Shown: piece by piece, positions 1 through 64,000 of the stretch
How the letters are laid out: each line of letters begins with the position of its first letter
Numbering within the stretch: the first letter of the stretch is position 1
Assembly: GCA_963813075.1 (NCBI GenBank)
Contig: CAWEXU010000030.1
Coordinates: forward strand, 64,001-128,000
From: Methanotrichaceae archaeon
GTDB taxonomy: Archaea; Halobacteriota; Methanosarcinia; Methanotrichales; Methanotrichaceae
Length of the DNA: 64,000 bases
Reading direction: 5' to 3'
Notes under the pieces: generated by a model
The model's database searches: none
What the model was told of the DNA's origin: nothing
Seen by the model: only the letters and a program-made list of their open reading frames with translations
Made by a program: the position numbers and the translations under genes

Positions 1-525
1 ATTCAGTTTTGCTGGGAGACGCAGGATATACCATATTTCGGCGAGGCCATGTTGATCTCCGGGGTCTGCGAGTGCGGATTCCGCCATAGCGATACCATTC
101 TCTTGACCCAGAAGGAGCCGGTGAGAAATACCCTGACGGTGGAAACCCTGGAGGATCTGAACGCCAGGGTGATCCGCTCTTCCAGCGGGACGATTCGAGT
201 GCCTGAGCTGGGAGTGGACATAGAGCCGGGATATGCCTCAGACTCATATGTCTCCAATGTGGAAGGAGTGCTGAACCGGATAGAAGAGATTGTCTGCTTT
301 GCCACCTCCCAGGCCCGGGCGGCAGAGAATCAGGATGCCATCCGGAGAGGGGAGGAGATCCTGGAGAACATCGCCCTCGCCTGCAAAGGAGAGTTCCCTT
401 TAACCATCATCCTCGAGGATCCTTTAGGAAACAGCGCCATAGCCTCAGAAAAGACGATAGTTTCGCCCCTGACGGATGAGGACATAGCCCGCCTCCAGAC
501 AGGCATCATGCTTTTGGACATCTGA
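1..525 (+). CDS. ZPR1 zinc-finger domain protein (5' truncated by window edge)
   Basis: Frame is open from base 1 (IQFCWETQDIPYFGEAMLISGVCECGFRHSD...). DIPYFGE, C-x-C-G-F, VIRSSSG, NVEGVL and LEDPLGNS are ZPR1 motifs. Confidence 0.9.
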   Translation: MQFCWETQDIPYFGEAMLISGVCECGFRHSDTILLTQKEPVRNTLTVETLEDLNARVIRSSSGTIRVPELGVDIEPGYASDSYVSNVEGVLNRIEEIVCFATSQARAAENQDAIRRGEEILENIALACKGEFPLTIILEDPLGNSAIASEKTIVSPLTDEDIARLQTGIMLLDI

Positions 526-526
526 G

Positions 527-1420
527 ATGCTGATTTTGAGCGGAGGCACGGGAACTCCCAAGCTCCTGCGTGGGCTGAAGGAGCTGGTCGCTCCTGAGGA
601 CCTCTCAGTGGTGGTGAACACCGCTGAAGACCTCTGGATTTCCGGGAACTACATATCGCCGGATATTGATTCAGTTCTCTATACCCTGGCAGATATGATC
701 GATGAGAAGAGGTGGTGGGGCATAAAAGGGGACAGGACTCTAACCCACGACTTCCTCCTCATGATGGGAGTGGACGAGAAGCTCACCGTGGGAGATAGGG
801 ACCGGGCAGTGCACATATTTCGCACCAATCTCCTCCGCCGGGGGGTCAAGCTCAGCCTTACCACCGAGGCCATAGCCGAAGCCCTGGGGGTTATGCAGAG
901 GGTGGTCCCGATGACCGATGACATCGTCTCCACAGTCATCAGCACATCGGAGGGAATGATGCACTTTCAGGACTTCTGGGTGAGCCTGAAGGGGAAGCCA
1001 GAGGTTGAATCGGTGATCTTCACCGGATTGGAGGAGGCCCTCCCCTGCCCTGGATTCCTGGATCTATTGGAGAAGGAGGATACCATTATCATCGGCCCCA
1101 GCAATCCGGTCACCAGCATCGGTCCAATCCTCGCCCTCACCGGGGTGCGTGACCGCCTGAAGAAGAAGAAGGTGGTGGCGATCAGCCCATTTATAGGTAA
1201 CCGGCCGGTGAGCGGTCCGGCGGCAAAGCTCATGGAGGCCTGCGGTGTTCCGGCCAGCGATGAGGGGGTGGCAGAGCTCCTGGGCAAGATAGACCTCTTT
1301 GTGGTGGACAAGAAGAGCGACTACTCCGGGGAGTGCGTGCGTATGAAAACCCTTATGAGGACAAAAAATGAGAGTCTGGCAATGGCGAAAGGTTTGCTGG
1401 ATTTGATCGGATGTTCTTAG
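527..1420 (+). CDS. cofD: 2-phospho-L-lactate transferase (F420 biosynthesis)
   Basis: LSGGTGTPK, VNTAED, SPDIDSVLY, HFQDFWV, IGPSNPVTSIGPI and VSGPAAKLM motifs. Confidence 0.95.
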   Translation: MLILSGGTGTPKLLRGLKELVAPEDLSVVVNTAEDLWISGNYISPDIDSVLYTLADMIDEKRWWGIKGDRTLTHDFLLMMGVDEKLTVGDRDRAVHIFRTNLLRRGVKLSLTTEAIAEALGVMQRVVPMTDDIVSTVISTSEGMMHFQDFWVSLKGKPEVESVIFTGLEEALPCPGFLDLLEKEDTIIIGPSNPVTSIGPILALTGVRDRLKKKKVVAISPFIGNRPVSGPAAKLMEACGVPASDEGVAELLGKIDLFVVDKKSDYSGECVRMKTLMRTKNESLAMAKGLLDLIGCS

Positions 1421-2370
1421 GCGTAGACCACGGGACCACCGCTATCAGGTTTGCCAGTGAAAAGGGCTCCACTTATGAGCTCTCGCGCAGCCTGGCTGCT
1501 GATCTCTCTTCTGAGCAGATATTATCCCGGGTTATAGAGGGCCTGGGCCCGGAAAAGGTGGACCTGGTTGCTCTCTCCTACTCCATGGGCGACGGCCTGA
1601 CCAGTATCGTGAGGCTCGAGGACGCTGCCAACCGGGGGGTGATAAGCCAGGATGGGGCAGGCCTGCACCAGGGAGGAGGGACTCAGGTATTCGAGGCCGT
1701 CAAAGCATCGGGCTGGCCGGCCATACTTCTGCCCGGAATTCATCGCGCAAGCAGGATGGACCCCCGATTTCGGGTATTCAGCCACGGCATGAGCCCGGAG
1801 AAGGTGGGCCTCGCCTATGGCGTCTTCAGGAAGAAGAGCTCCAGCTTCATCGTTTGCGACGCCAGCTCCAATACGGTCAGCTTTGCTGTTCTGAATGGCG
1901 AGATCGCAGGGGCCATTGACGCCCCCATATTCGCCCCCGGCCTCTTGCAGGGACCTTTAGACGTACAGGCGATAAGAGATGTCGACTCCGGAAGGCTGAC
2001 CGCAAACCAGGCCTTCAATTGGGGTGGCATCCTCTCCAAGATGGGGCGGAAGGGTTTGGATCAATGCTCCCAAGAGGAACGCCATCTGGCCACAGAGACC
2101 CTCGCCCTCTTCGCCGCCATGGAGATCAGTGCCCTTCTGGTCCTCTGCCGTGACCTGGGCCATGAGGCCCCAACGCTCTTCCTGGCCGGAAGCCCGGCGA
2201 AGGAGATTGAGCCGCGGGTATCTGCCCTCCTGGATAGAGCGGTCCTGCCCCTGGAGAGATCGGCGGCTGCTCAGGGCTGCGCCTGGATAGCAGAGGACGT
2301 ATTCGCCGGAAGGGAGAGTATCCTGGGAATTGCCGTCGATGAGAGGGTCGGGGCAGGAAAGAAAGGTTAA
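1411..2370 (+). CDS. Methanogenesis marker protein 12 (UPF0285, ASKHA-like)
   Basis: MFLGVDHGTTAIRF, YSMGDG, FSHGMSPEK, DASSNTV and GPLDV motifs. Confidence 0.9.
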   Translation: MFLGVDHGTTAIRFASEKGSTYELSRSLAADLSSEQILSRVIEGLGPEKVDLVALSYSMGDGLTSIVRLEDAANRGVISQDGAGLHQGGGTQVFEAVKASGWPAILLPGIHRASRMDPRFRVFSHGMSPEKVGLAYGVFRKKSSSFIVCDASSNTVSFAVLNGEIAGAIDAPIFAPGLLQGPLDVQAIRDVDSGRLTANQAFNWGGILSKMGRKGLDQCSQEERHLATETLALFAAMEISALLVLCRDLGHEAPTLFLAGSPAKEIEPRVSALLDRAVLPLERSAAAQGCAWIAEDVFAGRESILGIAVDERVGAGKKG

Positions 2371-2397
2371 TCCATCTGGCTGATAGAGGCCTAACTT

Positions 2398-2643
2398 ATG
2401 GAGACGATTACCGATAGAGAGATACGGGATCTGGAGGACCGGGCCTCATACATCAAGGGCGAGAAGGCCAAAGTTCTGAAAGAGGAGGCAGAGCTTGCCA
2501 TGACCAGGGCAGAGGCCGCGGGATTGGGTCCGGAGCTGATCGACCGCCTTGATATCCTTTTGCTCAATCTCACCGAGGCATCGCGTGATGTCTGCACCAA
2601 TACCAGATGTCCTCATTACGGCAAAAAGTGCAAGATGAGGTAA
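2398..2643 (+). CDS. Small hypothetical protein with C-terminal Cys cluster
   Basis: 81-aa ORF with typical codon usage, ending CTNTRCPHYGKKCKMR. Followed by a hairpin ATAGTCC..GGACTAT. Confidence 0.7.
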   Translation: METITDREIRDLEDRASYIKGEKAKVLKEEAELAMTRAEAAGLGPELIDRLDILLLNLTEASRDVCTNTRCPHYGKKCKMR

Positions 2644-2702
2644 GGGAATGATAATAATAGTCCCGGCATCAGCCAGGACTATGGATAAAAGTAATATTAT
2701 TT

Positions 2703-2810
2703 TTACCTGACTCCGGACCTGCTATCAGACCACTTATTCAGGAGCGTAGGTAGGGCGACGACAAGCACACCAAATAGAATAATGGCGTATATCTGAGACA
2801 TCATATCCAT
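2703..2810 (-). CDS. Putative 35-aa single-TM microprotein (not in ORF track)
   Basis: GGAGGTGA RBS 6 nt upstream of ATG. Sequence MDMMSQIYAIILFGVLVVALPTLLNKWSDSRSGVR*. Confidence 0.55.
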   Translation of the reverse strand: MDMMSQIYAIILFGVLVVALPTLLNKWSDSRSGVR

Positions 2811-3449
2811 CTTTTCTCACCTCCGGAAATTGGTATATTGACCCGGTTGGGTTTAGGTGCAGACCATGATAAACTTTTTGCTGCCAGATGCCAGGCAGCC
2901 TGAGATCATCAGCCCGGTGCAGCATGGATTTGGGACGTAGGAAGGAAAAATACAGGCCAAACCACAAGGAGACAAGCGATTCCTTAGCTCTTCGGGAAAA
3001 AGGAAAAAAAGGTGGCTCTTCGCTGTTTCTTGTGGGCTAAAATCAGGTTACTATGGTTTTGCCGTTTTAGTTCATCTGCATACGTACTCTGTGAACTGTG
3101 AGCTATGTGGTTGAAACGTTGCCAGCCGCAGGTTATGCAGTTGCTAACGACTACCGCAGAGGCACAGAGCGCACGGAGAACTCACGAGAGAACTCATGAT
3201 CGATTACCCACTCGACATAGCGAGGAACCAAAAAGGTAAAATTGGTAAAAAAGGTAAAAAGCAATTTAACCTTTTTGTTAAATGTAAATTTACTAATTAG
3301 GGGCCTTATAGGAAAAACTAAGATCGATTAAGCAATTAAATGATAGCAAAATTGTCTATTATCGGAAAAGGTTTAAATAATCTAAACTCATGCCTTGTGA
3401 CTGTGAACTGGCCCAGGGAGATGATCGGTCCAGAGCACAGGAGATGAAT

Positions 3450-3599
3450 ATGGCAGGCTTTACACAGAATGAACCACCCAATGTGGGGAAGGATGTACAG
3501 GTCAAGGGATCTTTAACATCAGAGGACGGCGGATTTTACACCATCATTGTATCTGCAATCATATTCTTGATTGCCGCACTATCCGGTCATCTGGCATAG
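3450..3599 (+). CDS. Putative 49-aa protein with C-terminal TM helix
   Basis: CAGGAG RBS upstream of ATG 3450 and BRE/TATA (GGAAAAGGTTTAAATA) at ~3364-3379. Hydrophobic C-terminus FYTIIVSAIIFLIAALSGHLA. Confidence 0.55.
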   Translation: MAGFTQNEPPNVGKDVQVKGSLTSEDGGFYTIIVSAIIFLIAALSGHLA

Positions 3600-3708
3600 A
3601 AAAGTTCATTTAATAAATATTTTTAGTCTCTGTATTCCTTTCGCCCTTTATCGACAACTTTCCGGGCGCATCTGCTTTCTTGGCCAATCGCAGCGTGGCC
3701 TCTTCGCT

Positions 3709-4356
3709 CTATATCGGAGGGGATCTCTTTTTTCCTCTGCCGGGCAGAGTTCTATATATCCGTGCCCCTGAGGCGATCGCTCCGGAGGCACTCAGCCTCT
3801 GGATATGAGGCGATATATCCCCGCTCCTCTGCAGGAACTGCTCAGCCACCAGCCCCTCCAGCTTCTTTTTGTCCACCATCTTCCCCTTTCCAATCCCCGG
3901 ACAGGTGGGATTGTAGCTGATGTTAAGAAGTATATCTCCATTGGATAGCGTCTCCTCTTCCACCCGAAAAGGAAAGAGCCGGCAGGCGATCGGACGCATG
4001 GAATAGATGCTGCAGCCCTCCCGGTAGAAGACGCAGGTGGTATCCTCTTTGCTTTTCATCACCGGCAGGTCGAGGATCACCCGTCGCCCCTCATCCTCGA
4101 TTCTAACATAGCAGCCACTGTATTCGTATAGGGTATCCACGAAGTCCGGGGGCCTTTTGCCCGTCCTTTTGCTGATGGCACAGACATCCTTCTCCGTGAG
4201 ATAGATCAGGTTGGAGCTTCTCCAAAAATCCTCTATCTGCTCAGAGGGAATGAGATCATCGAACTCCAGAGGCCTTTTATGGTGGCAGCATGAGCCGCAC
4301 CTCTGGCACTGGAATCGGATATTGCCAAATATGGCTTTTACCATAACCCGGGGCAT
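3709..4356 (-). CDS. YkgJ/FliB family CxxCxxCC cysteine-cluster protein
   Basis: FQCQRCGSCC ... CVFY..GCSIY..RPIACRLFPF ... CPGIG. ATG at 4356 follows a GAGGGG RBS. Confidence 0.9.
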   Translation of the reverse strand: MPRVMVKAIFGNIRFQCQRCGSCCHHKRPLEFDDLIPSEQIEDFWRSSNLIYLTEKDVCAISKRTGKRPPDFVDTLYEYSGCYVRIEDEGRRVILDLPVMKSKEDTTCVFYREGCSIYSMRPIACRLFPFRVEEETLSNGDILLNISYNPTCPGIGKGKMVDKKKLEGLVAEQFLQRSGDISPHIQRLSASGAIASGARIYRTLPGRGKKRSPPI

Positions 4357-4392
4357 AAATCCCCTCAAAAAAAGAGAAAAGGAGAAGGCGAC

Positions 4393-5328
4393 CTAAAGGG
4401 TCGTCTTCAGGGGATGCTTCTCGGCCAGAACTTCCAGTCCCAGCTCCTGGGCGGACTCTGCCTTCATGATATCCACCATTGCTGCCGCGGGGAAGATCAT
4501 GGGGGCGTTCTCAATGGGCCCGTAGAGGTAGTAGTCAGCACCGACGATTCCGGCCACCAGGTTCGAGCCGATATCGACAGGAGCGAAAGCCTCCTTGTGC
4601 TGCTTCTTCCACTTCTTCATCCAGTCCCAGGCAGATGCGCCGTTATGGAATCCTCCGCCCACCGGCAGGCCGTACATGGCCTTGATGGCGATGCAAGCCC
4701 TGTAGGTTGCACCGGATCCGGCTCCCAGGGGCATGGCTGCGGTATCGATGAGAGGCCTGGTGATGCCGCACTCTTTGGCGTAATCCATCAGAGGCTTCTG
4801 AGCGCCGCCTGCGGCCTTGTTCATCATGTCCAGCTTGCCCTTGGTCCCCTTCTCAATGGCGTTGAAGATGAGGATGATCGCCGAGTCAAGATCGCTCTCT
4901 TTGACTGCTGCCAGCTCCTCGGGGGTGATGGAGGCATTGATGGAGTTATGGATGGCTCTGTCTGCCACACCGATCTCTGTGGCGTGCTTGACGCCGAAGG
5001 CCCGCACCTCTGGGGCAGAGGAGTCGATGAGGAATGGGTAATCGGATATGCCCACGAACCAGTCTATCTCTTTGGCCATGGCCTCATTGCTCTCGGCCAC
5101 GATCTGGTTCATGCAGCTGTTTCCTGTAACCTCGCTCATCTCTACCTGGGTATTCCACAGCCGCTCTGCAGCTGCTACGTCAAAGACACCGTGCTCGGGG
5201 TCTGAGACTATCTTGTGTCTGGCATAGAACATGGTGCCAATGCAGCATGTGGGGTACTCGCCAGGCTGGCCCCCTAACTTGAATTTACCGAAATCGAAGA
5301 CTTCCTGCTTTCTATCAAATCTGAACAT
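4393..5328 (-). CDS. mtrH: Tetrahydromethanopterin S-methyltransferase subunit H
   Basis: MFRFDRKQEV..GGQPGEYPT, LIDSS, NSINAS and LYGPIENA motifs. Last gene of the mtr operon. Confidence 0.97.
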   Translation of the reverse strand: MFRFDRKQEVFDFGKFKLGGQPGEYPTCCIGTMFYARHKIVSDPEHGVFDVAAAERLWNTQVEMSEVTGNSCMNQIVAESNEAMAKEIDWFVGISDYPFLIDSSAPEVRAFGVKHATEIGVADRAIHNSINASITPEELAAVKESDLDSAIILIFNAIEKGTKGKLDMMNKAAGGAQKPLMDYAKECGITRPLIDTAAMPLGAGSGATYRACIAIKAMYGLPVGGGFHNGASAWDWMKKWKKQHKEAFAPVDIGSNLVAGIVGADYYLYGPIENAPMIFPAAAMVDIMKAESAQELGLEVLAEKHPLKTTL

Positions 5329-5586
5329 TCAAATCACCGCCGTCCAATTGCCTGCGTAAACGAACAGTACGTATGCTAAGACCAGGATCAATCCTGCGCA
5401 GATACCATAGGCCATGCCCAGATCTCTGCCGATGGATTTGCCGGCTCTCATATACTTCTCTGAGGAGTAGAACTCTATCTTCTCCTCTATCTTCTCCAGC
5501 CTTGCCATCACATCTCTGAGCTGATCAGGATCGACCACCGCAACGGGTACTACCGGCTTGGTATCTTCTGGCATATGTTCTGGCAT
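5329..5586 (-). CDS. mtrG: Mtr subunit G
   Basis: RLEKIEEKIEF..GKSIGRDLGMAYG plus a TM helix; operon position. Confidence 0.95.
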   Translation of the reverse strand: MPEHMPEDTKPVVPVAVVDPDQLRDVMARLEKIEEKIEFYSSEKYMRAGKSIGRDLGMAYGICAGLILVLAYVLFVYAGNWTAVI

Positions 5587-5589
5587 GGT

Positions 5590-5817
5590 TCAAATCCCTC
5601 CCATGAAGGCAAAAGGCCCCAGCATCATCACAATAGCGAGGACAAAGCCGATGGCAAATCCTACGGAGACCGTGGACATGACGCCAGAGCTGAGCTTGGT
5701 CTCCCTGGCCAGAAGCTGGCCCTTATACCGGACATCCTCTACAATCGCGTCGATCATGGGCATATTTGGCTCTATCACCGCGGGCAATCCCTGGCCATAT
5801 GCAATCTCTTCTGCCAT
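5590..5817 (-). CDS. mtrF: Mtr subunit F
   Basis: VEDVRYKGQLLARETKLSSGV plus a TM helix; operon position. Confidence 0.95.
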   Translation of the reverse strand: MAEEIAYGQGLPAVIEPNMPMIDAIVEDVRYKGQLLARETKLSSGVMSTVSVGFAIGFVLAIVMMLGPFAFMGGI

Positions 5818-5818
5818 T

Positions 5819-6550
5819 TTACATTCCTCCTGCCACTCTGAGAATCAATCCAAAGAGGACCAAGACCACGGTCATGCCCAGAGCTATGCCCTCGATCTTG
5901 CCGGCATAAATGCCCGCTTGGAGCTTATTGAGGAGGCCGACGTTGGTCACGGCGGTGTCTATGCCGCGCATCCGTCCCCTTACCTCCACCATCTCTGCTG
6001 CCATGGGCTTGAGGCCGCCTGCCTCTTCTTCTTCTCCGCCCTCTTTGATCTCAATGGCCATGGGCTCGACATCAAGAGCACCTGGGTCTTTGCTGGCCAG
6101 CTCTTTGACCTTGCCGGCAATGGCCCCGATGTCCTCGGTGTTCATCATCACGACCGCTTCGACCTGCTCCTTCCAGCGCTCAATGGCCTCGGGGGTCAGG
6201 TTCTGGATGAAGGGAATGGCTCCCTTGGCTCCGATGATCCTGCCTTCCTTGTCGATTCCGCTCTGGGTGAAGGCCTCGATCGCCTGCCCGGTGATGTGCC
6301 CCTTAACCTCCATTCCCGTGATCAGGACGTACCTGATGTTGGGGTTGGAGATGACATTGGCCACCATCTTCTCTATGCCGATGTTCTCGGTCTTGCAGGG
6401 CCCGGCCAGAGCCGCTCCCGCCTTGATCAGATCATCGTTGTGAAGGTGCGATCCGCAGGTACATACTGCGACCGGGCTCTCCGGATTTCCCACCTCATAC
6501 TCGCCTGTGATCGTCGGCCAGGGGTCAGAAGGCTTCTTTTTAAGAACCAT
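5819..6550 (-). CDS. mtrA: Mtr subunit A (corrinoid protein)
   Basis: WP..GEY..GNPESPVAVCTCGSH, CKTENIGIEK, EVKGHITGQ and GAIPFI motifs; C-terminal TM. Confidence 0.97.
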   Translation of the reverse strand: MVLKKKPSDPWPTITGEYEVGNPESPVAVCTCGSHLHNDDLIKAGAALAGPCKTENIGIEKMVANVISNPNIRYVLITGMEVKGHITGQAIEAFTQSGIDKEGRIIGAKGAIPFIQNLTPEAIERWKEQVEAVVMMNTEDIGAIAGKVKELASKDPGALDVEPMAIEIKEGGEEEEAGGLKPMAAEMVEVRGRMRGIDTAVTNVGLLNKLQAGIYAGKIEGIALGMTVVLVLFGLILRVAGGM

Positions 6551-6552
6551 CT

Positions 6553-6903
6553 CTAAGCACCTCCAAGAGCTTTCTTGACGATCTCAAATGTGGCCGGATT
6601 GGTGAACGCCATAGATAGCAGCAACACGAAGGACAGCACCAGACCGATGATGAATCCCATCCAGATGTTGGTGTATAGACCTGCTATGTATGATGCCTTT
6701 CCTCTTCTGGCGTACGACGACAGGAGCTCATTGTCCGGCACAAGCTGATTCACGAGGTCGTCAGCCACTTTGTCCAGTATTTCTATTTTCTCATAGACTG
6801 GGTCGAAGGTGAACAAGACCACGTCCGCCCTCTGCTCCGAGACCACTCCTTTCATGGGGTCGAAGATCAGGCCCAGTTCCGGTGAAACTCTAACAAATCC
6901 CAT
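6553..6903 (-). CDS. mtrB: Mtr subunit B
   Basis: VSPELGLIFDP, LDKVADDLVNQL and AGLYTN motifs plus TM; operon position. Confidence 0.95.
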   Translation of the reverse strand: MGFVRVSPELGLIFDPMKGVVSEQRADVVLFTFDPVYEKIEILDKVADDLVNQLVPDNELLSSYARRGKASYIAGLYTNIWMGFIIGLVLSFVLLLSMAFTNPATFEIVKKALGGA

Positions 6904-6915
6904 ATCTAGAACACC

Positions 6916-7752
6916 TCACTGCACCGTTGGCGGCAATAGTCCTGTTCCGACAACCGCGGATGCATCCCTCTTGACCAGACGGTAGAACATCTTGAAGAAG
7001 TAGAACCATATGGCAAAGCCGATGATGATCTGCAGCAGTCCTGCACTCAGGCCCTGGGTCAACAAGGCCCCAATTCCCGTGGTGATCATGGCCAGTCCGC
7101 CCACCATTATCGCATTAACCAGGGTCCTATCCTGCTTCTCATCCGGGCCTAGATTGGCATTGAAGGGATGCAGGATGGCAAGGCCTCCAGCGATGAAGAT
7201 GATGGCGATGTAGCCGGTCATGAGAACATCGTTCACAATATCGGCATATCCCAGAGTGCCGGATATGGCAAAGCTCCAGCCGAGAATGGCCAGTGCGCCT
7301 GCCATGGACAGATCGGCATTGCCCTCCTCCATCACCGGGATGTTGAACTTGATGACCTTGTTGGCGATGACGCCGATAACGTAGCCGAAGACGCCGGCAT
7401 AGACCAGGGTGATGATCGGGCCGAGCATTCCGAATCCCAGTGTTTCTGCCACAGAGAGACCGAACATAACGGCGATGATGCCCATGCCCAATGCGAGCAT
7501 GCCAATTGATGGAACTCCGGTACCAATACCGTAAGCGCAGACTCTTCGCACCGCATTGGCGCCCATGACCACGGCAAATATGGCGGCCACCGCTCCGATA
7601 AAGGAGAACACCTCGGTATTAAGGGCGGAATTGAGTATTGCGCCCAGATATATTCCCACAATAGAGCCCACCAGGCCGTACATTCTCAGCTTCTTGGGGT
7701 CATATGCAGACGGCGCTCCGCCTGCCGCTCCTCCTAAGGACATTTCAGGCAC
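6916..7752 (-). CDS. mtrC: Mtr subunit C
   Basis: VRRVCAYGIGTGVPSIGM, LHPFNANLGPDE and RDASAV motifs. Confidence 0.96.
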   Translation of the reverse strand: MPEMSLGGAAGGAPSAYDPKKLRMYGLVGSIVGIYLGAILNSALNTEVFSFIGAVAAIFAVVMGANAVRRVCAYGIGTGVPSIGMLALGMGIIAVMFGLSVAETLGFGMLGPIITLVYAGVFGYVIGVIANKVIKFNIPVMEEGNADLSMAGALAILGWSFAISGTLGYADIVNDVLMTGYIAIIFIAGGLAILHPFNANLGPDEKQDRTLVNAIMVGGLAMITTGIGALLTQGLSAGLLQIIIGFAIWFYFFKMFYRLVKRDASAVVGTGLLPPTVQ

Positions 7753-8434
7753 CTCCGGTGATCAACACTGATGCTAAAGCGAGCAGAATGCTGGCGATGG
7801 CGCAGGCTTTGAAGGCGAAGGGCCACTTCTTGAACTTGGGGTCATGGAAGCCCTCGATTGTTCCCTGGATGTTCCAGGAGGCAATCACAGCGTTCACCAG
7901 GAATATACCGATGGCGAACATGGCGCTCAAAGCGGCATTGCCGTTGATCAGATAGAGAGGATAATAGATCATGGCTCCGCCCAGGCCCCCCATCATGCCG
8001 CCGATAAGGCCGCTGACAAAGCAGATGGTGGGTATGCCCTGGCCGACTGTTCCCGGTGCCACATAAGGCGGCTGGGAAAATCCGGTTATGGGATCGTAGT
8101 TGACCTTGGCCGAGGCAAAGGGCACTCCTACGGCATAAGCGTATATCCAGGAGCCAGTGAGCATGGTAGATCCTATCATGATCCCTGCGCCGACAGCTCC
8201 TGAGGCCAGAATGATCCAGATGTTATCGGTAACTGACATCATCAGGCCGGCGGCCAATAAGCCAGTGAGGCCTGAACCAGCAGCGAGCTGCACTGTGCCC
8301 GTGCCGATGCCTGCTGCCTGGGCCATGGCCGCAGGCGCACCGCCCACAGGGACGAAGTGAACGCCAATCCCGACCAACAGCCCGCCCACGAGGATCTCCA
8401 GAATATATACAATAGTATAAGCATCGAAGTTCAT
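7745..8434 (-). CDS. mtrD: Mtr subunit D
   Basis: VHFVPVGGAPAAMAQA.GIGTGT.QLAAG and GTIEGFHDPKFK motifs. Confidence 0.97.
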   Translation of the reverse strand: MNFDAYTIVYILEILVGGLLVGIGVHFVPVGGAPAAMAQAAGIGTGTVQLAAGSGLTGLLAAGLMMSVTDNIWIILASGAVGAGIMIGSTMLTGSWIYAYAVGVPFASAKVNYDPITGFSQPPYVAPGTVGQGIPTICFVSGLIGGMMGGLGGAMIYYPLYLINGNAALSAMFAIGIFLVNAVIASWNIQGTIEGFHDPKFKKWPFAFKACAIASILLALASVLITGGA

Positions 8435-9336
8435 GCTGCTATATCCCCCTTGTACTCCGGATAAGCTCCGTACTTTCTCCTGGCGGACCTCTCTATGTAG
8501 AGGTTATAGGCGACCTCAACAAGAATGAAGAAGACACCCATGAGAATGGCATAAGATGCCTGGGTGACAGGATCAAATACCGTCGTCCTCCAGTTATCCA
8601 AAAAGACCGTCAGTCCGAAGCCCATTCCAGTGGCCGGCCCGCCGAATTTGGTGCAGAACCAGGCGTTGTCAATGGAGTTTCTCAGACCTGCCTCAGCCTT
8701 CCTCACGATCTGGCCGGAGAGCATGGTGTTCAGACCGCAGCCGAACTGCCGGTTCTGGAACTCTCTCTCGCCGCCATAATGAATATCTCCTACCGAGGAG
8801 CCGATAGCACCCACAGCCAGTCCCCAGATCAGAGCGATGATGGGCATTGGGAAGGGATGCGGCGTTGGCAGCATGTATACCATGATATACGAAATAGTTG
8901 CAATACAGAATGATGTTATCCAGGCATGCGCCATAATCGATGGCGTGGTGTACCTGACGATATCCAGATAGACCCACTGGTTGAACCTGGCCTGGCTGGA
9001 GTTCCTGCCAAAGTAGGCACTCATTGAAAAGACACCGTTGAATAAAGCGGCAACGGATGCGCCTGCTACCAGGGCAAGCAATGCGGGCATCTGGAAGGCG
9101 GTAATAAGCGTATAGGCTACAATAGCTGCTGTGGCACACCACAGGGCATTGGCCGGGGGTTCGCCCGAGATGGCCTTATTATAAATCCTGTGGGGGTTGC
9201 CGACCTGGGCAGCCAATTGTACTTGCGAGTTGGGATTGCTCTGAGATCCTATATCGGATTCTATATCTTCAGAGGCACCAGCAACTGTCGCAAGGGCTCC
9301 CATTGCAGCTATAAGCCCCATGCTAAATGCGTCCAT
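8431..9336 (-). CDS. mtrE: Mtr subunit E
   Basis: EDIESDIGSQSNPNSQVQLA, NKAISGEP and GDIHYGGERE motifs. Confidence 0.97.
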   Translation of the reverse strand: MDAFSMGLIAAMGALATVAGASEDIESDIGSQSNPNSQVQLAAQVGNPHRIYNKAISGEPPANALWCATAAIVAYTLITAFQMPALLALVAGASVAALFNGVFSMSAYFGRNSSQARFNQWVYLDIVRYTTPSIMAHAWITSFCIATISYIMVYMLPTPHPFPMPIIALIWGLAVGAIGSSVGDIHYGGEREFQNRQFGCGLNTMLSGQIVRKAEAGLRNSIDNAWFCTKFGGPATGMGFGLTVFLDNWRTTVFDPVTQASYAILMGVFFILVEVAYNLYIERSARRKYGAYPEYKGDIAA

Positions 9337-9420
9337 TTATTCCTCCTCCTTTTCATTTTACCAATTTCATAGTTTTCCCCTATAAAATTGGCTATGACGC
9401 TCTTGGTATCAATTAGCCAA

Positions 9421-9438
9421 ACTTATAAACCTTTCGCG
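9421..9438 (-). promoter_or_regulatory. BRE/TATA promoter of the mtr operon
   Basis: Minus strand reads CGCGAAAGGTTTATAAGT about 90 bp upstream of mtrE. Confidence 0.65.
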
Positions 9439-9483
9439 ATCCGGCAGGTAAATTTCCCGGATGGCGGATGGCAGGAAAAAATT

Positions 9484-10020
9484 TCACCAGGGCTCTCTCT
9501 TTGCCCCGATCTTATAGCCAATGATGTTGGTTATGCGGTGAAGGACCGGGGTGATGATCAGCACAATTATCATAATCAAAGGAGTGAAGTTGTGCCAAAA
9601 CCACAACGGTGCAATTAGCATAGTGAGAATCCATGCCCCTATGACAAAATCGATCTGATCGATTATAAAGAAGGGAGCACCACGCTTCATCCTCAGGCGG
9701 CGCTTGAAGAAGGCAGCCACGATATCCCCCAGCATTGCCCCAAAGGAGAGCCCCAGGAGAATGGGGAGCTGCTCGATGCCCGCGCCAAAGACCGGCAGGC
9801 CGAAGAACGGCGCGATCAGGTTTTGCACCAGACCCATCAGGACGCCGCAAACGGTCCCGGCGATGGTCCCCCGGAAGGTCTTGCCGTCGCCAAGAGTCCT
9901 CTCTCCGTCCTGGAAGACCCGTCCCATGTCCAGAGGAGTTCCCCCCCCAAATAAGGCAGCGAAGTTGTTGGGCAAATAGGCAGGCAGCATCAGCCAGAAG
10001 GCGACGATGAGGTCAATCAT
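9484..10020 (-). CDS. carS: CDP-archaeol synthase (DUF46)
   Basis: [36 protein letters not shown] and DQIDF motifs; ends K.EPW. Confidence 0.93.
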
Positions 10021-10224
10021 TCTTCAATCCCATTCTTCTTTTTTATTCTTCTTATTCTATTCTTCTGTCCTATTTTTCTCTTCGCGGTCACCCCCATATA
10101 TCAAATTATCTGAGAGCGACCATATGGCCTTGGGGAGCAGATCTTTTAATACAAATGCACGACTGATGGCGAGAAATTCAAATCATAACATGGAGGCATT
10201 TGTCTGAGCAGGAAATTCAGCGAA

Positions 10225-10563
10225 TTGACGGCGAAGGAGCTGGCCAGGATTCCAAGCCTGTGCTTTGATCACAGCTGGATTGGAGAGGAGATCATTTTCC
10301 TGCATCTATACAATGAAGAGAAGATGCACTGGTATTTAGCGGAGTACGGGCCGATCAACAAGAGGTTCTTCGGCTTTTATGTGAATAAGGCCGATGGAAT
10401 CGCCTCGGGGTACTGCAGCCTCGATGACATCCTGGCCTATGAGAAAAGGGGCGCGGGCTGGGTCCCACTGGTCGATGAAGAATGGAAGACGGTGGCGGCG
10501 CGGGAGATCCCCATCCTGACAGAGTACATCAAATTGATGATAACTCAGCCCGATATCACATGA
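10225..10563 (+). CDS. Hypothetical protein, DUF2958-like
   Basis: Pattern IP.L...LHL....WYLAEY....FFGF....GY.SL..I resembles DUF2958. The start may be CTG at 10204 after GGAGG. Confidence 0.6.
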   Translation: MTAKELARIPSLCFDHSWIGEEIIFLHLYNEEKMHWYLAEYGPINKRFFGFYVNKADGIASGYCSLDDILAYEKRGAGWVPLVDEEWKTVAAREIPILTEYIKLMITQPDIT

Positions 10564-10714
10564 TCAGCAGGATCTCGCACTTTCAGCCAGAAGAGATCTG
10601 AATAATGACGGTTTGAGATCCAGGATTGCTGAGCATCCAGGACAGGCCCCCATCCAGGTCGATGGGGATTTGGATCGAAACAGTTAAGTTCAAGCTGTGA
10701 GACTAAGGGGCTGG

Positions 10715-10812
10715 GCGTCGATGGTCTAGTGGTTATGACTTGGGCCTTCCAGGCAGATCAATAGAATCTGCGAAGCAAGCCTACAACCCGGGTTCGAATC
10801 CCGGTCGACGCA
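10715..10812 (+). tRNA. tRNA-Gly(TCC) with 26-nt intron at 37/38 (10752-10777)
   Basis: Acceptor GCGTCGA/TCGACGC+A, D arm, anticodon stem TGGGC/GCCTA and T arm GGTTCGAATCC. BHB motif: helix CTTC/GAAG with bulges CA|G and CA|A; intron hairpin GCAGAT/ATCTGC. Confidence 0.95.
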
Positions 10813-10919
10813 CTTGTTCTTTCATCTTTTCCGGATCGATTCCTCCGCCAGTTGCTGATACGTTAAATGCCGAATTATTTTCGCTACATTTATATCCTAG
10901 TTTCACCAGTTAATCCTTT

Positions 10920-11639
10920 ATGAATTCCGGTGGGGAGATCTCCAACGCACGAGGATTACTGGCAGAGAAGATTGCAGGCGAGATCACCTTGTCCCAAACC
11001 CCGGCGATACCTTGAGGAAGTGGCGGCGCAACTTCGGCATAACCCAAACCGACCTCTCCAATCACCTGAAAATATCACCTTCTGTGATCTCAGACTATGA
11101 GAGCGGCAGGAGGAAGTCCCCAGGCATAATGATCGTCAGCAGGATAATCGATGCCCTGCTCAGGCTGGATGAGAGCCGGGGCTGCAATGTCCTGCGCGCC
11201 TATGAGGACATGTGGGGAGACATGCTGGGGCTGGACTCCATCTGCAGCGTCTGCGAGTATCAAGACCCCCTCCCTCTGAACGATATCGCCCGCAAGCTTG
11301 ATGCGGAGATCATCTTTGGCCGGACGGATATCACCATCTGGGGCTATACGTTGATCGATAGCGTGAAAGCCATTGTGGAGATGCTGCCCGACCAATTCCA
11401 GAAGATCTATGGGAGGAGCACTGCCCGAGCGCTGATATTCACCGGCGTTCATTCCGGCCGGTCGAGCATGGTGGCAGTGCGGGTGAGCAACCTGAAGCCA
11501 GGAGCTGTGGTCCTGCAGGGGATGGAACCAACCGATGTGGACCCAATCGCAGTCAAGGATCGCCGAGGTTGAAAATATACCCCTCTTGACGACACATTTT
11601 TCCGTGGATGAGATCACCAGTGCTCTGAGCAAAGGGTGA
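10920..11639 (+). CDS. XRE-type HTH transcriptional regulator (COG1709-like); two single-base indels
   Basis: LAEKIAGEITLS-[shift ~11000]-LRKWR..FGITQ.DL..HL.ISPSVISDYESGRRKSPG..STARALIFTGV.SGRS.MVAVRV..LKP-[shift ~11557]-IAEVENIPLL*. Confidence 0.85.
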
Positions 11640-11645
11640 AATCCA

Positions 11646-12682
11646 TTGGTCTCGGGTATTGTCAGCTACGGGGTCTATATTCCCCGGTTCAGGATACGGA
11701 CAGATGAGATCGCCAGGGTCTGGGGAGACGGCGACGATATATCCCAGAGCCTGCGGGTCTTTGAGAAATCCGTGCCCGATCTGGATGAGGACGCAGTGAC
11801 CATCGCGGTGGAGGCAGCCAGGAGCGCCTGGATCGCGCCAATGTGGATCCGAAGCGGATCGGGGCCATCTATACCGGCTCGGAGAGCCATCCCTATGCGG
11901 TCAAGCCATCGGGGACGATCGTTGGCCAGGCGGTATGCACCTCATCCTCCTTCACCACTGCGGACTTCGAGTTCGCCTGCAAGGCGGGGACTGCGGCCAT
12001 TCAGGCATGTCTGGGCCTGGTGAGCTCCGGTTATATCGATCTGGGCCTGGCCATAGGTGCGGACGTCAGCCAGGGAGCGCCGGGGGATATGCTCGAATAC
12101 ACCGCGGCCGCGGGCGGGGCGGCATATTTGATAGGCAGCAGGGATCTGGCGGCGGAGATCGAGGGCTTTTATTCCTTTACCACTGACACCCCGGACTTCT
12201 GGAGGAGAGAAGGCATGCCCTATCCAGAGCACAGCGGGAGGTTCACCGGCGAGCCCGCCTACTTCAAGCATGTCAGCAGTGCCGCCACGGGATTGATGGA
12301 GAGGATGAAAACCAGGCCCGAGGACTATGACTATGCCGTCTTCCACCAGCCCAATGGCAAGTTCCCGGTGCGGGTGGCCAGGATGCTGGGCTTTTCCAAA
12401 AAGCAGATCGAGCCGGGGCTGATTGTGCCCATGATTGGAAACACCTATTCTGCCTCCTGCCTCCTCGGCCTGGCCGCCACCCTGGACATCGCCCGGCCGG
12501 GAGAGAGGATATTTGTCACCAGCTTTGGCTCCGGTGCAGGGAGCGATGCCTTCAGCATCAGGGTGCTGGACAGAATTGAGGACATCCGCTGCAATGCACC
12601 GAGCGTTCGCGACTATATCGGCGATGCCGAGTATCTTGACTATGCAATGTATGCCAAACACAAGGGCAAGCTGAGAGTATGA
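11646..12682 (+). CDS. Hydroxymethylglutaryl-CoA synthase, archaeal type; one frameshift at ~11827
   Basis: [24 protein letters not shown] in one frame continues as [27 protein letters not shown] and IGNTYS in another. Confidence 0.95.
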
Positions 12683-13842
12683 GGTCTGTATCTATTATCG
12701 GTGTAGGTTGCACCAGGTTCGGGGAGAGATGGGACTGTTCTCTGCGCGACATGATCGCCGAGGCAGGGGTCCTGGCTATTGAGGACGCAGAGATCACCGG
12801 AGAGCAGATAGACGCTCTATATGTAGGCAATATGAGCGGGGGACGGTTCATAGAGCAGGAGCATATCGGTGCGCTTATCGCCGACTGCGCCGGTCTCTCC
12901 CGGCTGCATGTCCCCTCCACCCGGGTGGAGGCAGCCTGCGCCTCAGGAGGTCTGGCCCTCCGTCAGGCGGTCCTGGCGGTAGCCAGCGGCTACTGCGATA
13001 TCGTCATCGCTGCTGGGGTCGAGAAGATGACCGACGTCTCCTCGGGCACTGCCGCGGACGCTCTGGCTGCAGCAGCAGACCGGGAGTGGGAGTGCTTCTT
13101 TGGTGCCACGTTCCCGGCGCTTTATGCCATGATGGCCAAGATGCATATGCGCCGATACGGCACCACCCACGACCAGATGGCCCAGGTGGCTGTGAAAAAT
13201 CACCATCATGCCTGCATGAATCCCATCGCCCAGTATCAGATGGAGATCGACATCGAGGACGTGGACAGGTCCTCGATGGTGGCCGATCCCTTGCATGTGC
13301 TGGACTGCTCGCCCATATCCGATGGGGCCTCAGTGGTGGTCCTGGCACCTACCGAGACTGCCCGCAAGTTCTCCGATACCCCCATCAAGATCGTGGGCTG
13401 CGCTCAGGCCAGCGATACTCTGGCCCTGCATGACCGCCGCGACCTGACCACCCTGGATGCCACCGTCCATGCCGGGCGGGCTGCCTTCCGCCAGGCAGGG
13501 ATAGAGCCCCGTCAGGTGGATGTGGCCGAGGTCCATGACTGCTTCACCATTGGCGAGATCCTGGCGATCGAAGACCTGGGATTTGTGGAGAAGGGCCAGG
13601 GGGGCAGGGCAACGGAAGAAGGGCTGACCGCATTGGATGGAGAGATTGCCGTCAACACCTCTGGCGGACTGAAGGCCTGCGGCCATCCGGTGGGTGCCAC
13701 CGGGATCAAGCAGGCCTATGAGATCGCCCTGCAGCTGAGAGGAGAGGCAGGACGCCGCCAGGTCGATGAGGTGGAGATCGGCCTTGCCCACAATGTGGGC
13801 GGGTCGGGGGGAACGGCCCTGGTCCATATATTCACGAGGTAA
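12679..13842 (+). CDS. Acetoacetyl-CoA thiolase (acetyl-CoA acetyltransferase), archaeal
   Basis: [32 protein letters not shown] and HNVGG motifs. Confidence 0.95.
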
Positions 13843-13844
13843 AG

Positions 13845-14294
13845 ATGACGACCCAAGCTCCCAGATTCTGGCGAAGCATACCTCAGAGATACAATCTCTT
13901 GGGAACGCATTGCAATAGCTGCAACGAATACTTCTTTCCTCCCCGAAACCTCTGCCCCAACTGCAGACGGGGCGCTCACCTGGAGAGCCATGCCTTCAAG
14001 GGCACCGGGACCATCATCACCTACACCACCATCTACAATGCCACTGACGACTTCGAGAGGCTCACCCCCTACAATCTGGCCATAATCCAGCTGGACGAAG
14101 GGCCCAAGATCACCGGCCAGATCGTATCCAGCCAGCAGGAGGTTAAGATTGGGATGAGGGTCCGGGCTGTCTTCAGAATCCTGGGAAAAGAGGGTGAGCG
14201 GGGCATAATCTATTATGGCACGAAGTTCGCACCCTTGATTGAGCCGGGCTGCCTGGATCGAGATGGAAAGGAAGAGAAAGAGCATTCGGCCTGA
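13845..14294 (+). CDS. DUF35 Zn-ribbon/OB-fold scaffold of the thiolase-HMGCS complex
   Basis: CNSC..FFPPR..CPNC and I.YG.KF motifs; adjacent to thiolase and HMGCS. Confidence 0.92.
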   Translation: MTTQAPRFWRSIPQRYNLLGTHCNSCNEYFFPPRNLCPNCRRGAHLESHAFKGTGTIITYTTIYNATDDFERLTPYNLAIIQLDEGPKITGQIVSSQQEVKIGMRVRAVFRILGKEGERGIIYYGTKFAPLIEPGCLDRDGKEEKEHSA

Positions 14295-14364
14295 AAGAGG
14301 AGGGATGATATCCCCTGGCCGGGCTATCTGGCCCTTTTAGGGCAATGTTATCAAGCGGCCCCCT

Positions 14365-14631
14365 CTATGTCAGGACCCTCGCTGATCCCAGAATGCTTTT
14401 ATCATCGGAATCGCCATCTGTGGTGAAGAGGACCGGCGCGGTCTTGATGACACTTTGCTCCTCGTTTATTTCGCGAATCATCTGAGCCAGGCCCTTTTTG
14501 CCATCGGCCTGCATCACCAGGAAGAAATCGTATTCGCCAAAGAGGCGATAGATATCCACAACTTCCGGCTTTTTTTGAAGATAATCATAGGCCGATCGCT
14601 CCTGGCCGCACTGGACCTTGATCATCGTCAT
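14365..14631 (-). CDS. Lrp/AsnC ligand-binding (RAM) domain protein
   Basis: IKVQCGQE..AY..L...PEV.DIYRLFGEYDF motif. The true start may lie up to 4 codons upstream. Confidence 0.8.
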   Translation of the reverse strand: MTMIKVQCGQERSAYDYLQKKPEVVDIYRLFGEYDFFLVMQADGKKGLAQMIREINEEQSVIKTAPVLFTTDGDSDDKSILGSARVLT

Positions 14632-14788
14632 CGCAATTACTATTCAAATACCCCCACAAGTGTTTTGCAGATGTAGTATCATTATATATATAAATCTTGC
14701 TTAAATTATCTTTCGAACAGATGGTACTGAGATTTCATTTGATATTTTGAGGTAAGGCATAAATACTTTATAAATTCTATTATGAACT

Positions 14789-15907
14789 ATGAGGACGGGA
14801 TCTTTCGCGCTATGTCTGTTTATGCTTCTCATATGCTCCCAGGGAATGGGTTGTGCAGCGACGAATGAAGCATCCGTGGGTACCGCATCATTGGACACAG
14901 TATCAGTTAGTACACCATCAGCGGCCTCAGAATCACCGGGCAATGAAACCCGAGACATTGCAGGGATGAACTCCTCATCACCGGAAAGCTCTGTGAATAT
15001 TGAAATCCCCAGCAGGATTGCCCTGGAGGGATGCGAGCAGATTCAATTGCCGAGAATGGGCCCGGTCCTGCGAGTGGGTCTGACCTCCCGGGATCTGCTT
15101 ATATCAGAGGGGCTTGCCGTCTATTCTCAGGGGTTGCCGATACAGGGGAGGATCGATCTCTCCAGAGAACGGGATGATCTTGCGATCGCTAACGGATCGG
15201 ACATCCAGGTCTGCATAGCACCACTCAGCCTCAAAGGATATCTGGCAGGAGATCCGGGCGAGTTGAAGCCCTCAGGGGATACGATCTGCACTGAGGCCGG
15301 GGTGTGGAATGGCAGGGATATTGATAGCACGGAGAAGAGGGCCAATCTGTCTTTCAGCATCTCTGCAGACAGGATGGCCGGGAGGAGAAGCGGCCTGTAT
15401 GCAGTATATGCTATTGACGGGAATCGATCAATTATTGCCCCTGCCCAGGCCCTCTTCTTGACAGAGGGTGAGGCGATCCTGCAATTGGGAGATAGCATTC
15501 ATCCAGAGAACTCATCCATCAAGATCAATCTGAGCACCGGGAGCGAAAAAGAGAGAAAGAGGCTATTTGCGGCGGCCATTATGCCGCGCAAAGAATATGA
15601 AAACGCCACAATAAGGCTGGTCGCGAATGAATCAAACCCCTGGCCGGTTCTCGCTTTATCCTCAAGCACCAGATCCATGGAGATCGTGGCCAATCCCGCT
15701 ACTGCTTATAAGCAGCTTATGGATATGATCTCCCTCCTGCCGGAAGATAGCGCCATAAGCATGCAGGAATCGGCCCAATCCTCCGTCGAGCTCGTCCTTC
15801 TGGCGGATGGGCCCTGGAAGAAGGGGGAGTATGTGATCAATTGCGCCATCTACTCACCAGCAGTCGGGCTGGAGGGCTTGAAGCAGAGTATTGTAGAAGT
15901 GGTTTAA
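14789..15907 (+). CDS. Secreted methanogen extracellular protein (possibly TIGR04279-like)
   Basis: N-terminal signal peptide, Ser/Thr-rich linker and beta-rich body. Family assignment is tentative. Confidence 0.6.
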   Translation: MRTGSFALCLFMLLICSQGMGCAATNEASVGTASLDTVSVSTPSAASESPGNETRDIAGMNSSSPESSVNIEIPSRIALEGCEQIQLPRMGPVLRVGLTSRDLLISEGLAVYSQGLPIQGRIDLSRERDDLAIANGSDIQVCIAPLSLKGYLAGDPGELKPSGDTICTEAGVWNGRDIDSTEKRANLSFSISADRMAGRRSGLYAVYAIDGNRSIIAPAQALFLTEGEAILQLGDSIHPENSSIKINLSTGSEKERKRLFAAAIMPRKEYENATIRLVANESNPWPVLALSSSTRSMEIVANPATAYKQLMDMISLLPEDSAISMQESAQSSVELVLLADGPWKKGEYVINCAIYSPAVGLEGLKQSIVEVV

Positions 15908-16215
15908 CCAGCCTTTGCCCTTCAACTCAATCTTTTTATTTTCAGAATTATCAGTCAAATTAATTTAGTAGTTAAAGCGTGAGGTTTTTATCTGATATCA
16001 GACTCAATAGGATTGTGAATCCGGGATAATTTGCAGAAAAATTTAAGAATAATATGAAGAAGATGTCTGAGAGACTAATTAATTTAATGCAAATTATTTA
16101 GAGATGAATCCCTGACTATCAGCGACAGAGAAAAGGTTCATTCATCAACAATAGCTATAATGCAGATAAAAGTGCCAGAGTGATCTGGAGAATGCTGCGA
16201 GGGGAGGAAGGGAAT

Positions 16216-17044
16216 ATGCCAAAGGATGTGGAATGGATAAGGAATGGGGGCAGGGGCCTGGCCAAAGCCCTTGCCATCAGTTTAATGCTGATTTTCATAT
16301 TTATATCGCCAGGAATCTCATTTGAGCTGTCCGATACCAGCGTTACCGCCGGGAAGAATTTGATCATAACCGGGACGAGCGAGCCTAACAGCGAAAATGA
16401 CGTTTCTCAGCAGCTTTACCATGAATCTGCCTGTGAGCTCGGGGAAGTACAGCTTTGAGACTGAGGTTAGAGTTCCCAATAAGCCAAATCGCTTTGCGGT
16501 TACGGCCAGAAACGTGCAGAACCTGGATGCAGCGGTGAAGATGGGCATCTGGATCACCAAGAGCTTCGACGCAAGCGGCGGGGTGGTGTATCTATCCGGG
16601 GATGACATTCCCCCAGGGAGGTACAGGCTCAAGGTATCAGGCACTGCAATACCGGGAAAGAGCGAGGTTCCCATAACCGTCGAGGCCGAGACCAGGGCCC
16701 TGGCTGACTCCAAGGGGAGGTACAGGCTGGCCATCGATACCACCGGCATACCGGAGGGTGAGTACCTGATCGAGGGAGATGGCGATGCGAAGACCGTCCG
16801 CATACTGAGCAAGAATAAGCCCCCATCGCGGGCTTCAGATAGCAATGAGGCGGAGAAGGAGACAGGAGCAGATAAGGATAAAAATGGGGTGATGCCCGGC
16901 GCGCCTGCCAGCTCCGTCAGTGAAATAGAGGGCGACGAATCGGTCCAAAATGAGGTGCTCGCAGAGGAGAAAGCCACCCCGCAAGAGGAATCCGGCCAGA
17001 GCAAGGGAGTGGTGGACAGGCTGGCAGAATGGTTGGGGCTATAG
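16216..17044 (+). CDS. Secreted hypothetical protein; frameshift at ~16395
   Basis: Signal-peptide ORF (MPKD...ITGTSEPNSE) joins the 16397 frame if one A is removed from GAAAATG. Confidence 0.65.
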
Positions 17045-17071
17045 GCAGCGGATATTAGGGGGAATGAGAGG

Positions 17072-18070
17072 ATGAACAGAGATCTAGAGAGCCTGCCAGC
17101 AGATCTCCTGGCAGCAGCAATAATGGCCCTGGCAGTTCTGCTCTTCACCCTCACCCCTTTGAGCGGCCTGGTCCTGCGAATACCCATCGGCCTATTGATG
17201 GTGCTCTTTGTGCCGGGGTACGTGCTCATCGCCGCCCTCTTTCCCAGGGCAGGAGACCTGGATGGGATTGAGAGGATTGCTCTCGGCTTCGGCCTGAGCA
17301 TCGCCGTGGTTCCTCTGATCGGCCTTGGCCTCAACTACACCCCCTGGGGAATCAGGCTGATACCGGTGGTCATATCCATCTCCGCCTTCACCCTGCTTAT
17401 GGCTGCGGCTGCCTACTGGCGGCGCACATCTCTTCCTCCGGAGGAGAGGTTCTCCATTCACCTCCGCCAGTGGACCGACTCCTTAAAGGAGGAGATCAGA
17501 GCGGAGGGGGAGAGGAGCTGGGTGGATAAGGCCTTAACTGTAATTCTGATACTGTCCATAATCGCCTCCGTCGCCGCCCTGGTCTATGTGGTGGTCACTC
17601 CCAAAGAGGGGGAGAAGTTCACCGAGTTTTATATCCTGGGCCCGGGGGGCAAGGCCTATGACTATCCGACGGAGGTCAGGGCAGGAAACAACAGCACTTT
17701 GATCGTGGGGGTGGTCAACCATGAGTACCGGCTGACCAACTATACTATGGAGATTCAATTGAACAATACCCCCCCAATCGATATTCTGCTGAACGGCACA
17801 GAGAACAACAGCCTGAATAATGCCACCACTATGTTGAGCGCACTGGAATACGACCGATCAGCCCTCATCGTACCCATACTGAAGATGAACCTCAGCCTGC
17901 CGCACAACGAGACCTGGGAGCGGAATGTGTCCTACGTCCTGGATGAGCCGGGGGACCGGCAGAAGCTGCAGTTCCTCCTCTACAAAGAGGGCAATTTCAC
18001 CGCCGCCTACAGAGACCTGCATCTATGGGTCAATGTGACAGAGAGGGACTTTGAGAGACCATTAAGATAG
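17072..18070 (+). CDS. DUF1616 membrane protein
   Basis: LFVPGY.LIAALFP, ERIALGFGLSI, LNYTPWGI, EKFTEFYILG..GKA.DYP and YRDLHLWVNV motifs. Confidence 0.92.
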   Translation: MNRDLESLPADLLAAAIMALAVLLFTLTPLSGLVLRIPIGLLMVLFVPGYVLIAALFPRAGDLDGIERIALGFGLSIAVVPLIGLGLNYTPWGIRLIPVVISISAFTLLMAAAAYWRRTSLPPEERFSIHLRQWTDSLKEEIRAEGERSWVDKALTVILILSIIASVAALVYVVVTPKEGEKFTEFYILGPGGKAYDYPTEVRAGNNSTLIVGVVNHEYRLTNYTMEIQLNNTPPIDILLNGTENNSLNNATTMLSALEYDRSALIVPILKMNLSLPHNETWERNVSYVLDEPGDRQKLQFLLYKEGNFTAAYRDLHLWVNVTERDFERPLR

Positions 18071-18075
18071 AGAAT

Positions 18076-18219
18076 TCACGGGCTTTTAGCCACAGCAGGG
18101 GATGGATCCGTGGATGGGTCCTCCCCCGGACTCTCCGTCAGATCAAGCCGGCCCAACTCTTTGATCTTGAGCTTTTCTATCTCTTCGCGAAACTCCATAT
18201 AGCTCTCAAAGCAGCTCAT
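18076..18219 (-). CDS. Putative 47-aa microprotein (not in ORF track)
   Basis: GGAGGTGG RBS directly upstream of ATG. Sequence MSCFESYMEFREEIEKLKIKELGRLDLTESPGEDPSTDPSPAVAKSP*. Confidence 0.5.
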   Translation of the reverse strand: MSCFESYMEFREEIEKLKIKELGRLDLTESPGEDPSTDPSPAVAKSP

Positions 18220-18366
18220 ATCCACCTCCCAGGATGAAATCAGCCTATTCTAAGGCCCATTCTCATGGCCTATTCTCTTGACAGCTCATTCCTGTCCTAT
18301 AATTATATATCCGTTCTCATTCACAATACCCCTTTACGATATCCAGTGGCATTTAGGGGAAGAGAT

Positions 18367-18759
18367 ATGTTGGATCTGAGAACTAGGGTGGTGCAGCTGG
18401 CTGCCAGGGAGGAGATCTTTCAATTGATTGCCCAGGGGGCGCTGAAGGCGAGGGCGGGAAGGCTTGCTCCCGAATCCTCGATGCAGGTGGGAAGGTTCAA
18501 TATGATGGTGGTCGAGGACGAGAATGGCGAGGGATGTGCAGTCCAGTTCATCGAGAGCCGGAAGATGGTGGAGGAGCTGGCCCTGGAAAAGGCCCGTTGC
18601 CTGGATAAGAGTGCAGAGGAGTGGAGCGAGCACGAGCAGCGGGTGTGGCTGGAGGCCTTCTGTCGGGATCTGGGGCCGTATCTTTTTAAGTGCAAGCACA
18701 TCCGGATGCGCATGGGGCCGGGAGAGAACATCACCTTCGAGATGCAGGTAAGCAAATAG
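18367..18759 (+). CDS. Hypothetical protein
   Basis: GC3-rich ORF; ATG 18367 follows a purine-rich RBS. Confidence 0.7.
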   Translation: MLDLRTRVVQLAAREEIFQLIAQGALKARAGRLAPESSMQVGRFNMMVVEDENGEGCAVQFIESRKMVEELALEKARCLDKSAEEWSEHEQRVWLEAFCRDLGPYLFKCKHIRMRMGPGENITFEMQVSK

Positions 18760-18837
18760 GCCAATCGCTTTTGGCGGACAAGCTAAAAATAGAAGGAAAT
18801 GAGCCGGTTGTACTGCCGGCAAAAGGCATGAGGGGAT

Positions 18838-19668
18838 ATGTCAGAACGACCAGCTGAGGAAAAAGGGGAAGCCCGGTTTACAAGATTGCTATATGGCTAC
18901 CAGCGCTCGCCGCTCGGCTCCATTGCCCCGGCCCGTCTTTCCCAACCCAGAGAGGTCGAGGGGGAAAAGTTTGCCTTCCGGCCCCTTCCGGTCAACGACC
19001 GCGGAGCAGATTATCATCAGCCCTGGAGCGGATATACTCCCAAATGCACCCTTGTCGATCAGGAGGACTGCAAGTACTATCCCGTCCAGACCGCCAATAT
19101 CAAGTTGAACGACATCTACAGCGGAATCGAGGTAGAGGGCGACCGCTGGATGCAGCTGGCCTGCCAGGCCGCGCGGGAGTCGGTGGAAGAGAAGGGCGGC
19201 CCATTTGCGGCGGTGATACTGCAGATCGATAATGACAGCAATCGGATCCTCAGGTACTGGGTAAATTACAACCAGGTTACCTCGGCAATTGACCCCACCG
19301 CCCATGCGGAGATAATGGCCATCCGCAGCGCCTGCGCCAGCCTGGGGGTCTTTGACCTGGGAAACATCAGGGAAAAGGAGGCAAAGCTTCCCCAGCCGGG
19401 TGATGTATCGCACTGCGTCATCTACAGCAGCGCAGAGCCCTGCCCCATGTGCTACTCTGCCATCTGCTGGGCCAATATTCCCATGCTCTTCTTCGCTGCC
19501 ACCCGCTTTGATGCCGCCGCCCAGGGAGTGGACTTCTCGGATGAGGCCATTTATGAGGAATTGGCCAAACCGTACTCTGAGCGTTTTGTCCGGGTCTATC
19601 AGTGCACAGTGGAAAACTCCCTTGACTCCTTCAACCTCTGGAAGGTCTCCAGGAAGATTCCCTATTGA
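18838..19668 (+). CDS. Nucleoside/guanine deaminase (CDA superfamily) with N-terminal extension
   Basis: GGPFAAVI, DPTAHAEI.AIR.AC and SAEPCPMC Zn motifs. Confidence 0.88.
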   Translation: MSERPAEEKGEARFTRLLYGYQRSPLGSIAPARLSQPREVEGEKFAFRPLPVNDRGADYHQPWSGYTPKCTLVDQEDCKYYPVQTANIKLNDIYSGIEVEGDRWMQLACQAARESVEEKGGPFAAVILQIDNDSNRILRYWVNYNQVTSAIDPTAHAEIMAIRSACASLGVFDLGNIREKEAKLPQPGDVSHCVIYSSAEPCPMCYSAICWANIPMLFFAATRFDAAAQGVDFSDEAIYEELAKPYSERFVRVYQCTVENSLDSFNLWKVSRKIPY

Positions 19669-19737
19669 GAAAAAATGGCGCCTGATTGCACACCCTCCGG
19701 TGTCAGGCGACCGAAAGTCAGATCGGGCACACCAAAT

Positions 19738-20442
19738 CTATAGCACGAATTGTTTTTGGCATTCAGGACAGCCACTATATTCCAGTGCATCAGGCGGAGC
19801 CTGTAATGCCCCCAATCTCATTAAAGATGCTGCAGAGCTCGCCCGAACTTTGGAGCTATTATCTTCCATCGACCTCATCAGCGGCTCAATTGCCTCCTTA
19901 TTTCCAGATCTGCCCAATGCCCATGCCACCTGTTCTCTGACCTGTGAGTCGCTATCCTCCATTGCATTTTTAAGCGAACCGAAGGAACGGCGGTCATTTA
20001 TCCATCCCAGGGACCAGGCAGCTCCTGCCCTGACATCAGCATCGGTATCATTGAGAGCTTTCAATAGGGGCTCGGTGGACCTGGGGTCCATCGTCCTTCC
20101 AAGAGTCCATGCCGCTTCTGCTCTAACCAGGGGATCTATATCATTCAACGCCAGGATAATCGGCTCATAAGAGGCACTATCGTTGATCTCCCCTAAGGCC
20201 CATATGGCTGCTGCCCGGATGCTGGCATTCTCATCATTTAGCAATTGGATCAATGGCTCAGCTGCTCCTGGCTCTTTTGCCTCACCCAGAACCAGTATCG
20301 CCTGGTTTTTGACGGCGGTGTCGCTGCTATTCAGGTCGCGAATATAGCGATCTGCGTCGTCTGCAGCATGAGCCAAAAAAGAAAATGCCGCAACCAACGA
20401 AATATATATAATTAAATACCTCAGCTTCATATTAAACCTCAT
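19738..20442 (-). CDS. Secreted HEAT/PBS-lyase repeat protein
   Basis: Signal peptide followed by about five repeats of type EPLI.AL.D.D..VR..AAWALG. Confidence 0.88.
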   Translation of the reverse strand: MRFNMKLRYLIIYISLVAAFSFLAHAADDADRYIRDLNSSDTAVKNQAILVLGEAKEPGAAEPLIQLLNDENASIRAAAIWALGEINDSASYEPIILALNDIDPLVRAEAAWTLGRTMDPRSTEPLLKALNDTDADVRAGAAWSLGWINDRRSFGSLKNAMEDSDSQVREQVAWALGRSGNKEAIEPLMRSMEDNSSKVRASSAASLMRLGALQAPPDALEYSGCPECQKQFVL

Positions 20443-20487
20443 GACCTCGTATATATTCCATCGCCCCTTTGTTCCCCGGGATCTATC

Positions 20488-21591
20488 TCAGGGAATGCAA
20501 TCGCTCACTTTTTGCAGAACGACTTCAATTGGATTGAAGTAGACTGTGACACTGGTATCAGTCCCCGCATCGCCGCCTTCTGTGTCACCAATAATTTCAT
20601 ACATCTGTACTAATCCAGTGCCCCTTTCAAACTTATCCGGATCATGATCGGAATCAGTATAGCTTATAGAGTCAGGCTGTACATTGATATCCCGGATGAT
20701 ATATCCAACTGGAGCTCGATAAATGATTACATCGTTTGCAAATCCTTCTACAGTGGTCCAGTCTTCTGTGGTCTCCATAGCTTTCATATAAATAAAAGCT
20801 GTTATATATTTTTGATGATTTATCGCATTAACCCAAACCGTTATTTTTGGACCATTGCCCGAGAAATCGTTATCTCCTCGTTCATGTTCAGGAGTGAATT
20901 TGGCCTGTGTTCGTTGGGTGCGATCGGTCTTTACGACGCATTTAGGCCCGATTATGGGAACCTCGGATAACGTGAGATTGGACCACTTTACAACCAATGC
21001 CTTGTCGTTCAATGTGAGAGGCACACCATTCCCACCAATGTTTAAAGTCATCTGATAGTGATGCGCAATTGACAGGAATTGGCTCACATTGGTCAGGGCC
21101 CCATCCTTATTCATGAGAAAAACACTGGGTCGTGTCTCTGCATCAAAATCATATCCATAGTAACCGATCACGGGACGCCTGCTGGGATCGATGTTTAAAT
21201 CAACCTGCGAAGGTACCACCTGGCACAGAGCAGGGATAACTGGAGGAGGCGTTTCTCCTAATAGACGGGCCCTTATCCGAATGAGATCCTGCCTCACCCT
21301 TGTCCTTACAAAATCCGTGTCGCATCTGAATTCGACTCCAGCAGTAGCAACTCCTCTGGCCAGGGTATTTGAGACCTCATTTCTTATTGTGGATTGAGTG
21401 CTATCTGTCAGTTGATCTCGGGTCTCCTCCAGAATCGTCTGCCAATCTGCATTTGCATTGTCCAGCTTGAAGATGGCTTCATCCAGCACAGCAACAGCCT
21501 TATCAATCGAATTCGCCAGCGGATTGAAGTCTATGCAACCACTGATTGACAAAATAACAATGATGGCAGTCGGGACAAGAACCTTTTGCAT
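20488..21591 (-). CDS. Hypothetical lipoprotein
   Basis: Lipobox ILSISG-C. Helical N-terminal half and beta-rich C-terminal half; AT-richer than flanking genes. Confidence 0.75.
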   Translation of the reverse strand: MQKVLVPTAIIVILSISGCIDFNPLANSIDKAVAVLDEAIFKLDNANADWQTILEETRDQLTDSTQSTIRNEVSNTLARGVATAGVEFRCDTDFVRTRVRQDLIRIRARLLGETPPPVIPALCQVVPSQVDLNIDPSRRPVIGYYGYDFDAETRPSVFLMNKDGALTNVSQFLSIAHHYQMTLNIGGNGVPLTLNDKALVVKWSNLTLSEVPIIGPKCVVKTDRTQRTQAKFTPEHERGDNDFSGNGPKITVWVNAINHQKYITAFIYMKAMETTEDWTTVEGFANDVIIYRAPVGYIIRDINVQPDSISYTDSDHDPDKFERGTGLVQMYEIIGDTEGGDAGTDTSVTVYFNPIEVVLQKVSDCIP

Positions 21592-21716
21592 AATTTCCTC
21601 CTGAATCCAGAGTTTAGTACTAAGCTATATTGAAGTATAGGTACTAATCATATAAATATGCTTGCCCCTTTTGATAAGATCAAAATAGGATTCATGGCGG
21701 TGATTTAAGCATAAGG

Positions 21717-21788
21717 GGCCGGGACCGGGATTCGAACCCAGCTCGAGGGATCCACAGTCCCTCAGGATAACCACTACCCTATCCCGGC
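21717..21788 (-). tRNA. tRNA-His(GTG)
   Basis: Minus strand GCCGGGATAGGGTAGTGGTTATCCTGAGGGACTGTGGATCCCCTCGAGCTGGGTTCGAATCCCGGTCCCGGCC. Anticodon GTG, discriminator C. Confidence 0.95.
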
Positions 21789-21804
21789 ATGCCACAATTC
21801 CAGT

Positions 21805-23349
21805 CTACTGGGAGAAGATAAAACTTTCCCCGCCATAGGCCTTCTCCGAGACCTCCACCACCAGGGATATGAGATCCTCGGGCCGGCTTATGTAGTAGAC
21901 CTGGCCGAGTCCGGAAAGGGACTCCTCCACATGCCGATCTTTATAGGCCGGATCGATGGAGAAGAGGACGAACCGGCTCACCTCCGAGGCCCTTTTGATA
22001 TCCTCCCATTCCTGGTAGAGATTTTGAATATGGGTGTCTGTGATGCAGAGGATCAGGCAGCCCGGACGGCCTTGAGCCAGCTCCAGTATCCTTTTTCCCG
22101 GTATATGGGTGCGGGTGCAAAAGAACTCCACCAGCACATCCTCCACGGCATTCAGGTCCCGCGTCCAGCTGGCCAGCCGGTACTTCTCGCTGAAGTTTAT
22201 CGCCGCCAACTCCGCCCCCATGGAATGGGCGAACTGGCAGGCCTTGAAGGCGGCCAGGGTCGCCTTATGGCTCTTGGTGCCCTTCTTATGCCCCTCCATG
22301 GAGCGGCTGCTGTCCAGGACGATGAGAAGGTCGGGCACTCCCGCCCTTCCCGGCATCAGGGGGCTGGTCTCATAGTCCCTTTTGTAGGTCGAGACTCCGG
22401 GAATTAGATAGGGGCTCATGCTTTGAGAGTAGGAGACATCCAGATCAGAGCAGGGGTCGGTCAGCCTCCACTTGGTGTAGCCGGATGGGTTTTCCTCCGA
22501 GCGGGCCCTGGGGACCTCTCTGATCTCTATGGAGTAGCTCTGGTCGCGATACCAGCGCTTCAGGTCTCCCCTCTGCCCAAGGACCGCCAGGGCCTCCTCA
22601 TACTCGCCGGCATCAAGGTCCGCAGCACAGAGCAGGGGCACGGCATCTGCGCAGCCCTTCAGGATCTCCTGCGCCCTGACCGGTCCCTGCCCCAGGACCC
22701 CTGGTTCAAAGGCACTCAGGATGCGGGCCATCTCCTGGCACTGCCTGGGCCAGAGGCTCTTGTCCCTGATGCCGGGAGAGAAGATCCGCAGGAGTTGCCC
22801 CTTCTCCGGAAGGGAGCATGGGGGGAGGGGTGCCTCCCAAAACTCCCTTAGAAAGCCCAGTACCACCCGATCTATGGGCATGAGGGCCCGCCCCGCCCGG
22901 CCATCCAGCTCCGCCAGTCTCTTGTAGCCCATCAGCACCAGCTTTTCGTCCCGCGCGCTCCGCTCCAGCCGGAAGGAGTCCGTTACAATATCGGAGAAGA
23001 TGTTCACCATCCTGCGGGCAGATTCTATATCGCCAGGGGAGCCTGGCAAAAGGTCCGATGTAAAATCCGGATGCTCCAGGCCCTTGAGCGCGGCCAGAGC
23101 CAGGAGGGAAGCATTTTCCAGCGATCGAGGGCAGAAGATGTATTGAACTATAAGATGCTCGAAGAGGTTTTCCAGATACCGGGGTCCGAGCTGGATCGCT
23201 TCCCGGTCTAAGGTGATCTGATAGTTCTGGAAGGGAAAGCTGCCCTGGGCTGTGCCATCCGCCCGGCCCAGAACGGGCATAGGGAGGAGCGGCCAGTGCC
23301 AGTTCTCCCGAGAGCTCTGCCAGATCTCAATCCAGCCCCAGGACTCCAT
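21805..23349 (-). CDS. von Willebrand factor A (vWA) domain protein
   Basis: C-terminal MIDAS LLIVLDSSRSM ... INFS ... T ... LCITDT. Confidence 0.85.
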   Translation of the reverse strand: MESWGWIEIWQSSRENWHWPLLPMPVLGRADGTAQGSFPFQNYQITLDREAIQLGPRYLENLFEHLIVQYIFCPRSLENASLLALAALKGLEHPDFTSDLLPGSPGDIESARRMVNIFSDIVTDSFRLERSARDEKLVLMGYKRLAELDGRAGRALMPIDRVVLGFLREFWEAPLPPCSLPEKGQLLRIFSPGIRDKSLWPRQCQEMARILSAFEPGVLGQGPVRAQEILKGCADAVPLLCAADLDAGEYEEALAVLGQRGDLKRWYRDQSYSIEIREVPRARSEENPSGYTKWRLTDPCSDLDVSYSQSMSPYLIPGVSTYKRDYETSPLMPGRAGVPDLLIVLDSSRSMEGHKKGTKSHKATLAAFKACQFAHSMGAELAAINFSEKYRLASWTRDLNAVEDVLVEFFCTRTHIPGKRILELAQGRPGCLILCITDTHIQNLYQEWEDIKRASEVSRFVLFSIDPAYKDRHVEESLSGLGQVYYISRPEDLISLVVEVSEKAYGGESFIFSQ

Positions 23350-24091
23350 CCGCCGCCTCGGGTCCGAATTCCTTCGCCCTTATCTGCCCGTTCTTCATCC
23401 GCCATCCCGCCCTCCTTCCCGCCCGGCCAAAAACGGTGATCCTGCCCCCTTTCATCAGCAATCCCAAATAGTCCCCCGCATCGCCGTGAATGCGCAGGCT
23501 CCCCGCGCTCATCAGCCAGCCCGCTCTCTCCCCGCAGCTGCCCTGGCAGACCACCCTCCCGCCACAGCAGCCCAGGGCCAGGAAGTTGCCGCAGTCTCCT
23601 TTGATCACACCCAGACCCCCGCCCATCCGGCGAAAGGCGTAGTGGCCCGCGCCGGGGGCAACTATCCCCCCGCCGGTCATCTCCTGGCCCAGATAGTCGC
23701 CTGCCGCCTGGCGGAGATAGATCCTGCCCCCTGTCATCCTCTCCCCCACATGCTCTCTGCCCTCATCCAGGATGATGGTGCCCCGGGATAGCTCCAGGCC
23801 GGCATAATCTCTGGCCGGAAGGTGCAGGGGCTCTGGATTCCTCTCAGCGGCAATGCTGGAGATATATCCCCAGATTAGCTGATACTTCTTCCCCGGATCG
23901 GATGCGAGCAGCATCTCAAGGGTGCTGGCATCCAGAGGGAGTAGCTCTTCGATCTCCGCCCGGCTGGGCCTGGTTCCCACCCTATCTGCCAGGTCCTCCA
24001 GGCTGAAGATGGGATCTCCCTCCTGGCTTTTCAGCCTGCGGCCCCTGTTCAGGCCGCGATAAGCGTTGTCCATGAAGCGCGTGAGCTTCAT
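23327..24091 (-). CDS. GXGXG beta-helix protein (FwdC/GltB C-terminal-like)
   Basis: Repeated G.Y.G..M.GG.I.V.G units. Confidence 0.85.
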   Translation of the reverse strand: MKLTRFMDNAYRGLNRGRRLKSQEGDPIFSLEDLADRVGTRPSRAEIEELLPLDASTLEMLLASDPGKKYQLIWGYISSIAAERNPEPLHLPARDYAGLELSRGTIILDEGREHVGERMTGGRIYLRQAAGDYLGQEMTGGGIVAPGAGHYAFRRMGGGLGVIKGDCGNFLALGCCGGRVVCQGSCGERAGWLMSAGSLRIHGDAGDYLGLLMKGGRITVFGRAGRRAGWRMKNGQIRAKEFGPEAADGVLGLD

Positions 24092-24092
24092 C

Positions 24093-25358
24093 TCATCCTC
24101 TCCTCATCAACTGCTGGAGAGCGGGTATGAAGTCCAGCCGGGCGATGGGATCGTCATAGATCGATAGCTCCTCTATCGCCCTCGATACTGATATCTCCCC
24201 ATCCACTGCCCGGGAGAAGATCAGGTTCATGTCTGCCCGCTCGTTCATAGTGCGATTGATGCTCTTTTCCACCAGTTCTGCCACCAGGGCCAGCTTTCTT
24301 GCCCCATAGTAAGGAGGCCGCTCGATGACGGATCTTACCGGGTTTATGCGGTGCCAGATCACATAGGGAGCCACCGCTTTTAAGACCTCCAGGTCGGCCT
24401 CTCTATCCAGGAGATAGGCAAAAGCGCGGGAAAAGGATCTCAGGTCCTGGCGCACCCGATCTGACAGACCCTCGTCTGCCTGCCAGCAGATGGCCTCCGG
24501 ATTGCCGCTGTAGTGGCAGCCCGGGCACAGACCTCGCGAGGGGCGGGCAGCGGATAGCTGGGTCTTGTCATACGACGGCGCTCTCTCGCAGAGGGTGAAA
24601 TCCCTCACTAAAGAGAGCACTGCCAGCTCCGCCTGCGGGTCCAGCCTCTTTTGGGCCACCTGTCCGGGCAGGGAGTCGAACTCCTGGGAGGTGAAGCGGG
24701 GCAGTTCCTCTGCCAGTTCCCGGACCTCCTTCTCCCTCTCGGAGAGGGCTAGCCCGGCCAGGAAATCGGGCTGATAGGCGGGAACGCAGACAGAGATGCG
24801 GTCCAGCAGGGCCTCGTCCAGGGGATAGGTGGCGGAGAACTCCGGGTTCATGGTCAGATAAAAGCAGGTATCTCCGGGCTCGTACACCTGGCCGGCATAG
24901 CTGATCTTTCTCTTCTTGATTATCTCCAAAAACAGGTTCTGCTTGCCCCCAGGAAAGCGGTTGATCTCATTGATCAGCTTCCAGCGGGATCGGGACCAGG
25001 GAGTCCAGAGAACCGTGCAGGGCCCTTCCTCCTCTCGTGTCCACTGTCTGGGATCAAGAAAGCCCACCATCTTCTCCTCCGTCTGCTCCGGATGGCCGGT
25101 CACCATCCGGTCCTCTACCTGGTCAAAGGATAAAGAGAGGAATGAGGAACCCAGCAGATTGACCAGAGTGGTCTTGTTCGCCCCCATTCCGCCGTAGAGG
25201 AGAAGAGCACGGTTTCGCAGGCAGGCGTTGGCAATAGAGAAGTAGAGCTGAGAGTTGACCCGTTGATCGCCGATGGCAAGATCCTTCCTGGCCACATGCA
25301 GCCTCAGCTCCTCTAAGGCGGAGATCAGGGCTTTTATCTTCTCCAGAGGGTCCGGCAT
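24093..25358 (-). CDS. MoxR-like AAA+ ATPase
   Basis: Variant Walker A LLYGGMGANKTT, variant Walker B LINEINR, and TMNP / TYPLDEALLDR motifs. Confidence 0.85.
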   Translation of the reverse strand: MPDPLEKIKALISALEELRLHVARKDLAIGDQRVNSQLYFSIANACLRNRALLLYGGMGANKTTLVNLLGSSFLSLSFDQVEDRMVTGHPEQTEEKMVGFLDPRQWTREEEGPCTVLWTPWSRSRWKLINEINRFPGGKQNLFLEIIKKRKISYAGQVYEPGDTCFYLTMNPEFSATYPLDEALLDRISVCVPAYQPDFLAGLALSEREKEVRELAEELPRFTSQEFDSLPGQVAQKRLDPQAELAVLSLVRDFTLCERAPSYDKTQLSAARPSRGLCPGCHYSGNPEAICWQADEGLSDRVRQDLRSFSRAFAYLLDREADLEVLKAVAPYVIWHRINPVRSVIERPPYYGARKLALVAELVEKSINRTMNERADMNLIFSRAVDGEISVSRAIEELSIYDDPIARLDFIPALQQLMRRG

Positions 25359-25447
25359 AAAAAGATATCTCTAATGCATGCGATATTTAAATCAGGCGAG
25401 AGGAGCGGCGGATTTGTGGATGAAGAAGGGATAGCGACTTTTGGCTT

Positions 25448-25507
25448 GAGAGAAGATAGGAACAGCAAAAGTCAGTGTAGGAGGGATTGAAGATTGACTT
25501 TTGCCAG
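25448..25507 (-). ncRNA. Candidate sRNA, copy 1 of 135-bp-period array
   Basis: UGGCAAAAGUCA-AUCUUCAAUCCCUCCUACAC-UGACUUUUGCUG followed by a pyrimidine tail. BRE/TATA CCGAAAGAGTTATATT at 25529-25544. Confidence 0.65.
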
Positions 25508-25584
25508 GAATCCATACGACATAAGACGAATATAACTCTTTCGGGCGATAACGATCGACGTGATTTCTATTGGAAGGACTTTCC

Positions 25585-25648
25585 GAAAAGGAGGGAGGGG
25601 CAAAAGTCACCATACGGGAGGGATTGATGGCCGTCGACTTTTGCCTGC
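25585..25648 (-). ncRNA. Candidate sRNA, copy 2 of array
   Basis: GGCAAAAGUC-GACGGCCAUCAAUCCCUCCCGUAUGGU-GACUUUUGCC-CCUCCCUCCUUUU. BRE/TATA CCAAAAGGTTTAAAT at 25669-25683. Confidence 0.7.
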
Positions 25649-25719
25649 GTTTATTACGGCATTTGACGATTTAAACCTTTTGGCCGCATGCCTGCATCGG
25701 TTTATTAGCTTAATTTAAT

Positions 25720-25780
25720 GTAAATAGGAGGGGGGCAAAAGTCATTTTATAGGAGGGATGTGGGTATTGACCTTTGCACA
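25720..25780 (-). ncRNA. Candidate sRNA, copy 3 of array
   Basis: GCAAAGGUCA-AUACCCACAUCCCUCCUAUAAAA-UGACUUUUGC-CCCCCUCCUAUUU, with one G-U pair. BRE/TATA GGAAACAAATATATA at 25802-25816. Confidence 0.7.
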
Positions 25781-25939
25781 ACTACTATACGATCATCAAC
25801 GTATATATTTGTTTCCGTCTGAAGCAATCGCCGATAGAATGCTTCTGCCAGGATGTCCTGCCAGGATGAAATGGGTGGACATGCCAGCATGAGTCATATT
25901 GGCACTCCACCTCAATACTGCCATCCGCATAATAGGATC

Positions 25940-27271
25940 CTAATCAGTCATTGTAGAGCCATCATAGATGCTGAATGTCGGATCGATCTCCCCCTTGAAT
26001 CTCTCCAGATAAAAGCCCATTATCTCCCTCATTCTCTCCACGGGATTCACCTCGAAGACATCCTTTTTATAAGCGCCGCCAAAAGAATCATTAAAATCGC
26101 CGAAATCGACATCCTCCCGGATCAGATGCTTTGTCATCTCATATATCTCGGTTCCAGGAATGGGAGTTAAAAGAAATACGTTTATCCATTTTGGCTTTGA
26201 TTCGGCAATCATCCTCTTGGTCAGATCTATATCCTCCTGAGTCTCACCGGGAATTCCCACTATCAAGAACATCCCGGTGACGATTCCGACCTCATTGGTC
26301 AGCTTAAAAGCCCTTATTATCTGCTCAACGGTAATTCCCTTGTTCAGGAGGTCCAGGATCGCCGGGCTCCCGCTCTCCACCCCAAAGCCAAGCTCGACGC
26401 AGCCCGCCTGTTTCATTCGAGACAATATCTCAAAATCAACCGTATCCACCCTGGCCATGGCCTCCCACTTCTTCCCAGGAAGCTCTTTTTCCATGGCATT
26501 ACAAAAATCAAGCAACCTCTTTCTGTTCTGGGTGAACAGATCGTCATCAAATGAGACGATTTCAACATCGTATTCATCATACAGCAGTCTCATCTCCTCG
26601 ATGATGTTATGGACGGATCGAAATCTGATCTGATTTCCGAAGACGGCTTTGCTGCAAAATCGGCAGGAGTACCGGCAGCCTCGAGCGGTGATTATCGGGG
26701 AAGTAGCACCCCCCAAATGCGTTTTCCATGGATCGGTATATTTATGCATATCCAGTAGATGCCTCGCGGGATAGGGGATCTCATCAAGATCTTTTATAAA
26801 TTCCCTGGGAGGCGTCCTTACCACATCCCCCTTCGAGACAAAGGAGATACCCTTAACATCATCCAGGGGTAGATCGTTCTCTATCGCCCTGACCAGCTCG
26901 ACTATGGTCCTTTCGCCCTCTCCATAGCATACTATTGAGTAGCCGCTCTCGTGCAGCCTGGAGCTGGGCAGACACATGACCCCCGGTCCGCCGATCATAA
27001 AGACAGCATTCTCTCTTCCCACAATGCCCGGAATTTTCATTGCCTCACCGAGCAATGGAATAGTTGAGGTCACCCCGACGATGTCCGCGTTCAATTCAGT
27101 GATTTTTTTAATGTAATCATCATAGTCGCAGATAAACCCGTCAATTATTTCTATTTCTAAATCATTATTATAAGCTAAGAGTGATGACGCCAAATACGCC
27201 AGCCCTAAAGGAGGCTCTGGACAAATGGAAAATGCCGTTCTGCCATTGGGCTGCACGAATGATATCTTCAT
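25940..27271 (-). CDS. B12-binding radical SAM protein
   Basis: PPLGLAYLAS, GEGE, ARGCRYSCRFC (CxxxCxxC), FDDDLF, GVESG, G.PGET and TPIPGT motifs. Confidence 0.92.
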   Translation of the reverse strand: MKISFVQPNGRTAFSICPEPPLGLAYLASSLLAYNNDLEIEIIDGFICDYDDYIKKITELNADIVGVTSTIPLLGEAMKIPGIVGRENAVFMIGGPGVMCLPSSRLHESGYSIVCYGEGERTIVELVRAIENDLPLDDVKGISFVSKGDVVRTPPREFIKDLDEIPYPARHLLDMHKYTDPWKTHLGGATSPIITARGCRYSCRFCSKAVFGNQIRFRSVHNIIEEMRLLYDEYDVEIVSFDDDLFTQNRKRLLDFCNAMEKELPGKKWEAMARVDTVDFEILSRMKQAGCVELGFGVESGSPAILDLLNKGITVEQIIRAFKLTNEVGIVTGMFLIVGIPGETQEDIDLTKRMIAESKPKWINVFLLTPIPGTEIYEMTKHLIREDVDFGDFNDSFGGAYKKDVFEVNPVERMREIMGFYLERFKGEIDPTFSIYDGSTMTD

Positions 27272-27364
27272 AATTAATTGGTCCTCCACAAAATATATTT
27301 ACATTTTCCTGAAGAAGGAAGTTCGGGCAAAAGAGTAATTAGATCTGCCGGAGAAAGGGAATTG

Positions 27365-28303
27365 ATGATCTACACAATCACCCTTAACCCCGCCCTGGAC
27401 CGCACCTTATGGATTAAAAACATGCGCGACGATGTCTCAAACCGCATAATAGAGGAGAAGAGCTTCGCAGGAGGAAAGAGCGTCGATGTCTCCAAGGTGC
27501 TCAAGAACCTGGGCCAGGAGAACATCGCCCTGGGGTTCGTGGGCGGCTTCGCCGGACGCGAACTGGAAGGACGGTTGCTCAATGAGGGCATTGAGACCGA
27601 TTTCGTGCGGGTATCCGGCGAGACCCGCACCAATATCGTGATTCATGAGAAGGATACGGGAAAGCAGTATGTCTTCAATGCCCGCGGCCCGGAGATCAGG
27701 CCGGATGAGCTGATGCAGTTCATAGAGCAGCTGGAGAGGCTGCCCTGCAGCGAGCTGGTCACCATCGGAGGGAGCCTGCCCCTAGGTATCAGCCCGGAGA
27801 TCTATCGCAAGATCATAAACCTGGTGAAAAAATGCCAGGTGAGGGTGGTGCTGGATGTGGACGGCGAGGCTCTCCGCCAGGGGATCTGTGCCCGGCCCAA
27901 TATCATCAAGCCGAATATCCATGAGCTCTCCGAGCTGGTGGGCCGGGAGCTGGCGGAGATGGAGGATATCGTTGCTGCTTCCAGAGAGATAAACCAGAGA
28001 GGAGTGGAGATCGTCCTCGTCTCCATGGGAGCGAGGGGAATACTCCTGGTCTCCGGCAGCAGGAGCTACTTGGCAGTGCCACCGGCGGTCAAAGTAGAGA
28101 GCACCGTGGGCGCAGGAGACTCATCTGTGGCCGGTTTCATCTTTGGCCTGGTGCAGGGGAAGGACCTGCCGGAGTGCCTGATCTATGCCGCCGCTGCAGG
28201 CACCGCCACCACCCTTCGTCAGGGAACAGCTCTTTGCCAGAAAGAGGATTTTGAGAGGCTGGTCCCACAGGTTGTGCTGACCGATCTCTCCCGCAAAGAA
28301 TGA
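27365..28303 (+). CDS. pfkB: 1-phosphofructokinase family (PfkB) hexose kinase
   Basis: MIYTITLNPALD, AGGK, GETRTN, IKPN.HEL and STVGAGDS motifs. Confidence 0.9.
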   Translation: MIYTITLNPALDRTLWIKNMRDDVSNRIIEEKSFAGGKSVDVSKVLKNLGQENIALGFVGGFAGRELEGRLLNEGIETDFVRVSGETRTNIVIHEKDTGKQYVFNARGPEIRPDELMQFIEQLERLPCSELVTIGGSLPLGISPEIYRKIINLVKKCQVRVVLDVDGEALRQGICARPNIIKPNIHELSELVGRELAEMEDIVAASREINQRGVEIVLVSMGARGILLVSGSRSYLAVPPAVKVESTVGAGDSSVAGFIFGLVQGKDLPECLIYAAAAGTATTLRQGTALCQKEDFERLVPQVVLTDLSRKE

Positions 28304-28312
28304 GGTGGAAGA

Positions 28313-29230
28313 ATGATTGAGAATGAGAATATCAGGGTCCCCCTGGATGTCCCGGCAAAGAGCCGCAAAAGATACCTGGATAACTATATGAAGATCACCA
28401 AAGGCCGGGGCCGTCTGATGCTATTTGCCGGCGACCAGAAGGCAGAGCACTTAAACGACGACTTCATCGGAGAGGGTATTGCCCCCGAGGATAACGATCC
28501 AGAACACCTCTTCCGGATAGCGGCCAAATCCAATATAGGCGTCTTTGCCACCCAGCTGGGCCTGATCGCCCACTATGGCATGGACTATCCATCTGTCCCC
28601 TACCTGGTCAAGCTGAACTCCAAGACCAACCTGATCAAAACCAATCAGGCGGACCCCCGCAGCCCCCAATGGATAGATGTCCAGCAGGTCATCGAGTTTC
28701 TTGAAAGCAGCAAGCTCGATATCCTGGGGGTGGGCTACACCATCTACCTGGGAAGCGAGCATGAGGGAAAGATGCTCTCCCAGGCCGCCCGGCTCGTCTT
28801 CCAGGCCCATCAGGCCGGTCTGGTCACAGTGCTCTGGATCTATCCCCGGGGACGGGCGGTTGGGGATGAGAAGGACCCTCACCTCATCGCCGGCGCGGCC
28901 GGCGTGGCCCTGACTCTGGGAAGCGACTTCGTCAAAGTGAACTATCCGGCCAAAGCCGGGCAGGACTCGGCGGAGATATTCAAGGAGGCGGTCGTGGCAG
29001 CGGGCCGCACCAGGGTGGTCTGTGCCGGCGGGGAGAGCACCGATGCCCGCCTGTTCCTGCAGAGGCTGTACGACCAGATCCACATCAGCGGTGCGGCAGG
29101 AAATGCTACCGGCAGGAACATTCACCAGAGGCCTTTGGAAGAAGCCGTGAGGCTATGCAATGCCATCTATGCCATAACCGTGGATAATGCCAGCGTGGAC
29201 TGGGCCTACAGGCTCTACCTGGGAGAATGA
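28313..29230 (+). CDS. Class I (DhnA-type) aldolase, probable fructose-bisphosphate aldolase
   Basis: LFAGDQK.EH, VKLN, GYTIYLGS, LWIYPRG, LGSDFVKVNYP, CAGG and GRNIHQ motifs. Confidence 0.88.
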   Translation: MIENENIRVPLDVPAKSRKRYLDNYMKITKGRGRLMLFAGDQKAEHLNDDFIGEGIAPEDNDPEHLFRIAAKSNIGVFATQLGLIAHYGMDYPSVPYLVKLNSKTNLIKTNQADPRSPQWIDVQQVIEFLESSKLDILGVGYTIYLGSEHEGKMLSQAARLVFQAHQAGLVTVLWIYPRGRAVGDEKDPHLIAGAAGVALTLGSDFVKVNYPAKAGQDSAEIFKEAVVAAGRTRVVCAGGESTDARLFLQRLYDQIHISGAAGNATGRNIHQRPLEEAVRLCNAIYAITVDNASVDWAYRLYLGE

Positions 29231-29946
29231 TGGGAGGCAAAGTGCCACGGCTGCTGCTGCTAAGACACGGCCAGAGCCTCTGGAACCGGGAGAGAAGGTT
29301 CACCGGCTGGACAGACATCGATCTATCCCCCCAGGGAATCGAGGAGGCCAGAGAGGCCGGGCGGCTGATGAAAAGGGCGGGCATAACAGTTGATGTCGCC
29401 TATACCTCCCGATTGATGCGGGCCATCAGGACCCTGTGGATAGTGCTGGATGAGATGGATCGGATGAAAATTCCGGTCTCCAAGAGCTGGAGGCTCAACG
29501 AGCGCTCCTATGGGGATTTTGAGGGACGGAGCCTGGACGAGGTGGAGGAACTGTACGGCCCAGAAGAGGTGCGACGAATGCGCAGGGGATTTTTCCATCG
29601 ACCGCCCTGCCTGCCCGAGAAAGAGGTGGCCAGAGGAGGAGAGAATCGGCGCATTGAGCCAGCAGGGGGCCCAGTTCGGGCATCAGAATCCCTGAAAGAG
29701 GTGCAAGAGCGTCTTCTTCCCCTCTGGCAGAATCAAATAACCGCCGATCTGGAAAAAGGGAGGAGCGTTCTTGTGGTATCCCATGGGAACACCATCCGTG
29801 CCCTGGTCAAACATTTAGAGGAGATCTCCGACCAGGATATCGAGAGGGTGGTAGTCCATACCGCCTCGCCCATCCTCTATGAGCTGGACGGCCAGCTGAT
29901 GCCCATAGAGCGCCTGGATCTTGGAGGCAATAATGATCTGTTATGA
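29227..29946 (+). CDS. gpmA: 2,3-bisphosphoglycerate-dependent phosphoglycerate mutase
   Basis: LRHGQS.WN...RFTGW.D, WRLNER.YG, SESL and SHGNTIRAL motifs. Confidence 0.9.
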   Translation: MMGGKVPRLLLLRHGQSLWNRERRFTGWTDIDLSPQGIEEAREAGRLMKRAGITVDVAYTSRLMRAIRTLWIVLDEMDRMKIPVSKSWRLNERSYGDFEGRSLDEVEELYGPEEVRRMRRGFFHRPPCLPEKEVARGGENRRIEPAGGPVRASESLKEVQERLLPLWQNQITADLEKGRSVLVVSHGNTIRALVKHLEEISDQDIERVVVHTASPILYELDGQLMPIERLDLGGNNDLL

Positions 29947-29963
29947 ATTCAGGAGGTAATAGA

Positions 29964-30908
29964 ATGGCATACGCTGTCAGCCACATATCCATAAAGAAAA
30001 AGGAGGAGCTGGTCGATCAATACGCCGGCCAGGCAACCCACGAGGTGAAATCGGATATATACGGATGCTGCATCAAGCTTTTGACCGGAATCCCCTCGAT
30101 CAAGGATGCCTGGGAGGAGAGCTTCTATTCGGCATCGCAGAGCATTCGTTCCCACGGCCGGCTTTATGTCATCCAGGATCCGGATATGGGAGAGAATCAG
30201 GTGCTGTACGACCCCCAGTCCAGGACGGCATTTCTGATCAACATGGACTATTACGGCTGGGTCAAATCCCTGGCCCTGAGCGTGGCCGGAGATATCCTGG
30301 AGGATTATCACAACATCTATTCGGTGCATGGTGCCTGCCTGGATATGCGGGGCCGGGGGGTATGCATACTGGGCGGATCGGGCGCGGGCAAGACCACCCA
30401 CACCTATGGTCTCTTGCGCAACCCAAGGGTGCGTGTCGTCTCTGACGACTGGTTCTTCGGGCGGATCTATGGAGAGGACATCCTGGCTTATGGCTCAGAG
30501 AAGAACTTCTATATCCGGGCGGACCTGGCTGAGATCTGGAAGGAGTTTGCCGGTCTGGTGGAGAAGGCGACCTTTGACGCCAAGGGGCGAGCGGTGGCAG
30601 ACCTCCGCCAGGTGATCGGAAAGGGGCGCATCCTGCCTTTGACAACCATTGAGAAGGTGATCTTCCTCAAGCGCGACCCTGGACAGGAGGAGGTCGTGCT
30701 ACCCTTGGAAGGGGATCAAGCCCTGGCGATTCTGGAGAAAAATGGCTACTATAACCCCCATCTTCTGGTGCATAACGAATTCAAGGCCGATCTGCGCAGC
30801 CGCTTCTTCCGCAAGCTCTTGAGTCGGACGAGGGTGATCGAGGTGAACACCACCGGCACCCCTGAAGAGACTCAAAAGAGGATTTTTGAGATTGTGGAAA
30901 AAATATAA
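29964..30908 (+). CDS. HPr-kinase/PEPCK-like P-loop protein of unknown function
   Basis: SVHGAC ... GGSGAGKTT ... VSDDW, the HPrK/PEPCK-type P-loop with DD motif. Confidence 0.75.
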   Translation: MAYAVSHISIKKKEELVDQYAGQATHEVKSDIYGCCIKLLTGIPSIKDAWEESFYSASQSIRSHGRLYVIQDPDMGENQVLYDPQSRTAFLINMDYYGWVKSLALSVAGDILEDYHNIYSVHGACLDMRGRGVCILGGSGAGKTTHTYGLLRNPRVRVVSDDWFFGRIYGEDILAYGSEKNFYIRADLAEIWKEFAGLVEKATFDAKGRAVADLRQVIGKGRILPLTTIEKVIFLKRDPGQEEVVLPLEGDQALAILEKNGYYNPHLLVHNEFKADLRSRFFRKLLSRTRVIEVNTTGTPEETQKRIFEIVEKI

Positions 30909-30945
30909 ATAAAATATAAGGGGATCGCCCGCGTCAAAGATCCAT

Positions 30946-31104
30946 TCAGGCATTGGTGATGCAAAGAGGCCGGACGGGAAAGTAGTCGACCTCCAGAGCA
31001 TCATCCGAGGTATGCAGATAGCGGCGATCCATCAGGTAATGCCGCCAGATAGCATTCCTGGCCGCAAGGACCCTGCCGTTGATGCTGTTCAGATCCCTAT
31101 TCAT
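30946..31104 (-). CDS. Putative 52-aa microprotein (not in ORF track)
   Basis: GAGGTGA RBS 6 nt before ATG. Sequence MNRDLNSINGRVLAARNAIWRHYLMDRRYLHTSDDALEVDYFPVRPLCITNA*, GC3-rich. Confidence 0.55.
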   Translation of the reverse strand: MNRDLNSINGRVLAARNAIWRHYLMDRRYLHTSDDALEVDYFPVRPLCITNA

Positions 31105-31646
31105 CGTCACTCACCTCGATTTTTTCGCGATCATTCATCAGCCAGCACAATTGAGCACCTGGCATGATCTGCCCGCTACTGTCAAGGGAGAAGAGATCTT
31201 AGAAGGAAGCTGATAGAGAAGCTGAGAGGGAATCTGGGTCGATTAGACCGGATTCCTGTCAATTGTCCGGCTTGTGCAATGAGACAGGCGGAGAATGCGC
31301 AGTTGCTCGTTTTCACCACCAAGGATGGTCTCGACCAGAAGCTCACCCCATAGGGCCAACAATAATAATTTCCAGGCCCGTAGGTACTCTAATAAGTCAC
31401 TTTTCCTATTTCTAAGTTTCGATCCATTGATATGGATGTCAATGAAGGTTTTTGGGATCGGAGATATGTTACGGGGAAATTTCCGTCAATGCATTGTGTT
31501 AAGCTCAGAAATTAAATCAAGCTTGAATTAAAAATAGGAGACCTTGTGGGATTTTTTTCCCATAAAAATATTAGAATATGAGAAAAGATATCAGTTTGAT
31601 GCTGAATTCAGATTGACAAAATGAATTTTGACTGCCAAGTCGAAGT

Positions 31647-33490
31647 TCATTTTCCAACCCCGGCCTTCTTTTCTCTCCTCTTCGCACTCAATGCACCTCC
31701 ATATCGCGATGGTATCAAGCACTCCTTCTCCTCGCCCACCAGCTCCAGCCTCCCAGCCCTCTTCAGCCCCTCCCGGACCAGATTGTAGTTGCGGGGGTCC
31801 CTGTACTGCAGCATGGCTCTTTGAATCCTCTTCTCCTCCCCTTTGGGAACATGGACCGGCAGGAGGGTGAAGGGGTCCAGGCCGGTGTAATACATGGCAG
31901 TGGAGACGGTCATGGGGGTAGGGGTGAAGTCCTGCACCTGCTCGGTGTACATGTGGTTGCCCTGCAGATACTCCGCCAGCTCGACCATATCGGCGATGCT
32001 GCAGCCGGGATGGCCGGACATGAGATAGGGGAGGAGGTACTGCTCCTTTCCCGCCGTCTGCGAAGCGGCGGAAAAGCGCTCCCGAAAGGCGTCCAATGCC
32101 GCGCGCGGCGGCTTATGCATGCATTCGGTAACCTTTGCGGAGATATGCTCCGGGGCGATTTTGAGGTGGCCGGAGACGTGATGCTGGCAGAGGTCCTCGA
32201 GATAAGCAGATCTGTCAGCCATTATCAGGTCATGCCTGATGCCCGAGGCGACAAAAACCTTCTTGACGCCGGGAATGGCCCGAACCTGGCGCAATAGCTC
32301 TACCTGGAGGGAGTGGTCCTTGTCCAGGGTGGGGCATTCGGCAGAGCAGAGCCGGTCCGGACAGGCCCCCTGCTTCCAGCGGGGGCAGGAGAGTGCCGTA
32401 CATGTTGGCAGTGGGACCGCCCACATCCTGAATGATCCCTTTGAATCCGGGCATCCGGACCATTCTTTTCGCTTCGCGCACAATGGAGCTTATGCTTCTG
32501 CTCTGCACAATCCTCCCCTGGTGGTGGGTGAGGGCGCAAAAGGAGCAGGACCCAAAGCAGCCTCTGTGGCTGGTGATGGAGAACCTGACCGGCTCAAGTG
32601 CAGGTATTGCTTCCTGATAGGAGGGATGGGCCTTTCGGCTATAGGGAAGCTCGTAGATATGGTCCAGCTCAGCGGTGCTCAGGGGGAGGGCAGGCGGATT
32701 CTGGATGATCACCGTCTTGGGATGGGGCTGGACCACCGCCCGGCCTCGATGGGGGTCCTGCTCATTGTAGTGCGCTGCAAAGGCCTCGGGCATACTTCCT
32801 TTTGTCCTCCTTGACCTCGGCAAAGCCGGGGATGAGAACCGCATCCTCCCTCGGCTCTCCCGCCAGCGGCGCACCTCCTCTTTTACCACGGTTCCGGGGA
32901 CATCCCTGATCTGGGCGATCTCTTCCCCGGCATTCAGGCGCCGGGCCACCTCCAGGATGGGCCTCTCCCCCATGCCATAGACCAGGAGGTCGGCAGGGGC
33001 ATCGGCCAGGATGGACTGGCGCACGGAGTCCGACCAGTAGTCGTAATGGGCAAACCGGCGCAGGCTGGCCTCGATCCCTCCCAGAACGATTGGGACTTTT
33101 GGCGAGAGGGAGTGGACCCGGTCGGCATAGACTATCGTCGCCCGGTCCGGCCGGAGCAGGCGGCCGCCGGGGGAGTAGACATCCCGGCTTCGGCGCTTGA
33201 GGTTGGGGGTGAGGTTGTTGACCATGGAGTCCACGTTGCCCGAGGTTATGCCGAAGAACAGGCGTGGGCCGGCCCAGCCGGAGGAGGTCCTCCTCTTTTT
33301 TCCAGTCCGGCTGGGCGACAATTCCCACGGTGTAGCCCGCATCCCAGAGGACCCGGCCCAGGAGGCCCGCACCGAAGGAGGGATGATCCACATAGGCATC
33401 TCCGCTGACGAGGATGATGTCGAACTGCTCGATGCCGAGGTTTTTGGCCTCCGGCATAGATATGGGCAGGAAAGAGGGTTGCTTGGTCAT
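31647..33490 (-). CDS. YgiQ (UPF0313) family radical SAM protein; about four frameshifts
   Basis: GDAYVDHPSFG, GNVDSMV, GGIEASLRR, HRGCFGSCSFC, DVGGPTANMY, LKIAPEH and QVQDFTPTP are spread over three frames (shifts ~33268, ~32850, ~32790, ~32395). Confidence 0.9.
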
Positions 33491-33992
33491 GGCTGCTTAA
33501 TGAAGGGGCTTGGGGCAACATATACCCTTCGAAGGCTGTTGGGCAATTGTTTTTGTAGAGTCCCGAAATTATTTTCATACTTATCCCGAAATCACAAAGA
33601 AGCAAGATATAATCATCGACGAGATCAGGGGCTTGCACCAGGAGATGACCTTCGATGCCGGCTGGAGGGCGAGGATAGAGAGCGATATCCAGGCGATAAA
33701 AGCCAGGATCGGCATCAGATAGACCAGACCTTAAGACCAATTCAGTCAACAAATCTATGATCTGCAACCATTCGGGCTTTAAGCAAATAGTAAATGCATC
33801 CAAAGGCAAGTTTTAAGTTGCAACTGTCCTTCTGCAGGAGCATTTTGCTGAAACTATTACTGGTCATGCTGCTTTGATCCAGGTTGAGCTCAGAGAGAGC
33901 GAGAAATTATCACATAGATAAGTTTTAAGATAAGAAGAATCATAGTAGTATTTAAATCCAATAGAGACAAAAGAAGCTACAAGGGGAAGGCA

Positions 33993-35140
33993 ATGAGGGA
34001 GATTCGAGTACATCCAGCCATGCTGGCAGTCGCCATCATCATTCTGGCATCCATAGCCGGGGGCACAACTTACCATATCGGACCGGGAGAGAGTCTTCAG
34101 GGGGCCATAAACCGGGCGGATTCCGGAGACACGATAATCGTCCAGGGAGGGGTCTACCGGGAGAGCCTGAACCTCACTAGATCGATCACATTGGAGGGAA
34201 AAGGCCGTCCCCTGTTGGACGGAAGCGCTATCGGCAACGCATTGACCATCAAAGCAGATGGGACAAAGGTATCCGGCTTTGAGATCAGAACCACTCGCCG
34301 CACAGGCATTCATGTTCTATCTGGAGGGAATATAATCGAGAACAATAGCATCAGCGGCTGTCTGGACGGCATCCGACTGGAAGGAGCCCATTCCAACACC
34401 ATTGCCAGTAACAATATTAACAACAATACCAATGGCATAACCCTCTACAGCTCAAATGAAAATCTGATCCAAAATTGCGATATCCGGGACAACAACATAA
34501 ATGAGGAGAGCGACTGCGGCATATTTCTCATCTACTCCTCAGGGAATGCGATCGAAGGCAATCAGCTGAGAAATAACGGCGACACCTCCATATCGCTTCG
34601 CTCGGCCAGTAGCAACTCGATCATAAACAATACCGTCAACGATAACGACTGGTATGGCATCTCTCTGTACCGAGTCCAGCAATACAAACCGATATAGCAT
34701 ACAATAATGCCAGCCAAAATAACGACGCCGGCATATACCTGGACGGCTCCCGCAACAACCGTCTCCTGGGAAACCGGGCCATGGACAACTCCAAGGGAAT
34801 CTATCTCTCCTATGACAGCAATGACAACATCCTGGAAGAAAATTACCTCTGCCAGAATGAGAAAGGCATCTTTCTGGCCAATCACGCCAGCAATAACACC
34901 ATTGTCGGCAACACCGCCCAGGAGAATGGATACGGCATCTACCTGACCTTCTCCTCCCGCTGGGACCTGGTCTATGGCAATCATCTCATCGATAACCTCT
35001 GCAATGCCTATGACCGGGGGGAGAACAACCGCTGGGACAATGGCAGCCAGGGGAACTATTACAGCGATCTGGGAAGGATATTCTACGTTCCCGGGGGCCC
35101 GGGGATTGACAATCACCCCCAGGCCGAGCCCTCCGGCTGA
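33993..35140 (+). CDS. Secreted NosD/CASH parallel beta-helix protein; frameshift at ~34670-34690
   Basis: Signal peptide, SLQGAIN.A..GDTI.V..G.Y.E and GI.L..S..N.I..N repeats that continue in the 34781 frame to N.WD.G..GNYYSD. Confidence 0.85.
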
Positions 35141-35341
35141 ACCTCGCTCGCCCAATCTTCTGCACAGACGTCTGCCTAATCGTATGCACAGATGTCTGCG
35201 GAAATCCTATGCACAGCCATCTAGTGAAAACTATGCCGGGCAGTATGCCGAATCAGTAGAATGGTCAAGAAGCTAAAAGTTTAAAGATATAGGTGGAAAA
35301 GTATTTATCACATCATCAAGTAATATATAATGGGATTTGCG

Positions 35342-36352
35342 ATGTCACTGCAAAGATATGGAGTATTAAAAGGAAAGGCCATAGAGACCAAAAAGGGAAC
35401 TGGGAATACCCCTCATTTCCAGATTCTGGTCAGCGATGACCGACTGCTATTTCGTATCGCAGTTAATGTTGAGTCTCAGGAGCCGCCTTCAGATGTTTTA
35501 TATTTTGTGGACGAGAACTTTCATCATCCGGTTATAGATCTCCTCGCACCATTGCCCATGGGCTACCATCCAGTGGAGAAGGAGGCAGGAGGCATGGCCT
35601 TGGATTTCATCCGCGGGAACCTCTTTGATGCCTCACGGATGGTGGCATTGCCCCATAACATCCCGGGAGAGGATAACGACCTCAATGAATTGGTGCAAAA
35701 ATACGTAGCCAAAGCGATTGCCATGGAATCGAGCGAGATCTATGCCTTTGGCGAGCGCTGGGGCCCGGAAGATGTGCGAGACAAGTTCTTCGGCTTCATT
35801 CCTGGCAATGGCATCCACGACATCCACATGAACCAGGGAAGCTCGGACCGGTTCATGAAATACGATGGCGTATGGCAGGACGGCTGCCTGATCATCCACC
35901 TGCCGGACGAGAACAAGTGGATCGGCATATTCCTCGCCTTCCAGTCCCAGTGCTTCCACACCGATGATATCACCGGCCATCGCATTCCCCATGTCTGCGA
36001 CAAGGTCGTCCCGCCTGAACCCGGTGCGGCCAGGAGTGTATGCATCATCGCCGCCCTGGTGAACCCAAAGGGTGCAGACAAGGGATTGGAGGCGCTCACC
36101 CTCCTGAACACCACCCCAGCAGAGATCGATCTTGCCGGCTGGTCACTTTTGGACAAGAACAAAAAGAAGATGATCCTGGAGGGAAAGGTCAGGGCAGGAG
36201 AAGCGCTATTTGTGCCCCTCTCTGGAAAGGACATTGAGCTATCCAATAAAGGGGGAATCATCACCCTTCTCGATAAGAGCGGCCTGAAGGTGGACGGAGT
36301 CAGCTATACCAAAGAGCAGGCATCAAAGGAGGGATGGACGATAGTCTTCTGA
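35342..36352 (+). CDS. DUF2278 (YukJ family) protein with C-terminal lamin-tail-like domain
   Basis: YGVLKG, PHFQI, RIAVNV.S, LDFIRGNLF, GIHDIHMNQG, WQDG and FQSQ motifs; IIAALVNP.G.D and LSNKGG.I.L in the C-terminal domain. Confidence 0.88.
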   Translation: MSLQRYGVLKGKAIETKKGTGNTPHFQILVSDDRLLFRIAVNVESQEPPSDVLYFVDENFHHPVIDLLAPLPMGYHPVEKEAGGMALDFIRGNLFDASRMVALPHNIPGEDNDLNELVQKYVAKAIAMESSEIYAFGERWGPEDVRDKFFGFIPGNGIHDIHMNQGSSDRFMKYDGVWQDGCLIIHLPDENKWIGIFLAFQSQCFHTDDITGHRIPHVCDKVVPPEPGAARSVCIIAALVNPKGADKGLEALTLLNTTPAEIDLAGWSLLDKNKKKMILEGKVRAGEALFVPLSGKDIELSNKGGIITLLDKSGLKVDGVSYTKEQASKEGWTIVF

Positions 36353-36425
36353 TCCATCCCCTCTTTTCCTCCTCTCTTTTCTTTTTAAGATCCAATCTCT
36401 GACCCCCTGGCTGAGGCCAGGGCTC

Positions 36426-38291
36426 TCAGATGAACCTGGGCCTCTCCGAGAGCCTCATTGAAAGAGGCAATCTGCGCCAGGGCTTTCCTTTCGTCTCTCC
36501 TGCGAGCCTCTCTTTGAGCTCATCAGTGGTCATACTCCTCTTTGCCGGGGACTTGGGGGTGGATTCGCTGCGAATGGTGACGGTCAGCTGGCCGGACTCT
36601 AGCTCCTCGTCCCCGATCACTGCCACATAAGGCACCCACTCCCGTCCAGCGTCGCGGATCTTCTTGCCCACGGTCTCGTCCCTGTCATCAATATCCGTGC
36701 GGAAGCCCAGGTCGCTGGCGACAGTCAGTGCCTTCTCCTGGTGGCGCTCAGCCACCGGTATGATCCTCACCTGGGTGGGCGAGAGCCAGGTCTCGAGCAT
36801 GGGCAGCTTGCCCTGCTCAGTCAGTCGGGCCGACTTCTCCAGGATAGCATACATCACCCTTTCTATAGCTCCGGAGGGGGAGCAATGTAAGAGTATGGGC
36901 CGCCTTCTCGCGCCGGACTCATCGATATAGTTGATATCGTAGCGCTCGGCATTCTCCACATCGATCTGGACGGTGGAGAGGGCGCTGGCCTTGTCCATGG
37001 TGTCCACGAAGTTGAACTCGAACTTGAGGACGAAATAGAAGAACCTCTCATCCCACATCTCGATCAAGACCGGCTTTTTGATGATGTCCACCAATCCCGC
37101 TATGAACTCCTGGTTCTCCTTATAGAAGTCTTGGGTGAACCTGATGGCCACCTCGTAGTCGTCAACCTCCAGGCCTACTTCTTTGAGGACATCGATGCTG
37201 GCGAGATACTGCTTCCTGAACTCCTCGATGGCCGAATACATATCCCGGGTCATGGTGTGCATATCGGGCATGGTGAAGGCCCGCAGGCGGCGGATGCCCA
37301 CCAGCTCCCCACGCTGCTCGCGCCGGAAGCTGTATCTGGTCATCTCTATCATCTTCAGGGGCAGGGACTTGTAGGATATGGACATGTCATGGCCCATCAA
37401 GAACTGGCCGAAGCAGGCAGCGAAACGTAAGAAGAGCTTTCTCTTGTCCGAGTCGATCTGATACTGCCGGGCGGGGAAGCGGTCCAGATACTTTTTCAAT
37501 GTGGGGTGCTCCATATCGTACATGATGGGGGTCTCCACCTCCATCGCCCCCATGTCCGCCGCCTTCTCCAGTACCAGGCTCTCCAGGAGGGACTTGACCA
37601 GCCTGCCCTTGGGGTAGTAGCGCATGTTGCCCGAGTCTGAGCCCGGCTCGTAGTCCACCAGCTCCAGCCGTCTCATCAGCTCCACGTGGGGCGGGACCTT
37701 ATCCACTGCTCTGGCCTTGGAGATCTCGTAGTTGGCGAACTTCTGCAGGTTGGTGTGGCCCTGGAAATCGAACTTGTCTGCGTCCACCAGCTTTCCATCC
37801 AGATCCAGGACCCGCCAGTAGGATACCGCTTTGGCCTCGGACTTCAGGGCCTCGGATACCACCTCGCCCTCGCCCAGCCTTATGGATCGGGAGAGCTCGG
37901 AGAGGGGATGGCCCTTGCAGCTTATGGTGAATGCCTTGTACCAGCCGAAGGGAGCACGCATGACCTCATAGTCTCCGGATAGTACATCGGCCATTCCCTT
38001 GAGGATCTTGACTGCCGTGGCCGGGGTGGAGAGGCTGGAACTCAGGTGGGCATAGGGATAGATCATAATGCGGCTGGCCTTGACCTGGCCGGCCACATCT
38101 GCCACCTGCTTTGCCCCCTCGGCGATCACCGCATCGGTGTCGTCCTCATCGAACTTCTCCACGGCGATGAAAGCGCACAGCGCCTCATCGAGGCGGCCCT
38201 TTTTGGCCGATTCTTCAATCTCTTCTGCCAGCTTCGTCGGCCTCTTGGCCTCGAACTCAATGAAATCAGAGTGGATTAATAGCAATTGCAA
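36426..38291 (-). CDS. thrS: Threonyl-tRNA synthetase, archaeal type
   Basis: [56 protein letters not shown] and LHCSPSG motifs. Confidence 0.97.
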
Positions 38292-38384
38292 TATCGGTCA
38301 CCTGAACTCTATAGGGATAAGTGTGGGTGTAATTCAATGTTTCTATAATAGGTAATTGAGGCCAGAGGATCCCCCTGAATTCAC

Positions 38385-38972
38385 TCATAAAATGTTCATC
38401 GAGCCCCAGTTGCTCCAGAGGAGAAAGGCTCCTGCGGCCAGGGTGATCCCCAGAGTCAGGCGATCGGAAGCGGTCCTCGCTCACCCTGCCGAAGGCCAGG
38501 CTTCCGGCAAAAAATCCCAGGAGCATTGCCGGCAGGAGCCTTATGCTATCGATGAGCATCTCTGCGTCAATGAGCCCCACTAGGATGTAGTAGCCGAAGG
38601 TCAGGAAGTCTATGGCCGTGAGGAATATGACGATCAGCCTGCAGAATTCCTTCTTCTCAGGGCAAATCCCATGAAGATCTTAAGCAGTCGATCGCTGGAC
38701 AGTATCAGGACCTCTGTGCCCAGAGGGACTCCCACCAGCGCCGCTGCCAGGAGGGGCCAGGAACGGAATACATCCCCTTTCAGATGCGAGCCCTCTTTGG
38801 CCAGGATCATGATATCGATCAGGCACTCGTAGATCATAATGAAGGGGATGGCGTACTTTGCCCCAAAGAGAATGGAAAGGAGGGGTATGGAGATCAGGGC
38901 GGAGCCAAAGCCGGTCAGGGTCCTGATGAGCATGGCGGCGAGGATTATGAGGAATGCGAACAGGTCGATCAT
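38385..38972 (-). pseudogene. TauE/SafE sulfite-exporter family gene with internal deletion and frameshifts
   Basis: The N-terminus (TLTGFGSALISIPLL...GVPLG..) jumps out of frame directly to the C-terminal EF(R)RL.. segment. The central G...G..GPP motif region is missing. Confidence 0.75.
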
Positions 38973-39048
38973 GGCAATGGGAAATGAAGTGTGATTTCAT
39001 TTGCCATATTACACATAAATATTACCGACCGCGGACCCATGACGACGG

Positions 39049-39204
39049 CAGGCTTCCGGCAAAAAATCCCAGGAGCATTGCCGGCGGGAGCCTTATGCTA
39101 TCAATGAGCATCTCTGCATCAATGAGCCCCACCAGGAGGTAGTAGCCGAAGGTCAGGAAGTCTATGGCCGTGAGGAAGAGGACGATCAGCCTGCGGAACT
39201 CTTC
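39049..39204 (-). repeat. ~156-bp near-identical second copy of TauE 3' segment (other copy 38497-38653)
   Basis: Direct repeat with scattered substitutions, encoding EEFRRLIVLFLTAIDFLTFGYYLLVGLIDAEMLIDSIRLPPAMLLGFFAGSL. Confidence 0.9.
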
Positions 39205-39497
39205 CAGAGTTAAAAGAATTGAAAGGAAGTAAAAGAGGCAATGTCGCGCAGGCTCAATGGAAAAATGGCCGGAGAGAGAATTGCATTTCCCGCCAAGCGG
39301 TCCCGGCACTGCAATTATGTTTATGCCCCATAGAGGATCGAAAACACCCTCCCCGGCAATGAGCAGATAGTTTAAAAGATGAGGAGAGTTAGATATACAA
39401 TTGCCAGTATATCTGGCAGAAGATTACCTCTTAACTTCCTTTCGTATGATACAGCAGTGCATCATTGAAAGGGAAAGCGAAGGGTGGAGTAAATTAC

Positions 39498-40202
39498 ATG
39501 ATACCTATTTCAAAGCGTTTGGCAGCCGAGTTCCTGGGGACCTTCTGGCTGGTTTTAGGAGGCTGCGGCAGCGCAGTTCTGGCCGCCGCCTTTCCGGATG
39601 TGGGAATAGGCCTTCTGGGTGTGGCCCTGGCCTTCGGCCTTACTGTTCTCACCATGGCCTATGCCATCGGTCACATCTCTGGCTGCCACCTGAACCCGGC
39701 CGTATCCATCGGCCTATTGGCTGGCGGGCGTTTTCCCGCCAAAGACCTGTTGCCATACATAATCGCCCAGGTCATCGGTGGAATTGCCGCAGGAGGAGTC
39801 CTCTTTGTGATCGCCAGCGGCAAAGCGGGATTCGATGTCGCCGCAGGGTTTGCCGCCAATGGCTATGGCCTGCACTCGCCCGGTGGCTACAGCATGATGG
39901 CCGCCCTGGTTTGTGAGGTGGTCATGACCCTGATGTTCCTGCTCATCATCCTGGGCTCGACAGACAGGCGGGCCCCGCAGGGATTCGCCCCCATTGCCAT
40001 TGGTCTCGGCCTGACCCTGATCCATCTGATAAGCATTCCCGTCACCAATACCTCAGTCAATCCCGCCAGGTCAACGGGCGTCGCCGTCTTCGTGGGCGAC
40101 TGGGCGACATCCCAGCTGTGGCTCTTCTGGGTGGCTCCGATTGCAGGAGCGATCATCGCCGGATTGATCTACAGATCGCTCTTCGCTGAGGAGGGCACAT
40201 AG
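39498..40202 (+). CDS. aqpZ: Aquaporin Z
   Basis: [28 protein letters not shown] and [11 protein letters not shown] (two NPA motifs); QLWLFWVAP. Confidence 0.95.
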
Positions 40203-40438
40203 AGCATCAATAATGTTTGCCACACGCACTGAAAATTAGTGCCTTTCATTTTTTTATTCGTTCGAATATCACTTTTATAGATGAAAAAATGTAAATTGCC
40301 TTTTTTTAATTCCTCTAAATCTGTTTTAAGATACCACAGGAGGTGAGAACAGATCATCACATTCCTAAAATACTGGGTTCATTTGTCATAAGGTTTTTAA
40401 ATTTCCCCAGATATATTTGAATAGTGAAAGGTGGTAGC

Positions 40439-41326
40439 ATGTCATTGAAGTATGTATTAGCTATCGCTCTATTTGCCCTGATAGGGCTGGGAGCGAGTGC
40501 CGAGCAGCAGCAGAACGAATCAATCAGCAACGAATCAGTCAATGTCAGTGAGCCTGCAACTGAGGAACTGGCAAACAGGCTTCTCCAGGTCGCTTATATG
40601 GGTGGTCCTGAGCTAACCCAGGCCGAGCTTCTGCCCGGAAAGCTGCCCGAACAGATGCCAGTGGATCTTCCCATACCCAACGGCTCCCGAATTGTGGGCA
40701 GCGAGATTCTGGAGGATATAGGAATCACTGTGGTTATGGATGTCGCAATGACTCCTGAGGAGGCTTTGGACTTTTATCGTGATGCTCTGGTCCCCCAGAA
40801 CTGGACAGAGACGGATATAACGGGAATGGAAAGAGGATTTATAGGAGGATCGGGCAGTACTATCTTCTGCAAGGGAGGACGAGATCCCTCAGTGATGGTC
40901 TCGGCCTATCCACTGGAGAATGGAACCGATCTTCGCCTGGACATCAGCACTGACCCCTATTATTCCCCCTGCTCAATGACCGACCAATCCGACTGGATGG
41001 AGCCTATGCCAAAACTGGCTGCTCCCAAGGACGCTGTGATCTCCAATCAGAATTCCATGGGCGGCTGGGGAAATCAGGTGACGGTCTCGGCGGAAATAGA
41101 GACGGAATTAGACAGTTCAGCTCTTGCCATTCACTACGCAGATCAGCTAAAGGCAGCTAACTGGACAGCGGTAAGCTCTGAAGAATGCGGTTCTGCCTCC
41201 TGGAGCACCTGGAGCTTTGAGGACGAGGAAGGCATCTCTTGGGATGGCTTTTTGATCGCGCTGGACTTAGCTGGCAGCGAGGATAAGAGGTTTGTCATGA
41301 TGCAGGCCTCGATGGAAGAGAGCTAG
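40439..41326 (+). CDS. Secreted hypothetical protein
   Basis: Signal peptide; two similar ...FY/HY...L...NW half-domains. Confidence 0.7.
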   Translation: MSLKYVLAIALFALIGLGASAEQQQNESISNESVNVSEPATEELANRLLQVAYMGGPELTQAELLPGKLPEQMPVDLPIPNGSRIVGSEILEDIGITVVMDVAMTPEEALDFYRDALVPQNWTETDITGMERGFIGGSGSTIFCKGGRDPSVMVSAYPLENGTDLRLDISTDPYYSPCSMTDQSDWMEPMPKLAAPKDAVISNQNSMGGWGNQVTVSAEIETELDSSALAIHYADQLKAANWTAVSSEECGSASWSTWSFEDEEGISWDGFLIALDLAGSEDKRFVMMQASMEES

Positions 41327-41464
41327 ACCTGTGGAACGTTCATGATGAGGCAGATGGCCTCATTTTTCTTATGTGAAGAATAAGGCTTTATCTTTGAGCC
41401 ACCAACTGATCAAAGCAAAGGCAAAGACAGCAGCTTTTCGATAGCATTGCAGATGGTGAATGAT

Positions 41465-42429
41465 ATGAATCGGATTAGAGAATTAGTCATCAGTCTCCTT
41501 ATTTATTCTCGTTATATCGTTGGCGGGAAGTGCCTGGGCAGCGGACGGACCGGGGGTAGAGCTGAGGCCGGGAGAAGCAGAAGCTGAGATGCTTTTCAAC
41601 TATGGGATCGGCGAGAAATGGATAGGGGGCGATCCACCATCTAAGGAAGTCGATTCCATATACGCTCAGTATTACTCGGTCTCTCCCAGCCTCCTACGCC
41701 AAAAGGCATATTGAAGCTCCAAAGAAGAGCGACATCCGGGATCGGACCCCGGACTCAGTCTACTTCAGCTACCAGATGAAGTCCATGCCATTTGATCAAT
41801 ATCAGGCTTATGCCACTTACGCTGGCGGCAATTCGCTGTGGATACAGGGCTCCTCCAGCTGGACTCAGTATGCAAAAGCTCCAAAGGGATCTATTCTCTC
41901 TTTGATTGCCATATCTCCCCCCGGCGGACGGGGAGTTCTCTATGAGATAAATCCGGATGGAAAGCTGAATGAGAATTCCTTTTACTTCTATCCGGGATAC
42001 AATCAGATGGACTTTTATGCCGATTCCATCGGCCAGCACATCCTGCTCTATGTAATTGACGGTCTGGTCAGCAATTCGATCGTTATCGATGTTACGGGCT
42101 ACTACCGGCCGCCATATCAGCAGCCTATTGTATCCGCCTTGCCAGGAAATCAGGTTCAGCCTCCAGAGTCGCAACCATCTCCTGTCGATGCTTATGGATT
42201 GATCGTATCCCAGGGGATGCGCGGATATCAGCTGTTCGTTGATGGCACATTCATCGGCATAGAGGGCAGCGGAGGAGACGCACTGGACGGGAGGCTCAGC
42301 TTTGGAGTGGCGGGCAATCGGAATCATGAAATAAGAGTCTACGACGGCCAGTCCAATTACCTGAATACCATCTACTTCCCCCGAGGGGTGCAAAAGAGGA
42401 TCAATGTGGAGCCTGGATTTACGGCCTAA
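41465..42429 (+). CDS. Secreted hypothetical protein; frameshifts at ~41500 and ~41695
   Basis: GGTGA RBS, ATG 41465 and signal peptide. Joins the 41520 and 41776 frames (GGNSLWIQG..SWTQYA, FYADSIGQHILLY). Confidence 0.65.
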
Positions 42430-42496
42430 ATTCAACCATTTTTTATTATTTAGTTTTTAAATTTTTTTACTGGAAAAAGGAGATGAAATTCCATCC

Positions 42497-43204
42497 TCAT
42501 CCCCGCATGAACTTGTCCCAGCCCTGATAGTTCTCCTTGAGGATGGTGCAGATCTTCTCCATCATGTCATATGGTATTCCCACTACAACCTCCTCATCCT
42601 CCAGGCCTGCGTTTCTCACCGATCCGTCGCAGCCCAGTGAGACGTTAACCTCTCCTTTCAGGTAAGGGGAACTGGTGGCATCAACGCAAAAGGACTGAAT
42701 CCCGGCGGTGTTGAAGGTCATCCGGCCCCCTTCCTCGAACATCGCCGCCTGGACGATCCTCCTCGACTGAAGTGGATTTCCCACGAATATAACCACATCC
42801 GGCCTGACCACCATCTTATCCAGGGGGGCCACATAACTGGCCACAGTGCTGCCGGGAAGGATGCGGGGCATATTGGCGGCGATCATGGCGCCAGCGTCCT
42901 TAGTGGAGCACTTGTGCAGTTTGTCAAAGTACAGAGATCCAGTGCGGATGTTCTCCGGACACTCCACCAGGCCCAGGCCGGAGGCGCCACCCTTACACTC
43001 ATGATAGTCGGCATGGGCGAGATAGCTCTTCCCCTCAAGTCTCGCTCCCTGGACCATTGAGCAGTAGCGGAAGGGCCTCTCCACCATATTCAGGTCCTTG
43101 GGGATCTCCTCCTCGCTCTTGAACAGTCTCACGCCCACGATATTATCCCGTATTCCCAGGGAGGACTTCAAAATGTCCGACATCTCTTCAAGATTCATCA
43201 TCAT
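42497..43204 (-). CDS. DUF169 family protein
   Basis: VGV.L, RYCSMV, C.GG...LG, PDVVIFVGNP.Q, QSFC and SLGCDGS motifs. Confidence 0.88.
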   Translation of the reverse strand: MMMNLEEMSDILKSSLGIRDNIVGVRLFKSEEEIPKDLNMVERPFRYCSMVQGARLEGKSYLAHADYHECKGGASGLGLVECPENIRTGSLYFDKLHKCSTKDAGAMIAANMPRILPGSTVASYVAPLDKMVVRPDVVIFVGNPLQSRRIVQAAMFEEGGRMTFNTAGIQSFCVDATSSPYLKGEVNVSLGCDGSVRNAGLEDEEVVVGIPYDMMEKICTILKENYQGWDKFMRG

Positions 43205-43426
43205 ACACCGGAAATTAACTGGTGGGCATGAGATTTGGAGCTTGCGCTCTGGAATGCACCCATCACAGGCTCATCATCCTCAAGAGCATCGATATTGGCC
43301 CAGATCGCATGGATGGCACCTCTGTCATTCCTCAAGCACCCTTTTCGCTCTTAATCTGAATCTATGAAGAAGATCATCAGTCCGAAAGATGTATAAGTAT
43401 AAATATTTTGCAGCAAACATGGCCAC

Positions 43427-43873
43427 ATGAATGAAAAGCTGGACAGCGCCGAAGATCAGGCCGGACCTTGCGGAATTCTATGTGGCTCATGCCCCTTGGG
43501 AAGCGCCAAGATAGCCGAGGCTGCGGGCCGGACCAGACAGAACATCGCAGACTGCGATATTCCAAACTGGGCTCCCTTTGTGCCTGGGGGAAAGGCGATC
43601 GATTGGGCGGCAGTGGATCTGGGCCTGGCCTGGATGGAGGAACATGCCCGCTGCGCAGGATGCGAGAACGGCGGAGGGCCTCCCGACTGCACCATCAGGG
43701 TTTGCGCTCGAGAGAAAGGATACGATCTATGCAGCTCCTGCGAGGAATTGGAGGCCTGCACCAGGTTCGAATGGCTCAGAGATCAAGGCCAGATGATAAA
43801 AGATAGGCTGAATGAGAACCGCGGTCTTTCCAGGGAGGAGTACATCAAAAAGATGACCGCACAGATGCCCTGA
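43427..43873 (+). CDS. DUF3795 Cys-rich protein
   Basis: GPCGILCGSC ... CAGC ... C.IRVCA..KG..LC..C....C motif. Confidence 0.85.
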   Translation: MNEKLDSAEDQAGPCGILCGSCPLGSAKIAEAAGRTRQNIADCDIPNWAPFVPGGKAIDWAAVDLGLAWMEEHARCAGCENGGGPPDCTIRVCAREKGYDLCSSCEELEACTRFEWLRDQGQMIKDRLNENRGLSREEYIKKMTAQMP

Positions 43874-43960
43874 GGGGCTTTGTAGGAGGAACGGGCTGGG
43901 GTAAAGATCCGGAGCTCTCACCATTCCAGGCGCAAACTATATGTATTAATCGTGCCTATG

Positions 43961-44420
43961 AGAACAGGCCGCGTTTTGCGCTGCAAGAAGCAGAGATCCA
44001 GCAATCCGACTGGGCTCTCAGGCCAATAGAGAGATCAAAATACGCATCCTACCGTAGATGCGCCGCTCCCCAAGGCCTGGTGAGGTGCTGTCCCGTAAAC
44101 AGCATCTAAAGCTCATATGGGGCTTAAAAGGGCGAGAGAGATATGCACGCCGTGATGGGCGTAGCAGCATGCCCTCAAGCTGGATTGTAATTCCTGCACC
44201 CAGGACGCGACAGGTGCTGATAAAGAGACGAAGAGCAGACCCAGCATCCTTCGGTGTATTGGGTTCCCGTGAGACGGACGCTGTGTGATAGTCCAGTGCT
44301 GTGTCGCCTCAAAGCAGCATGATGTCGAGATCTTGGGCGAGGTCAGGCCTGCCACCGTGGTGGTTCTGGCTCCTGTGAATAGGACGCTGTGGATCGGCGT
44401 TGACCCGCCCGGGAATCGAT
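43961..44420 (+). ncRNA. Candidate large structured non-coding RNA of unknown family
   Basis: TATA upstream (43938-45), more than ten helices including long-range ones, G-U pairs that favour the + strand, downstream T-tract and no credible ORF. Confidence 0.6.
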
Positions 44421-44590
44421 TGTATTCATTTTTAAAAAAATGCCTCTTGAAACTGTTTACAGATCTAATATAATGGCTCTTTCGGTAACCGGCCTTTCTC
44501 TGACCTCATGAATTAGCATTTCAATTCTATCGCCATCTTGAAAAGAGTTAAATCTATAGCCGCCCTTAATATATTGGTATAGGGAAACAG

Positions 44591-46600
44591 ATGATAGAAC
44601 ATAAATTGCACGATAAGGGCATGGGCCCGCAACCGAGCGAACCTCATAAAACACATCGAGGCAGGCATGAAGGCCATGTAACTGAGGATTTCAAAAGACG
44701 ATTCATAATATGTCTGATTGTTACTATTCCAATCCTCGCCCTCTCAGCATTTATTCAAGATCTGTTTCACTTTAAATTAGAGTTTTCAGGCTCTATTTAT
44801 GCCTTATTCCTTTTATCCACATTTGTTTACTTCTACGGAGGATATCCTTTTCTCAAGGGATTTTTCAATGAAATTAGGGATAAAAACATAGGGATGATGA
44901 CACTGATAGCCACGGCCATCAGTGCAGCTTATTTTTATAGTTCGGCGGTGGCCTTTGGCCTTAAAGGTGAAGTCTTTTTCTGGGAGTTAGCCACACTGAT
45001 CGACATCATGCTTCTCGGTCATTGGATCGAGATGCGATCTGTATTGGGAGCTTCCAGAGCCCTTGAAGAGCTCGTTAGGATCATGCCTTCTGAAGCACAT
45101 TTGATCAAAGATGGCCAGACGATGGACGTCAAAGTCGATACCCTCAAACCTGGAGACCGAGTACTGGTCAAGCCTGGTGAGAAGATACCAGTGGATGGGG
45201 CTGTGATCGACGGGGAGACAAGCGTCAACGAATCGATGCTCACAGGCGAATCCAAGCCCGTTACTAAGAGAGCGCATGATAATGTGATAGGCGGTTCCAT
45301 CAACGGCGAAGGCTCAATCTCCGTAGAAGTTCAGAAAATCGGCTCGGAGACTTATCTCAGTCAGATCATCGAATTGGTCAGGCAGGCCCAGGAGAGCAAA
45401 TCAAAGACTCAGGATCTGGCCGATAATGCCGCTCGCTGGCTCACCATAATATCTCTGAGTGTCGGCGCTATTACTCTTGCCGCCTGGCTCTACTTTGGCA
45501 GGGACTCGGCTTTTGCTGTGGAAAGAGCAGTCACAGTTATGGTTATAGCCTGTCCTCATGCACTTGGTCTGGCGGTCCCTCTTGTGGTTGCAGTCTCGAC
45601 CTCACTCGCGGCAAAATCAGGTCTACTGATCAGAGACAGGTCCGCGTTTGAGAAGGCGAGGGACATTCAGGCGGTGGTCTTCGACAAGACTGGAACTCTG
45701 ACTGAGGGCCAGTCTGGAGTAACTGATGTCGTAGCTCTTGCCGGGCTAAGCCACACCGAGGTCTTAAGAATGATCGCTTCTCTGGAGGCATACTCCGAGC
45801 ATCACATAGCAGCAGGAGTTTTAAGAGCCTCAAAAGAGGAAGGGCTCGATCTTAGTCCTGTTCATGAGTTCAGGGCAATTCCCGGAAAGGGGGTGAGTGG
45901 CCAGGTTGAGGGAAATAGCTGGATGGTGGTGGGCCCGGGCTACCTGAGAGAGAACAATATCGACATAAAGGATGATCAATTGAATAAGCTGGCGGAAGAA
46001 GGAAAGACGGTCGTCTTCTTGCTTAGAGAAAACAGGCCCGTTGGGGCTGTGGCCCTGGCTGATATCGTAAGGAAGGAATCCAGAGAGGCAATTGACAAGC
46101 TTAAGTCGATGAATATCAAATGCATGATGCTAACAGGAGACAATCGTTTTGTGGCCAAGTCGGTGGCGGATGATCTGGGCTTAGACGATTTCTTTGCCGA
46201 AGTGCTTCCTCATGAAAAAGCCCAAACCATAAAAAATGTTCAAAAAGAATATGTTGTGGCTATGGTTGGGGACGGAGTCAATGATGCCCCTGCCCTGGTG
46301 CAGGCAGACGTGGGAATTGCCATAGGAGCTGGCACGGATGTAGCTGTCGAGTCGGCGGACATTGTTCTAGTCAGGAACGATCCAAGGGATGTCGCTGGTA
46401 TCGTTAGTTTATCCAAGAAAACATACGACAAGATGTTCCAGAACCTGTTGTGGGCCACCGGCTACAACGCTTTGGCCATCCCTCTGGCAGCCGGCATCCT
46501 CTATGGCTATGGGATACTCCTAAGCCCTGCCATCGGCGCAATTCTCATGAGCGCCAGCACGGTCATTGTGGCCATTAATGCCAGGCTTCTGAAAATGTAG
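44591..46600 (+). CDS. copB: P1B-3 heavy-metal (copper) translocating P-type ATPase
   Basis: His-rich N-terminus, CPH in the TM region, [19 protein letters not shown] and MSAST motifs. Confidence 0.92.
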
Positions 46601-46711
46601 CTGCCGATGGTGTTTGTCCTGGCATATTTGAGATACAATAGTATATAGACAAAAATAGGGATCTGAGCGCCAGAAGAATGTGACCACTCCCACCAATAAA
46701 TTGGCAGGCAT

Positions 46712-47812
46712 CTAGGCTTTCGCCACAGACTGTAGCCCCAGTCTGAGAATGTTTATAGCGGCGTTATGGTCCCTATCCAGAGTCAGACCACAGAAAGGAC
46801 AACTATGGACTCTTTCTGATAGATCTTTTTGAACCACTTTACCGCAACCAGAGCATATTTGAGATGTGTTTTTGGGATTCACTAGTTCGACACGTTTACC
46901 GGCCCATTCTGCCTTGTAAGATGTGGTAGTTATTAGTTTGCTCCAAGCAGCATCCGATATATGCTTTGCAAGACAATGATTCTTGACCATGCCCTTGATA
47001 TTCAAGTCTTCGAAGGCTATAAAGTCATAGGATTTAACCAGGGATATGGAGAGCTTTTGAACAAAATCATCCCTCTTGTTGGTAATTCTTTCATGAACCC
47101 TATGAACCACTTTTAAGGCTCTAGCCCTTTCCGGTGTTCCTTTTTCTGCATTTGATAGCTTTCTCTGAGCCTTTGCCAGAGCATTTTCTTCATGAACAAA
47201 AAATCTTGGATTATCTACCTGCTCGCCATTTGATAGGGTGATGAAGTTTTTCAAACCCACATCAACGCCTATTGATAATCCGGTATTCGGAAGAGGTTCA
47301 TCCGGTTCAACTTCAACCAGGAAGGATACAAACCATTTTCCGGTAGGCATTATTCTGATATTAAGCCTCTGGATTTCTCCATCTACAGCTCTATGAAGCT
47401 TGATCTTGATATCTCCGATCTTGGATAACCATAGTTTGCCGGGCTTCAGGGAAAAGCCTGATTGAGTATAGGTGAAGCTATCGTACCTGCCATAGCCCTT
47501 GAACCTGGGATATCCCGGGTTTTCTCCTGCCTCGACTCTTCGGAAGAAGGCTTGATAGGCCAAATCAACTCTTTTGACGACTTCCTGTAGAACCTGAGAA
47601 TGGACTTCTTTCAATTCGAGCTTTTCTTCTTTCCATCCTGGCAAAAGCTTCTTGGTATCGTAATAGGAGAGAGATTTGCCTTCTTGCTCGTAAGCGTTCT
47701 TCCTGATGGCTAGTACTTCGTTATAGGTCCATCTGCAAAGCTCCAAGGTGTCAGCCATCTTGGTTCTCTGAGATTTTGTAGGATAGATCCTATAGCGAAG
47801 CACTTTCAGCAA
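46712..47812 (-). CDS. tnpB: RNA-guided endonuclease TnpB
   Basis: YRIYPT, GYPRFK, RuvC GVDVG / FEDL / DRDHNAAINI and Zn finger CSGC..CPFC. Confidence 0.96.
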   Translation of the reverse strand: MLKVLRYRIYPTKSQRTKMADTLELCRWTYNEVLAIRKNAYEQEGKSLSYYDTKKLLPGWKEEKLELKEVHSQVLQEVVKRVDLAYQAFFRRVEAGENPGYPRFKGYGRYDSFTYTQSGFSLKPGKLWLSKIGDIKIKLHRAVDGEIQRLNIRIMPTGKWFVSFLVEVEPDEPLPNTGLSIGVDVGLKNFITLSNGEQVDNPRFFVHEENALAKAQRKLSNAEKGTPERARALKVVHRVHERITNKRDDFVQKLSISLVKSYDFIAFEDLNIKGMVKNHCLAKHISDAAWSKLITTTSYKAEWAGKRVELVNPKNTSQICSGCGKVVQKDLSERVHSCPFCGLTLDRDHNAAINILRLGLQSVAKA

Positions 47813-47813
47813 A

Positions 47814-48224
47814 TCACTTCACCTTTTGCATCTCTACATATCGTTCTATTACATCCTTGGTAGCATCTCCACAAGTGCCAACATAGTAAGATGGATTCCA
47901 AAGATGGCCATCCCAAAGCTGATCTCTTAGTTCAGGATGCGTTTCAAAGAGCTTCTTTGCCGTAATGCCTTTGAAGATCTTGGCAATGTTAGCAGGAGCA
48001 AATATAGGATGAGCTGTCATGAAGAGGTGAACATGATCCGGCAGGATCTCCTGATTGATCAATGTAATTCCCTTCTGCTTTGCTATCAATTCATGCAACC
48101 AATGAAGGTCTTCGGCGATTGAACCAATAAGAACCTTCCTTCGATACTTTGTTGACCATACGAAGTGATAATACACGTTATAGACGCATCCCCTTGCGTT
48201 TATACAATGCTCTTGCTTAGTCAT
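47814..48224 (-). CDS. tnpA: IS200-type HUH (Y1) transposase
   Basis: YHFVWSTKYRR, PDHVHLF, LWNPSYYVGT and YVEMQ motifs. Confidence 0.96.
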   Translation of the reverse strand: MTKQEHCINARGCVYNVYYHFVWSTKYRRKVLIGSIAEDLHWLHELIAKQKGITLINQEILPDHVHLFMTAHPIFAPANIAKIFKGITAKKLFETHPELRDQLWDGHLWNPSYYVGTCGDATKDVIERYVEMQKVK

Positions 48225-48383
48225 TCTGAATTACACATATGGTTACCATATGTATATATATCTATCGATAGGCACGGGCTGTATCCCGCCTTTGAAAAAG
48301 AGGGGATTAGCCCGGAGTTCGTCCTAAACTGGATGTATATCCAGGGGTTATACCAAAGTAGTGGTCGGGTTTGAAGGGCTTTT

Positions 48384-49712
48384 TCATCCCTCTTTTCTCC
48401 AGATCCTCACAATAGTCGCCATTCCCGCCAGGTTTATGACCAGGATCATGACCACCCCCAGAACCCGCCTCATGGCCGCTGGCATGGCCGTCTTTCCTGC
48501 CAGGTCTAAAGCATCATCTCCATCCACCAACACATCCCAGGACATGTCCCCTGCCTTCAGAGTGTACTCTCCCCACTCAAGCCCCCGGAAGACATACTCA
48601 TCATCTCCAGAGGCGTTGGCCAGCCAGGTCCCTCCCTGCCACAGCTCCAGGCTCGCCGGCGCGCCCCTGACCCGCAAAATGCCCCCCTCCCTGACTGGAA
48701 GGACCACACCCTCTGCGGATTTATCCGAGGATATATTCAGCATTGCCAGCACTGTGGGGGCAATATCCACCTCCGACCACCCTCCTCCCAGGTTCAACTC
48801 CTTTATGCCCGGTCCCTGAAAGAGCAGAGGGACCCGCAATGCCTCCAGCTGGGTGGCATACTTCTCTGCCGAGTGGCCGCCCTTTCCTTCCCTGTCCGGA
48901 AAGACCATGCCGTGGTCGGCGGTGACGACCAGCAGGACATTGTTTTTCTTGCAGGCCGCGGCCAGCTGGCCCAGGGGCCCGTCCAGGGCCTGAACCGTCT
49001 CCAGGTAGCCGCTGACGTTCAGATTATGGCCGGCGCTGTCCACTGCTCCGGCATTGACCAGCATGATGAATGGCTTTCCAATGAGGTGCTCTACTGTATC
49101 CGCCGCCGCATCCAGGGCCCAGGCGTTGTAGCCGGCATAGCCAGCCATGCCCTGGGGGGCAGAGTATTGGGCGAACCGGTCCCGCCACTGCAGAAAGAGG
49201 GTGCGCAGGCCCTCGGGGGCATCGGAGCGAAAACCAGGGATCGGCTCAGCACCATGCAGGGCGTTCTCCTCCAGGTACAGGACCGCATCCATGTCCACCA
49301 GGATCGACATCGAGTCTCCCCGCTCCATAATGGCCAGGCATAAATATCCCTCCTCCCTGGCCGCATCGAAGACAGTGGGTCCGAGCTGCTCCCAATCCGC
49401 CTCCGACCTGCCGGTGACCAGGACCGAATGGCTCTTTGAGGTCTCGGGGACGGGCACCCGCACATCCACTGCCCGCGCCCCGCCGCCGGTGAGGTTGAAG
49501 AGCACTGCTTTTTCCAGAGGCGAGCCGTCCAGGGCATAGGCATTGTGCTCCGGATAGACGTAAGAAGACCCCAGGCCGTCTATGACCAGTATGACCGCAC
49601 CCGCGGGCTGAGCCATGGGCCCCACCTGGACTTCCAGAGCGCTGCCGCCGGGCAGCAGTAGCAGGAGCAAGAGGAGGAGATGGGCTGGGATCATCCCTCC
49701 TGGATTGGTCAT
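48384..49712 (-). CDS. Alkaline-phosphatase superfamily surface protein
   Basis: Signal peptide; LVIDG, D..GH, TADHG and DIAPT motifs; C-terminal TM with basic tail. Confidence 0.82.
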   Translation of the reverse strand: MTNPGGMIPAHLLLLLLLLLPGGSALEVQVGPMAQPAGAVILVIDGLGSSYVYPEHNAYALDGSPLEKAVLFNLTGGGARAVDVRVPVPETSKSHSVLVTGRSEADWEQLGPTVFDAAREEGYLCLAIMERGDSMSILVDMDAVLYLEENALHGAEPIPGFRSDAPEGLRTLFLQWRDRFAQYSAPQGMAGYAGYNAWALDAAADTVEHLIGKPFIMLVNAGAVDSAGHNLNVSGYLETVQALDGPLGQLAAACKKNNVLLVVTADHGMVFPDREGKGGHSAEKYATQLEALRVPLLFQGPGIKELNLGGGWSEVDIAPTVLAMLNISSDKSAEGVVLPVREGGILRVRGAPASLELWQGGTWLANASGDDEYVFRGLEWGEYTLKAGDMSWDVLVDGDDALDLAGKTAMPAAMRRVLGVVMILVINLAGMATIVRIWRKEG

Positions 49713-49787
49713 CTAAATATTAAAATCTTTCATATGTATCGCTTTAATGGAAAACTCTATTTACTTACAATCCTTACAACATTATCC

Positions 49788-49973
49788 ATGCTTGCTACAA
49801 AAAGAATCCCTGTAACTGAAGCGGTATGGATTGAGCTGTCAGAGCTCAAGTCGGCAGGACAGACCTATTCTCAACTCCTGGAAGAGATGATTGAAGAGAG
49901 AAAGAAGGCTCGACTATTCAGAGATATGGAAAAGATTGAGAAAGAAGGTGAGTTTGTGGAGCTTCCGTGGTAG
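49788..49973 (+). CDS. Putative antitoxin (RHH-like)
   Basis: MLATKRIPVTEAVWIELSELK..GQTYSQLLEEMI; overlaps the start of the RelE-like gene. CTTACAA direct repeat upstream. Confidence 0.75.
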   Translation: MLATKRIPVTEAVWIELSELKSAGQTYSQLLEEMIEERKKARLFRDMEKIEKEGEFVELPW

Positions 49974-50257
49974 CCTTTCATATTGTTATCGATAAGGATG
50001 CGTTGGAGTTCATCAACTCGTTGCCCTCTAAGAGCCACCGAATCGTGGTCGAAAAATGCAAAACACTTGCATTCAATCCATTTCCTGGCCAGGGAGACAA
50101 AGAAATTATTCAGCGAAAGGACCATGAAGATATTTATAGGTTGCATATTTCAAGGTCATACACCGCTTTTTACAAAATATATAAAGATGAAAAAATTGTC
50201 AAGATCTTGGACATTATGATTATTGAGCAAGCACACAAAATATATGGTCGAATTTGA
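49967..50257 (+). CDS. RelE/ParE family toxin
   Basis: Pattern A..FI.SLP....I...C..L..NPFP...YRLHI.RSY...Y.I.....VKI. Confidence 0.8.
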   Translation: MVAFHIVIDKDALEFINSLPSKSHRIVVEKCKTLAFNPFPGQGDKEIIQRKDHEDIYRLHISRSYTAFYKIYKDEKIVKILDIMIIEQAHKIYGRI

Positions 50258-50360
50258 TGCGTGGATGCTTGTATTTCGAATTTCTTTGTATTATCCGAGC
50301 TGTGATGCCCTAATCGTGACGACATGCAAAAAAAAATTGGATCCCACCAATGCAGGATCT

Positions 50361-51548
50361 TTAAAAGTCGGTCATGACCCTGTACTGATCGATCTCTGTC
50401 TGCTTCAAGCCGGTCAGGAACTGCTCTGTCATGTCGCGAATGTCCCTTGACCTGGTGATCGCCCGGCCTACCACCAGGATGTCCGCGCCCGCGGCCAGGG
50501 CCGCTCCCTGGGTATCGGTGCGAATCCCGCCCGCCACCGCCACCAGAAGCCTGCGTCCCTCCTCGGCCAGGGCTTTGATATCGGGGATGTTCTGCCAGGC
50601 ATGAGCACTCTTCTCCATGTCGATCGCCCGGTGCAGCTCCACCACATCCGGTTTGACATCCAGCCCCTTGAGCACTGCCAGGGGATCTGCCACATTCAGC
50701 ATATCGATTATCGAGTAGATGCCCGTCTTTCTGGCCTCATTTATGGACAGCTCAATGGTCTTCTTGGGAGCGAGCCCGGATATGACCACCGCATCAGCAG
50801 TGGAGTCCGCAGCCAGGCGCACCTCCAGGTTTCCAGTATCCAGGGTCTTCAGATCCAGGATGATAAAAGCCCCCGGCCGGATGGCGCGAATCTCCTTGAC
50901 CACATTCATCCCCAGCATCTTGACCAGAGGGGTTCCCACCTCGATTAGGATGTGGTCGCTATCCGGCAGGGCAGAGAGGACGCGGCGCACCTCGGCCACA
51001 TCCACCAGGTCGAAGGCCACCTGCAGATAAGGCGGATCCCACAGACGGGTGACTCTGAACCCCATGATGGGATGGGTGGAGCGCTCCTTCTCGTAAAGCA
51101 CTTTATCGATATCCGGGAACCCGGCCATCGCCCGCTGGACCGCCAGCTTGGTGGCACCGTAGTTGTAGCGGTATATGGCATCGTAATCAGTAGCCTTGGG
51201 ATCGATGAATACAGATACAATTACCAGCAGATCTTCGGCTCGATCCCGGGGGATGACTCCCTCTTCCACTGAATCTGCCACTGCCTTGGCCACCGCTGTC
51301 TGGGCCGGCCCAAATATTTGAGCCGCCTGGTCCATGTTTTTCACTGTCACTTTTGGAACGATAAGAGTAGAAGGCTTGGGCGGCAGGTTCGGCCTGATGA
51401 CCCCCAGGAGAGGGGTATGCCCGGCCGAAAGCTGGGTCAGCCCGGAGGCAAAAGCCGTTCCCACCGGCCCCTCCTTATCTCCTATGATCAGATCGATATG
51501 TGCTACCTCAGGCCCCTTTCCTATGAGAGCCTCTCCAACTAAAAACAA
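50361..51548 (-). CDS. fae-hps: Bifunctional formaldehyde-activating enzyme / 3-hexulose-6-phosphate synthase
   Basis: [26 protein letters not shown] (Fae) and LQVAFD, DLKTLD.G, HRAID, VAGGI, VVGRAIT (Hps). TTG start after GAGGTG. Confidence 0.95.
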
Positions 51549-51606
51549 AACGATACACCTCGCCCACCGAGTGAGCAATCTCTCTATTTTAATCCTTTTA
51601 TGGGAT

Positions 51607-52848
51607 TCAGATGATCTGCCAGTAGATCAGGGGGGCCAGCGCCAGGAGCATCAGCCCGGTAAAAAGCCTCATTCCCACCCGGTGATCCTTGCGGAAGCGG
51701 TCGACCTTTTCCGGGCTCATCCCCAGGGTGAGGAATCCACCCACTACGATGATCGGCAAGATTACCCCCAGATTGAAGAACATCAGGTAGGCGGCACCGA
51801 CGAAGTAGCTTTTGGAGGAGATGAGATCCAGTATGGCCAGATAGAGCCCTCCCACACAGGGGGCCTTCACCAATGAGAATAGCGCCCCCGCTAAAAAGTA
51901 GGTGCTGAACCTTCCCTTTTCCACCCCTGCCTGGAAGTACTGCAGCGCCCAGTCCGTCCGGAAGAGCGACGCTTTTCCCTGTTTTAACTGGATGGCATCG
52001 ATGACCTGAGACAGGCCCGCCGCAACGAGTAGCACAGTTAAAGCATAGCGGAATGAGGCGGCTATGGCCTCCGAATGTAATAATCTCTGCATCCCCAGGC
52101 CGAAGAGAAAGTACATGGTGAAGATGCCTAAGGAGAAGAATACCACCATCATCATCAGCTCCCGCCTCTTTCCGGATACGGAGAGGATGGACGCTGCCAG
52201 GAAGACCAGAATGCCAAAGAGGCAGGGATTGAAGCCGGCCACAAACCCACCCGCAGTGACGGCCAGGGCAGTGGAAAGAGACAGATCCTGCAGATCGTAT
52301 CCGGCCAGAGCATCCTCCCGCCTCTGGGTGGGGCTGGTGTTGCCGGGGAGAGTGATCGAGGGGGCAATCTCAGAATTCCGGCTCAGATTATTCAGTGCCC
52401 GGAGAATCTTATCCTCGAGGATAGCGGTGTCTCCTTGATAGTCCCGGTAGTCTATGACCTCGACCCCGATGATTATGGCCGGTATATCCCGCGCTTTATA
52501 TTGATTGATGATCCGGTGGCCTTCATCAGTATAATAGTAATAGCTGCTGACATTCAGTGGCACCGTCCGGCTCACCTTCTCCAGAGTCCTTTCAGCAGCG
52601 GCGCATTTGGTGCATCCCGGCGAAGCGATGATTATGACCGGCACCGGATCTGCGCCCGAGGTATTGAGGGCCAATTGGCCGGAGGATAAATTATTCCCGC
52701 TCAGGATACCGTTCTTTCCATCCTCTCCCCCGGTAGGAGAGATTCCGCTGCAAATAGATACGAGCACAATCCCCAGAAATATAATAAGCTGAATAGCTCT
52801 CCTGGCGGACAGGATAAAGGAAGGCACTCCTGGACGGTTCAGTGGCAT
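51607..52848 (-). CDS. CcdA/DsbD-like membrane protein with N-terminal thioredoxin-like domain
   Basis: CTKC, GFNPC and KAPC motifs; multiple TM helices. Confidence 0.85.
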
Positions 52849-52956
52849 CAGTCACCTTATGGTATAGAAGTGATATAAAAAAGAGGTCCTCAATGAATGA
52901 GTTTGGCCGGGAAAGGGATGAAAACTCCCTCCCCTCTCGACCAGACTCATATCATT

Positions 52957-53580
52957 TTACTCTTCAGTTATGTACTTCAGGACGGGCATATCCTCTTCTG
53001 ATGCCTCACTGGACACGAATGCCACAGAGACATCGTCCTCTCCCACCAGGACTATGGTGTAGGGGCACCCTTCTGTACAGACCTCGACCGCCTTCTTGAT
53101 GATGGGAGTCACATCCAGCTCAATCGCACTCTCCAGATCATCCTCATCGATCTTTACGGACTCGGATGAGACATTGAAGTCATATTCTACCTTATCCTTC
53201 CAGGTCAGGGTGTCGAATGTCGCTCCCTCCAGGAAGTAGGCCTTGATCTCGCCCTCATCGTCCACCCGGGCTACATTAAGGGTGAGAGTGGCAGACTTGA
53301 TCTGATCCGGATTGAAGATGCCCTGAGATCCGAAGAGGTTCACATAGCTGAGGCGGGTCTCATTTGCAGCGGCATCATTGCCGCCGGAAGCATCATCGTC
53401 GTCGTCATCGTCGTCATCGTCCTGGGAAGAGACCCACAATAGATCGCTATCCGCAAAGGTTTCCTCCGCTTCAGCAGAACTGGCATAGGTGTCCACATCC
53501 ATTTCCACGGCGAAGCTCCCTGCACTGCCGGCAGCCGCCAGCAGAAAAAGTGCGCCAATAATCGCAAGCAAATATCTCAA
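52957..53580 (-). CDS. Secreted acidic protein (DNRLRE/CBM96-like), with poly-Asp tract
   Basis: Signal peptide, DTY, IKSATL.L, LTW, LDVT and F.SSE....P.L pattern. TTG start after GGAGG. Confidence 0.65.
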   Translation of the reverse strand: MRYLLAIIGALFLLAAAGSAGSFAVEMDVDTYASSAEAEETFADSDLLWVSSQDDDDDDDDDDASGGNDAAANETRLSYVNLFGSQGIFNPDQIKSATLTLNVARVDDEGEIKAYFLEGATFDTLTWKDKVEYDFNVSSESVKIDEDDLESAIELDVTPIIKKAVEVCTEGCPYTIVLVGEDDVSVAFVSSEASEEDMPVLKYITEE

Positions 53581-53763
53581 ACTCGATTCCTCCAGTGAAT
53601 TTATCAATACTGCATGTACCGGTCAATCGATAAAAAAGCTTACCTTCATATGTGGGTTATGTTAGATGATTCCCCGCCATTTCAGTCCTGTTTAGGACCT
53701 ATTCAAAGCTTATATGAGCCATGAATCTTTATAAATAGATCAATCATCAGGAGATGGATCTGT

Positions 53764-55290
53764 ATGAGCCTCAATAAACGATCATCAACCCAACCCCGAG
53801 CCGCTGGGAAATTCTATGCTCCGGCTTTTTCGAATGCATGCCACCCCTCGCGGGGCATACGCGTCCTGACCATTTGGGCGGTATCCCTTCTTTATGCTGC
53901 CCTATTGATCTCCTCCGTTGCCAGCGCCGACACCATATCCGTCAGCTCCGACTTGCAAGCGGCAATCGACGCCGCCCAGCCCGGCGACACCCTCCAGGTG
54001 GCCCCAGGGATCTATGAGAAGATATCCATAAGAAAGAGCCTGAACCTGGTGGGCAATGGGGCAGTCATCCAGGCAGGAGAGAGGGACGCCTGCGTGAATG
54101 TTGAGGCGGACGATGTATCCATATCCGGCTTTCTGGTCAGGAACGGATTTTATGGCATAAAGCTGAACGATGTCCAAAGCTGCACTGTGGCCAACAATAC
54201 GGTCATCCGCTGCACCCAGCCGGGAATTGCCCTCCTGTTTTCCGACGGCAATATCATCCAGGGAAACAACGCCAGCTTCAACGGCCTGGGGGGCGAAGGG
54301 TGGTATGGGATATACCTCTCCAACTCCAATGACAATCTGATCCTGGATAATGTGGCCTATGGCAATGGCGCCTACGGCATAAACCTCTTCCCCTCCTGCA
54401 GCAATAACACCATCCGGGGAAACGTTCTGCAGGGAAATATGTACGGCCTGTACATGTTCACAGATTGCAGCAATAATATCATAGAATATAACGACATGTC
54501 CAAAAACACCAACTCCGGCCTGGACCTGCGCTTCAACTGCACAGACAACCTGATCCGGAATAACAGCATGATCGAGAATGTGGTCGCCGGCCTTACCCTG
54601 CTGGATTCTGGATATAACCGCATATCCGGCAATCTGGTAGAGGGAAATGGGCGCTACGGCCTGCAGATCCAGAGCAATTCGAACGGCAATACCATCATCG
54701 ATAACACAATCTCGGACAGCCAGACAGGCATCTTCCTGGACTCGAGCCAGAACCTGATCTATGGAAATAAGATCCTTTATAATGTGATCCAGGCAGAGGA
54801 TAGAGCAGAGAACTCATGGAATGCCAGCTATCCTCTGGGGGGCAACCTGTGGAGCGACTACCATGGAGGCGATGAATACCAGGGACCGGAGCAGAACGTC
54901 CTGGGAGCTGACGGATTTGGGGATGTGCCACATGAGCTGGGCAAAGCGGCCCGCGATCTGTATCCCATTATGGGCGATCAGGTCAAGCAGATAAGCATCG
55001 TCGAGAAGTCTATTGATCCCACCCAGGCCAGAGTGGGAGACGATATAAAAATCACCGTGCGACTGGAGGCTCTGTATGATCTGAACCAGCTGACGGTTAG
55101 AGCATATCAGTCAGGAGAAGAGAGAAAGGGCTATGGCCGTCTGGTAGCTTCTGGGGATGGGTATAAGGGGTCCTTCTCCACCGCTCTCCTGGATCCGGGG
55201 GAGTACGACCTGGTGTTGAGGGTAAATGATGTTCGGGGATTCGAGCTGGAGGAGACCCTGGGAAGCTTCTCCCTCACCCCCCGGAGCTGA
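53764..55290 (+). CDS. Secreted NosD/CASH beta-helix protein with C-terminal Ig-like domain
   Basis: LQAAIDAA.PGDT, GI.L..S..N.I..N repeats, GGNLWSDY and DGFGD.P motifs. Confidence 0.88.
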   Translation: MSLNKRSSTQPRAAGKFYAPAFSNACHPSRGIRVLTIWAVSLLYAALLISSVASADTISVSSDLQAAIDAAQPGDTLQVAPGIYEKISIRKSLNLVGNGAVIQAGERDACVNVEADDVSISGFLVRNGFYGIKLNDVQSCTVANNTVIRCTQPGIALLFSDGNIIQGNNASFNGLGGEGWYGIYLSNSNDNLILDNVAYGNGAYGINLFPSCSNNTIRGNVLQGNMYGLYMFTDCSNNIIEYNDMSKNTNSGLDLRFNCTDNLIRNNSMIENVVAGLTLLDSGYNRISGNLVEGNGRYGLQIQSNSNGNTIIDNTISDSQTGIFLDSSQNLIYGNKILYNVIQAEDRAENSWNASYPLGGNLWSDYHGGDEYQGPEQNVLGADGFGDVPHELGKAARDLYPIMGDQVKQISIVEKSIDPTQARVGDDIKITVRLEALYDLNQLTVRAYQSGEERKGYGRLVASGDGYKGSFSTALLDPGEYDLVLRVNDVRGFELEETLGSFSLTPRS

Positions 55291-55350
55291 TGAAACCTTG
55301 CATGCCCAGAAGACGAAGATTATAAATTATAAATGTCCAGGAGGCGGGAG

Positions 55351-56233
55351 ATGAGAGTAATCAGTACCGCAGGCTGCAGCTTGTTGCTGGCGAGCCTTAT
55401 TCATGGTGGCGTTCATTTCGAATGCAACACCCGAGGCTGGTGAGTGGACCTATTGCAATCAATCCAATGCCAGAGGGCCGGGCTTTTCCACAGTTCTGAT
55501 TCCTGTGGAGGAGATCGACCTCTCAGATCGCTCGAATATTATCATCGATATCAGCCCCCGATCGGCAGAGTATATTCCGGGAGCGATCAGCATTCCCTAT
55601 GACCGGTTCATCGATCCCGGAGGGAGGCTCGAGCCGATCAGCCAGGTGGCCGGCATTTTGGGGGAGGCAGGCATATCCGAGAATGATTCAATCATCATTT
55701 ATGGCGAATGCCAGCCCTGCGGCGGCGGCCCCTCGGCAGCGACCTACGTCTTCTGGATACTGAAATACCTGGGGCATGAGGATGTCCGCCTCCTGGACGG
55801 AGGGATAGACGACTGGGTGGCAGGGGCAAATCCCACCGCCCCCGAGCCGGAACGCCTTGCGCCCAGGAATTATACTCCCTCAATCGATGCCGATCTTCTG
55901 GCCACATATGATTTCGTTTGCGACAGCAGGCCCCAGATCATCGATGCCCGAACCGGGAAGGAATTTGAGGCCGGATCGATACCAGGAGCAATCAATATCC
56001 CCTATACCAGCGTTCTTGAGGGTAAAAGATTGCGGAATCAGTCAGAGCTGAATGAGCTCTTCAGGGATCTGCAAAAAGACAATTCGGTGGTGGTCTACAC
56101 CAATACCGGAGTCAAGGCCTCTATGATCTGGCTGCCCCTTACCCTTCTTGGCTATGACGCCAGGATCTATGCCTGGCAGGACTGGACTGCAGATCATTCC
56201 AGTATGGACTGCCAGCGATCCGGGCACTTATGA
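55351..56233 (+). CDS. Secreted tandem-domain rhodanese/sulfurtransferase; probable frameshift at ~55400 in the signal peptide
   Basis: IPGAI, LGH.DVRLLDGG..W and IIDAR...EF..G.IPGA motifs. Confidence 0.82.
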
Positions 56234-56351
56234 TGTCGGGATCCTGGAAGCGAAAAATGGCATCAACAAGATCTTCCGCCGTGCCTCCAGTTTGAGGTGA
56301 AGTGACACCAGCAAATATAAGAATATTGAAAAATAATATCTGGAGTTAGAA

Positions 56352-58244
56352 GTGAGACCATTGCCCACCAGCCACATCCTCCACCTAGTTCTCCTGCTCA
56401 GCCTGGTCAGCTATGCATCCGCATTTCCGGTGCAAAATGCCCTGGAGAACAATAAAGCCACCGCCTGGTTTCAGAAGGAGTATGATAATTACTTCCGGCC
56501 GAGCGTCGATGACGGCACATCTCCGGTCATCTACGGGGTGAGCGTGAGCCCCTCTGCTCTAAAGACCGGAGACCCCAGGAGCGAGATAAATGCCCTGGTA
56601 AGTGATTCCTCGGGTCTGGAAATGGTCTATGCCGATATCGGCAATCGCATGAACCTGATGCTCGATTTGGACCGGGACGGCACATACACCGGCTATTGCG
56701 GCTCTAATCTGCCTGCGGGCACCTACAATGTGACCATCATCGCCGTAGACAGGTTCGGCAATGCGGCGAAGGACGAATCCAAGAAGATCACCATTCGCGA
56801 TCCCAGGGACCTCAATGGCAATGGAATAGAAGACAGCCTGGAAGAAGAGGAAGCCAGAGATCTGAAGGTCATAGTCCTTCATGAGGACAACCTTAGGGGA
56901 AACCTGACCGGCGTCGCACCCTCTCTGGGAAAGAGGTTCAAGGTCCTGCCCGGCAGCGCAATGACTGTCTCCTCGGATAAACTGGAAGAGATCGCCAGTA
57001 CCGAAGGCGTTCGGGGAGTGTACACCGATCAGAAGCTCACAGTGCTCTCAGCTGACAGCAGGGGCAGCCCAGACCCCGGGCCTTCGATCATAGACGATCC
57101 AAGAAAGATCTCCGGCCCTTTGGGGAAGGGGGTGACTGTGGCTCTGATCGATACCGGAGCAGATGCGGATCACGAGGCCCTGTCCGGGAAGATAGTCGCC
57201 TTCCAGGATTTCGTGAACAACCAGACCGAGCCCTATGATGACAATGGCCATGGCACGCACTGCGCCAGCCTGATCGCCGGCGATCAGGGGATGGGGGTGG
57301 CACCGGGAGCGGAGCTGGTGGTGATCAAGGTGATGGACCGGGATGGAGCATGCTATCTATCCGATGCCCTCAAAGCGCTGGATTGGTGCCTGGAGAATAA
57401 AGATCGCTACGGCATAAAGATAATATCATTCAGCGTGGGCGGAGAGGGCCCATCTGACGGAGCCACCCTATTGGACGAAGCCTGCGACCGGGTGGTTGAG
57501 GAGGGACTGATCATGTGCGTTGCTGCGGGCAACTCCGGACCCGATCCCTATACCATTGTGATGCCCGGCGGGGCGGAGAGGGTGATAACCGTGGGGGCCA
57601 TTGACCGCAGCGGATTGATATTCGACCAATCATCGCGCGGCCCGACACTCACCGGCGAGATCAAGCCGGACCTGGTCACCTTGGGAGTGGACGTCTCAAG
57701 TGCCCTGGCCGGCTCTGAGAATGGCCAGAGTTCAGTGAGCGGCACCTCCATGGCCGTCCCCCAGGTCTCTGGAGCATCAGCTCTTCTACTGGAGACGGAT
57801 CCGGACCTCGAGCCAGCGGATGTCAAGAGGCTGCTCCTTAAGACCGCAGATGAGCTGGGGCCGGAGGGAAAGGATAACCTCTACGGCTACGGAGCGCTCA
57901 ACCTGACCCAGGCCTTAAGAAGCATCAACGCCCCGGAGGAGGGGCTTTATCCTCCAGACCTCCTGGATGTGAGGCTGAACCGGGATGAGGCCACAGAGGG
58001 CGAGCCGGTGATGGTGGAGGCCCAGGCCTCCGGAGAGGTCAAGTCCATAAATACCAACATCATCGGGCCGGACAGAAACCTGGAGATTCCCATGGACGAC
58101 CTGGATGGAAACGGGATATACTCCGCCCGCTGGGAGACGAGCTTCTGGACGGCCGGCGATTATAAGATCTCCGTCGATCTGGAAGGGGGGTTTGGGGAGA
58201 TAGAGTCAATGGCGGTCCCTTTCCGCCTCCTTGAGAGGAGATGA
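56352..58244 (+). CDS. Secreted S8 (subtilisin-like) serine protease
   Basis: Catalytic triad motifs IDTG, HGTHCA and GTSMAVP; AAGNSG. Confidence 0.93.
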   Translation: MRPLPTSHILHLVLLLSLVSYASAFPVQNALENNKATAWFQKEYDNYFRPSVDDGTSPVIYGVSVSPSALKTGDPRSEINALVSDSSGLEMVYADIGNRMNLMLDLDRDGTYTGYCGSNLPAGTYNVTIIAVDRFGNAAKDESKKITIRDPRDLNGNGIEDSLEEEEARDLKVIVLHEDNLRGNLTGVAPSLGKRFKVLPGSAMTVSSDKLEEIASTEGVRGVYTDQKLTVLSADSRGSPDPGPSIIDDPRKISGPLGKGVTVALIDTGADADHEALSGKIVAFQDFVNNQTEPYDDNGHGTHCASLIAGDQGMGVAPGAELVVIKVMDRDGACYLSDALKALDWCLENKDRYGIKIISFSVGGEGPSDGATLLDEACDRVVEEGLIMCVAAGNSGPDPYTIVMPGGAERVITVGAIDRSGLIFDQSSRGPTLTGEIKPDLVTLGVDVSSALAGSENGQSSVSGTSMAVPQVSGASALLLETDPDLEPADVKRLLLKTADELGPEGKDNLYGYGALNLTQALRSINAPEEGLYPPDLLDVRLNRDEATEGEPVMVEAQASGEVKSINTNIIGPDRNLEIPMDDLDGNGIYSARWETSFWTAGDYKISVDLEGGFGEIESMAVPFRLLERR

Positions 58245-58852
58245 GTTCGATGCTGGAGGCCTGGCAGGAGATCGCGCAGTTTGGCAGAAAGGTGGTATCT
58301 TCCGGCCTCACAAGCTCTCGATTCGGAAATATAAGCATACGGCGGGATGATAAGATATTCATCACCGCCACGGGATCGATGCTTGACGAGCTGGATTCAT
58401 CCACGGTGGTAGAGGTCACTCTTGACCGCCCCTGCGAGATGGATAAGGTCGCCAGCATAGAGACCTGTGTTCACCGGGCGATCTACCTGAATACGGGGAA
58501 TATGGCCATCATCCATACCCATTCTCCATATGCGGTAGCATTATCCCTGCTGGAGGAGGGGGCGGTAGAGCCAGTTGACAGCGAGGGAGTTCTCATGTTA
58601 GGAGAGATGCCTATAATCGAGGGCCGCCTGGGGACCGATCTGCTCGCCAGCTCCGCCTCAATGGCACTGCAATTGCATAAGGCCTGCATCGCCCGCGGGC
58701 ATGGCGTATTCGCTGCTGGCGGAAGCCTGAGGGAGGCCTATACTGCCGCCTGCATGGCAGAGCACAGCTCTCAGGTGAAATATCTGGTGAATTGCTACCC
58801 TCAGGGGAAAAATTTATATCTTAACCGACACTCACTTAAATTGAGCGGGTAA
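58241..58852 (+). CDS. Class II aldolase/adducin family (FucA-like)
   Basis: GNISIR, ITATG, ASIE..VH..IY, IIHTHS and RGHG motifs. Confidence 0.9.
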   Translation: MSSMLEAWQEIAQFGRKVVSSGLTSSRFGNISIRRDDKIFITATGSMLDELDSSTVVEVTLDRPCEMDKVASIETCVHRAIYLNTGNMAIIHTHSPYAVALSLLEEGAVEPVDSEGVLMLGEMPIIEGRLGTDLLASSASMALQLHKACIARGHGVFAAGGSLREAYTAACMAEHSSQVKYLVNCYPQGKNLYLNRHSLKLSG

Positions 58853-58995
58853 TCCTAGTTTTTAGAATCCACACTGAACCCCCACTCTCCTACCCGCTCA
58901 CTTAATAAATTAATAATAATAGCTTTCTGCCTGATGACCACTATTTACCTCATAAGTTATCAAAAGACCTATTAATGCCCGAGGGATACTAGCAT

Positions 58996-60105
58996 ATGAT
59001 GAACTCTTCATTGCAGTTAGGGAAGATCATGGGAATCCCGGTGCAACTGCACTGGTCCTTTTTGCTGGTCATCCTCTATATATCCTGGGCCTTCGCCTCC
59101 TTAAGCCAGCAGGTCCTGGGGAGGAGCTATGGCTTTGGTGAGATCGAACCGGTCAGCCTGAGATGGATTTATTCTCTGATCTTCTCCCTCGTCCTCTTCA
59201 GCTGTGTGGCCCTCCATGAGCTGGGGCACAGCTACATCGCCCACAAGAATGGAATCGAAATAAGAAGCATCACTCTCTACTTCTTCGGCGGTGTCTCCGC
59301 CATGGAAGAGATCCCGAGAAATCCCCGCCTGGAGCTGCAGATGGCCTTTGCCGGGCCTTTAGTGAGCGGCATTCTGGGCCTGATGGCCCTTCTCCTCTCC
59401 ACATTGCTGGATGAAGCCAGCCCCCTGGGCATAATGCTCTGGATGCTGGGCTTTTTGAACATCATCCTCATGCTCTTCAACCTGCTCCCTGCCTTTCCCA
59501 TGGACGGGGGTCGCCTCCTGCGGGCCTGGTTTGCCACCCATATGCCCTACATCAAAGCCACCCAGAGGGCGGCGGGCATCGGAAAGCTCTTCGCGATCAT
59601 CATGGCCGTCCTCGGCCTCTTCTCCTTCAACTTCATCCTCCTCTTTGTGGCCTTCTTCGTCTATGTGGGAGCCTCAGAAGAGGAGAAAGCAACCCAGATC
59701 AGCGTGTGCCTGGAGGGGACGAAAGTCATGGACATAATGTCTGAGGATGTGCGCACCGTCGACCAGGATATGAACCTGACAGAACTCAAAGAGCATATGT
59801 TCGAGGAGAAACACCGGGGCTACCCTGTCGTCTCCGGGGATGAGTTGATAGGAGTGGTGACCCTTTCCGACCTGCAGAGGATCCCGGAGAAGGATCGCGC
59901 AGATACCCGGGTAGCAGAGGTGATGACAAGAAAGTTATATGTGATCGGTCCTTCAGAGGAGGCATCTGCTGCGATGATGATGATGAACAGGATGAATATC
60001 TGCCGTCTGCCAGTAATGGAGGACGGCCGCCTGGTGGGCATCGTCTCCAGAGAGGACCTGGTCAGGGCCATTGAGCTATGCTCGGGACAGGACTGGAAGA
60101 GGTAA
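58996..60105 (+). CDS. M50 site-2 protease with CBS pair
   Basis: HELGH, AGP and FNLLPAFPMDGGR motifs; two CBS domains. Confidence 0.93.
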   Translation: MMNSSLQLGKIMGIPVQLHWSFLLVILYISWAFASLSQQVLGRSYGFGEIEPVSLRWIYSLIFSLVLFSCVALHELGHSYIAHKNGIEIRSITLYFFGGVSAMEEIPRNPRLELQMAFAGPLVSGILGLMALLLSTLLDEASPLGIMLWMLGFLNIILMLFNLLPAFPMDGGRLLRAWFATHMPYIKATQRAAGIGKLFAIIMAVLGLFSFNFILLFVAFFVYVGASEEEKATQISVCLEGTKVMDIMSEDVRTVDQDMNLTELKEHMFEEKHRGYPVVSGDELIGVVTLSDLQRIPEKDRADTRVAEVMTRKLYVIGPSEEASAAMMMMNRMNICRLPVMEDGRLVGIVSREDLVRAIELCSGQDWKR

Positions 60106-60110
60106 TCGAT

Positions 60111-61400
60111 TTGGATTTGGATAAGACGGAAGCACGGGGCAACTGCCCTGAGCCGACATGCACGATAATAGAGCCTGATTCGGGCGCCGATCTGACTGAG
60201 GGCCCCCGGCATGAGATCATCATCGTGGGGACGGCACATGTCTCTGAGAAGAGCGCTCTGGAAGTGGCCAGCAAGATCGAAGAGACAAGGCCGGACATCG
60301 TGGCAGTGGAGCTATGCCTTTCCCGCTACAAGGCCCTGACCGGCCAGGAGGAGAAGTCTGAGATCGAGATCGGCAAGCTTTTGAGTGGCGGAAAGCTCTA
60401 CCTGTTCCTGGTTCAGTTGCTCCTCGCTTATATGCAGCAGAAGATCGGCGATGAGATGGGGGTCAAGCCCGGCTCGGAGATGCTGGCGGCGATAAAGACC
60501 GCGCAGAACACCGGTGCTCGGGTGGCTCTGGTGGACAGGGACGTGGGAATAACCATTCAACGCTTCTGGTCGGCCATGGGATTTTTCGATAAGCTGAGGC
60601 TGATAGGATCCCTGATCCAGGGGGCCTTTGGAGGGCAGGAAGAGGAGATCGATATCGATACCATCACTCAGGATGATGTCGTCTCCCAGATGATAGGCGA
60701 GTTCCGCAAGATCTCTCCCGGCGCAGCCAGCGTTCTGGTCGATGAGAGGGATGCATACCTTGCCCGAAACCTGCTCAACCTCTCCAGGCAGGGCCGGGTG
60801 CTGGCAGTGGTGGGAGCAGGCCATAAGGAGGGCATAGAAAGGCACCTGAAAAATCCCGAGGCTATTCCTGCCATAGAGAGCCTGAATGTGAAATCCACGA
60901 AGAGGATCTCTTTTGCCAAAGTCTTCGGTGCGGCGGTGACATTGCTCATCGTGGTGATGATCGCTCTGTTGGTGATCACCGCTCAGTCCAGCGAGAGCCT
61001 GATCCTGGCCTTTGCCATCTGGTTTGTGATAACCGGAACTTTAGCCGCCCTGGGGGTAATCCTGGCCCGGGGTCATCCGCTCTCCGTTTTAATGGCGTTC
61101 GGCATCGCCTGGATGACCACCCTCAATCCACTTGTGGCTGCTGGCTGGTTTGCGGGCATGGTGGAAGCCTGGAAGATCAAGCCCACCGTCTCCGACCTCA
61201 AAGAGCTTCCCCAGGCGGAAAGCTTCCGCCAGATGAGGAAAAACCGCCTCTTCAAAGTCCTGTGGGTGGCATCGCTGGCCAATCTTGGGGCCACGGCAGG
61301 CACCTTTATCGGGATCTATGTCATCTGGAATGTGATGGGGCTGATCGATCCGAGAAAGCTGCTGAGCATAGCAATAGAGGCCCTATACGGAATCGTATAA
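60111..61400 (+). CDS. TraB/PrgY (pheromone shutdown) family protein
   Basis: VGTAHVS, VAVELC, KPGSEM, LVDERD and VVGAGH motifs; C-terminal TMs. Confidence 0.92.
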   Translation: MDLDKTEARGNCPEPTCTIIEPDSGADLTEGPRHEIIIVGTAHVSEKSALEVASKIEETRPDIVAVELCLSRYKALTGQEEKSEIEIGKLLSGGKLYLFLVQLLLAYMQQKIGDEMGVKPGSEMLAAIKTAQNTGARVALVDRDVGITIQRFWSAMGFFDKLRLIGSLIQGAFGGQEEEIDIDTITQDDVVSQMIGEFRKISPGAASVLVDERDAYLARNLLNLSRQGRVLAVVGAGHKEGIERHLKNPEAIPAIESLNVKSTKRISFAKVFGAAVTLLIVVMIALLVITAQSSESLILAFAIWFVITGTLAALGVILARGHPLSVLMAFGIAWMTTLNPLVAAGWFAGMVEAWKIKPTVSDLKELPQAESFRQMRKNRLFKVLWVASLANLGATAGTFIGIYVIWNVMGLIDPRKLLSIAIEALYGIV

Positions 61401-61403
61401 AAT

Positions 61404-62075
61404 TTATTTTGGGGCAGGCGGCTTTTCCGATATTATACTTACCCCTGCCTCTTTGATCTTATTCTTCCGGGCGACATTTAAAAGCATTGGAGTCAGGCTC
61501 TCCACCAGGGATGAGGCAGCCAGAGGGCCTACGAACAGCGGCCTGAGGTTTTTAATCTCCAGGGTCAAGCTCCTGACCATATCCACGGCCTCGGGATCGT
61601 CGCCGCATATCAGGACATCGCCTTTCAACTCCCTATCTCTTGCCTGAAGAGATGCAGCAGGTACGGTGTGAAAAGCGGATACAACCCTGATTTGAGGAGG
61701 AAGGAGCGACCTGGCCTGCAGGGCAGAGCTGCCCTCCTCAGGAGGATTAAAGCGGAAGAACTTGCCGTCGTAGCTCATGGGAACCACGGGGGAGATCACA
61801 ATCTGCTGGTCAAAAGACGAGGACAGATCATAAGTGACTGATTTCAGGTGCTCAGGTGGCACGCAGAGGATGACCGCGTCCGCGGCGGCCACTGCGCTGG
61901 CATTATCCGTTCCCCATACATTTCCGTTAGCGCCCTCAAGCTGCATGATCGCACTGGCGCTCTCCCGGGCCTTATCAGCATTACGCGAACCGATAATAAC
62001 CTCATGAAGGGACATAAAGCGCACAGCAAAGCCTGTACCAATATCGCCCGTCCCACCAACAAGAGCAATCTTCAT
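61404..62075 (-). CDS. npdG: F420H2:NADP+ oxidoreductase
   Basis: MKIALVGGTGDIG.G.A, IGSR, SAFH and VESLTP.L motifs. Confidence 0.92.
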   Translation of the reverse strand: MKIALVGGTGDIGTGFAVRFMSLHEVIIGSRNADKARESASAIMQLEGANGNVWGTDNASAVAAADAVILCVPPEHLKSVTYDLSSSFDQQIVISPVVPMSYDGKFFRFNPPEEGSSALQARSLLPPQIRVVSAFHTVPAASLQARDRELKGDVLICGDDPEAVDMVRSLTLEIKNLRPLFVGPLAASSLVESLTPMLLNVARKNKIKEAGVSIISEKPPAPK

Positions 62076-62346
62076 GAGGGAGACGTTATCCAGCCTATTA
62101 TTACATTTTTGGGTCAGGTCGAATAAGAATGATAAAAATCATAAGAATGAACCAGATCGATTGAATTTTACTTGTAAGAAGGGATGGCACGAGATGCGAA
62201 AGGGAGTAGCAATGAAGGGGGTAATAAACGTCACCTCGTGCCGCGAATTCCTGCATTATCATATCATAATGCAGTTATCACTATTAGGTCTCTTCTCCTT
62301 TATTAAGTTTTAGGTGGAAAAAAAGAATTATGCGTTTTATAAATTT

Positions 62347-63408
62347 TTAAAGATTATTGTCTTTCAGGGCCTCCTCCACCTCTGAAAGAGTAGCATCGGT
62401 CTTTATGCCCAGGCCGGTGAAATGGGTGCGGGAAGCCTGGCGGCCCATAGACTTCAGCCTCAGGATGACACCATCGATTTTCCCGGGGGTGATGCCGAGC
62501 TTTTCACAGATACTATGATGGTCATAATACATGGGCACATCAGCCTCCATCGCGCAGGTGCTGAGGATCTTCGTGGCTCTCCCTCCCAGATCTCCCTGGT
62601 CAAGGGCACGAAAAATGATATCAGGCTCTTGGATCCTGCCCAGCCACAGGGGCCCGGCCAGGGTGGTGAGGGATTGGCAGTGAGGGCACCGCCCCACGGG
62701 ATGTGGCTCCTCCAGGAGACTGAAGCTGCCGCAGCGGTTGCAGTGCTCCACATATCCCAGGGACTGGAGGGACCTGTCCGCCGCCGCTGCTCCTCGGATC
62801 ACGCGAAGGTAAGCGCGTACGTAGTGATCGGTCACATGGGTGAGCAACGGCTCTGTACCCTTGTCCAGCCGGGCCAGCTCACGGGCCGCCAGCCCGAGGA
62901 GGACCCTGGCTCCCATCTCCCGGTGATAATCGGTGCGCAGGGGACGGGCCATATATTTGCGAATACCGCTTTTCAAGTGAGCGCCACATAGAGGAGCGGT
63001 ATCTGTGGCAGTGATGAACAGATACGACCGGGCTGATCTGCTGGCAGCGGAAAGATATGGGGAGGGAGAGCCAAATGGGTCCAGGTCCACGGCCTGAAAA
63101 TGCTCCTGGTGCAAGAGAACATTGGCATTATTCTCAGAGACTATGCAGTTCAGCCTGTTTCTGGACACATTATCTCGCATCAGCTGCACCGCCCGGGGAT
63201 CGAAGTCATTGAGGGTCACCAACTCTACCCCCGCCTCTTTCGCCACCCTCAGCCCCCGGATGCCGCTGGCGGAGAGGGCGTCCAGGTACTCGCTGATCCC
63301 CAGGGCTCTTGTTACGGCCACCCCGATATCACGGTTCAGTTGCATCCTGGGGTTGTAAAAGGCCCCATCCACCTCGAATGTGATGGCGCCTTCTTCATGG
63401 AGAGTCAT
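62347..63408 (-). CDS. trm1: tRNA (guanine26-N2)-dimethyltransferase
   Basis: FYNPRM.LNRD, SASGIRGLR, DLDPFGSP, TATDTAPLCG, GPLW.G and SRTH motifs. Confidence 0.95.
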   Translation of the reverse strand: MTLHEEGAITFEVDGAFYNPRMQLNRDIGVAVTRALGISEYLDALSASGIRGLRVAKEAGVELVTLNDFDPRAVQLMRDNVSRNRLNCIVSENNANVLLHQEHFQAVDLDPFGSPSPYLSAASRSARSYLFITATDTAPLCGAHLKSGIRKYMARPLRTDYHREMGARVLLGLAARELARLDKGTEPLLTHVTDHYVRAYLRVIRGAAAADRSLQSLGYVEHCNRCGSFSLLEEPHPVGRCPHCQSLTTLAGPLWLGRIQEPDIIFRALDQGDLGGRATKILSTCAMEADVPMYYDHHSICEKLGITPGKIDGVILRLKSMGRQASRTHFTGLGIKTDATLSEVEEALKDNNL

Positions 63409-64000
63409 CTAAAAATCATTCTCTTCCCGGAAGGGTGAACGGCTCACATCCAGCGACTCAGAGTCCCCCCACTGGGGCGGGGAGCTGGGCCGGGGCGAGG
63501 ATATCACCATGATCCCCTCCTCCTGCCGGGCTGCAGGCTCCGACTCCTCCTCCGGCATGAGAGTTGCATACCTTGCGATCAGGTCCCCGATCTCAGCCAG
63601 CCCCAGGCTCCCTTTTCCGAAAGGAAGGATCGAAGGCATAAGGTCAATAGAGCTGGACTCCGGGCCGGGAAGAGAGTAGGGCAAGTCTCCCATGCCGTCC
63701 CGGTTCTCGTCTTTCCCCTGGTAGTCGCTATAGTAGTTTCCGACGGTGGTATTCCAGATATTGCGGCTGAGGTTCTCATAGGCATTGATGTTATTATCCT
63801 GGAAATTATTTGCAAATATGAGGTTATTCCGGTTCTCATTCATCCTTATCCCGTGCTTGTTCTCACTGGCATTGTTGGCATAGAGGGCATTGAACTGGCA
63901 GCCTTTGGAGACCTCCAGGCCGTTGTAGTTCCCCCGGGCGGTGTTTCCCACCACCAGGTTATGGCTGCTGTTCTCCTGCAGGGATAGACCGATGCCAAAT
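63409..64000 (-). CDS. NosD/CASH beta-helix protein (5' part beyond window)
   Basis: Frame is open to the window edge; N-repeats, GNYYSDY and DGMGD.PY motifs. Confidence 0.85.
   Translation of the reverse strand, partial: FGIGLSLQENSSHNLVVGNTARGNYNGLEVSKGCQFNALYANNASENKHGIRMNENRNNLIFANNFQDNNINAYENLSRNIWNTTVGNYYSDYQGKDENRDGMGDLPYSLPGPESSSIDLMPSILPFGKGSLGLAEIGDLIARYATLMPEEESEPAARQEEGIMVISSPRPSSPPQWGDSESLDVSRSPFREENDF

Follow-up and report, generated by a model that had tools for sequence, protein, structure and literature searches.

Tandem hairpin RNA genes with individual promoters and a common operator in Methanothrix relatives: a candidate family of anti-ribosome-binding-site small RNAs

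The array discussed here lies on the minus strand at positions 25448 to 25816 of the window, i.e., of the whole 64,000-nt stretch of the Methanotrichaceae contig that was analysed. An earlier note on this DNA had placed three units by the sequence GCAAAAGTC starting at 25465, 25600, and 25735, and all three units were found at these positions. Read on the minus strand, each unit begins with BRE-like purines, followed by a TATA box, a 16-bp palindrome, about 10 free bases, a stem, a loop, and a C/U tail; the stem arms are GGCAAAAGUC/GACUUUUGC (10-11 bp), and the loop holds UCCCUCC. Copy 1 has its promoter at 25515..25543 (BRE CGAAA 25543-25539, TATA 25535-25529, operator palindrome 25530-25515) and its predicted small RNA (sRNA) at 25448..25505 (E 2e-8), which comprises a 5' arm (25505-25495), the loop core UCCCUCC (25486-25480), a 3' arm (25474-25464), and a pyrimidine tail. 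For copy 2, the promoter lies at 25655..25683 (a purine-rich BRE-like run, TATA 25675-25669, operator palindrome 25670-25655) and the sRNA at 25577..25645 (E 3e-9), with the 5' arm at 25645-25636, the loop core UCCCUCC at 25623-25617, and the 3' arm at 25608-25599. The promoter of copy 3 (25788..25816) consists of the BRE GGAAA (25816-25812), TATA (25808-25802), and operator palindrome (25803-25788), and precedes an sRNA of about 60-65 nt with putative ends at 25712..25778 (E 1e-8; 5' arm 25777-25768, loop core UCCCUCC 25758-25752, 3' arm 25744-25735). A search for the stem-loop pattern gave 3 occurrences in the window and none in 300 order-2 Markov copies of the window.

The spacing of the units had been described as an exact 135-bp period. 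This holds for the 3' arm, but the 5' ends are spaced 140 and about 133 bp apart, and since none of the 35 spacings in related arrays (range 103-296) is 135 bp, we rejected the exact period as a meaningful feature and regard it as incidental. Next to copy 1 lies a degenerate fourth half copy (25405..25445, minus strand), made up of a 5' arm plus AUCCCUUC (25443-25427), with neither 3' arm nor promoter and no fold; this decayed copy with its changed core is a trace of array turnover. The downstream neighbour is an AAA-type ATPase gene (24093..25391, minus strand; gene 24093-25358) with its own TATA at 25391-25385. It is the ancestral neighbour of the array, being kept in 20 of 80 pattern loci beside arrays of 1-5 units. 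The gene appears leaderless and belongs to an operon (21805-25358, minus strand) whose other products are a GXGXG (FwdC-like) protein and one of 514 aa that matches no family. Upstream, a B12-binding radical SAM gene (25940..27289, minus strand) is not a conserved neighbour; among the arrays examined, just the 2 closest have it alongside.

The earlier note had proposed independently promoted minus-strand RNAs belonging to a multicopy family, and the comparative data support each part of this proposal. Folding energy alone, which gives minus-strand z-scores of -3.4, -1.8, and -2.7 for the three copies, fails to settle the strand. Because the plus strand folds better than the minus strand for copies 1 and 2, the strand was read instead from promoter orientation and from the ratio of G-U to A-C among non-Watson-Crick stem variants, which is 55:2 and 41:6 in two alignments; both uphold the minus strand. 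In an alignment of 112 sequences, pairing is kept in 96% of stem cells and double changes number 18, against 6.3 in shuffles, although this alignment was seeded by a pattern fixing most of the stem and core letters, so that their conservation is inflated. For that reason, we give more weight to a more diverse set of 60 sequences, in which 95% of stem cells pair and 10 double changes are seen versus 4.7 in shuffles. All alignments contain a single hairpin per unit, with a near-invariant stem and the loop consensus UCCCUCCUAC. The loop and tail are unpaired in copies 1 and 3, and the loop is partly paired in copy 2.

Transcription start sites had been suggested 2 nt upstream of the stem, and we correct these predictions to the first stem G, i.e., 25505, 25645, and about 25777. 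In all 34 distant orthologues, the distance from the start of the TATA box to the first stem G is 30-33 nt, and in 29 of them the box is at exactly -30, which matches the TATA position at -23 to -30 of mapped starts in Methanolobus, as given in the available part of the supplement of PMC5378194. Public RNA data contain small shares of the stretch in 14 runs; the 4 examined consist of contigs assembled from mixed communities, without strand or ends. Run X5 has contigs over 25408-25558 and 25585-25744, both of which cross promoter DNA, run X9 has a relative's contig over copies 2 and 3, run X1 has one short contig over copy 2, and run X2 has no contig over the array.

A conserved motif noted previously as 'TACG...ACG' proved to be a real conserved element, but it is actually a 16-bp palindrome with the consensus TTCGTCAATTGACGAA, which overlaps the end of the TATA box in each unit of the window. 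The operator score is at least 9.5 in 95% of training units, while all 36 tRNA promoters score -4.9 or lower; this scoring is circular for the sRNA units, which formed the training set, but not for the tRNA promoters. The palindrome is not a general promoter element. Its placement on the TATA box suggests that the regulator is a repressor. In family f3 of the same class, only the right half-site of the operator is retained. The operator resembles the box of MsvR, given as TTCGN7-9CGAA in the portion of PMC3729527 that was available, and the outer letters are alike. MsvR was nevertheless rejected as the regulator, since its V4R domain (PF02830) was detected in 0 of 41 genomes of the family but did appear in the M. 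acetivorans control.

Outside the sRNAs, 14 other intergenic sites in the array's own genome score 15 or higher, and 10-11 of these are, by inspection, upstream of genes for apparently secreted proteins. The link to secreted genes is modest (5/12 genes, p=0.03); for the top 20 operator sites, the count is 7 versus 0-5 for 12 permuted matrices, and the number of operator sites outside the sRNAs is not above that of the permuted-matrix controls. One gene of the secreted target family described below carries the operator in this genome, and HTH genes were seen close to operator sites. Of 30 operator loci read across genomes, 18 belong to one element found upstream of an aroA-like gene, 9 precede TPR genes of secreted type, spread over three genera, and the remaining 3 are of other kinds. 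An operator-preceded TPR gene at G000:C18:28986-30610 (G000 being the array's own genome) is split into two frames here and whole in G049 and G001. At the aroA-like loci (L571, L573, L576, L577, L579-L581, L585, L588), a conserved TATA box and two tandem operators are followed by a conserved G-rich hairpin, about 110-190 nt upstream of the gene. This element may be a second regulated ncRNA or a leader, and the G-rich arm of its hairpin could pair with the C-rich sRNAs. It was not found in the own assembly, which is 83% complete.

To judge from sequence comparison, the hairpin units are genes of a real sRNA family, one that is undescribed in the openly accessible literature searched. Rfam 15 gave no match overlapping the hairpins in window positions 24500-27000 (E up to 10) or at 12 loci from distant relatives (E up to 5). 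An exact-pattern scan of GTDB genomes retrieved at least 119 loci, 112 of them archaeal and 7 bacterial. Among the archaeal loci listed, 109 are labelled Methanothrix, Methanosaeta, Methanotrichaceae, or Methanosarcinales, and the 7 bacterial loci, all of which lack the operator, are taken as chance matches. From the pattern loci, 152 units were taken, and 144 were kept after 8 bacterial rows were dropped. A matrix built from the promoters alone found further, diverged copies in the own genome, where covariance models put the number of copies at 13. The covariance model R1 has matches in 105/105 genomes of the order, with 1-19 each; these match counts only approximate the copy numbers. Elsewhere in the class, genomes mostly have a single copy of the RNA. 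Model R2, whose training set consisted in part of such single-copy members, matches 63/101 genomes of family f3 (by genus, g24 26/26, g23 11/12, g27 9/9, g20 6/7, g25 1/6, and g21 1/26, the last being weak); matches were also obtained in 3/4 genomes of family f4 and 2/2 of family f5. Outside the class, 2/127 genomes gave weak matches, which we treat as chance because the typical promoter is absent.

In several genera of family f3, the single copy holds a syntenic place next to DUF2117, where a convergent gene often faces it; a search of the DUF2117 locus in g21 and g25 genomes found no copy. These f3 orthologues (loops L221-L249) have a second invariant loop segment, CGUCAUA, which is complementary to an AUG-ACG start. 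In family f4, the single copy (L191:1501-1578, L193:1501-1578) lies just downstream of feoB with a near-perfect operator (scores 20-22), and this adjacency hints at a possible iron link. Contigs in viral collections held 1 clear and 1 weak copy (L290:1497-1559 and L284:1486-1565) among 31 pattern loci, and these may be host DNA.

The 16S rRNA of the own genome ends in GGAUCACCUCCU, and GGAGG stands at the Shine-Dalgarno (SD) position in about 1 of 10 of its genes. The triplet CAU (anti-AUG) is found 1-7 nt 5' of the loop core in 37/112 sequences, compared with 16-20 in shuffles, an enrichment which indicates that many loops mirror SD-spacer-AUG. Complementarity was searched for in 2497 start regions, which derive from our own crude gene calls and include near-cognate starts. 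Perfect 16-nt matches were obtained for 2/26 loop/tail segments, versus 0.029 expected (P=0.0006). Counted by target, three start regions are complemented without mismatch over 16 nt by one or another of the 13 RNAs, and every one of them comes from a single secreted-protein family; because this family was defined after the first match, only the second match tests it independently. In the paralogue at G000:C4:70078-70143, a deviant loop, CCCACCU, matches from SD to AUG of two tandem genes of the family (16 nt, versus a null maximum of 15 in 1000 shuffles). In copy 2, the tail segment 25594-25579 complements the start region of the family's gene G000:C30:181639 perfectly over 16 nt (null maximum 14 in 1000), and this complement requires that the RNA extend beyond a U4 run at 25589-25586 inside the tail. 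Three relatives were checked for the copy 2 match, which is 10 nt long in G049 and absent from G045 and G036. The best target match does not exceed chance for 12/13 loops and 11/13 tails, among them the loop and the tail of copies 1 and 3.

The target 16-mer of the C4 paralogue is present in 44/58 other genomes of genus g1, and of 30 loci with this 16-mer that were read, 27 are the gene start and 3 are the sRNA. The main target reads GGGAAAGAAATG in g1, and sRNA seeds match it in 8 g1 genomes over 14-19 nt. In genera g4, g6, g13, g14, and g16, the start region is GGGAACGAAATG, with C where g1 has A, and seeds of the C version were found in G014 (14 nt, 2 copies), in g6 (13 nt, 7/7 genomes), and in G016 (10-11 nt, 6/13 copies), while one seed in G013 matches 14 nt with the upstream letters included. 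Summed over 9 genomes, matches within the own genome come to 119, compared with a mean of 98 over all permutations with foreign genomes (p=1e-4); the 9 genomes include kin and are not independent, so the covariation of seed and target may reflect no more than a few independent events. In G019 and G022, no seed specific to the secreted family is seen (8 and 9 nt), and the g1 genome G036 is an exception in having one target-family paralogue with the C version. In G098, a seed-bearing sRNA lies about 900 nt upstream of a target-family gene.

Other mRNAs are less clearly implicated. The start region of the S-layer gene, which the available part of PMC10470525 places among the most expressed surface genes of M. 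thermoacetophila, is matched by tails over 13 nt (C4 paralogue), 12 nt (copy 3), and 15 nt (G031). The C4 and G031 matches come from the same paralogue type (p=0.04 over 8 genomes, with 7-10 nt in the other six), and the 12-nt complement in the copy 3 tail (25731-25720) is not beyond chance (p=0.22). By this complementarity, the S-layer mRNA would be a weak candidate target. We rejected fpoH, fpoC, fpoK, kdpB, mcrB, and an acetate transporter as targets, since none of their 10-13 nt matches is beyond chance (p>=0.07); the fpo subunit letters and the labels kdpB, mcrB, and aroA are putative here. A seed common to many genera, the complement of AGGGTAAAGGAGG, has no gene-start target in 30 loci read. 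Energy-based ranking showed no enrichment of secreted proteins (4% of the top 50 vs 14% overall) and was dropped because it is dominated by G-rich regions. The idea that multicopy sRNAs occlude ribosome-binding sites, raised in the earlier note, thus gains support from complementarity and covariation for one paralogue type and from the copy 2 tail.

The target protein is 240 aa long, with a signal peptide and 8 cysteines, and its family has at least 9 paralogues in the own genome, four of them at G000:C30:176277-182349. Members end in a DWLPC-like motif; there are 2399 homologues, and among the 120 listed, all named ones are hypothetical or uncharacterised. Of the order's genomes, all 9 tested have the family; the single f3 genome tested yielded no member, though f3 genomes retain the RNA. 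The protein itself had no match in Pfam, NCBIfam, PDB, or the atlas. Its predicted structure (pLDDT 81) is nearly all beta strands, and fold searches with this model gave nothing by Foldseek at E 0.001 and a best Z of 5.9 with an rmsd of 6.4. We would guess from these features that the family is a component of the sheath or of the plugs; the MspA sheath protein has a mass of 60.9 kDa according to the part of PMC6242892 available. Separately, many secreted-protein genes have a strong GGAGG followed by a near-cognate codon (ACG, CTG, ATT, or ATA) that restores a full signal peptide, e.g., at G000:C30:178367, C30:188364, C5:95842, C4:5359, and C2:5782 and at loci L348, L352, L354, L358, L377, L378, L380, and L390. 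This pattern suggests regular non-AUG initiation in the lineage.

We consider it probable that these RNAs act in trans against ribosome-binding sites and that the secreted family is among their true targets. Each unit would be a stand-alone gene for a non-coding RNA of 60-70 nt, with TBP and TFB binding BRE/TATA and transcription starting at the first stem G, presumably about 30 nt downstream of where the TATA box begins. The 16-bp palindrome seen at the promoters would be the site of a regulator, probably a repressor that responds to some signal, and is common to nearly all copies in the order and to several secreted-protein genes. The one stem of 10-11 bp would hold the C/U loop open and leave the C/U tail, in which termination is expected, free. 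Loop and tail carry the anti-SD core UCCCUCCU with flanking letters specific to each paralogue; the core may nucleate pairing at GGAGG-type ribosome-binding sites and the flanks extend it toward the start codon, as complementarity and covariation suggest. Pairing at this position should block initiation and hence repress translation. Gene duplication would have produced the 1-19 matches per genome, with different seeds, and the best-supported target is the secreted, cysteine-containing, predicted all-beta family found across the order. The net effect would be a switch that lowers the synthesis of abundant exported proteins, probably with a broader, weak action on other GGAGG-led mRNAs.

The best reading of the comparative data is that the units are co-regulated sRNAs partly aimed at envelope mRNAs. 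A more far-reaching version, which we hold only tentatively and think rather doubtful, makes them the RNA arm of a cell-envelope regulon, in which an envelope or growth signal would release the repressor and so shut off the translation of the chief exported structural proteins, namely the S-layer and the all-beta family. In such a regulon, 5-20 sibling sRNAs would be switched on at the same time as secreted TPR proteins, proteases, and an alternative target-family paralogue, loop and tail would be two separate seeds, and the all-beta family might form the sheath of Methanothrix filaments or their spacer plugs.

Real RNAs of this kind might instead act chiefly as decoys that titrate an RNA-binding protein or the ribosome machinery, with additional copies adding dose, in the manner of CsrB/RsmZ-type RNAs, which are protein sponges. 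A decoy would explain why the stem sequence hardly varies over two orders (its exchanges are mostly G-U/A-U, and double changes are few), why most paralogues lack a specific target, and why the motif is repeated in loop and tail. It would not explain the CAU enrichment or seeds of 16-19 nt that extend as far as the start codon in one gene family and track its sequence between genera, and we judge protein titration less likely than occlusion of the ribosome-binding site, indeed unlikely overall, although the conservation of the stem in sequence as well as in structure leaves it some probability. That same conservation suggests a protein partner in any case, which is compatible with the anti-RBS model.

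We think it quite improbable that the hairpins are cis elements, i.e., 5' leaders, attenuators, or terminators of adjacent genes. Although a same-strand gene follows 90-230 nt downstream of many copies (8/13 in the own genome) and the array is kept upstream of the AAA gene as described above, every array unit has its own promoter, as does the AAA gene, and the downstream gene is on the opposite strand, i.e., convergent, for 5/13 own-genome copies and many single-copy orthologues, the neighbours being otherwise unrelated. A miniature mobile or repetitive DNA element, or a protein-binding site in DNA with inverted arms, would account for the arms, the dispersal of copies over varied loci, and the variable array size; the promoter on one side only at a fixed distance, a G-U bias that makes sense only in RNA, the single syntenic copy by DUF2117 across several f3 genera, and the diverged loops leave this explanation with very little probability. 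Equally slim is the chance that the RNAs are antitoxins or antisense partners of small opposite-strand ORFs, with their SD and AUG in the loop, in a type I toxin-antitoxin-like arrangement. GGAGGGA followed by ATG does occur on the opposite strand in 48/144 units, with a frame bias of 32/11/5, but this bias could come from a few large subfamilies, the ORFs traverse the operator and the TATA box, and no promoter was seen on that strand. Their lengths scatter from 1 to 88 codons, 96/144 units are without them, and we do not take these ORFs to be genes.

Methanothrix and its relatives are major converters of acetate to methane in digesters and wetlands, and to our knowledge, almost nothing is known of RNA-level regulation in these archaea. 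Together, the family, its operator, and a covarying target make anti-RBS control through paralogue-specific seeds testable in archaea. The operator points to an undescribed transcription-factor regulon that is open to direct test, and the role of an uncharacterised secreted all-beta family becomes testable as well. If the envelope reading is true, the family would be an archaeal counterpart of the bacterial envelope-homeostasis sRNAs; no such counterpart was described in the literature searched.

Several known systems invite comparison. Among the Staphylococcus sRNAs with a UCCC motif is RsaE. In others of that group, e.g., RNAIII, UCCC in an exposed loop nucleates pairing with the RBS, according to the available part of PMC4615179. 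Unlike the Methanothrix units, these sRNAs are bacterial and unrelated in sequence and structure, and they form no family of 10-20 paralogues as far as that account extends. The enterobacterial sRNAs MicA, RybB, and MicL, which are controlled by Sigma-E, lower abundant exported proteins by pairing at translation starts. Here the likeness would be one of functional analogy only, as there is no homology. Nine cold-induced sRNAs of a related methanogen, Methanolobus psychrophilus, are multicopy and self-promoted and have a common promoter motif, per the part of PMC5378194 available. In that account, the motif sits upstream of the promoter, whereas the Methanothrix operator overlaps the TATA box, and the six sRNA probes listed there contain, when compared by eye, no part of the Methanothrix stem.

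The earlier note had also invoked the alphaproteobacterial cuckoo RNAs. The cuckoo/CcsR/ar14 RNAs contain 2-4 hairpins side by side; every hairpin shows CCUCCUCCC and the stems vary, and the RSs0680a-d cluster of cuckoo RNAs is co-transcribed from one promoter (both from the available part of PMC4615179). The comparison stands as regards the C-rich anti-SD loop, the paralogues, and the tandem clusters; it does not extend to multiple hairpins or to CCUCCUCCC with variable stems, which are absent here. The Methanothrix units have one hairpin with an invariant stem, UCCCUCCU, and an archaeal promoter for each copy, and on these sequence features, the family is an analogy to the cuckoo RNAs and not a member. 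Closer by lineage are sRNA41 and loop 2 of sRNA154 of M. mazei, which repress translation through loops masking the RBS and are under nitrogen control, as reported in the available part of PMC5867862. The absence of a clear copy in g21 and g25, genera with genomes of 3-4.6 Mb that are probably Methanosarcina, argues, indirectly, against identity of the family with M. mazei sRNA41, sRNA154, or sRNA162. As far as the available text describes them, the M. mazei sRNAs are individual RNAs, unlike the multicopy Methanothrix family with its common operator; like sRNA41 and sRNA154, the Methanothrix RNAs belong to a related archaeal lineage, would act in trans, and would probably cover the RBS with their loop.

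What the first reader, a model, noticed from the sequence alone, without database searches (positions are those of the whole stretch)
43935..44442. ~460-nt densely structured non-coding element with its own promoter; no known RNA family recognised
Seen in sequence: a GC-rich island without a credible ORF between the DUF3795 gene and copB. It is preceded by CAAAC-TATATGTA (TATA 43938-45) and followed by a T/A tract (44428-42). Long-range helices: AGAA-CAGGCC (43961-70) with GGCCTG (44346-51) plus TTCT (44364-67), around hairpin CCAC/GTGG; GATCCAGC (43995-44002) with GCTGGATT (44179-86); GGGCG-A-GGTCA (44335-45) with TGACC-CGCCC (44401-10). Local hairpins: CTGC/GCAG, CTCTC/GAGAG, CGCATC/GATGCG, AGGTGCTGT/ACAGCATCT, CCCCA/TGGGG, ACGCC/GGCGT, GCACC/GGTGC, ACCCAG/TTGGGT around CTTCGG, CCGT/ACGG, GTGCTG/CAGCAT, TCCTG/TAGGA and ACGCTG/CGGCGT. 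Loop TCGCCT (44304-09) can alternatively pair with GGGCGA, suggesting a pseudoknot or switch. At least five helices use G-U pairs that work only on the + strand. The RNase P GAGGAAAGUCC, SRP helix-8 and group II domain V signatures are absent. Inference: a large ornate ncRNA, ribozyme-like or RNP scaffold, possibly undescribed.
Basis: partly seen in the sequence, partly recalled or inferred. Interest (0 to 1): 0.85.

Follow-up and report, generated by a model that had tools for sequence, protein, structure and literature searches.

The report
Abundant multicopy structured RNA of Methanothrix
This stretch is a gene for a roughly 450-base, elaborately folded non-coding RNA that methane-producing archaea of the Methanothrix family keep in several diverged copies and express at high levels in nature; it matches no catalogued RNA family and its job is unknown.

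Summary
Window 43966-44424 (+) is an RNA gene, not a decayed ORF or a leader. It has a TATA-like box 28 nt upstream and a T5 tract just downstream. Rfam gives no hit even at E<=10. It belongs to a family with 5 copies in this genome. The family occurs in 53 of 74 sampled genomes of the same family, in 11 of 15 genera, at 1-10 copies each. It was found in 0 of 76 genomes of the class's other families and in 0 of 150 other genomes of the phylum. Structure is supported by covariation: of 69 consensus pairs, 21 show compensatory change, with 96% of cells paired against 39-49% in slid controls. Metatranscriptome contigs from 4 of 4 runs laid (4 studies) cover about 43977-44410 at depths up to about 1900, while the flanks read 0-4. 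The RNA has a 5' domain closed by a covarying long-range helix, which differs between subfamilies. It also has two conserved, mutually homologous four-way-junction modules. Neighbouring genes vary and no transposase or reverse transcriptase is linked. My best guess, which is inferred, is a trans-acting protein-binding scaffold RNA. Seven literature searches found no description.

The parts
43930..43949 (+). Promoter box: GCGCAAACT followed by the TATA-like TATATGTA (43938-45), about 28 nt upstream of the first paired base of the RNA.
   Evidence: The same box (..ACCGCmAACT-AyAAnTAT..) precedes copies at unrelated loci (alignments) and four of the five copies in this genome; the fifth, on C4, has a variant. 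Its function as a promoter is inferred, not measured.
43966..44424 (+). The RNA gene, about 440-460 nt. The ends are approximate: the 5' end lies within 43964-43980 and the 3' end between 44405 and the T tract.
   Evidence: Full-length homologues at 67-93% identity exist in about 11 genomes. RNA-library contigs from 4 runs of 4 studies cover 43977 to 44351-44410. Covariation supports the fold.
43970..43978 (+). 5' strand (CGCGUUUUG) of the long-range closing helix P1. It pairs with 44201-44209.
   Evidence: Pairs at alignment columns 5-11 with 304-310 are 97% paired, and 2 of them show compensatory change. Another subfamily has GCCGCUUCAUGC pairing with GCAUGAAGCGGC at the same place.
44201..44209 (+). 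3' strand (CAGGACGCG) of P1.
43979..44200 (+). 5' domain (D1), enclosed by P1. It contains helix 43995-44002/44179-86, the hairpins 44084-91/44099-106 and 44145-51/44158-65, and CTCTC 44015-19 paired distally. This is the part that differs most between subfamilies.
   Evidence: Subfamily differences are seen.
44214..44320 (+). Module D2, a four-way junction. The closing helices are 44214-19/44315-20 and 44225-29/44306-10. The hairpins are 44238-65 (UUCG loop), 44266-77 (GAGA loop) and 44278-99.
   Evidence: Consensus folds. The closing helices covary between subfamilies: GAGGC/GCCUC against (UCG)AAGGCG/CGCCUU(CGA), and GCUG/CAGC against GCCG/CGGC.
44324..44420 (+). Module D3, a four-way junction. 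A long interrupted closing stem joins 44324-45 with 44401-20. The hairpins are 44346-71, 44370-84 and 44385-99. This is the best-conserved part of the family and is homologous to D2.
   Evidence: A 32-copy alignment gives 44 pairs, 13 of them compensatory. Covariance model R1 scores this copy at 160.7 bits. The D2/D3 local alignment scores 35 against 20.4 +/- 3.9 for shuffles, with 1 of 500 as high, and the 10-mer GGACGCTGTG occurs at both 44276 and 44382.
44425..44442 (+). Likely termination region: T5 at 44429-33 followed by A7.
   Evidence: Sequence. Every aligned copy turns T-rich within about 5-15 nt of the conserved TCGAT/TTGAT end. Termination there is inferred from general knowledge of archaeal oligo-T terminators.

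Best explanation
Window 43966-44424 (+) is a free-standing gene for an abundant, stable, roughly 450-nt structured non-coding RNA. It has its own archaeal promoter and an oligo-T terminator. It is one of five diverged paralogues in this genome, and the gene family is confined to the Methanothrix family (Methanotrichaceae).

Shown:
- The RNA folds into three units: a 5' domain closed by a long-range helix, then two homologous four-way-junction modules.

Inferred:
- It most likely acts in trans as a protein-binding scaffold, that is, the RNA part of a ribonucleoprotein.
- The two conserved, duplicated 3' modules, with their near-invariant loops, would be the common binding platform.
- The 5' domain, which differs between subfamilies, would give each paralogue its own specificity or partner.

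That it is an expressed, structured RNA gene of a new family I hold at about 0.95. The confidence figure below is for the scaffold mechanism.
For: Gene family and distribution:
- 5 copies in this genome.
- The 3' part is found by blastn in 54 of 59 genomes of the genus.
- By covariance model it is in 53 of 74 genomes of the family, in 11 of 15 genera, at 1-10 copies each. It was found in 0 of 76 genomes of four other families of the class and 0 of 150 other genomes of the phylum.
- A 24-nt degenerate motif found 59 loci among 185,579 species genomes. All are in records titled Methanothrix, Methanosaeta, Methanotrichaceae, uncultured Methanosarcinales or uncultured archaeon.

Structure:
- 44 pairs, 13 compensatory, in 32 copies of the 3' module.
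- 69 pairs, 21 compensatory, in 24 full-length copies. Cells paired 96.2% against 39-49% when partners are slid. 0 of 500 shuffles reach the observed value on four of five measures, and 2 of 500 on the fifth.

Expression:
- 23 of 24 listed runs hold part of the stretch; 19 of those are on record as RNA, from 17 studies.
- In 4 of 4 runs laid (4 studies) contigs cover only about 43977-44410, at word depths of 10-1936. The downstream flank reads 0. The upstream gene reads 4.2 in one run and 0 in three.

Acts in trans rather than in cis:
- Downstream genes differ between loci: a P-type ATPase here, a nucleoside phosphorylase or a metalloenzyme at the orthologous loci, and others elsewhere.

Not mobile-element cargo:
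- None of 111 flanking ORFs at 31 loci has a transposase, TnpB, reverse-transcriptase or integrase domain.
- A DUF169 gene lies on the promoter side at all 5 closest homologous loci, which points to vertical descent.

Platform plus specificity:
- D2 and D3 are duplicates of each other and are conserved across subfamilies. D1 differs sharply between subfamilies that coexist in one genome.
- The shared promoter box suggests that the copies are regulated together.
Against: - No partner protein was identified, and no protein gene is consistently linked.
- I found no recognisable protein-binding motif in this copy. A C/D-box-like UGAUGA...CUGA string occurs only in another subfamily, and that reading rests on recall.
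- The same features fit an RNA-only assembly or a ribozyme equally well.
- All expression data are assembled contigs. The tool itself states that contigs cannot show ends, strand or level. The adapter letters abutting 43977, 43980, 43991 and 44405 are only a hint.
- The MFE z-score is modest and about the same on both strands.
- The covariance model is built on related sequences, and the shuffle control does not remove relatedness.
Confidence: 0.42

Rival explanations
1. It is an RNA-only machine. Like the bacterial ornate RNAs ROOL, GOLLD and OLE, it would assemble into a homo-oligomeric structure without protein, and its function would arise from that quaternary shape.
For: - The size, multi-junction architecture, GNRA and UUCG loops, and an internal duplication that could give self-complementary surfaces.
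- Very high abundance in environmental RNA.
- The abstracts seen in the listing state that GOLLD, ROOL and OLE form RNA-only complexes.
Against: - No sequence or structure match to those families.
- Several diverged paralogues per genome fit a single homo-oligomer less easily.
- Nothing computed here bears on oligomerisation.
Confidence: 0.13
2. It is a base-pairing regulator or sponge. It would act through exposed segments that pair with mRNAs, with the 3' end of 16S rRNA, or with the small CCUCC-bearing RNAs encoded next to some copies.
For: - 16 of 61 distinct copies, 13 of them of one subfamily, are followed about 55 nt downstream by a conserved promoter-like box and a C/U-rich unit with two CCCUCC motifs.
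- A conserved GAGAGGUGCUG string lies in the 5' domain.
Against: - No antisense match longer than 16-18 nt (E>=0.24) to the rest of this genome.
- The GAGGUG string is base-paired in the consensus fold.
- The window's own copy has no such neighbouring unit.
Confidence: 0.12
3. It is a relic or helper RNA of a mobile element. Examples would be an orphan guide-type RNA of an IS200/IS605 TnpB/IscB system acting in trans, or a gene cassette spread by integrative elements.
For: - Multicopy, with sharp conservation boundaries: T(C/T)(G/A)AC on the left and T(C/T)GAT on the right.
- Tandem copies flank small islands that carry toxin-antitoxin genes.
- The genome holds 14 TnpB matches. One lies about 250 nt upstream of the C4 copy's promoter and one lies 2.3 kb downstream of this copy.
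- One virus-database record has an integrase gene abutting the promoter side of a copy.
Against: - 0 of 111 flanking ORFs at 31 loci are TnpB, transposase or integrase.
- The model R1 hits only the 5 RNA copies in this genome and none of the TnpB loci.
- The RNA has its own conserved promoter and no variable guide at either end. The tail after TCGAT is short and T-rich.
- Copies within a genome are only about 70% identical, and the locus is syntenic across species.
- No match in the plasmid or phage collections.
Confidence: 0.1
4. It is a ribozyme: a new catalytic RNA class, either self-processing or acting on other substrates.
For: Large size, near-invariant unpaired or loop nucleotides inside conserved junctions, and a multi-domain fold closed by a long-range helix.
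Against: - Contigs run unbroken across almost the whole RNA, and the joints table shows no internal end or splice.
- No match to any ribozyme family in Rfam.
- The genome's RNase P RNA lies elsewhere.
Confidence: 0.06
5. It is a cis-acting leader or riboswitch of the downstream copper-type ATPase gene, or a decayed protein gene.
For: It sits 165 nt upstream of the ATPase gene on the same strand.
Against: - Downstream genes differ even at the orthologous loci, and some are on the opposite strand.
- The RNA's coverage stops before the ATPase gene, which reads 0.
- A T tract follows the RNA.
- No Pfam match and no conserved frame.
Confidence: 0.02

Closest known systems
Large 'ornate' orphan RNAs of bacteria and phages (OLE, GOLLD, ROOL, raiA). 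Their properties are partly recalled; I saw only the search listing and abstracts.
   Same: 400 nt or more, many helices and junctions held by covariation, very abundant transcripts, own promoter, function unknown or only now emerging.
   Different: - This family is archaeal and confined to one family of methanogens.
- No Rfam match to any of them, even at E<=10.
- It is present as several old, diverged paralogues per genome behind a shared promoter box.
- It carries an internal module duplication.
- Apart from one record it is not on phage or plasmid DNA.
Guide-scaffold RNAs of IS200/IS605 elements (TnpB omega/reRNA; HEARO/IscB omegaRNA). Properties recalled.
   Same: Multicopy, structured, with a sharp 3' boundary of conservation, in a genome rich in TnpB.
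   Different: - No adjacent tnpB or iscB at 31 loci.
- It has its own promoter.
- It has no locus-specific guide segment.
- Copies are old and syntenic.
- The model does not match any TnpB locus of the genome.
- No HEARO hit.
Archaeal RNase P RNA (RF00373)
   Same: An abundant archaeal RNA of similar size class with a multi-domain fold closed by a terminal helix.
   Different: - The genome has a separate RNase P RNA at C6:52441-52743 scoring 216 bits.
- The present RNA gives no RNase P hit.
- It is multicopy and lineage-restricted.
Paralogous RNP or sponge RNAs (Y RNAs with Ro60, vault RNAs, CsrB-type sponges). This is a functional analogy from recall.
   Same: Several paralogues per genome, each with its own promoter, combining a conserved protein-binding part with a variable part; high abundance.
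   Different: - No sequence relation.
- No TROVE/Ro domain found in this genome, which is 83% complete.
- No partner protein is known.

Membership tests
Any Rfam 15 family (including RNase P, SRP, HEARO, GOLLD, ROOL, OLE, raiA, group I/II introns) | A covariance-model match at or near the family's gathering score. | tested here: not met
   - 0 matches at gathering score apart from two tRNAs elsewhere in the window.
- 0 matches at E<=10 on 43800-44600.
- 0 matches at E<=1 on four loci holding other paralogues.
Archaeal RNase P RNA | It is the genome's single RNase P RNA. | tested here: not met
   RF00373 matches C6:52441-52743 at 216 bits, above its cut-off of 84.
IS200/IS605 omega/reRNA | Encoded at or overlapping the 3' end of a tnpB gene (or upstream of iscB), inside the element's ends. 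| tested here: not met
   - 0 of 111 flanking ORFs at 31 loci carry a TnpB or transposase domain.
- In this genome the 14 TnpB matches and the 5 RNA copies do not coincide. The nearest are about 250 nt upstream, divergent, at C4, and 2.3 kb downstream here.
IS200/IS605 omega/reRNA | A conserved scaffold followed or preceded by a locus-specific guide of about 16-20 nt. | tested here: not met
   The 5' end is the conserved helix P1. After the conserved TCGAT/TTGAT end, a T-rich tract follows within about 5-15 nt.
Cis-regulatory leader or riboswitch | The same class of gene lies downstream in most members, on the same strand. | tested here: not met
   Downstream genes are diverse and often on the other strand.
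tRNA, tmRNA or tRNA-like element | A cloverleaf recognised by ARAGORN. | tested here: not met
   0 genes in 43800-44600.
Y RNA / Ro RNP | A Ro60 (TROVE) protein is present in the genome. | tested here: not met
   PF05731 gives 0 matches in the genome, which is 83% complete, so absence is not proven.
Large ornate orphan ncRNA (a descriptive kind, not a homologous family) | Longer than 400 nt, with many covariation-supported helices, no coding potential, expressed, and with no assigned function. | tested here: met
Self-cleaving or self-splicing ribozyme | Catalytic activity, or processed internal ends. | not testable with these tools
   Contigs show no internal joint or end, but contigs cannot show RNA ends.

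The most novel reading that the evidence does not exclude
The family is a new class of archaeal large RNA: the RNA core of a so far unknown, lineage-specific ribonucleoprotein or RNA-only machine in the world's main acetate-using methanogens. The duplicated 3' modules would form the constant core. The interchangeable 5' domains of the coexisting subfamilies would act as specificity adaptors, so one machine would be retargeted by a small family of RNAs.
Probability: 0.3. Interest if true: 0.9.

Novelty: categorically new. Interest (0 to 1): 0.8.

Why it matters
From general knowledge, not from a call: Methanothrix (formerly Methanosaeta) is among the most important producers of biogenic methane in wetlands, rice fields and anaerobic digesters.

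An RNA that its members keep in up to ten copies, and that reaches depths far above neighbouring genes in environmental RNA libraries, is likely to be a significant cell component that current annotation misses entirely. Standard pipelines find nothing there.

From recall: large structured RNAs of unknown function are rare in archaea. A family with coexisting subfamilies, an internal module duplication and a shared promoter gives a concrete, testable entry point into unknown archaeal RNA biology.

Practically, the covariance model could annotate these loci in hundreds of MAGs and explain a share of 'unassigned' reads in methanogenic metatranscriptomes.

Tried and rejected
- Decayed protein gene: rejected. 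No shared frame and no Pfam match.
- RNase P: rejected.
- tRNA or tmRNA-like: rejected.
- Y RNA / Ro: no TROVE domain.
- Antisense regulator with long targets: blastn-short against the whole genome gave only 14-18-nt chance-level matches.
- Plasmid or phage origin: blastn 'distant' found nothing in either collection.
- Virus cargo: one hit in the viral contig collection. It turned out to be a copy on apparent host DNA next to an integrase and a truncated provirus. There is no second partial copy that would mark an attachment site. So it is not shown to be viral cargo or an integration target.
- Pseudoknot or switch between TCGCCT (44304-09) and GGGCGA: RNAalifold on the 24-copy alignment chose this pairing. 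However, the same GGGCG also forms the long D3 stem, and GCCUC has a covarying upstream partner. I treat the alternative as unresolved.
- Genome-wide search for extra covarying pairs: dominated by subfamily relatedness and not interpretable.
- RNA ends: the contigs stop at 43977-43991 and 44351-44410, and adapter letters abut some of these ends. Three different 5' junctions make a single natural end unproven.
- A third GGACGCTGTG at window 41029 lies inside a 300-aa ORF and is chance.
- Literature: seven searches and two passage checks found no description. Several of these searches were badly ranked. Subscription journals are not covered.

Full report
WHAT IS IN THE WINDOW

Window 43874-44590 lies between a DUF3795 gene (43427-43873, Pfam E = 1.2e-12) and a P-type ATPase gene (44591-46600, E1-E2_ATPase E = 2.3e-58). 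Only short ORFs of 44-80 aa overlap it. The five I tested have no Pfam match at E<=1. Homologous copies share no open frame. A TATA-like TATATGTA sits at 43938-45, and a T5 run at 44429-33 is followed by A7.

Rfam gives nothing here, neither at gathering score over the window nor at E<=10 over 43800-44600. The + strand folds to -187 kcal/mol (z = -2.53, 1 of 100 shuffles as good). The minus strand is similar (z = -2.39). Folding energy alone therefore proves little and does not give the strand.

A GENE FAMILY, NOT A SINGLETON

- blastn of the 516-nt stretch against 40 relatives hit all 24 sampled genomes of the same genus. Full-length homologues at 67-93% identity occur in about 11 genomes.
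- The last 160 nt or so matched several places per genome, in 54 of 59 genomes of the genus.
- A covariance model of that part (R1) finds 5 copies in this genome.
- R1 finds 1-10 copies in 53 of 74 sampled genomes of the same family, in 11 of 15 genera. Four genera gave 0 of 13. Four other families of the class gave 0 of 76, and 150 further genomes of the phylum gave 0.
- A degenerate 24-nt motif scanned over 185,579 species genomes matched 59 loci. All are in records titled Methanothrix, Methanosaeta, Methanotrichaceae, uncultured Methanosarcinales or uncultured archaeon.
- These are samples, and many genomes are incomplete, so the RNA was 'not found' elsewhere rather than shown to be absent.

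ANATOMY

All copies begin with the same promoter-like box and end at a conserved TCGAT/TTGAT, followed within 5-15 nt by a T-rich tract. There are three units.

- 5' domain. A long-range helix pairs 43970-78 with 44201-09. It covaries within the subfamily. In another subfamily it is replaced by GCCGCUUCAUGC pairing with GCAUGAAGCGGC. It closes a 5' domain of about 220 nt.
- Module D2 (44214-44320).
- Module D3 (44324-44420).

Each module is a closing stem carrying three hairpins.

D2 and D3 are duplicates of each other. Their local alignment scores 35 against 20.4 +/- 3.9 for shuffles, with 1 of 500 as high, and the 10-mer GGACGCTGTG occurs in both.

Covariation figures:
- On 32 copies of the 3' part, RNAalifold gives 44 pairs, 13 of them with compensatory change.
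- On 24 full-length copies it gives 69 pairs, 21 compensatory.
- For that structure 96.2% of cells pair, against 39-49% when partners are slid by 1-3 columns. 0 of 500 column shuffles reach the observed values on four of five measures, and 2 of 500 on the fifth.
- The shuffles do not remove relatedness, and the structure was derived from the same alignment, so these figures are supportive rather than a formal test.

Many consensus pairs are G-U, which would be C-A on the other strand. R1 matches only the + sense.

The exceptions are listed under the observation check.

EXPRESSION

- 23 of 24 listed public runs hold part of the 1-kb stretch. 19 of those are on record as RNA, from 17 studies, and most hold about a third of the sampled words, which is the share the RNA occupies.
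- I laid four runs from four studies, all kept as assembled contigs. In all four, contigs cover only 43977 to 44351-44410, at word depths of 10, 22, 188 and 1936.
- The ATPase gene reads 0 in all four. The DUF3795 gene reads 4.2 in one run and 0 in three.
- Adapter letters abut 43977, 43980, 43991 and 44405, in one orientation. That fits + strand fragments in a stranded library, but I cannot confirm the library type.
- The tool warns that contigs cannot show ends, strand or level. I take this as presence in RNA libraries at high depth, in several independent studies.

WHAT IT IS NOT

- RNase P: the RNase P RNA is elsewhere in the genome.
- tRNA or tmRNA.
- A leader: downstream genes differ even at the five closest homologous loci, which share a DUF169 gene on the promoter side.
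- Evident mobile-element cargo:
  - 0 of 111 flanking ORFs at 31 loci carry a transposase, TnpB, reverse-transcriptase or integrase domain.
  - There is no match in the plasmid or phage collections.
  - Paralogues within a genome are only about 70% identical.
- Evidence pointing the other way:
  - The genome has 14 TnpB and 7 Y1-transposase matches. One IS lies 2.3 kb downstream of this copy, and a tnpB starts about 250 nt upstream of the C4 copy's promoter.
  - Tandem copies in two genomes flank small islands with toxin-antitoxin genes.
  - One viral-database record has an integrase abutting a copy.
  - The family's left and right conservation boundaries both read T-Y-R/G-A.
  - I could not turn these points into a mobility mechanism, and R1 does not match any TnpB locus.

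PARALOGUES

This genome holds:
- the window's copy;
- two near-identical copies of a second subfamily, 2.8 kb apart;
- a shorter third type;
- a divergent fifth copy.

The subfamilies differ mainly in the 5' domain and coexist across genera. The duplication is therefore old and the copies are probably not redundant.

MECHANISM (INFERRED)

The following fit a trans-acting RNA best: independent promoter and terminator, high steady-state level, conserved duplicated modules with near-invariant loops, variable 5' domains, and no linked protein gene. I favour a protein-binding scaffold (0.42). Alternatives are an RNA-only assembly (0.13), a base-pairing regulator or sponge (0.12), a mobile-element-derived RNA (0.10) and a ribozyme (0.06). 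None of these is excluded by computation.

NOVELTY

There is no Rfam family. Seven full-text searches found no description. Two papers that mention both the genus and ncRNA do so only in their methods. Subscription journals are outside that library.

Earlier notes of this scan describe what appears to be the same family in two other genomes and reach the same verdict. A look-up by sequence found no stored look-alike, so identity with those reports is likely but was not checked letter by letter.

Noticed in passing
window 46748-48188 (-): An IS200/IS605-type element lies just after the ATPase gene. A TnpB zinc-ribbon match is at C30:110748-110945 and a Y1 transposase match at C30:111826-112188. 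It is one of four like copies among 14 TnpB matches in the genome.
   Followed up: partly
L037 1722-1830, and 15 other loci: 16 of 61 distinct copies, 13 of them of one subfamily, are followed about 55 nt downstream by a conserved promoter-like box (GAAAGCCTTTTATCTCGGCAATTGAC) and a C/U-rich unit with two CCCUCC motifs. This may be the small anti-ribosome-binding-site RNA family noted elsewhere in this scan. The window's own copy lacks it.
   Followed up: partly
L127 (G000:C30:9000-20000) 3829-7180; L037 1166-3106: Tandem copies of the RNA gene flank short islands with toxin-antitoxin genes: HicA plus a ribbon-helix-helix protein in this genome, and a MazF/PemK-like gene in another. The repeated unit ends exactly at the RNA gene's boundaries.
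   Followed up: partly
L066 (IMG/VR record) 7733-8910: A copy of the RNA gene sits on apparent host DNA with an integrase gene ending about 80 nt from its promoter, followed by ArdC, terminase and portal genes. This looks like a provirus inserted beside the RNA gene. No attachment-site repeat was found in the 25-kb fragment.
   Followed up: partly
Promoters of most copies, e.g. G000:C30 about 16190 and 13345: Between the TATA-like box and the RNA start, most copies carry an inverted repeat, ATCTATA-N7-TATAGAT. It could be a shared operator for a regulator. The window's copy has a weaker version, CTATA-N15-CTATG.
   Followed up: no
L019, 5' domain: One paralogue carries a run of about five 12-nt tandem repeats (GGGCAACGTGCA-like) inserted in the variable 5' domain.
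   Followed up: no
window 10715-10812 (+): A tRNA match spans 98 nt against a 71-position model, so this may be an intron-bearing archaeal tRNA.
   Followed up: no
L135 1414-2850 (G000:C4): A 395-aa TnpB gene points away from the divergent fifth RNA copy. Its start codon lies about 250 nt from the RNA's promoter box.
   Followed up: partly
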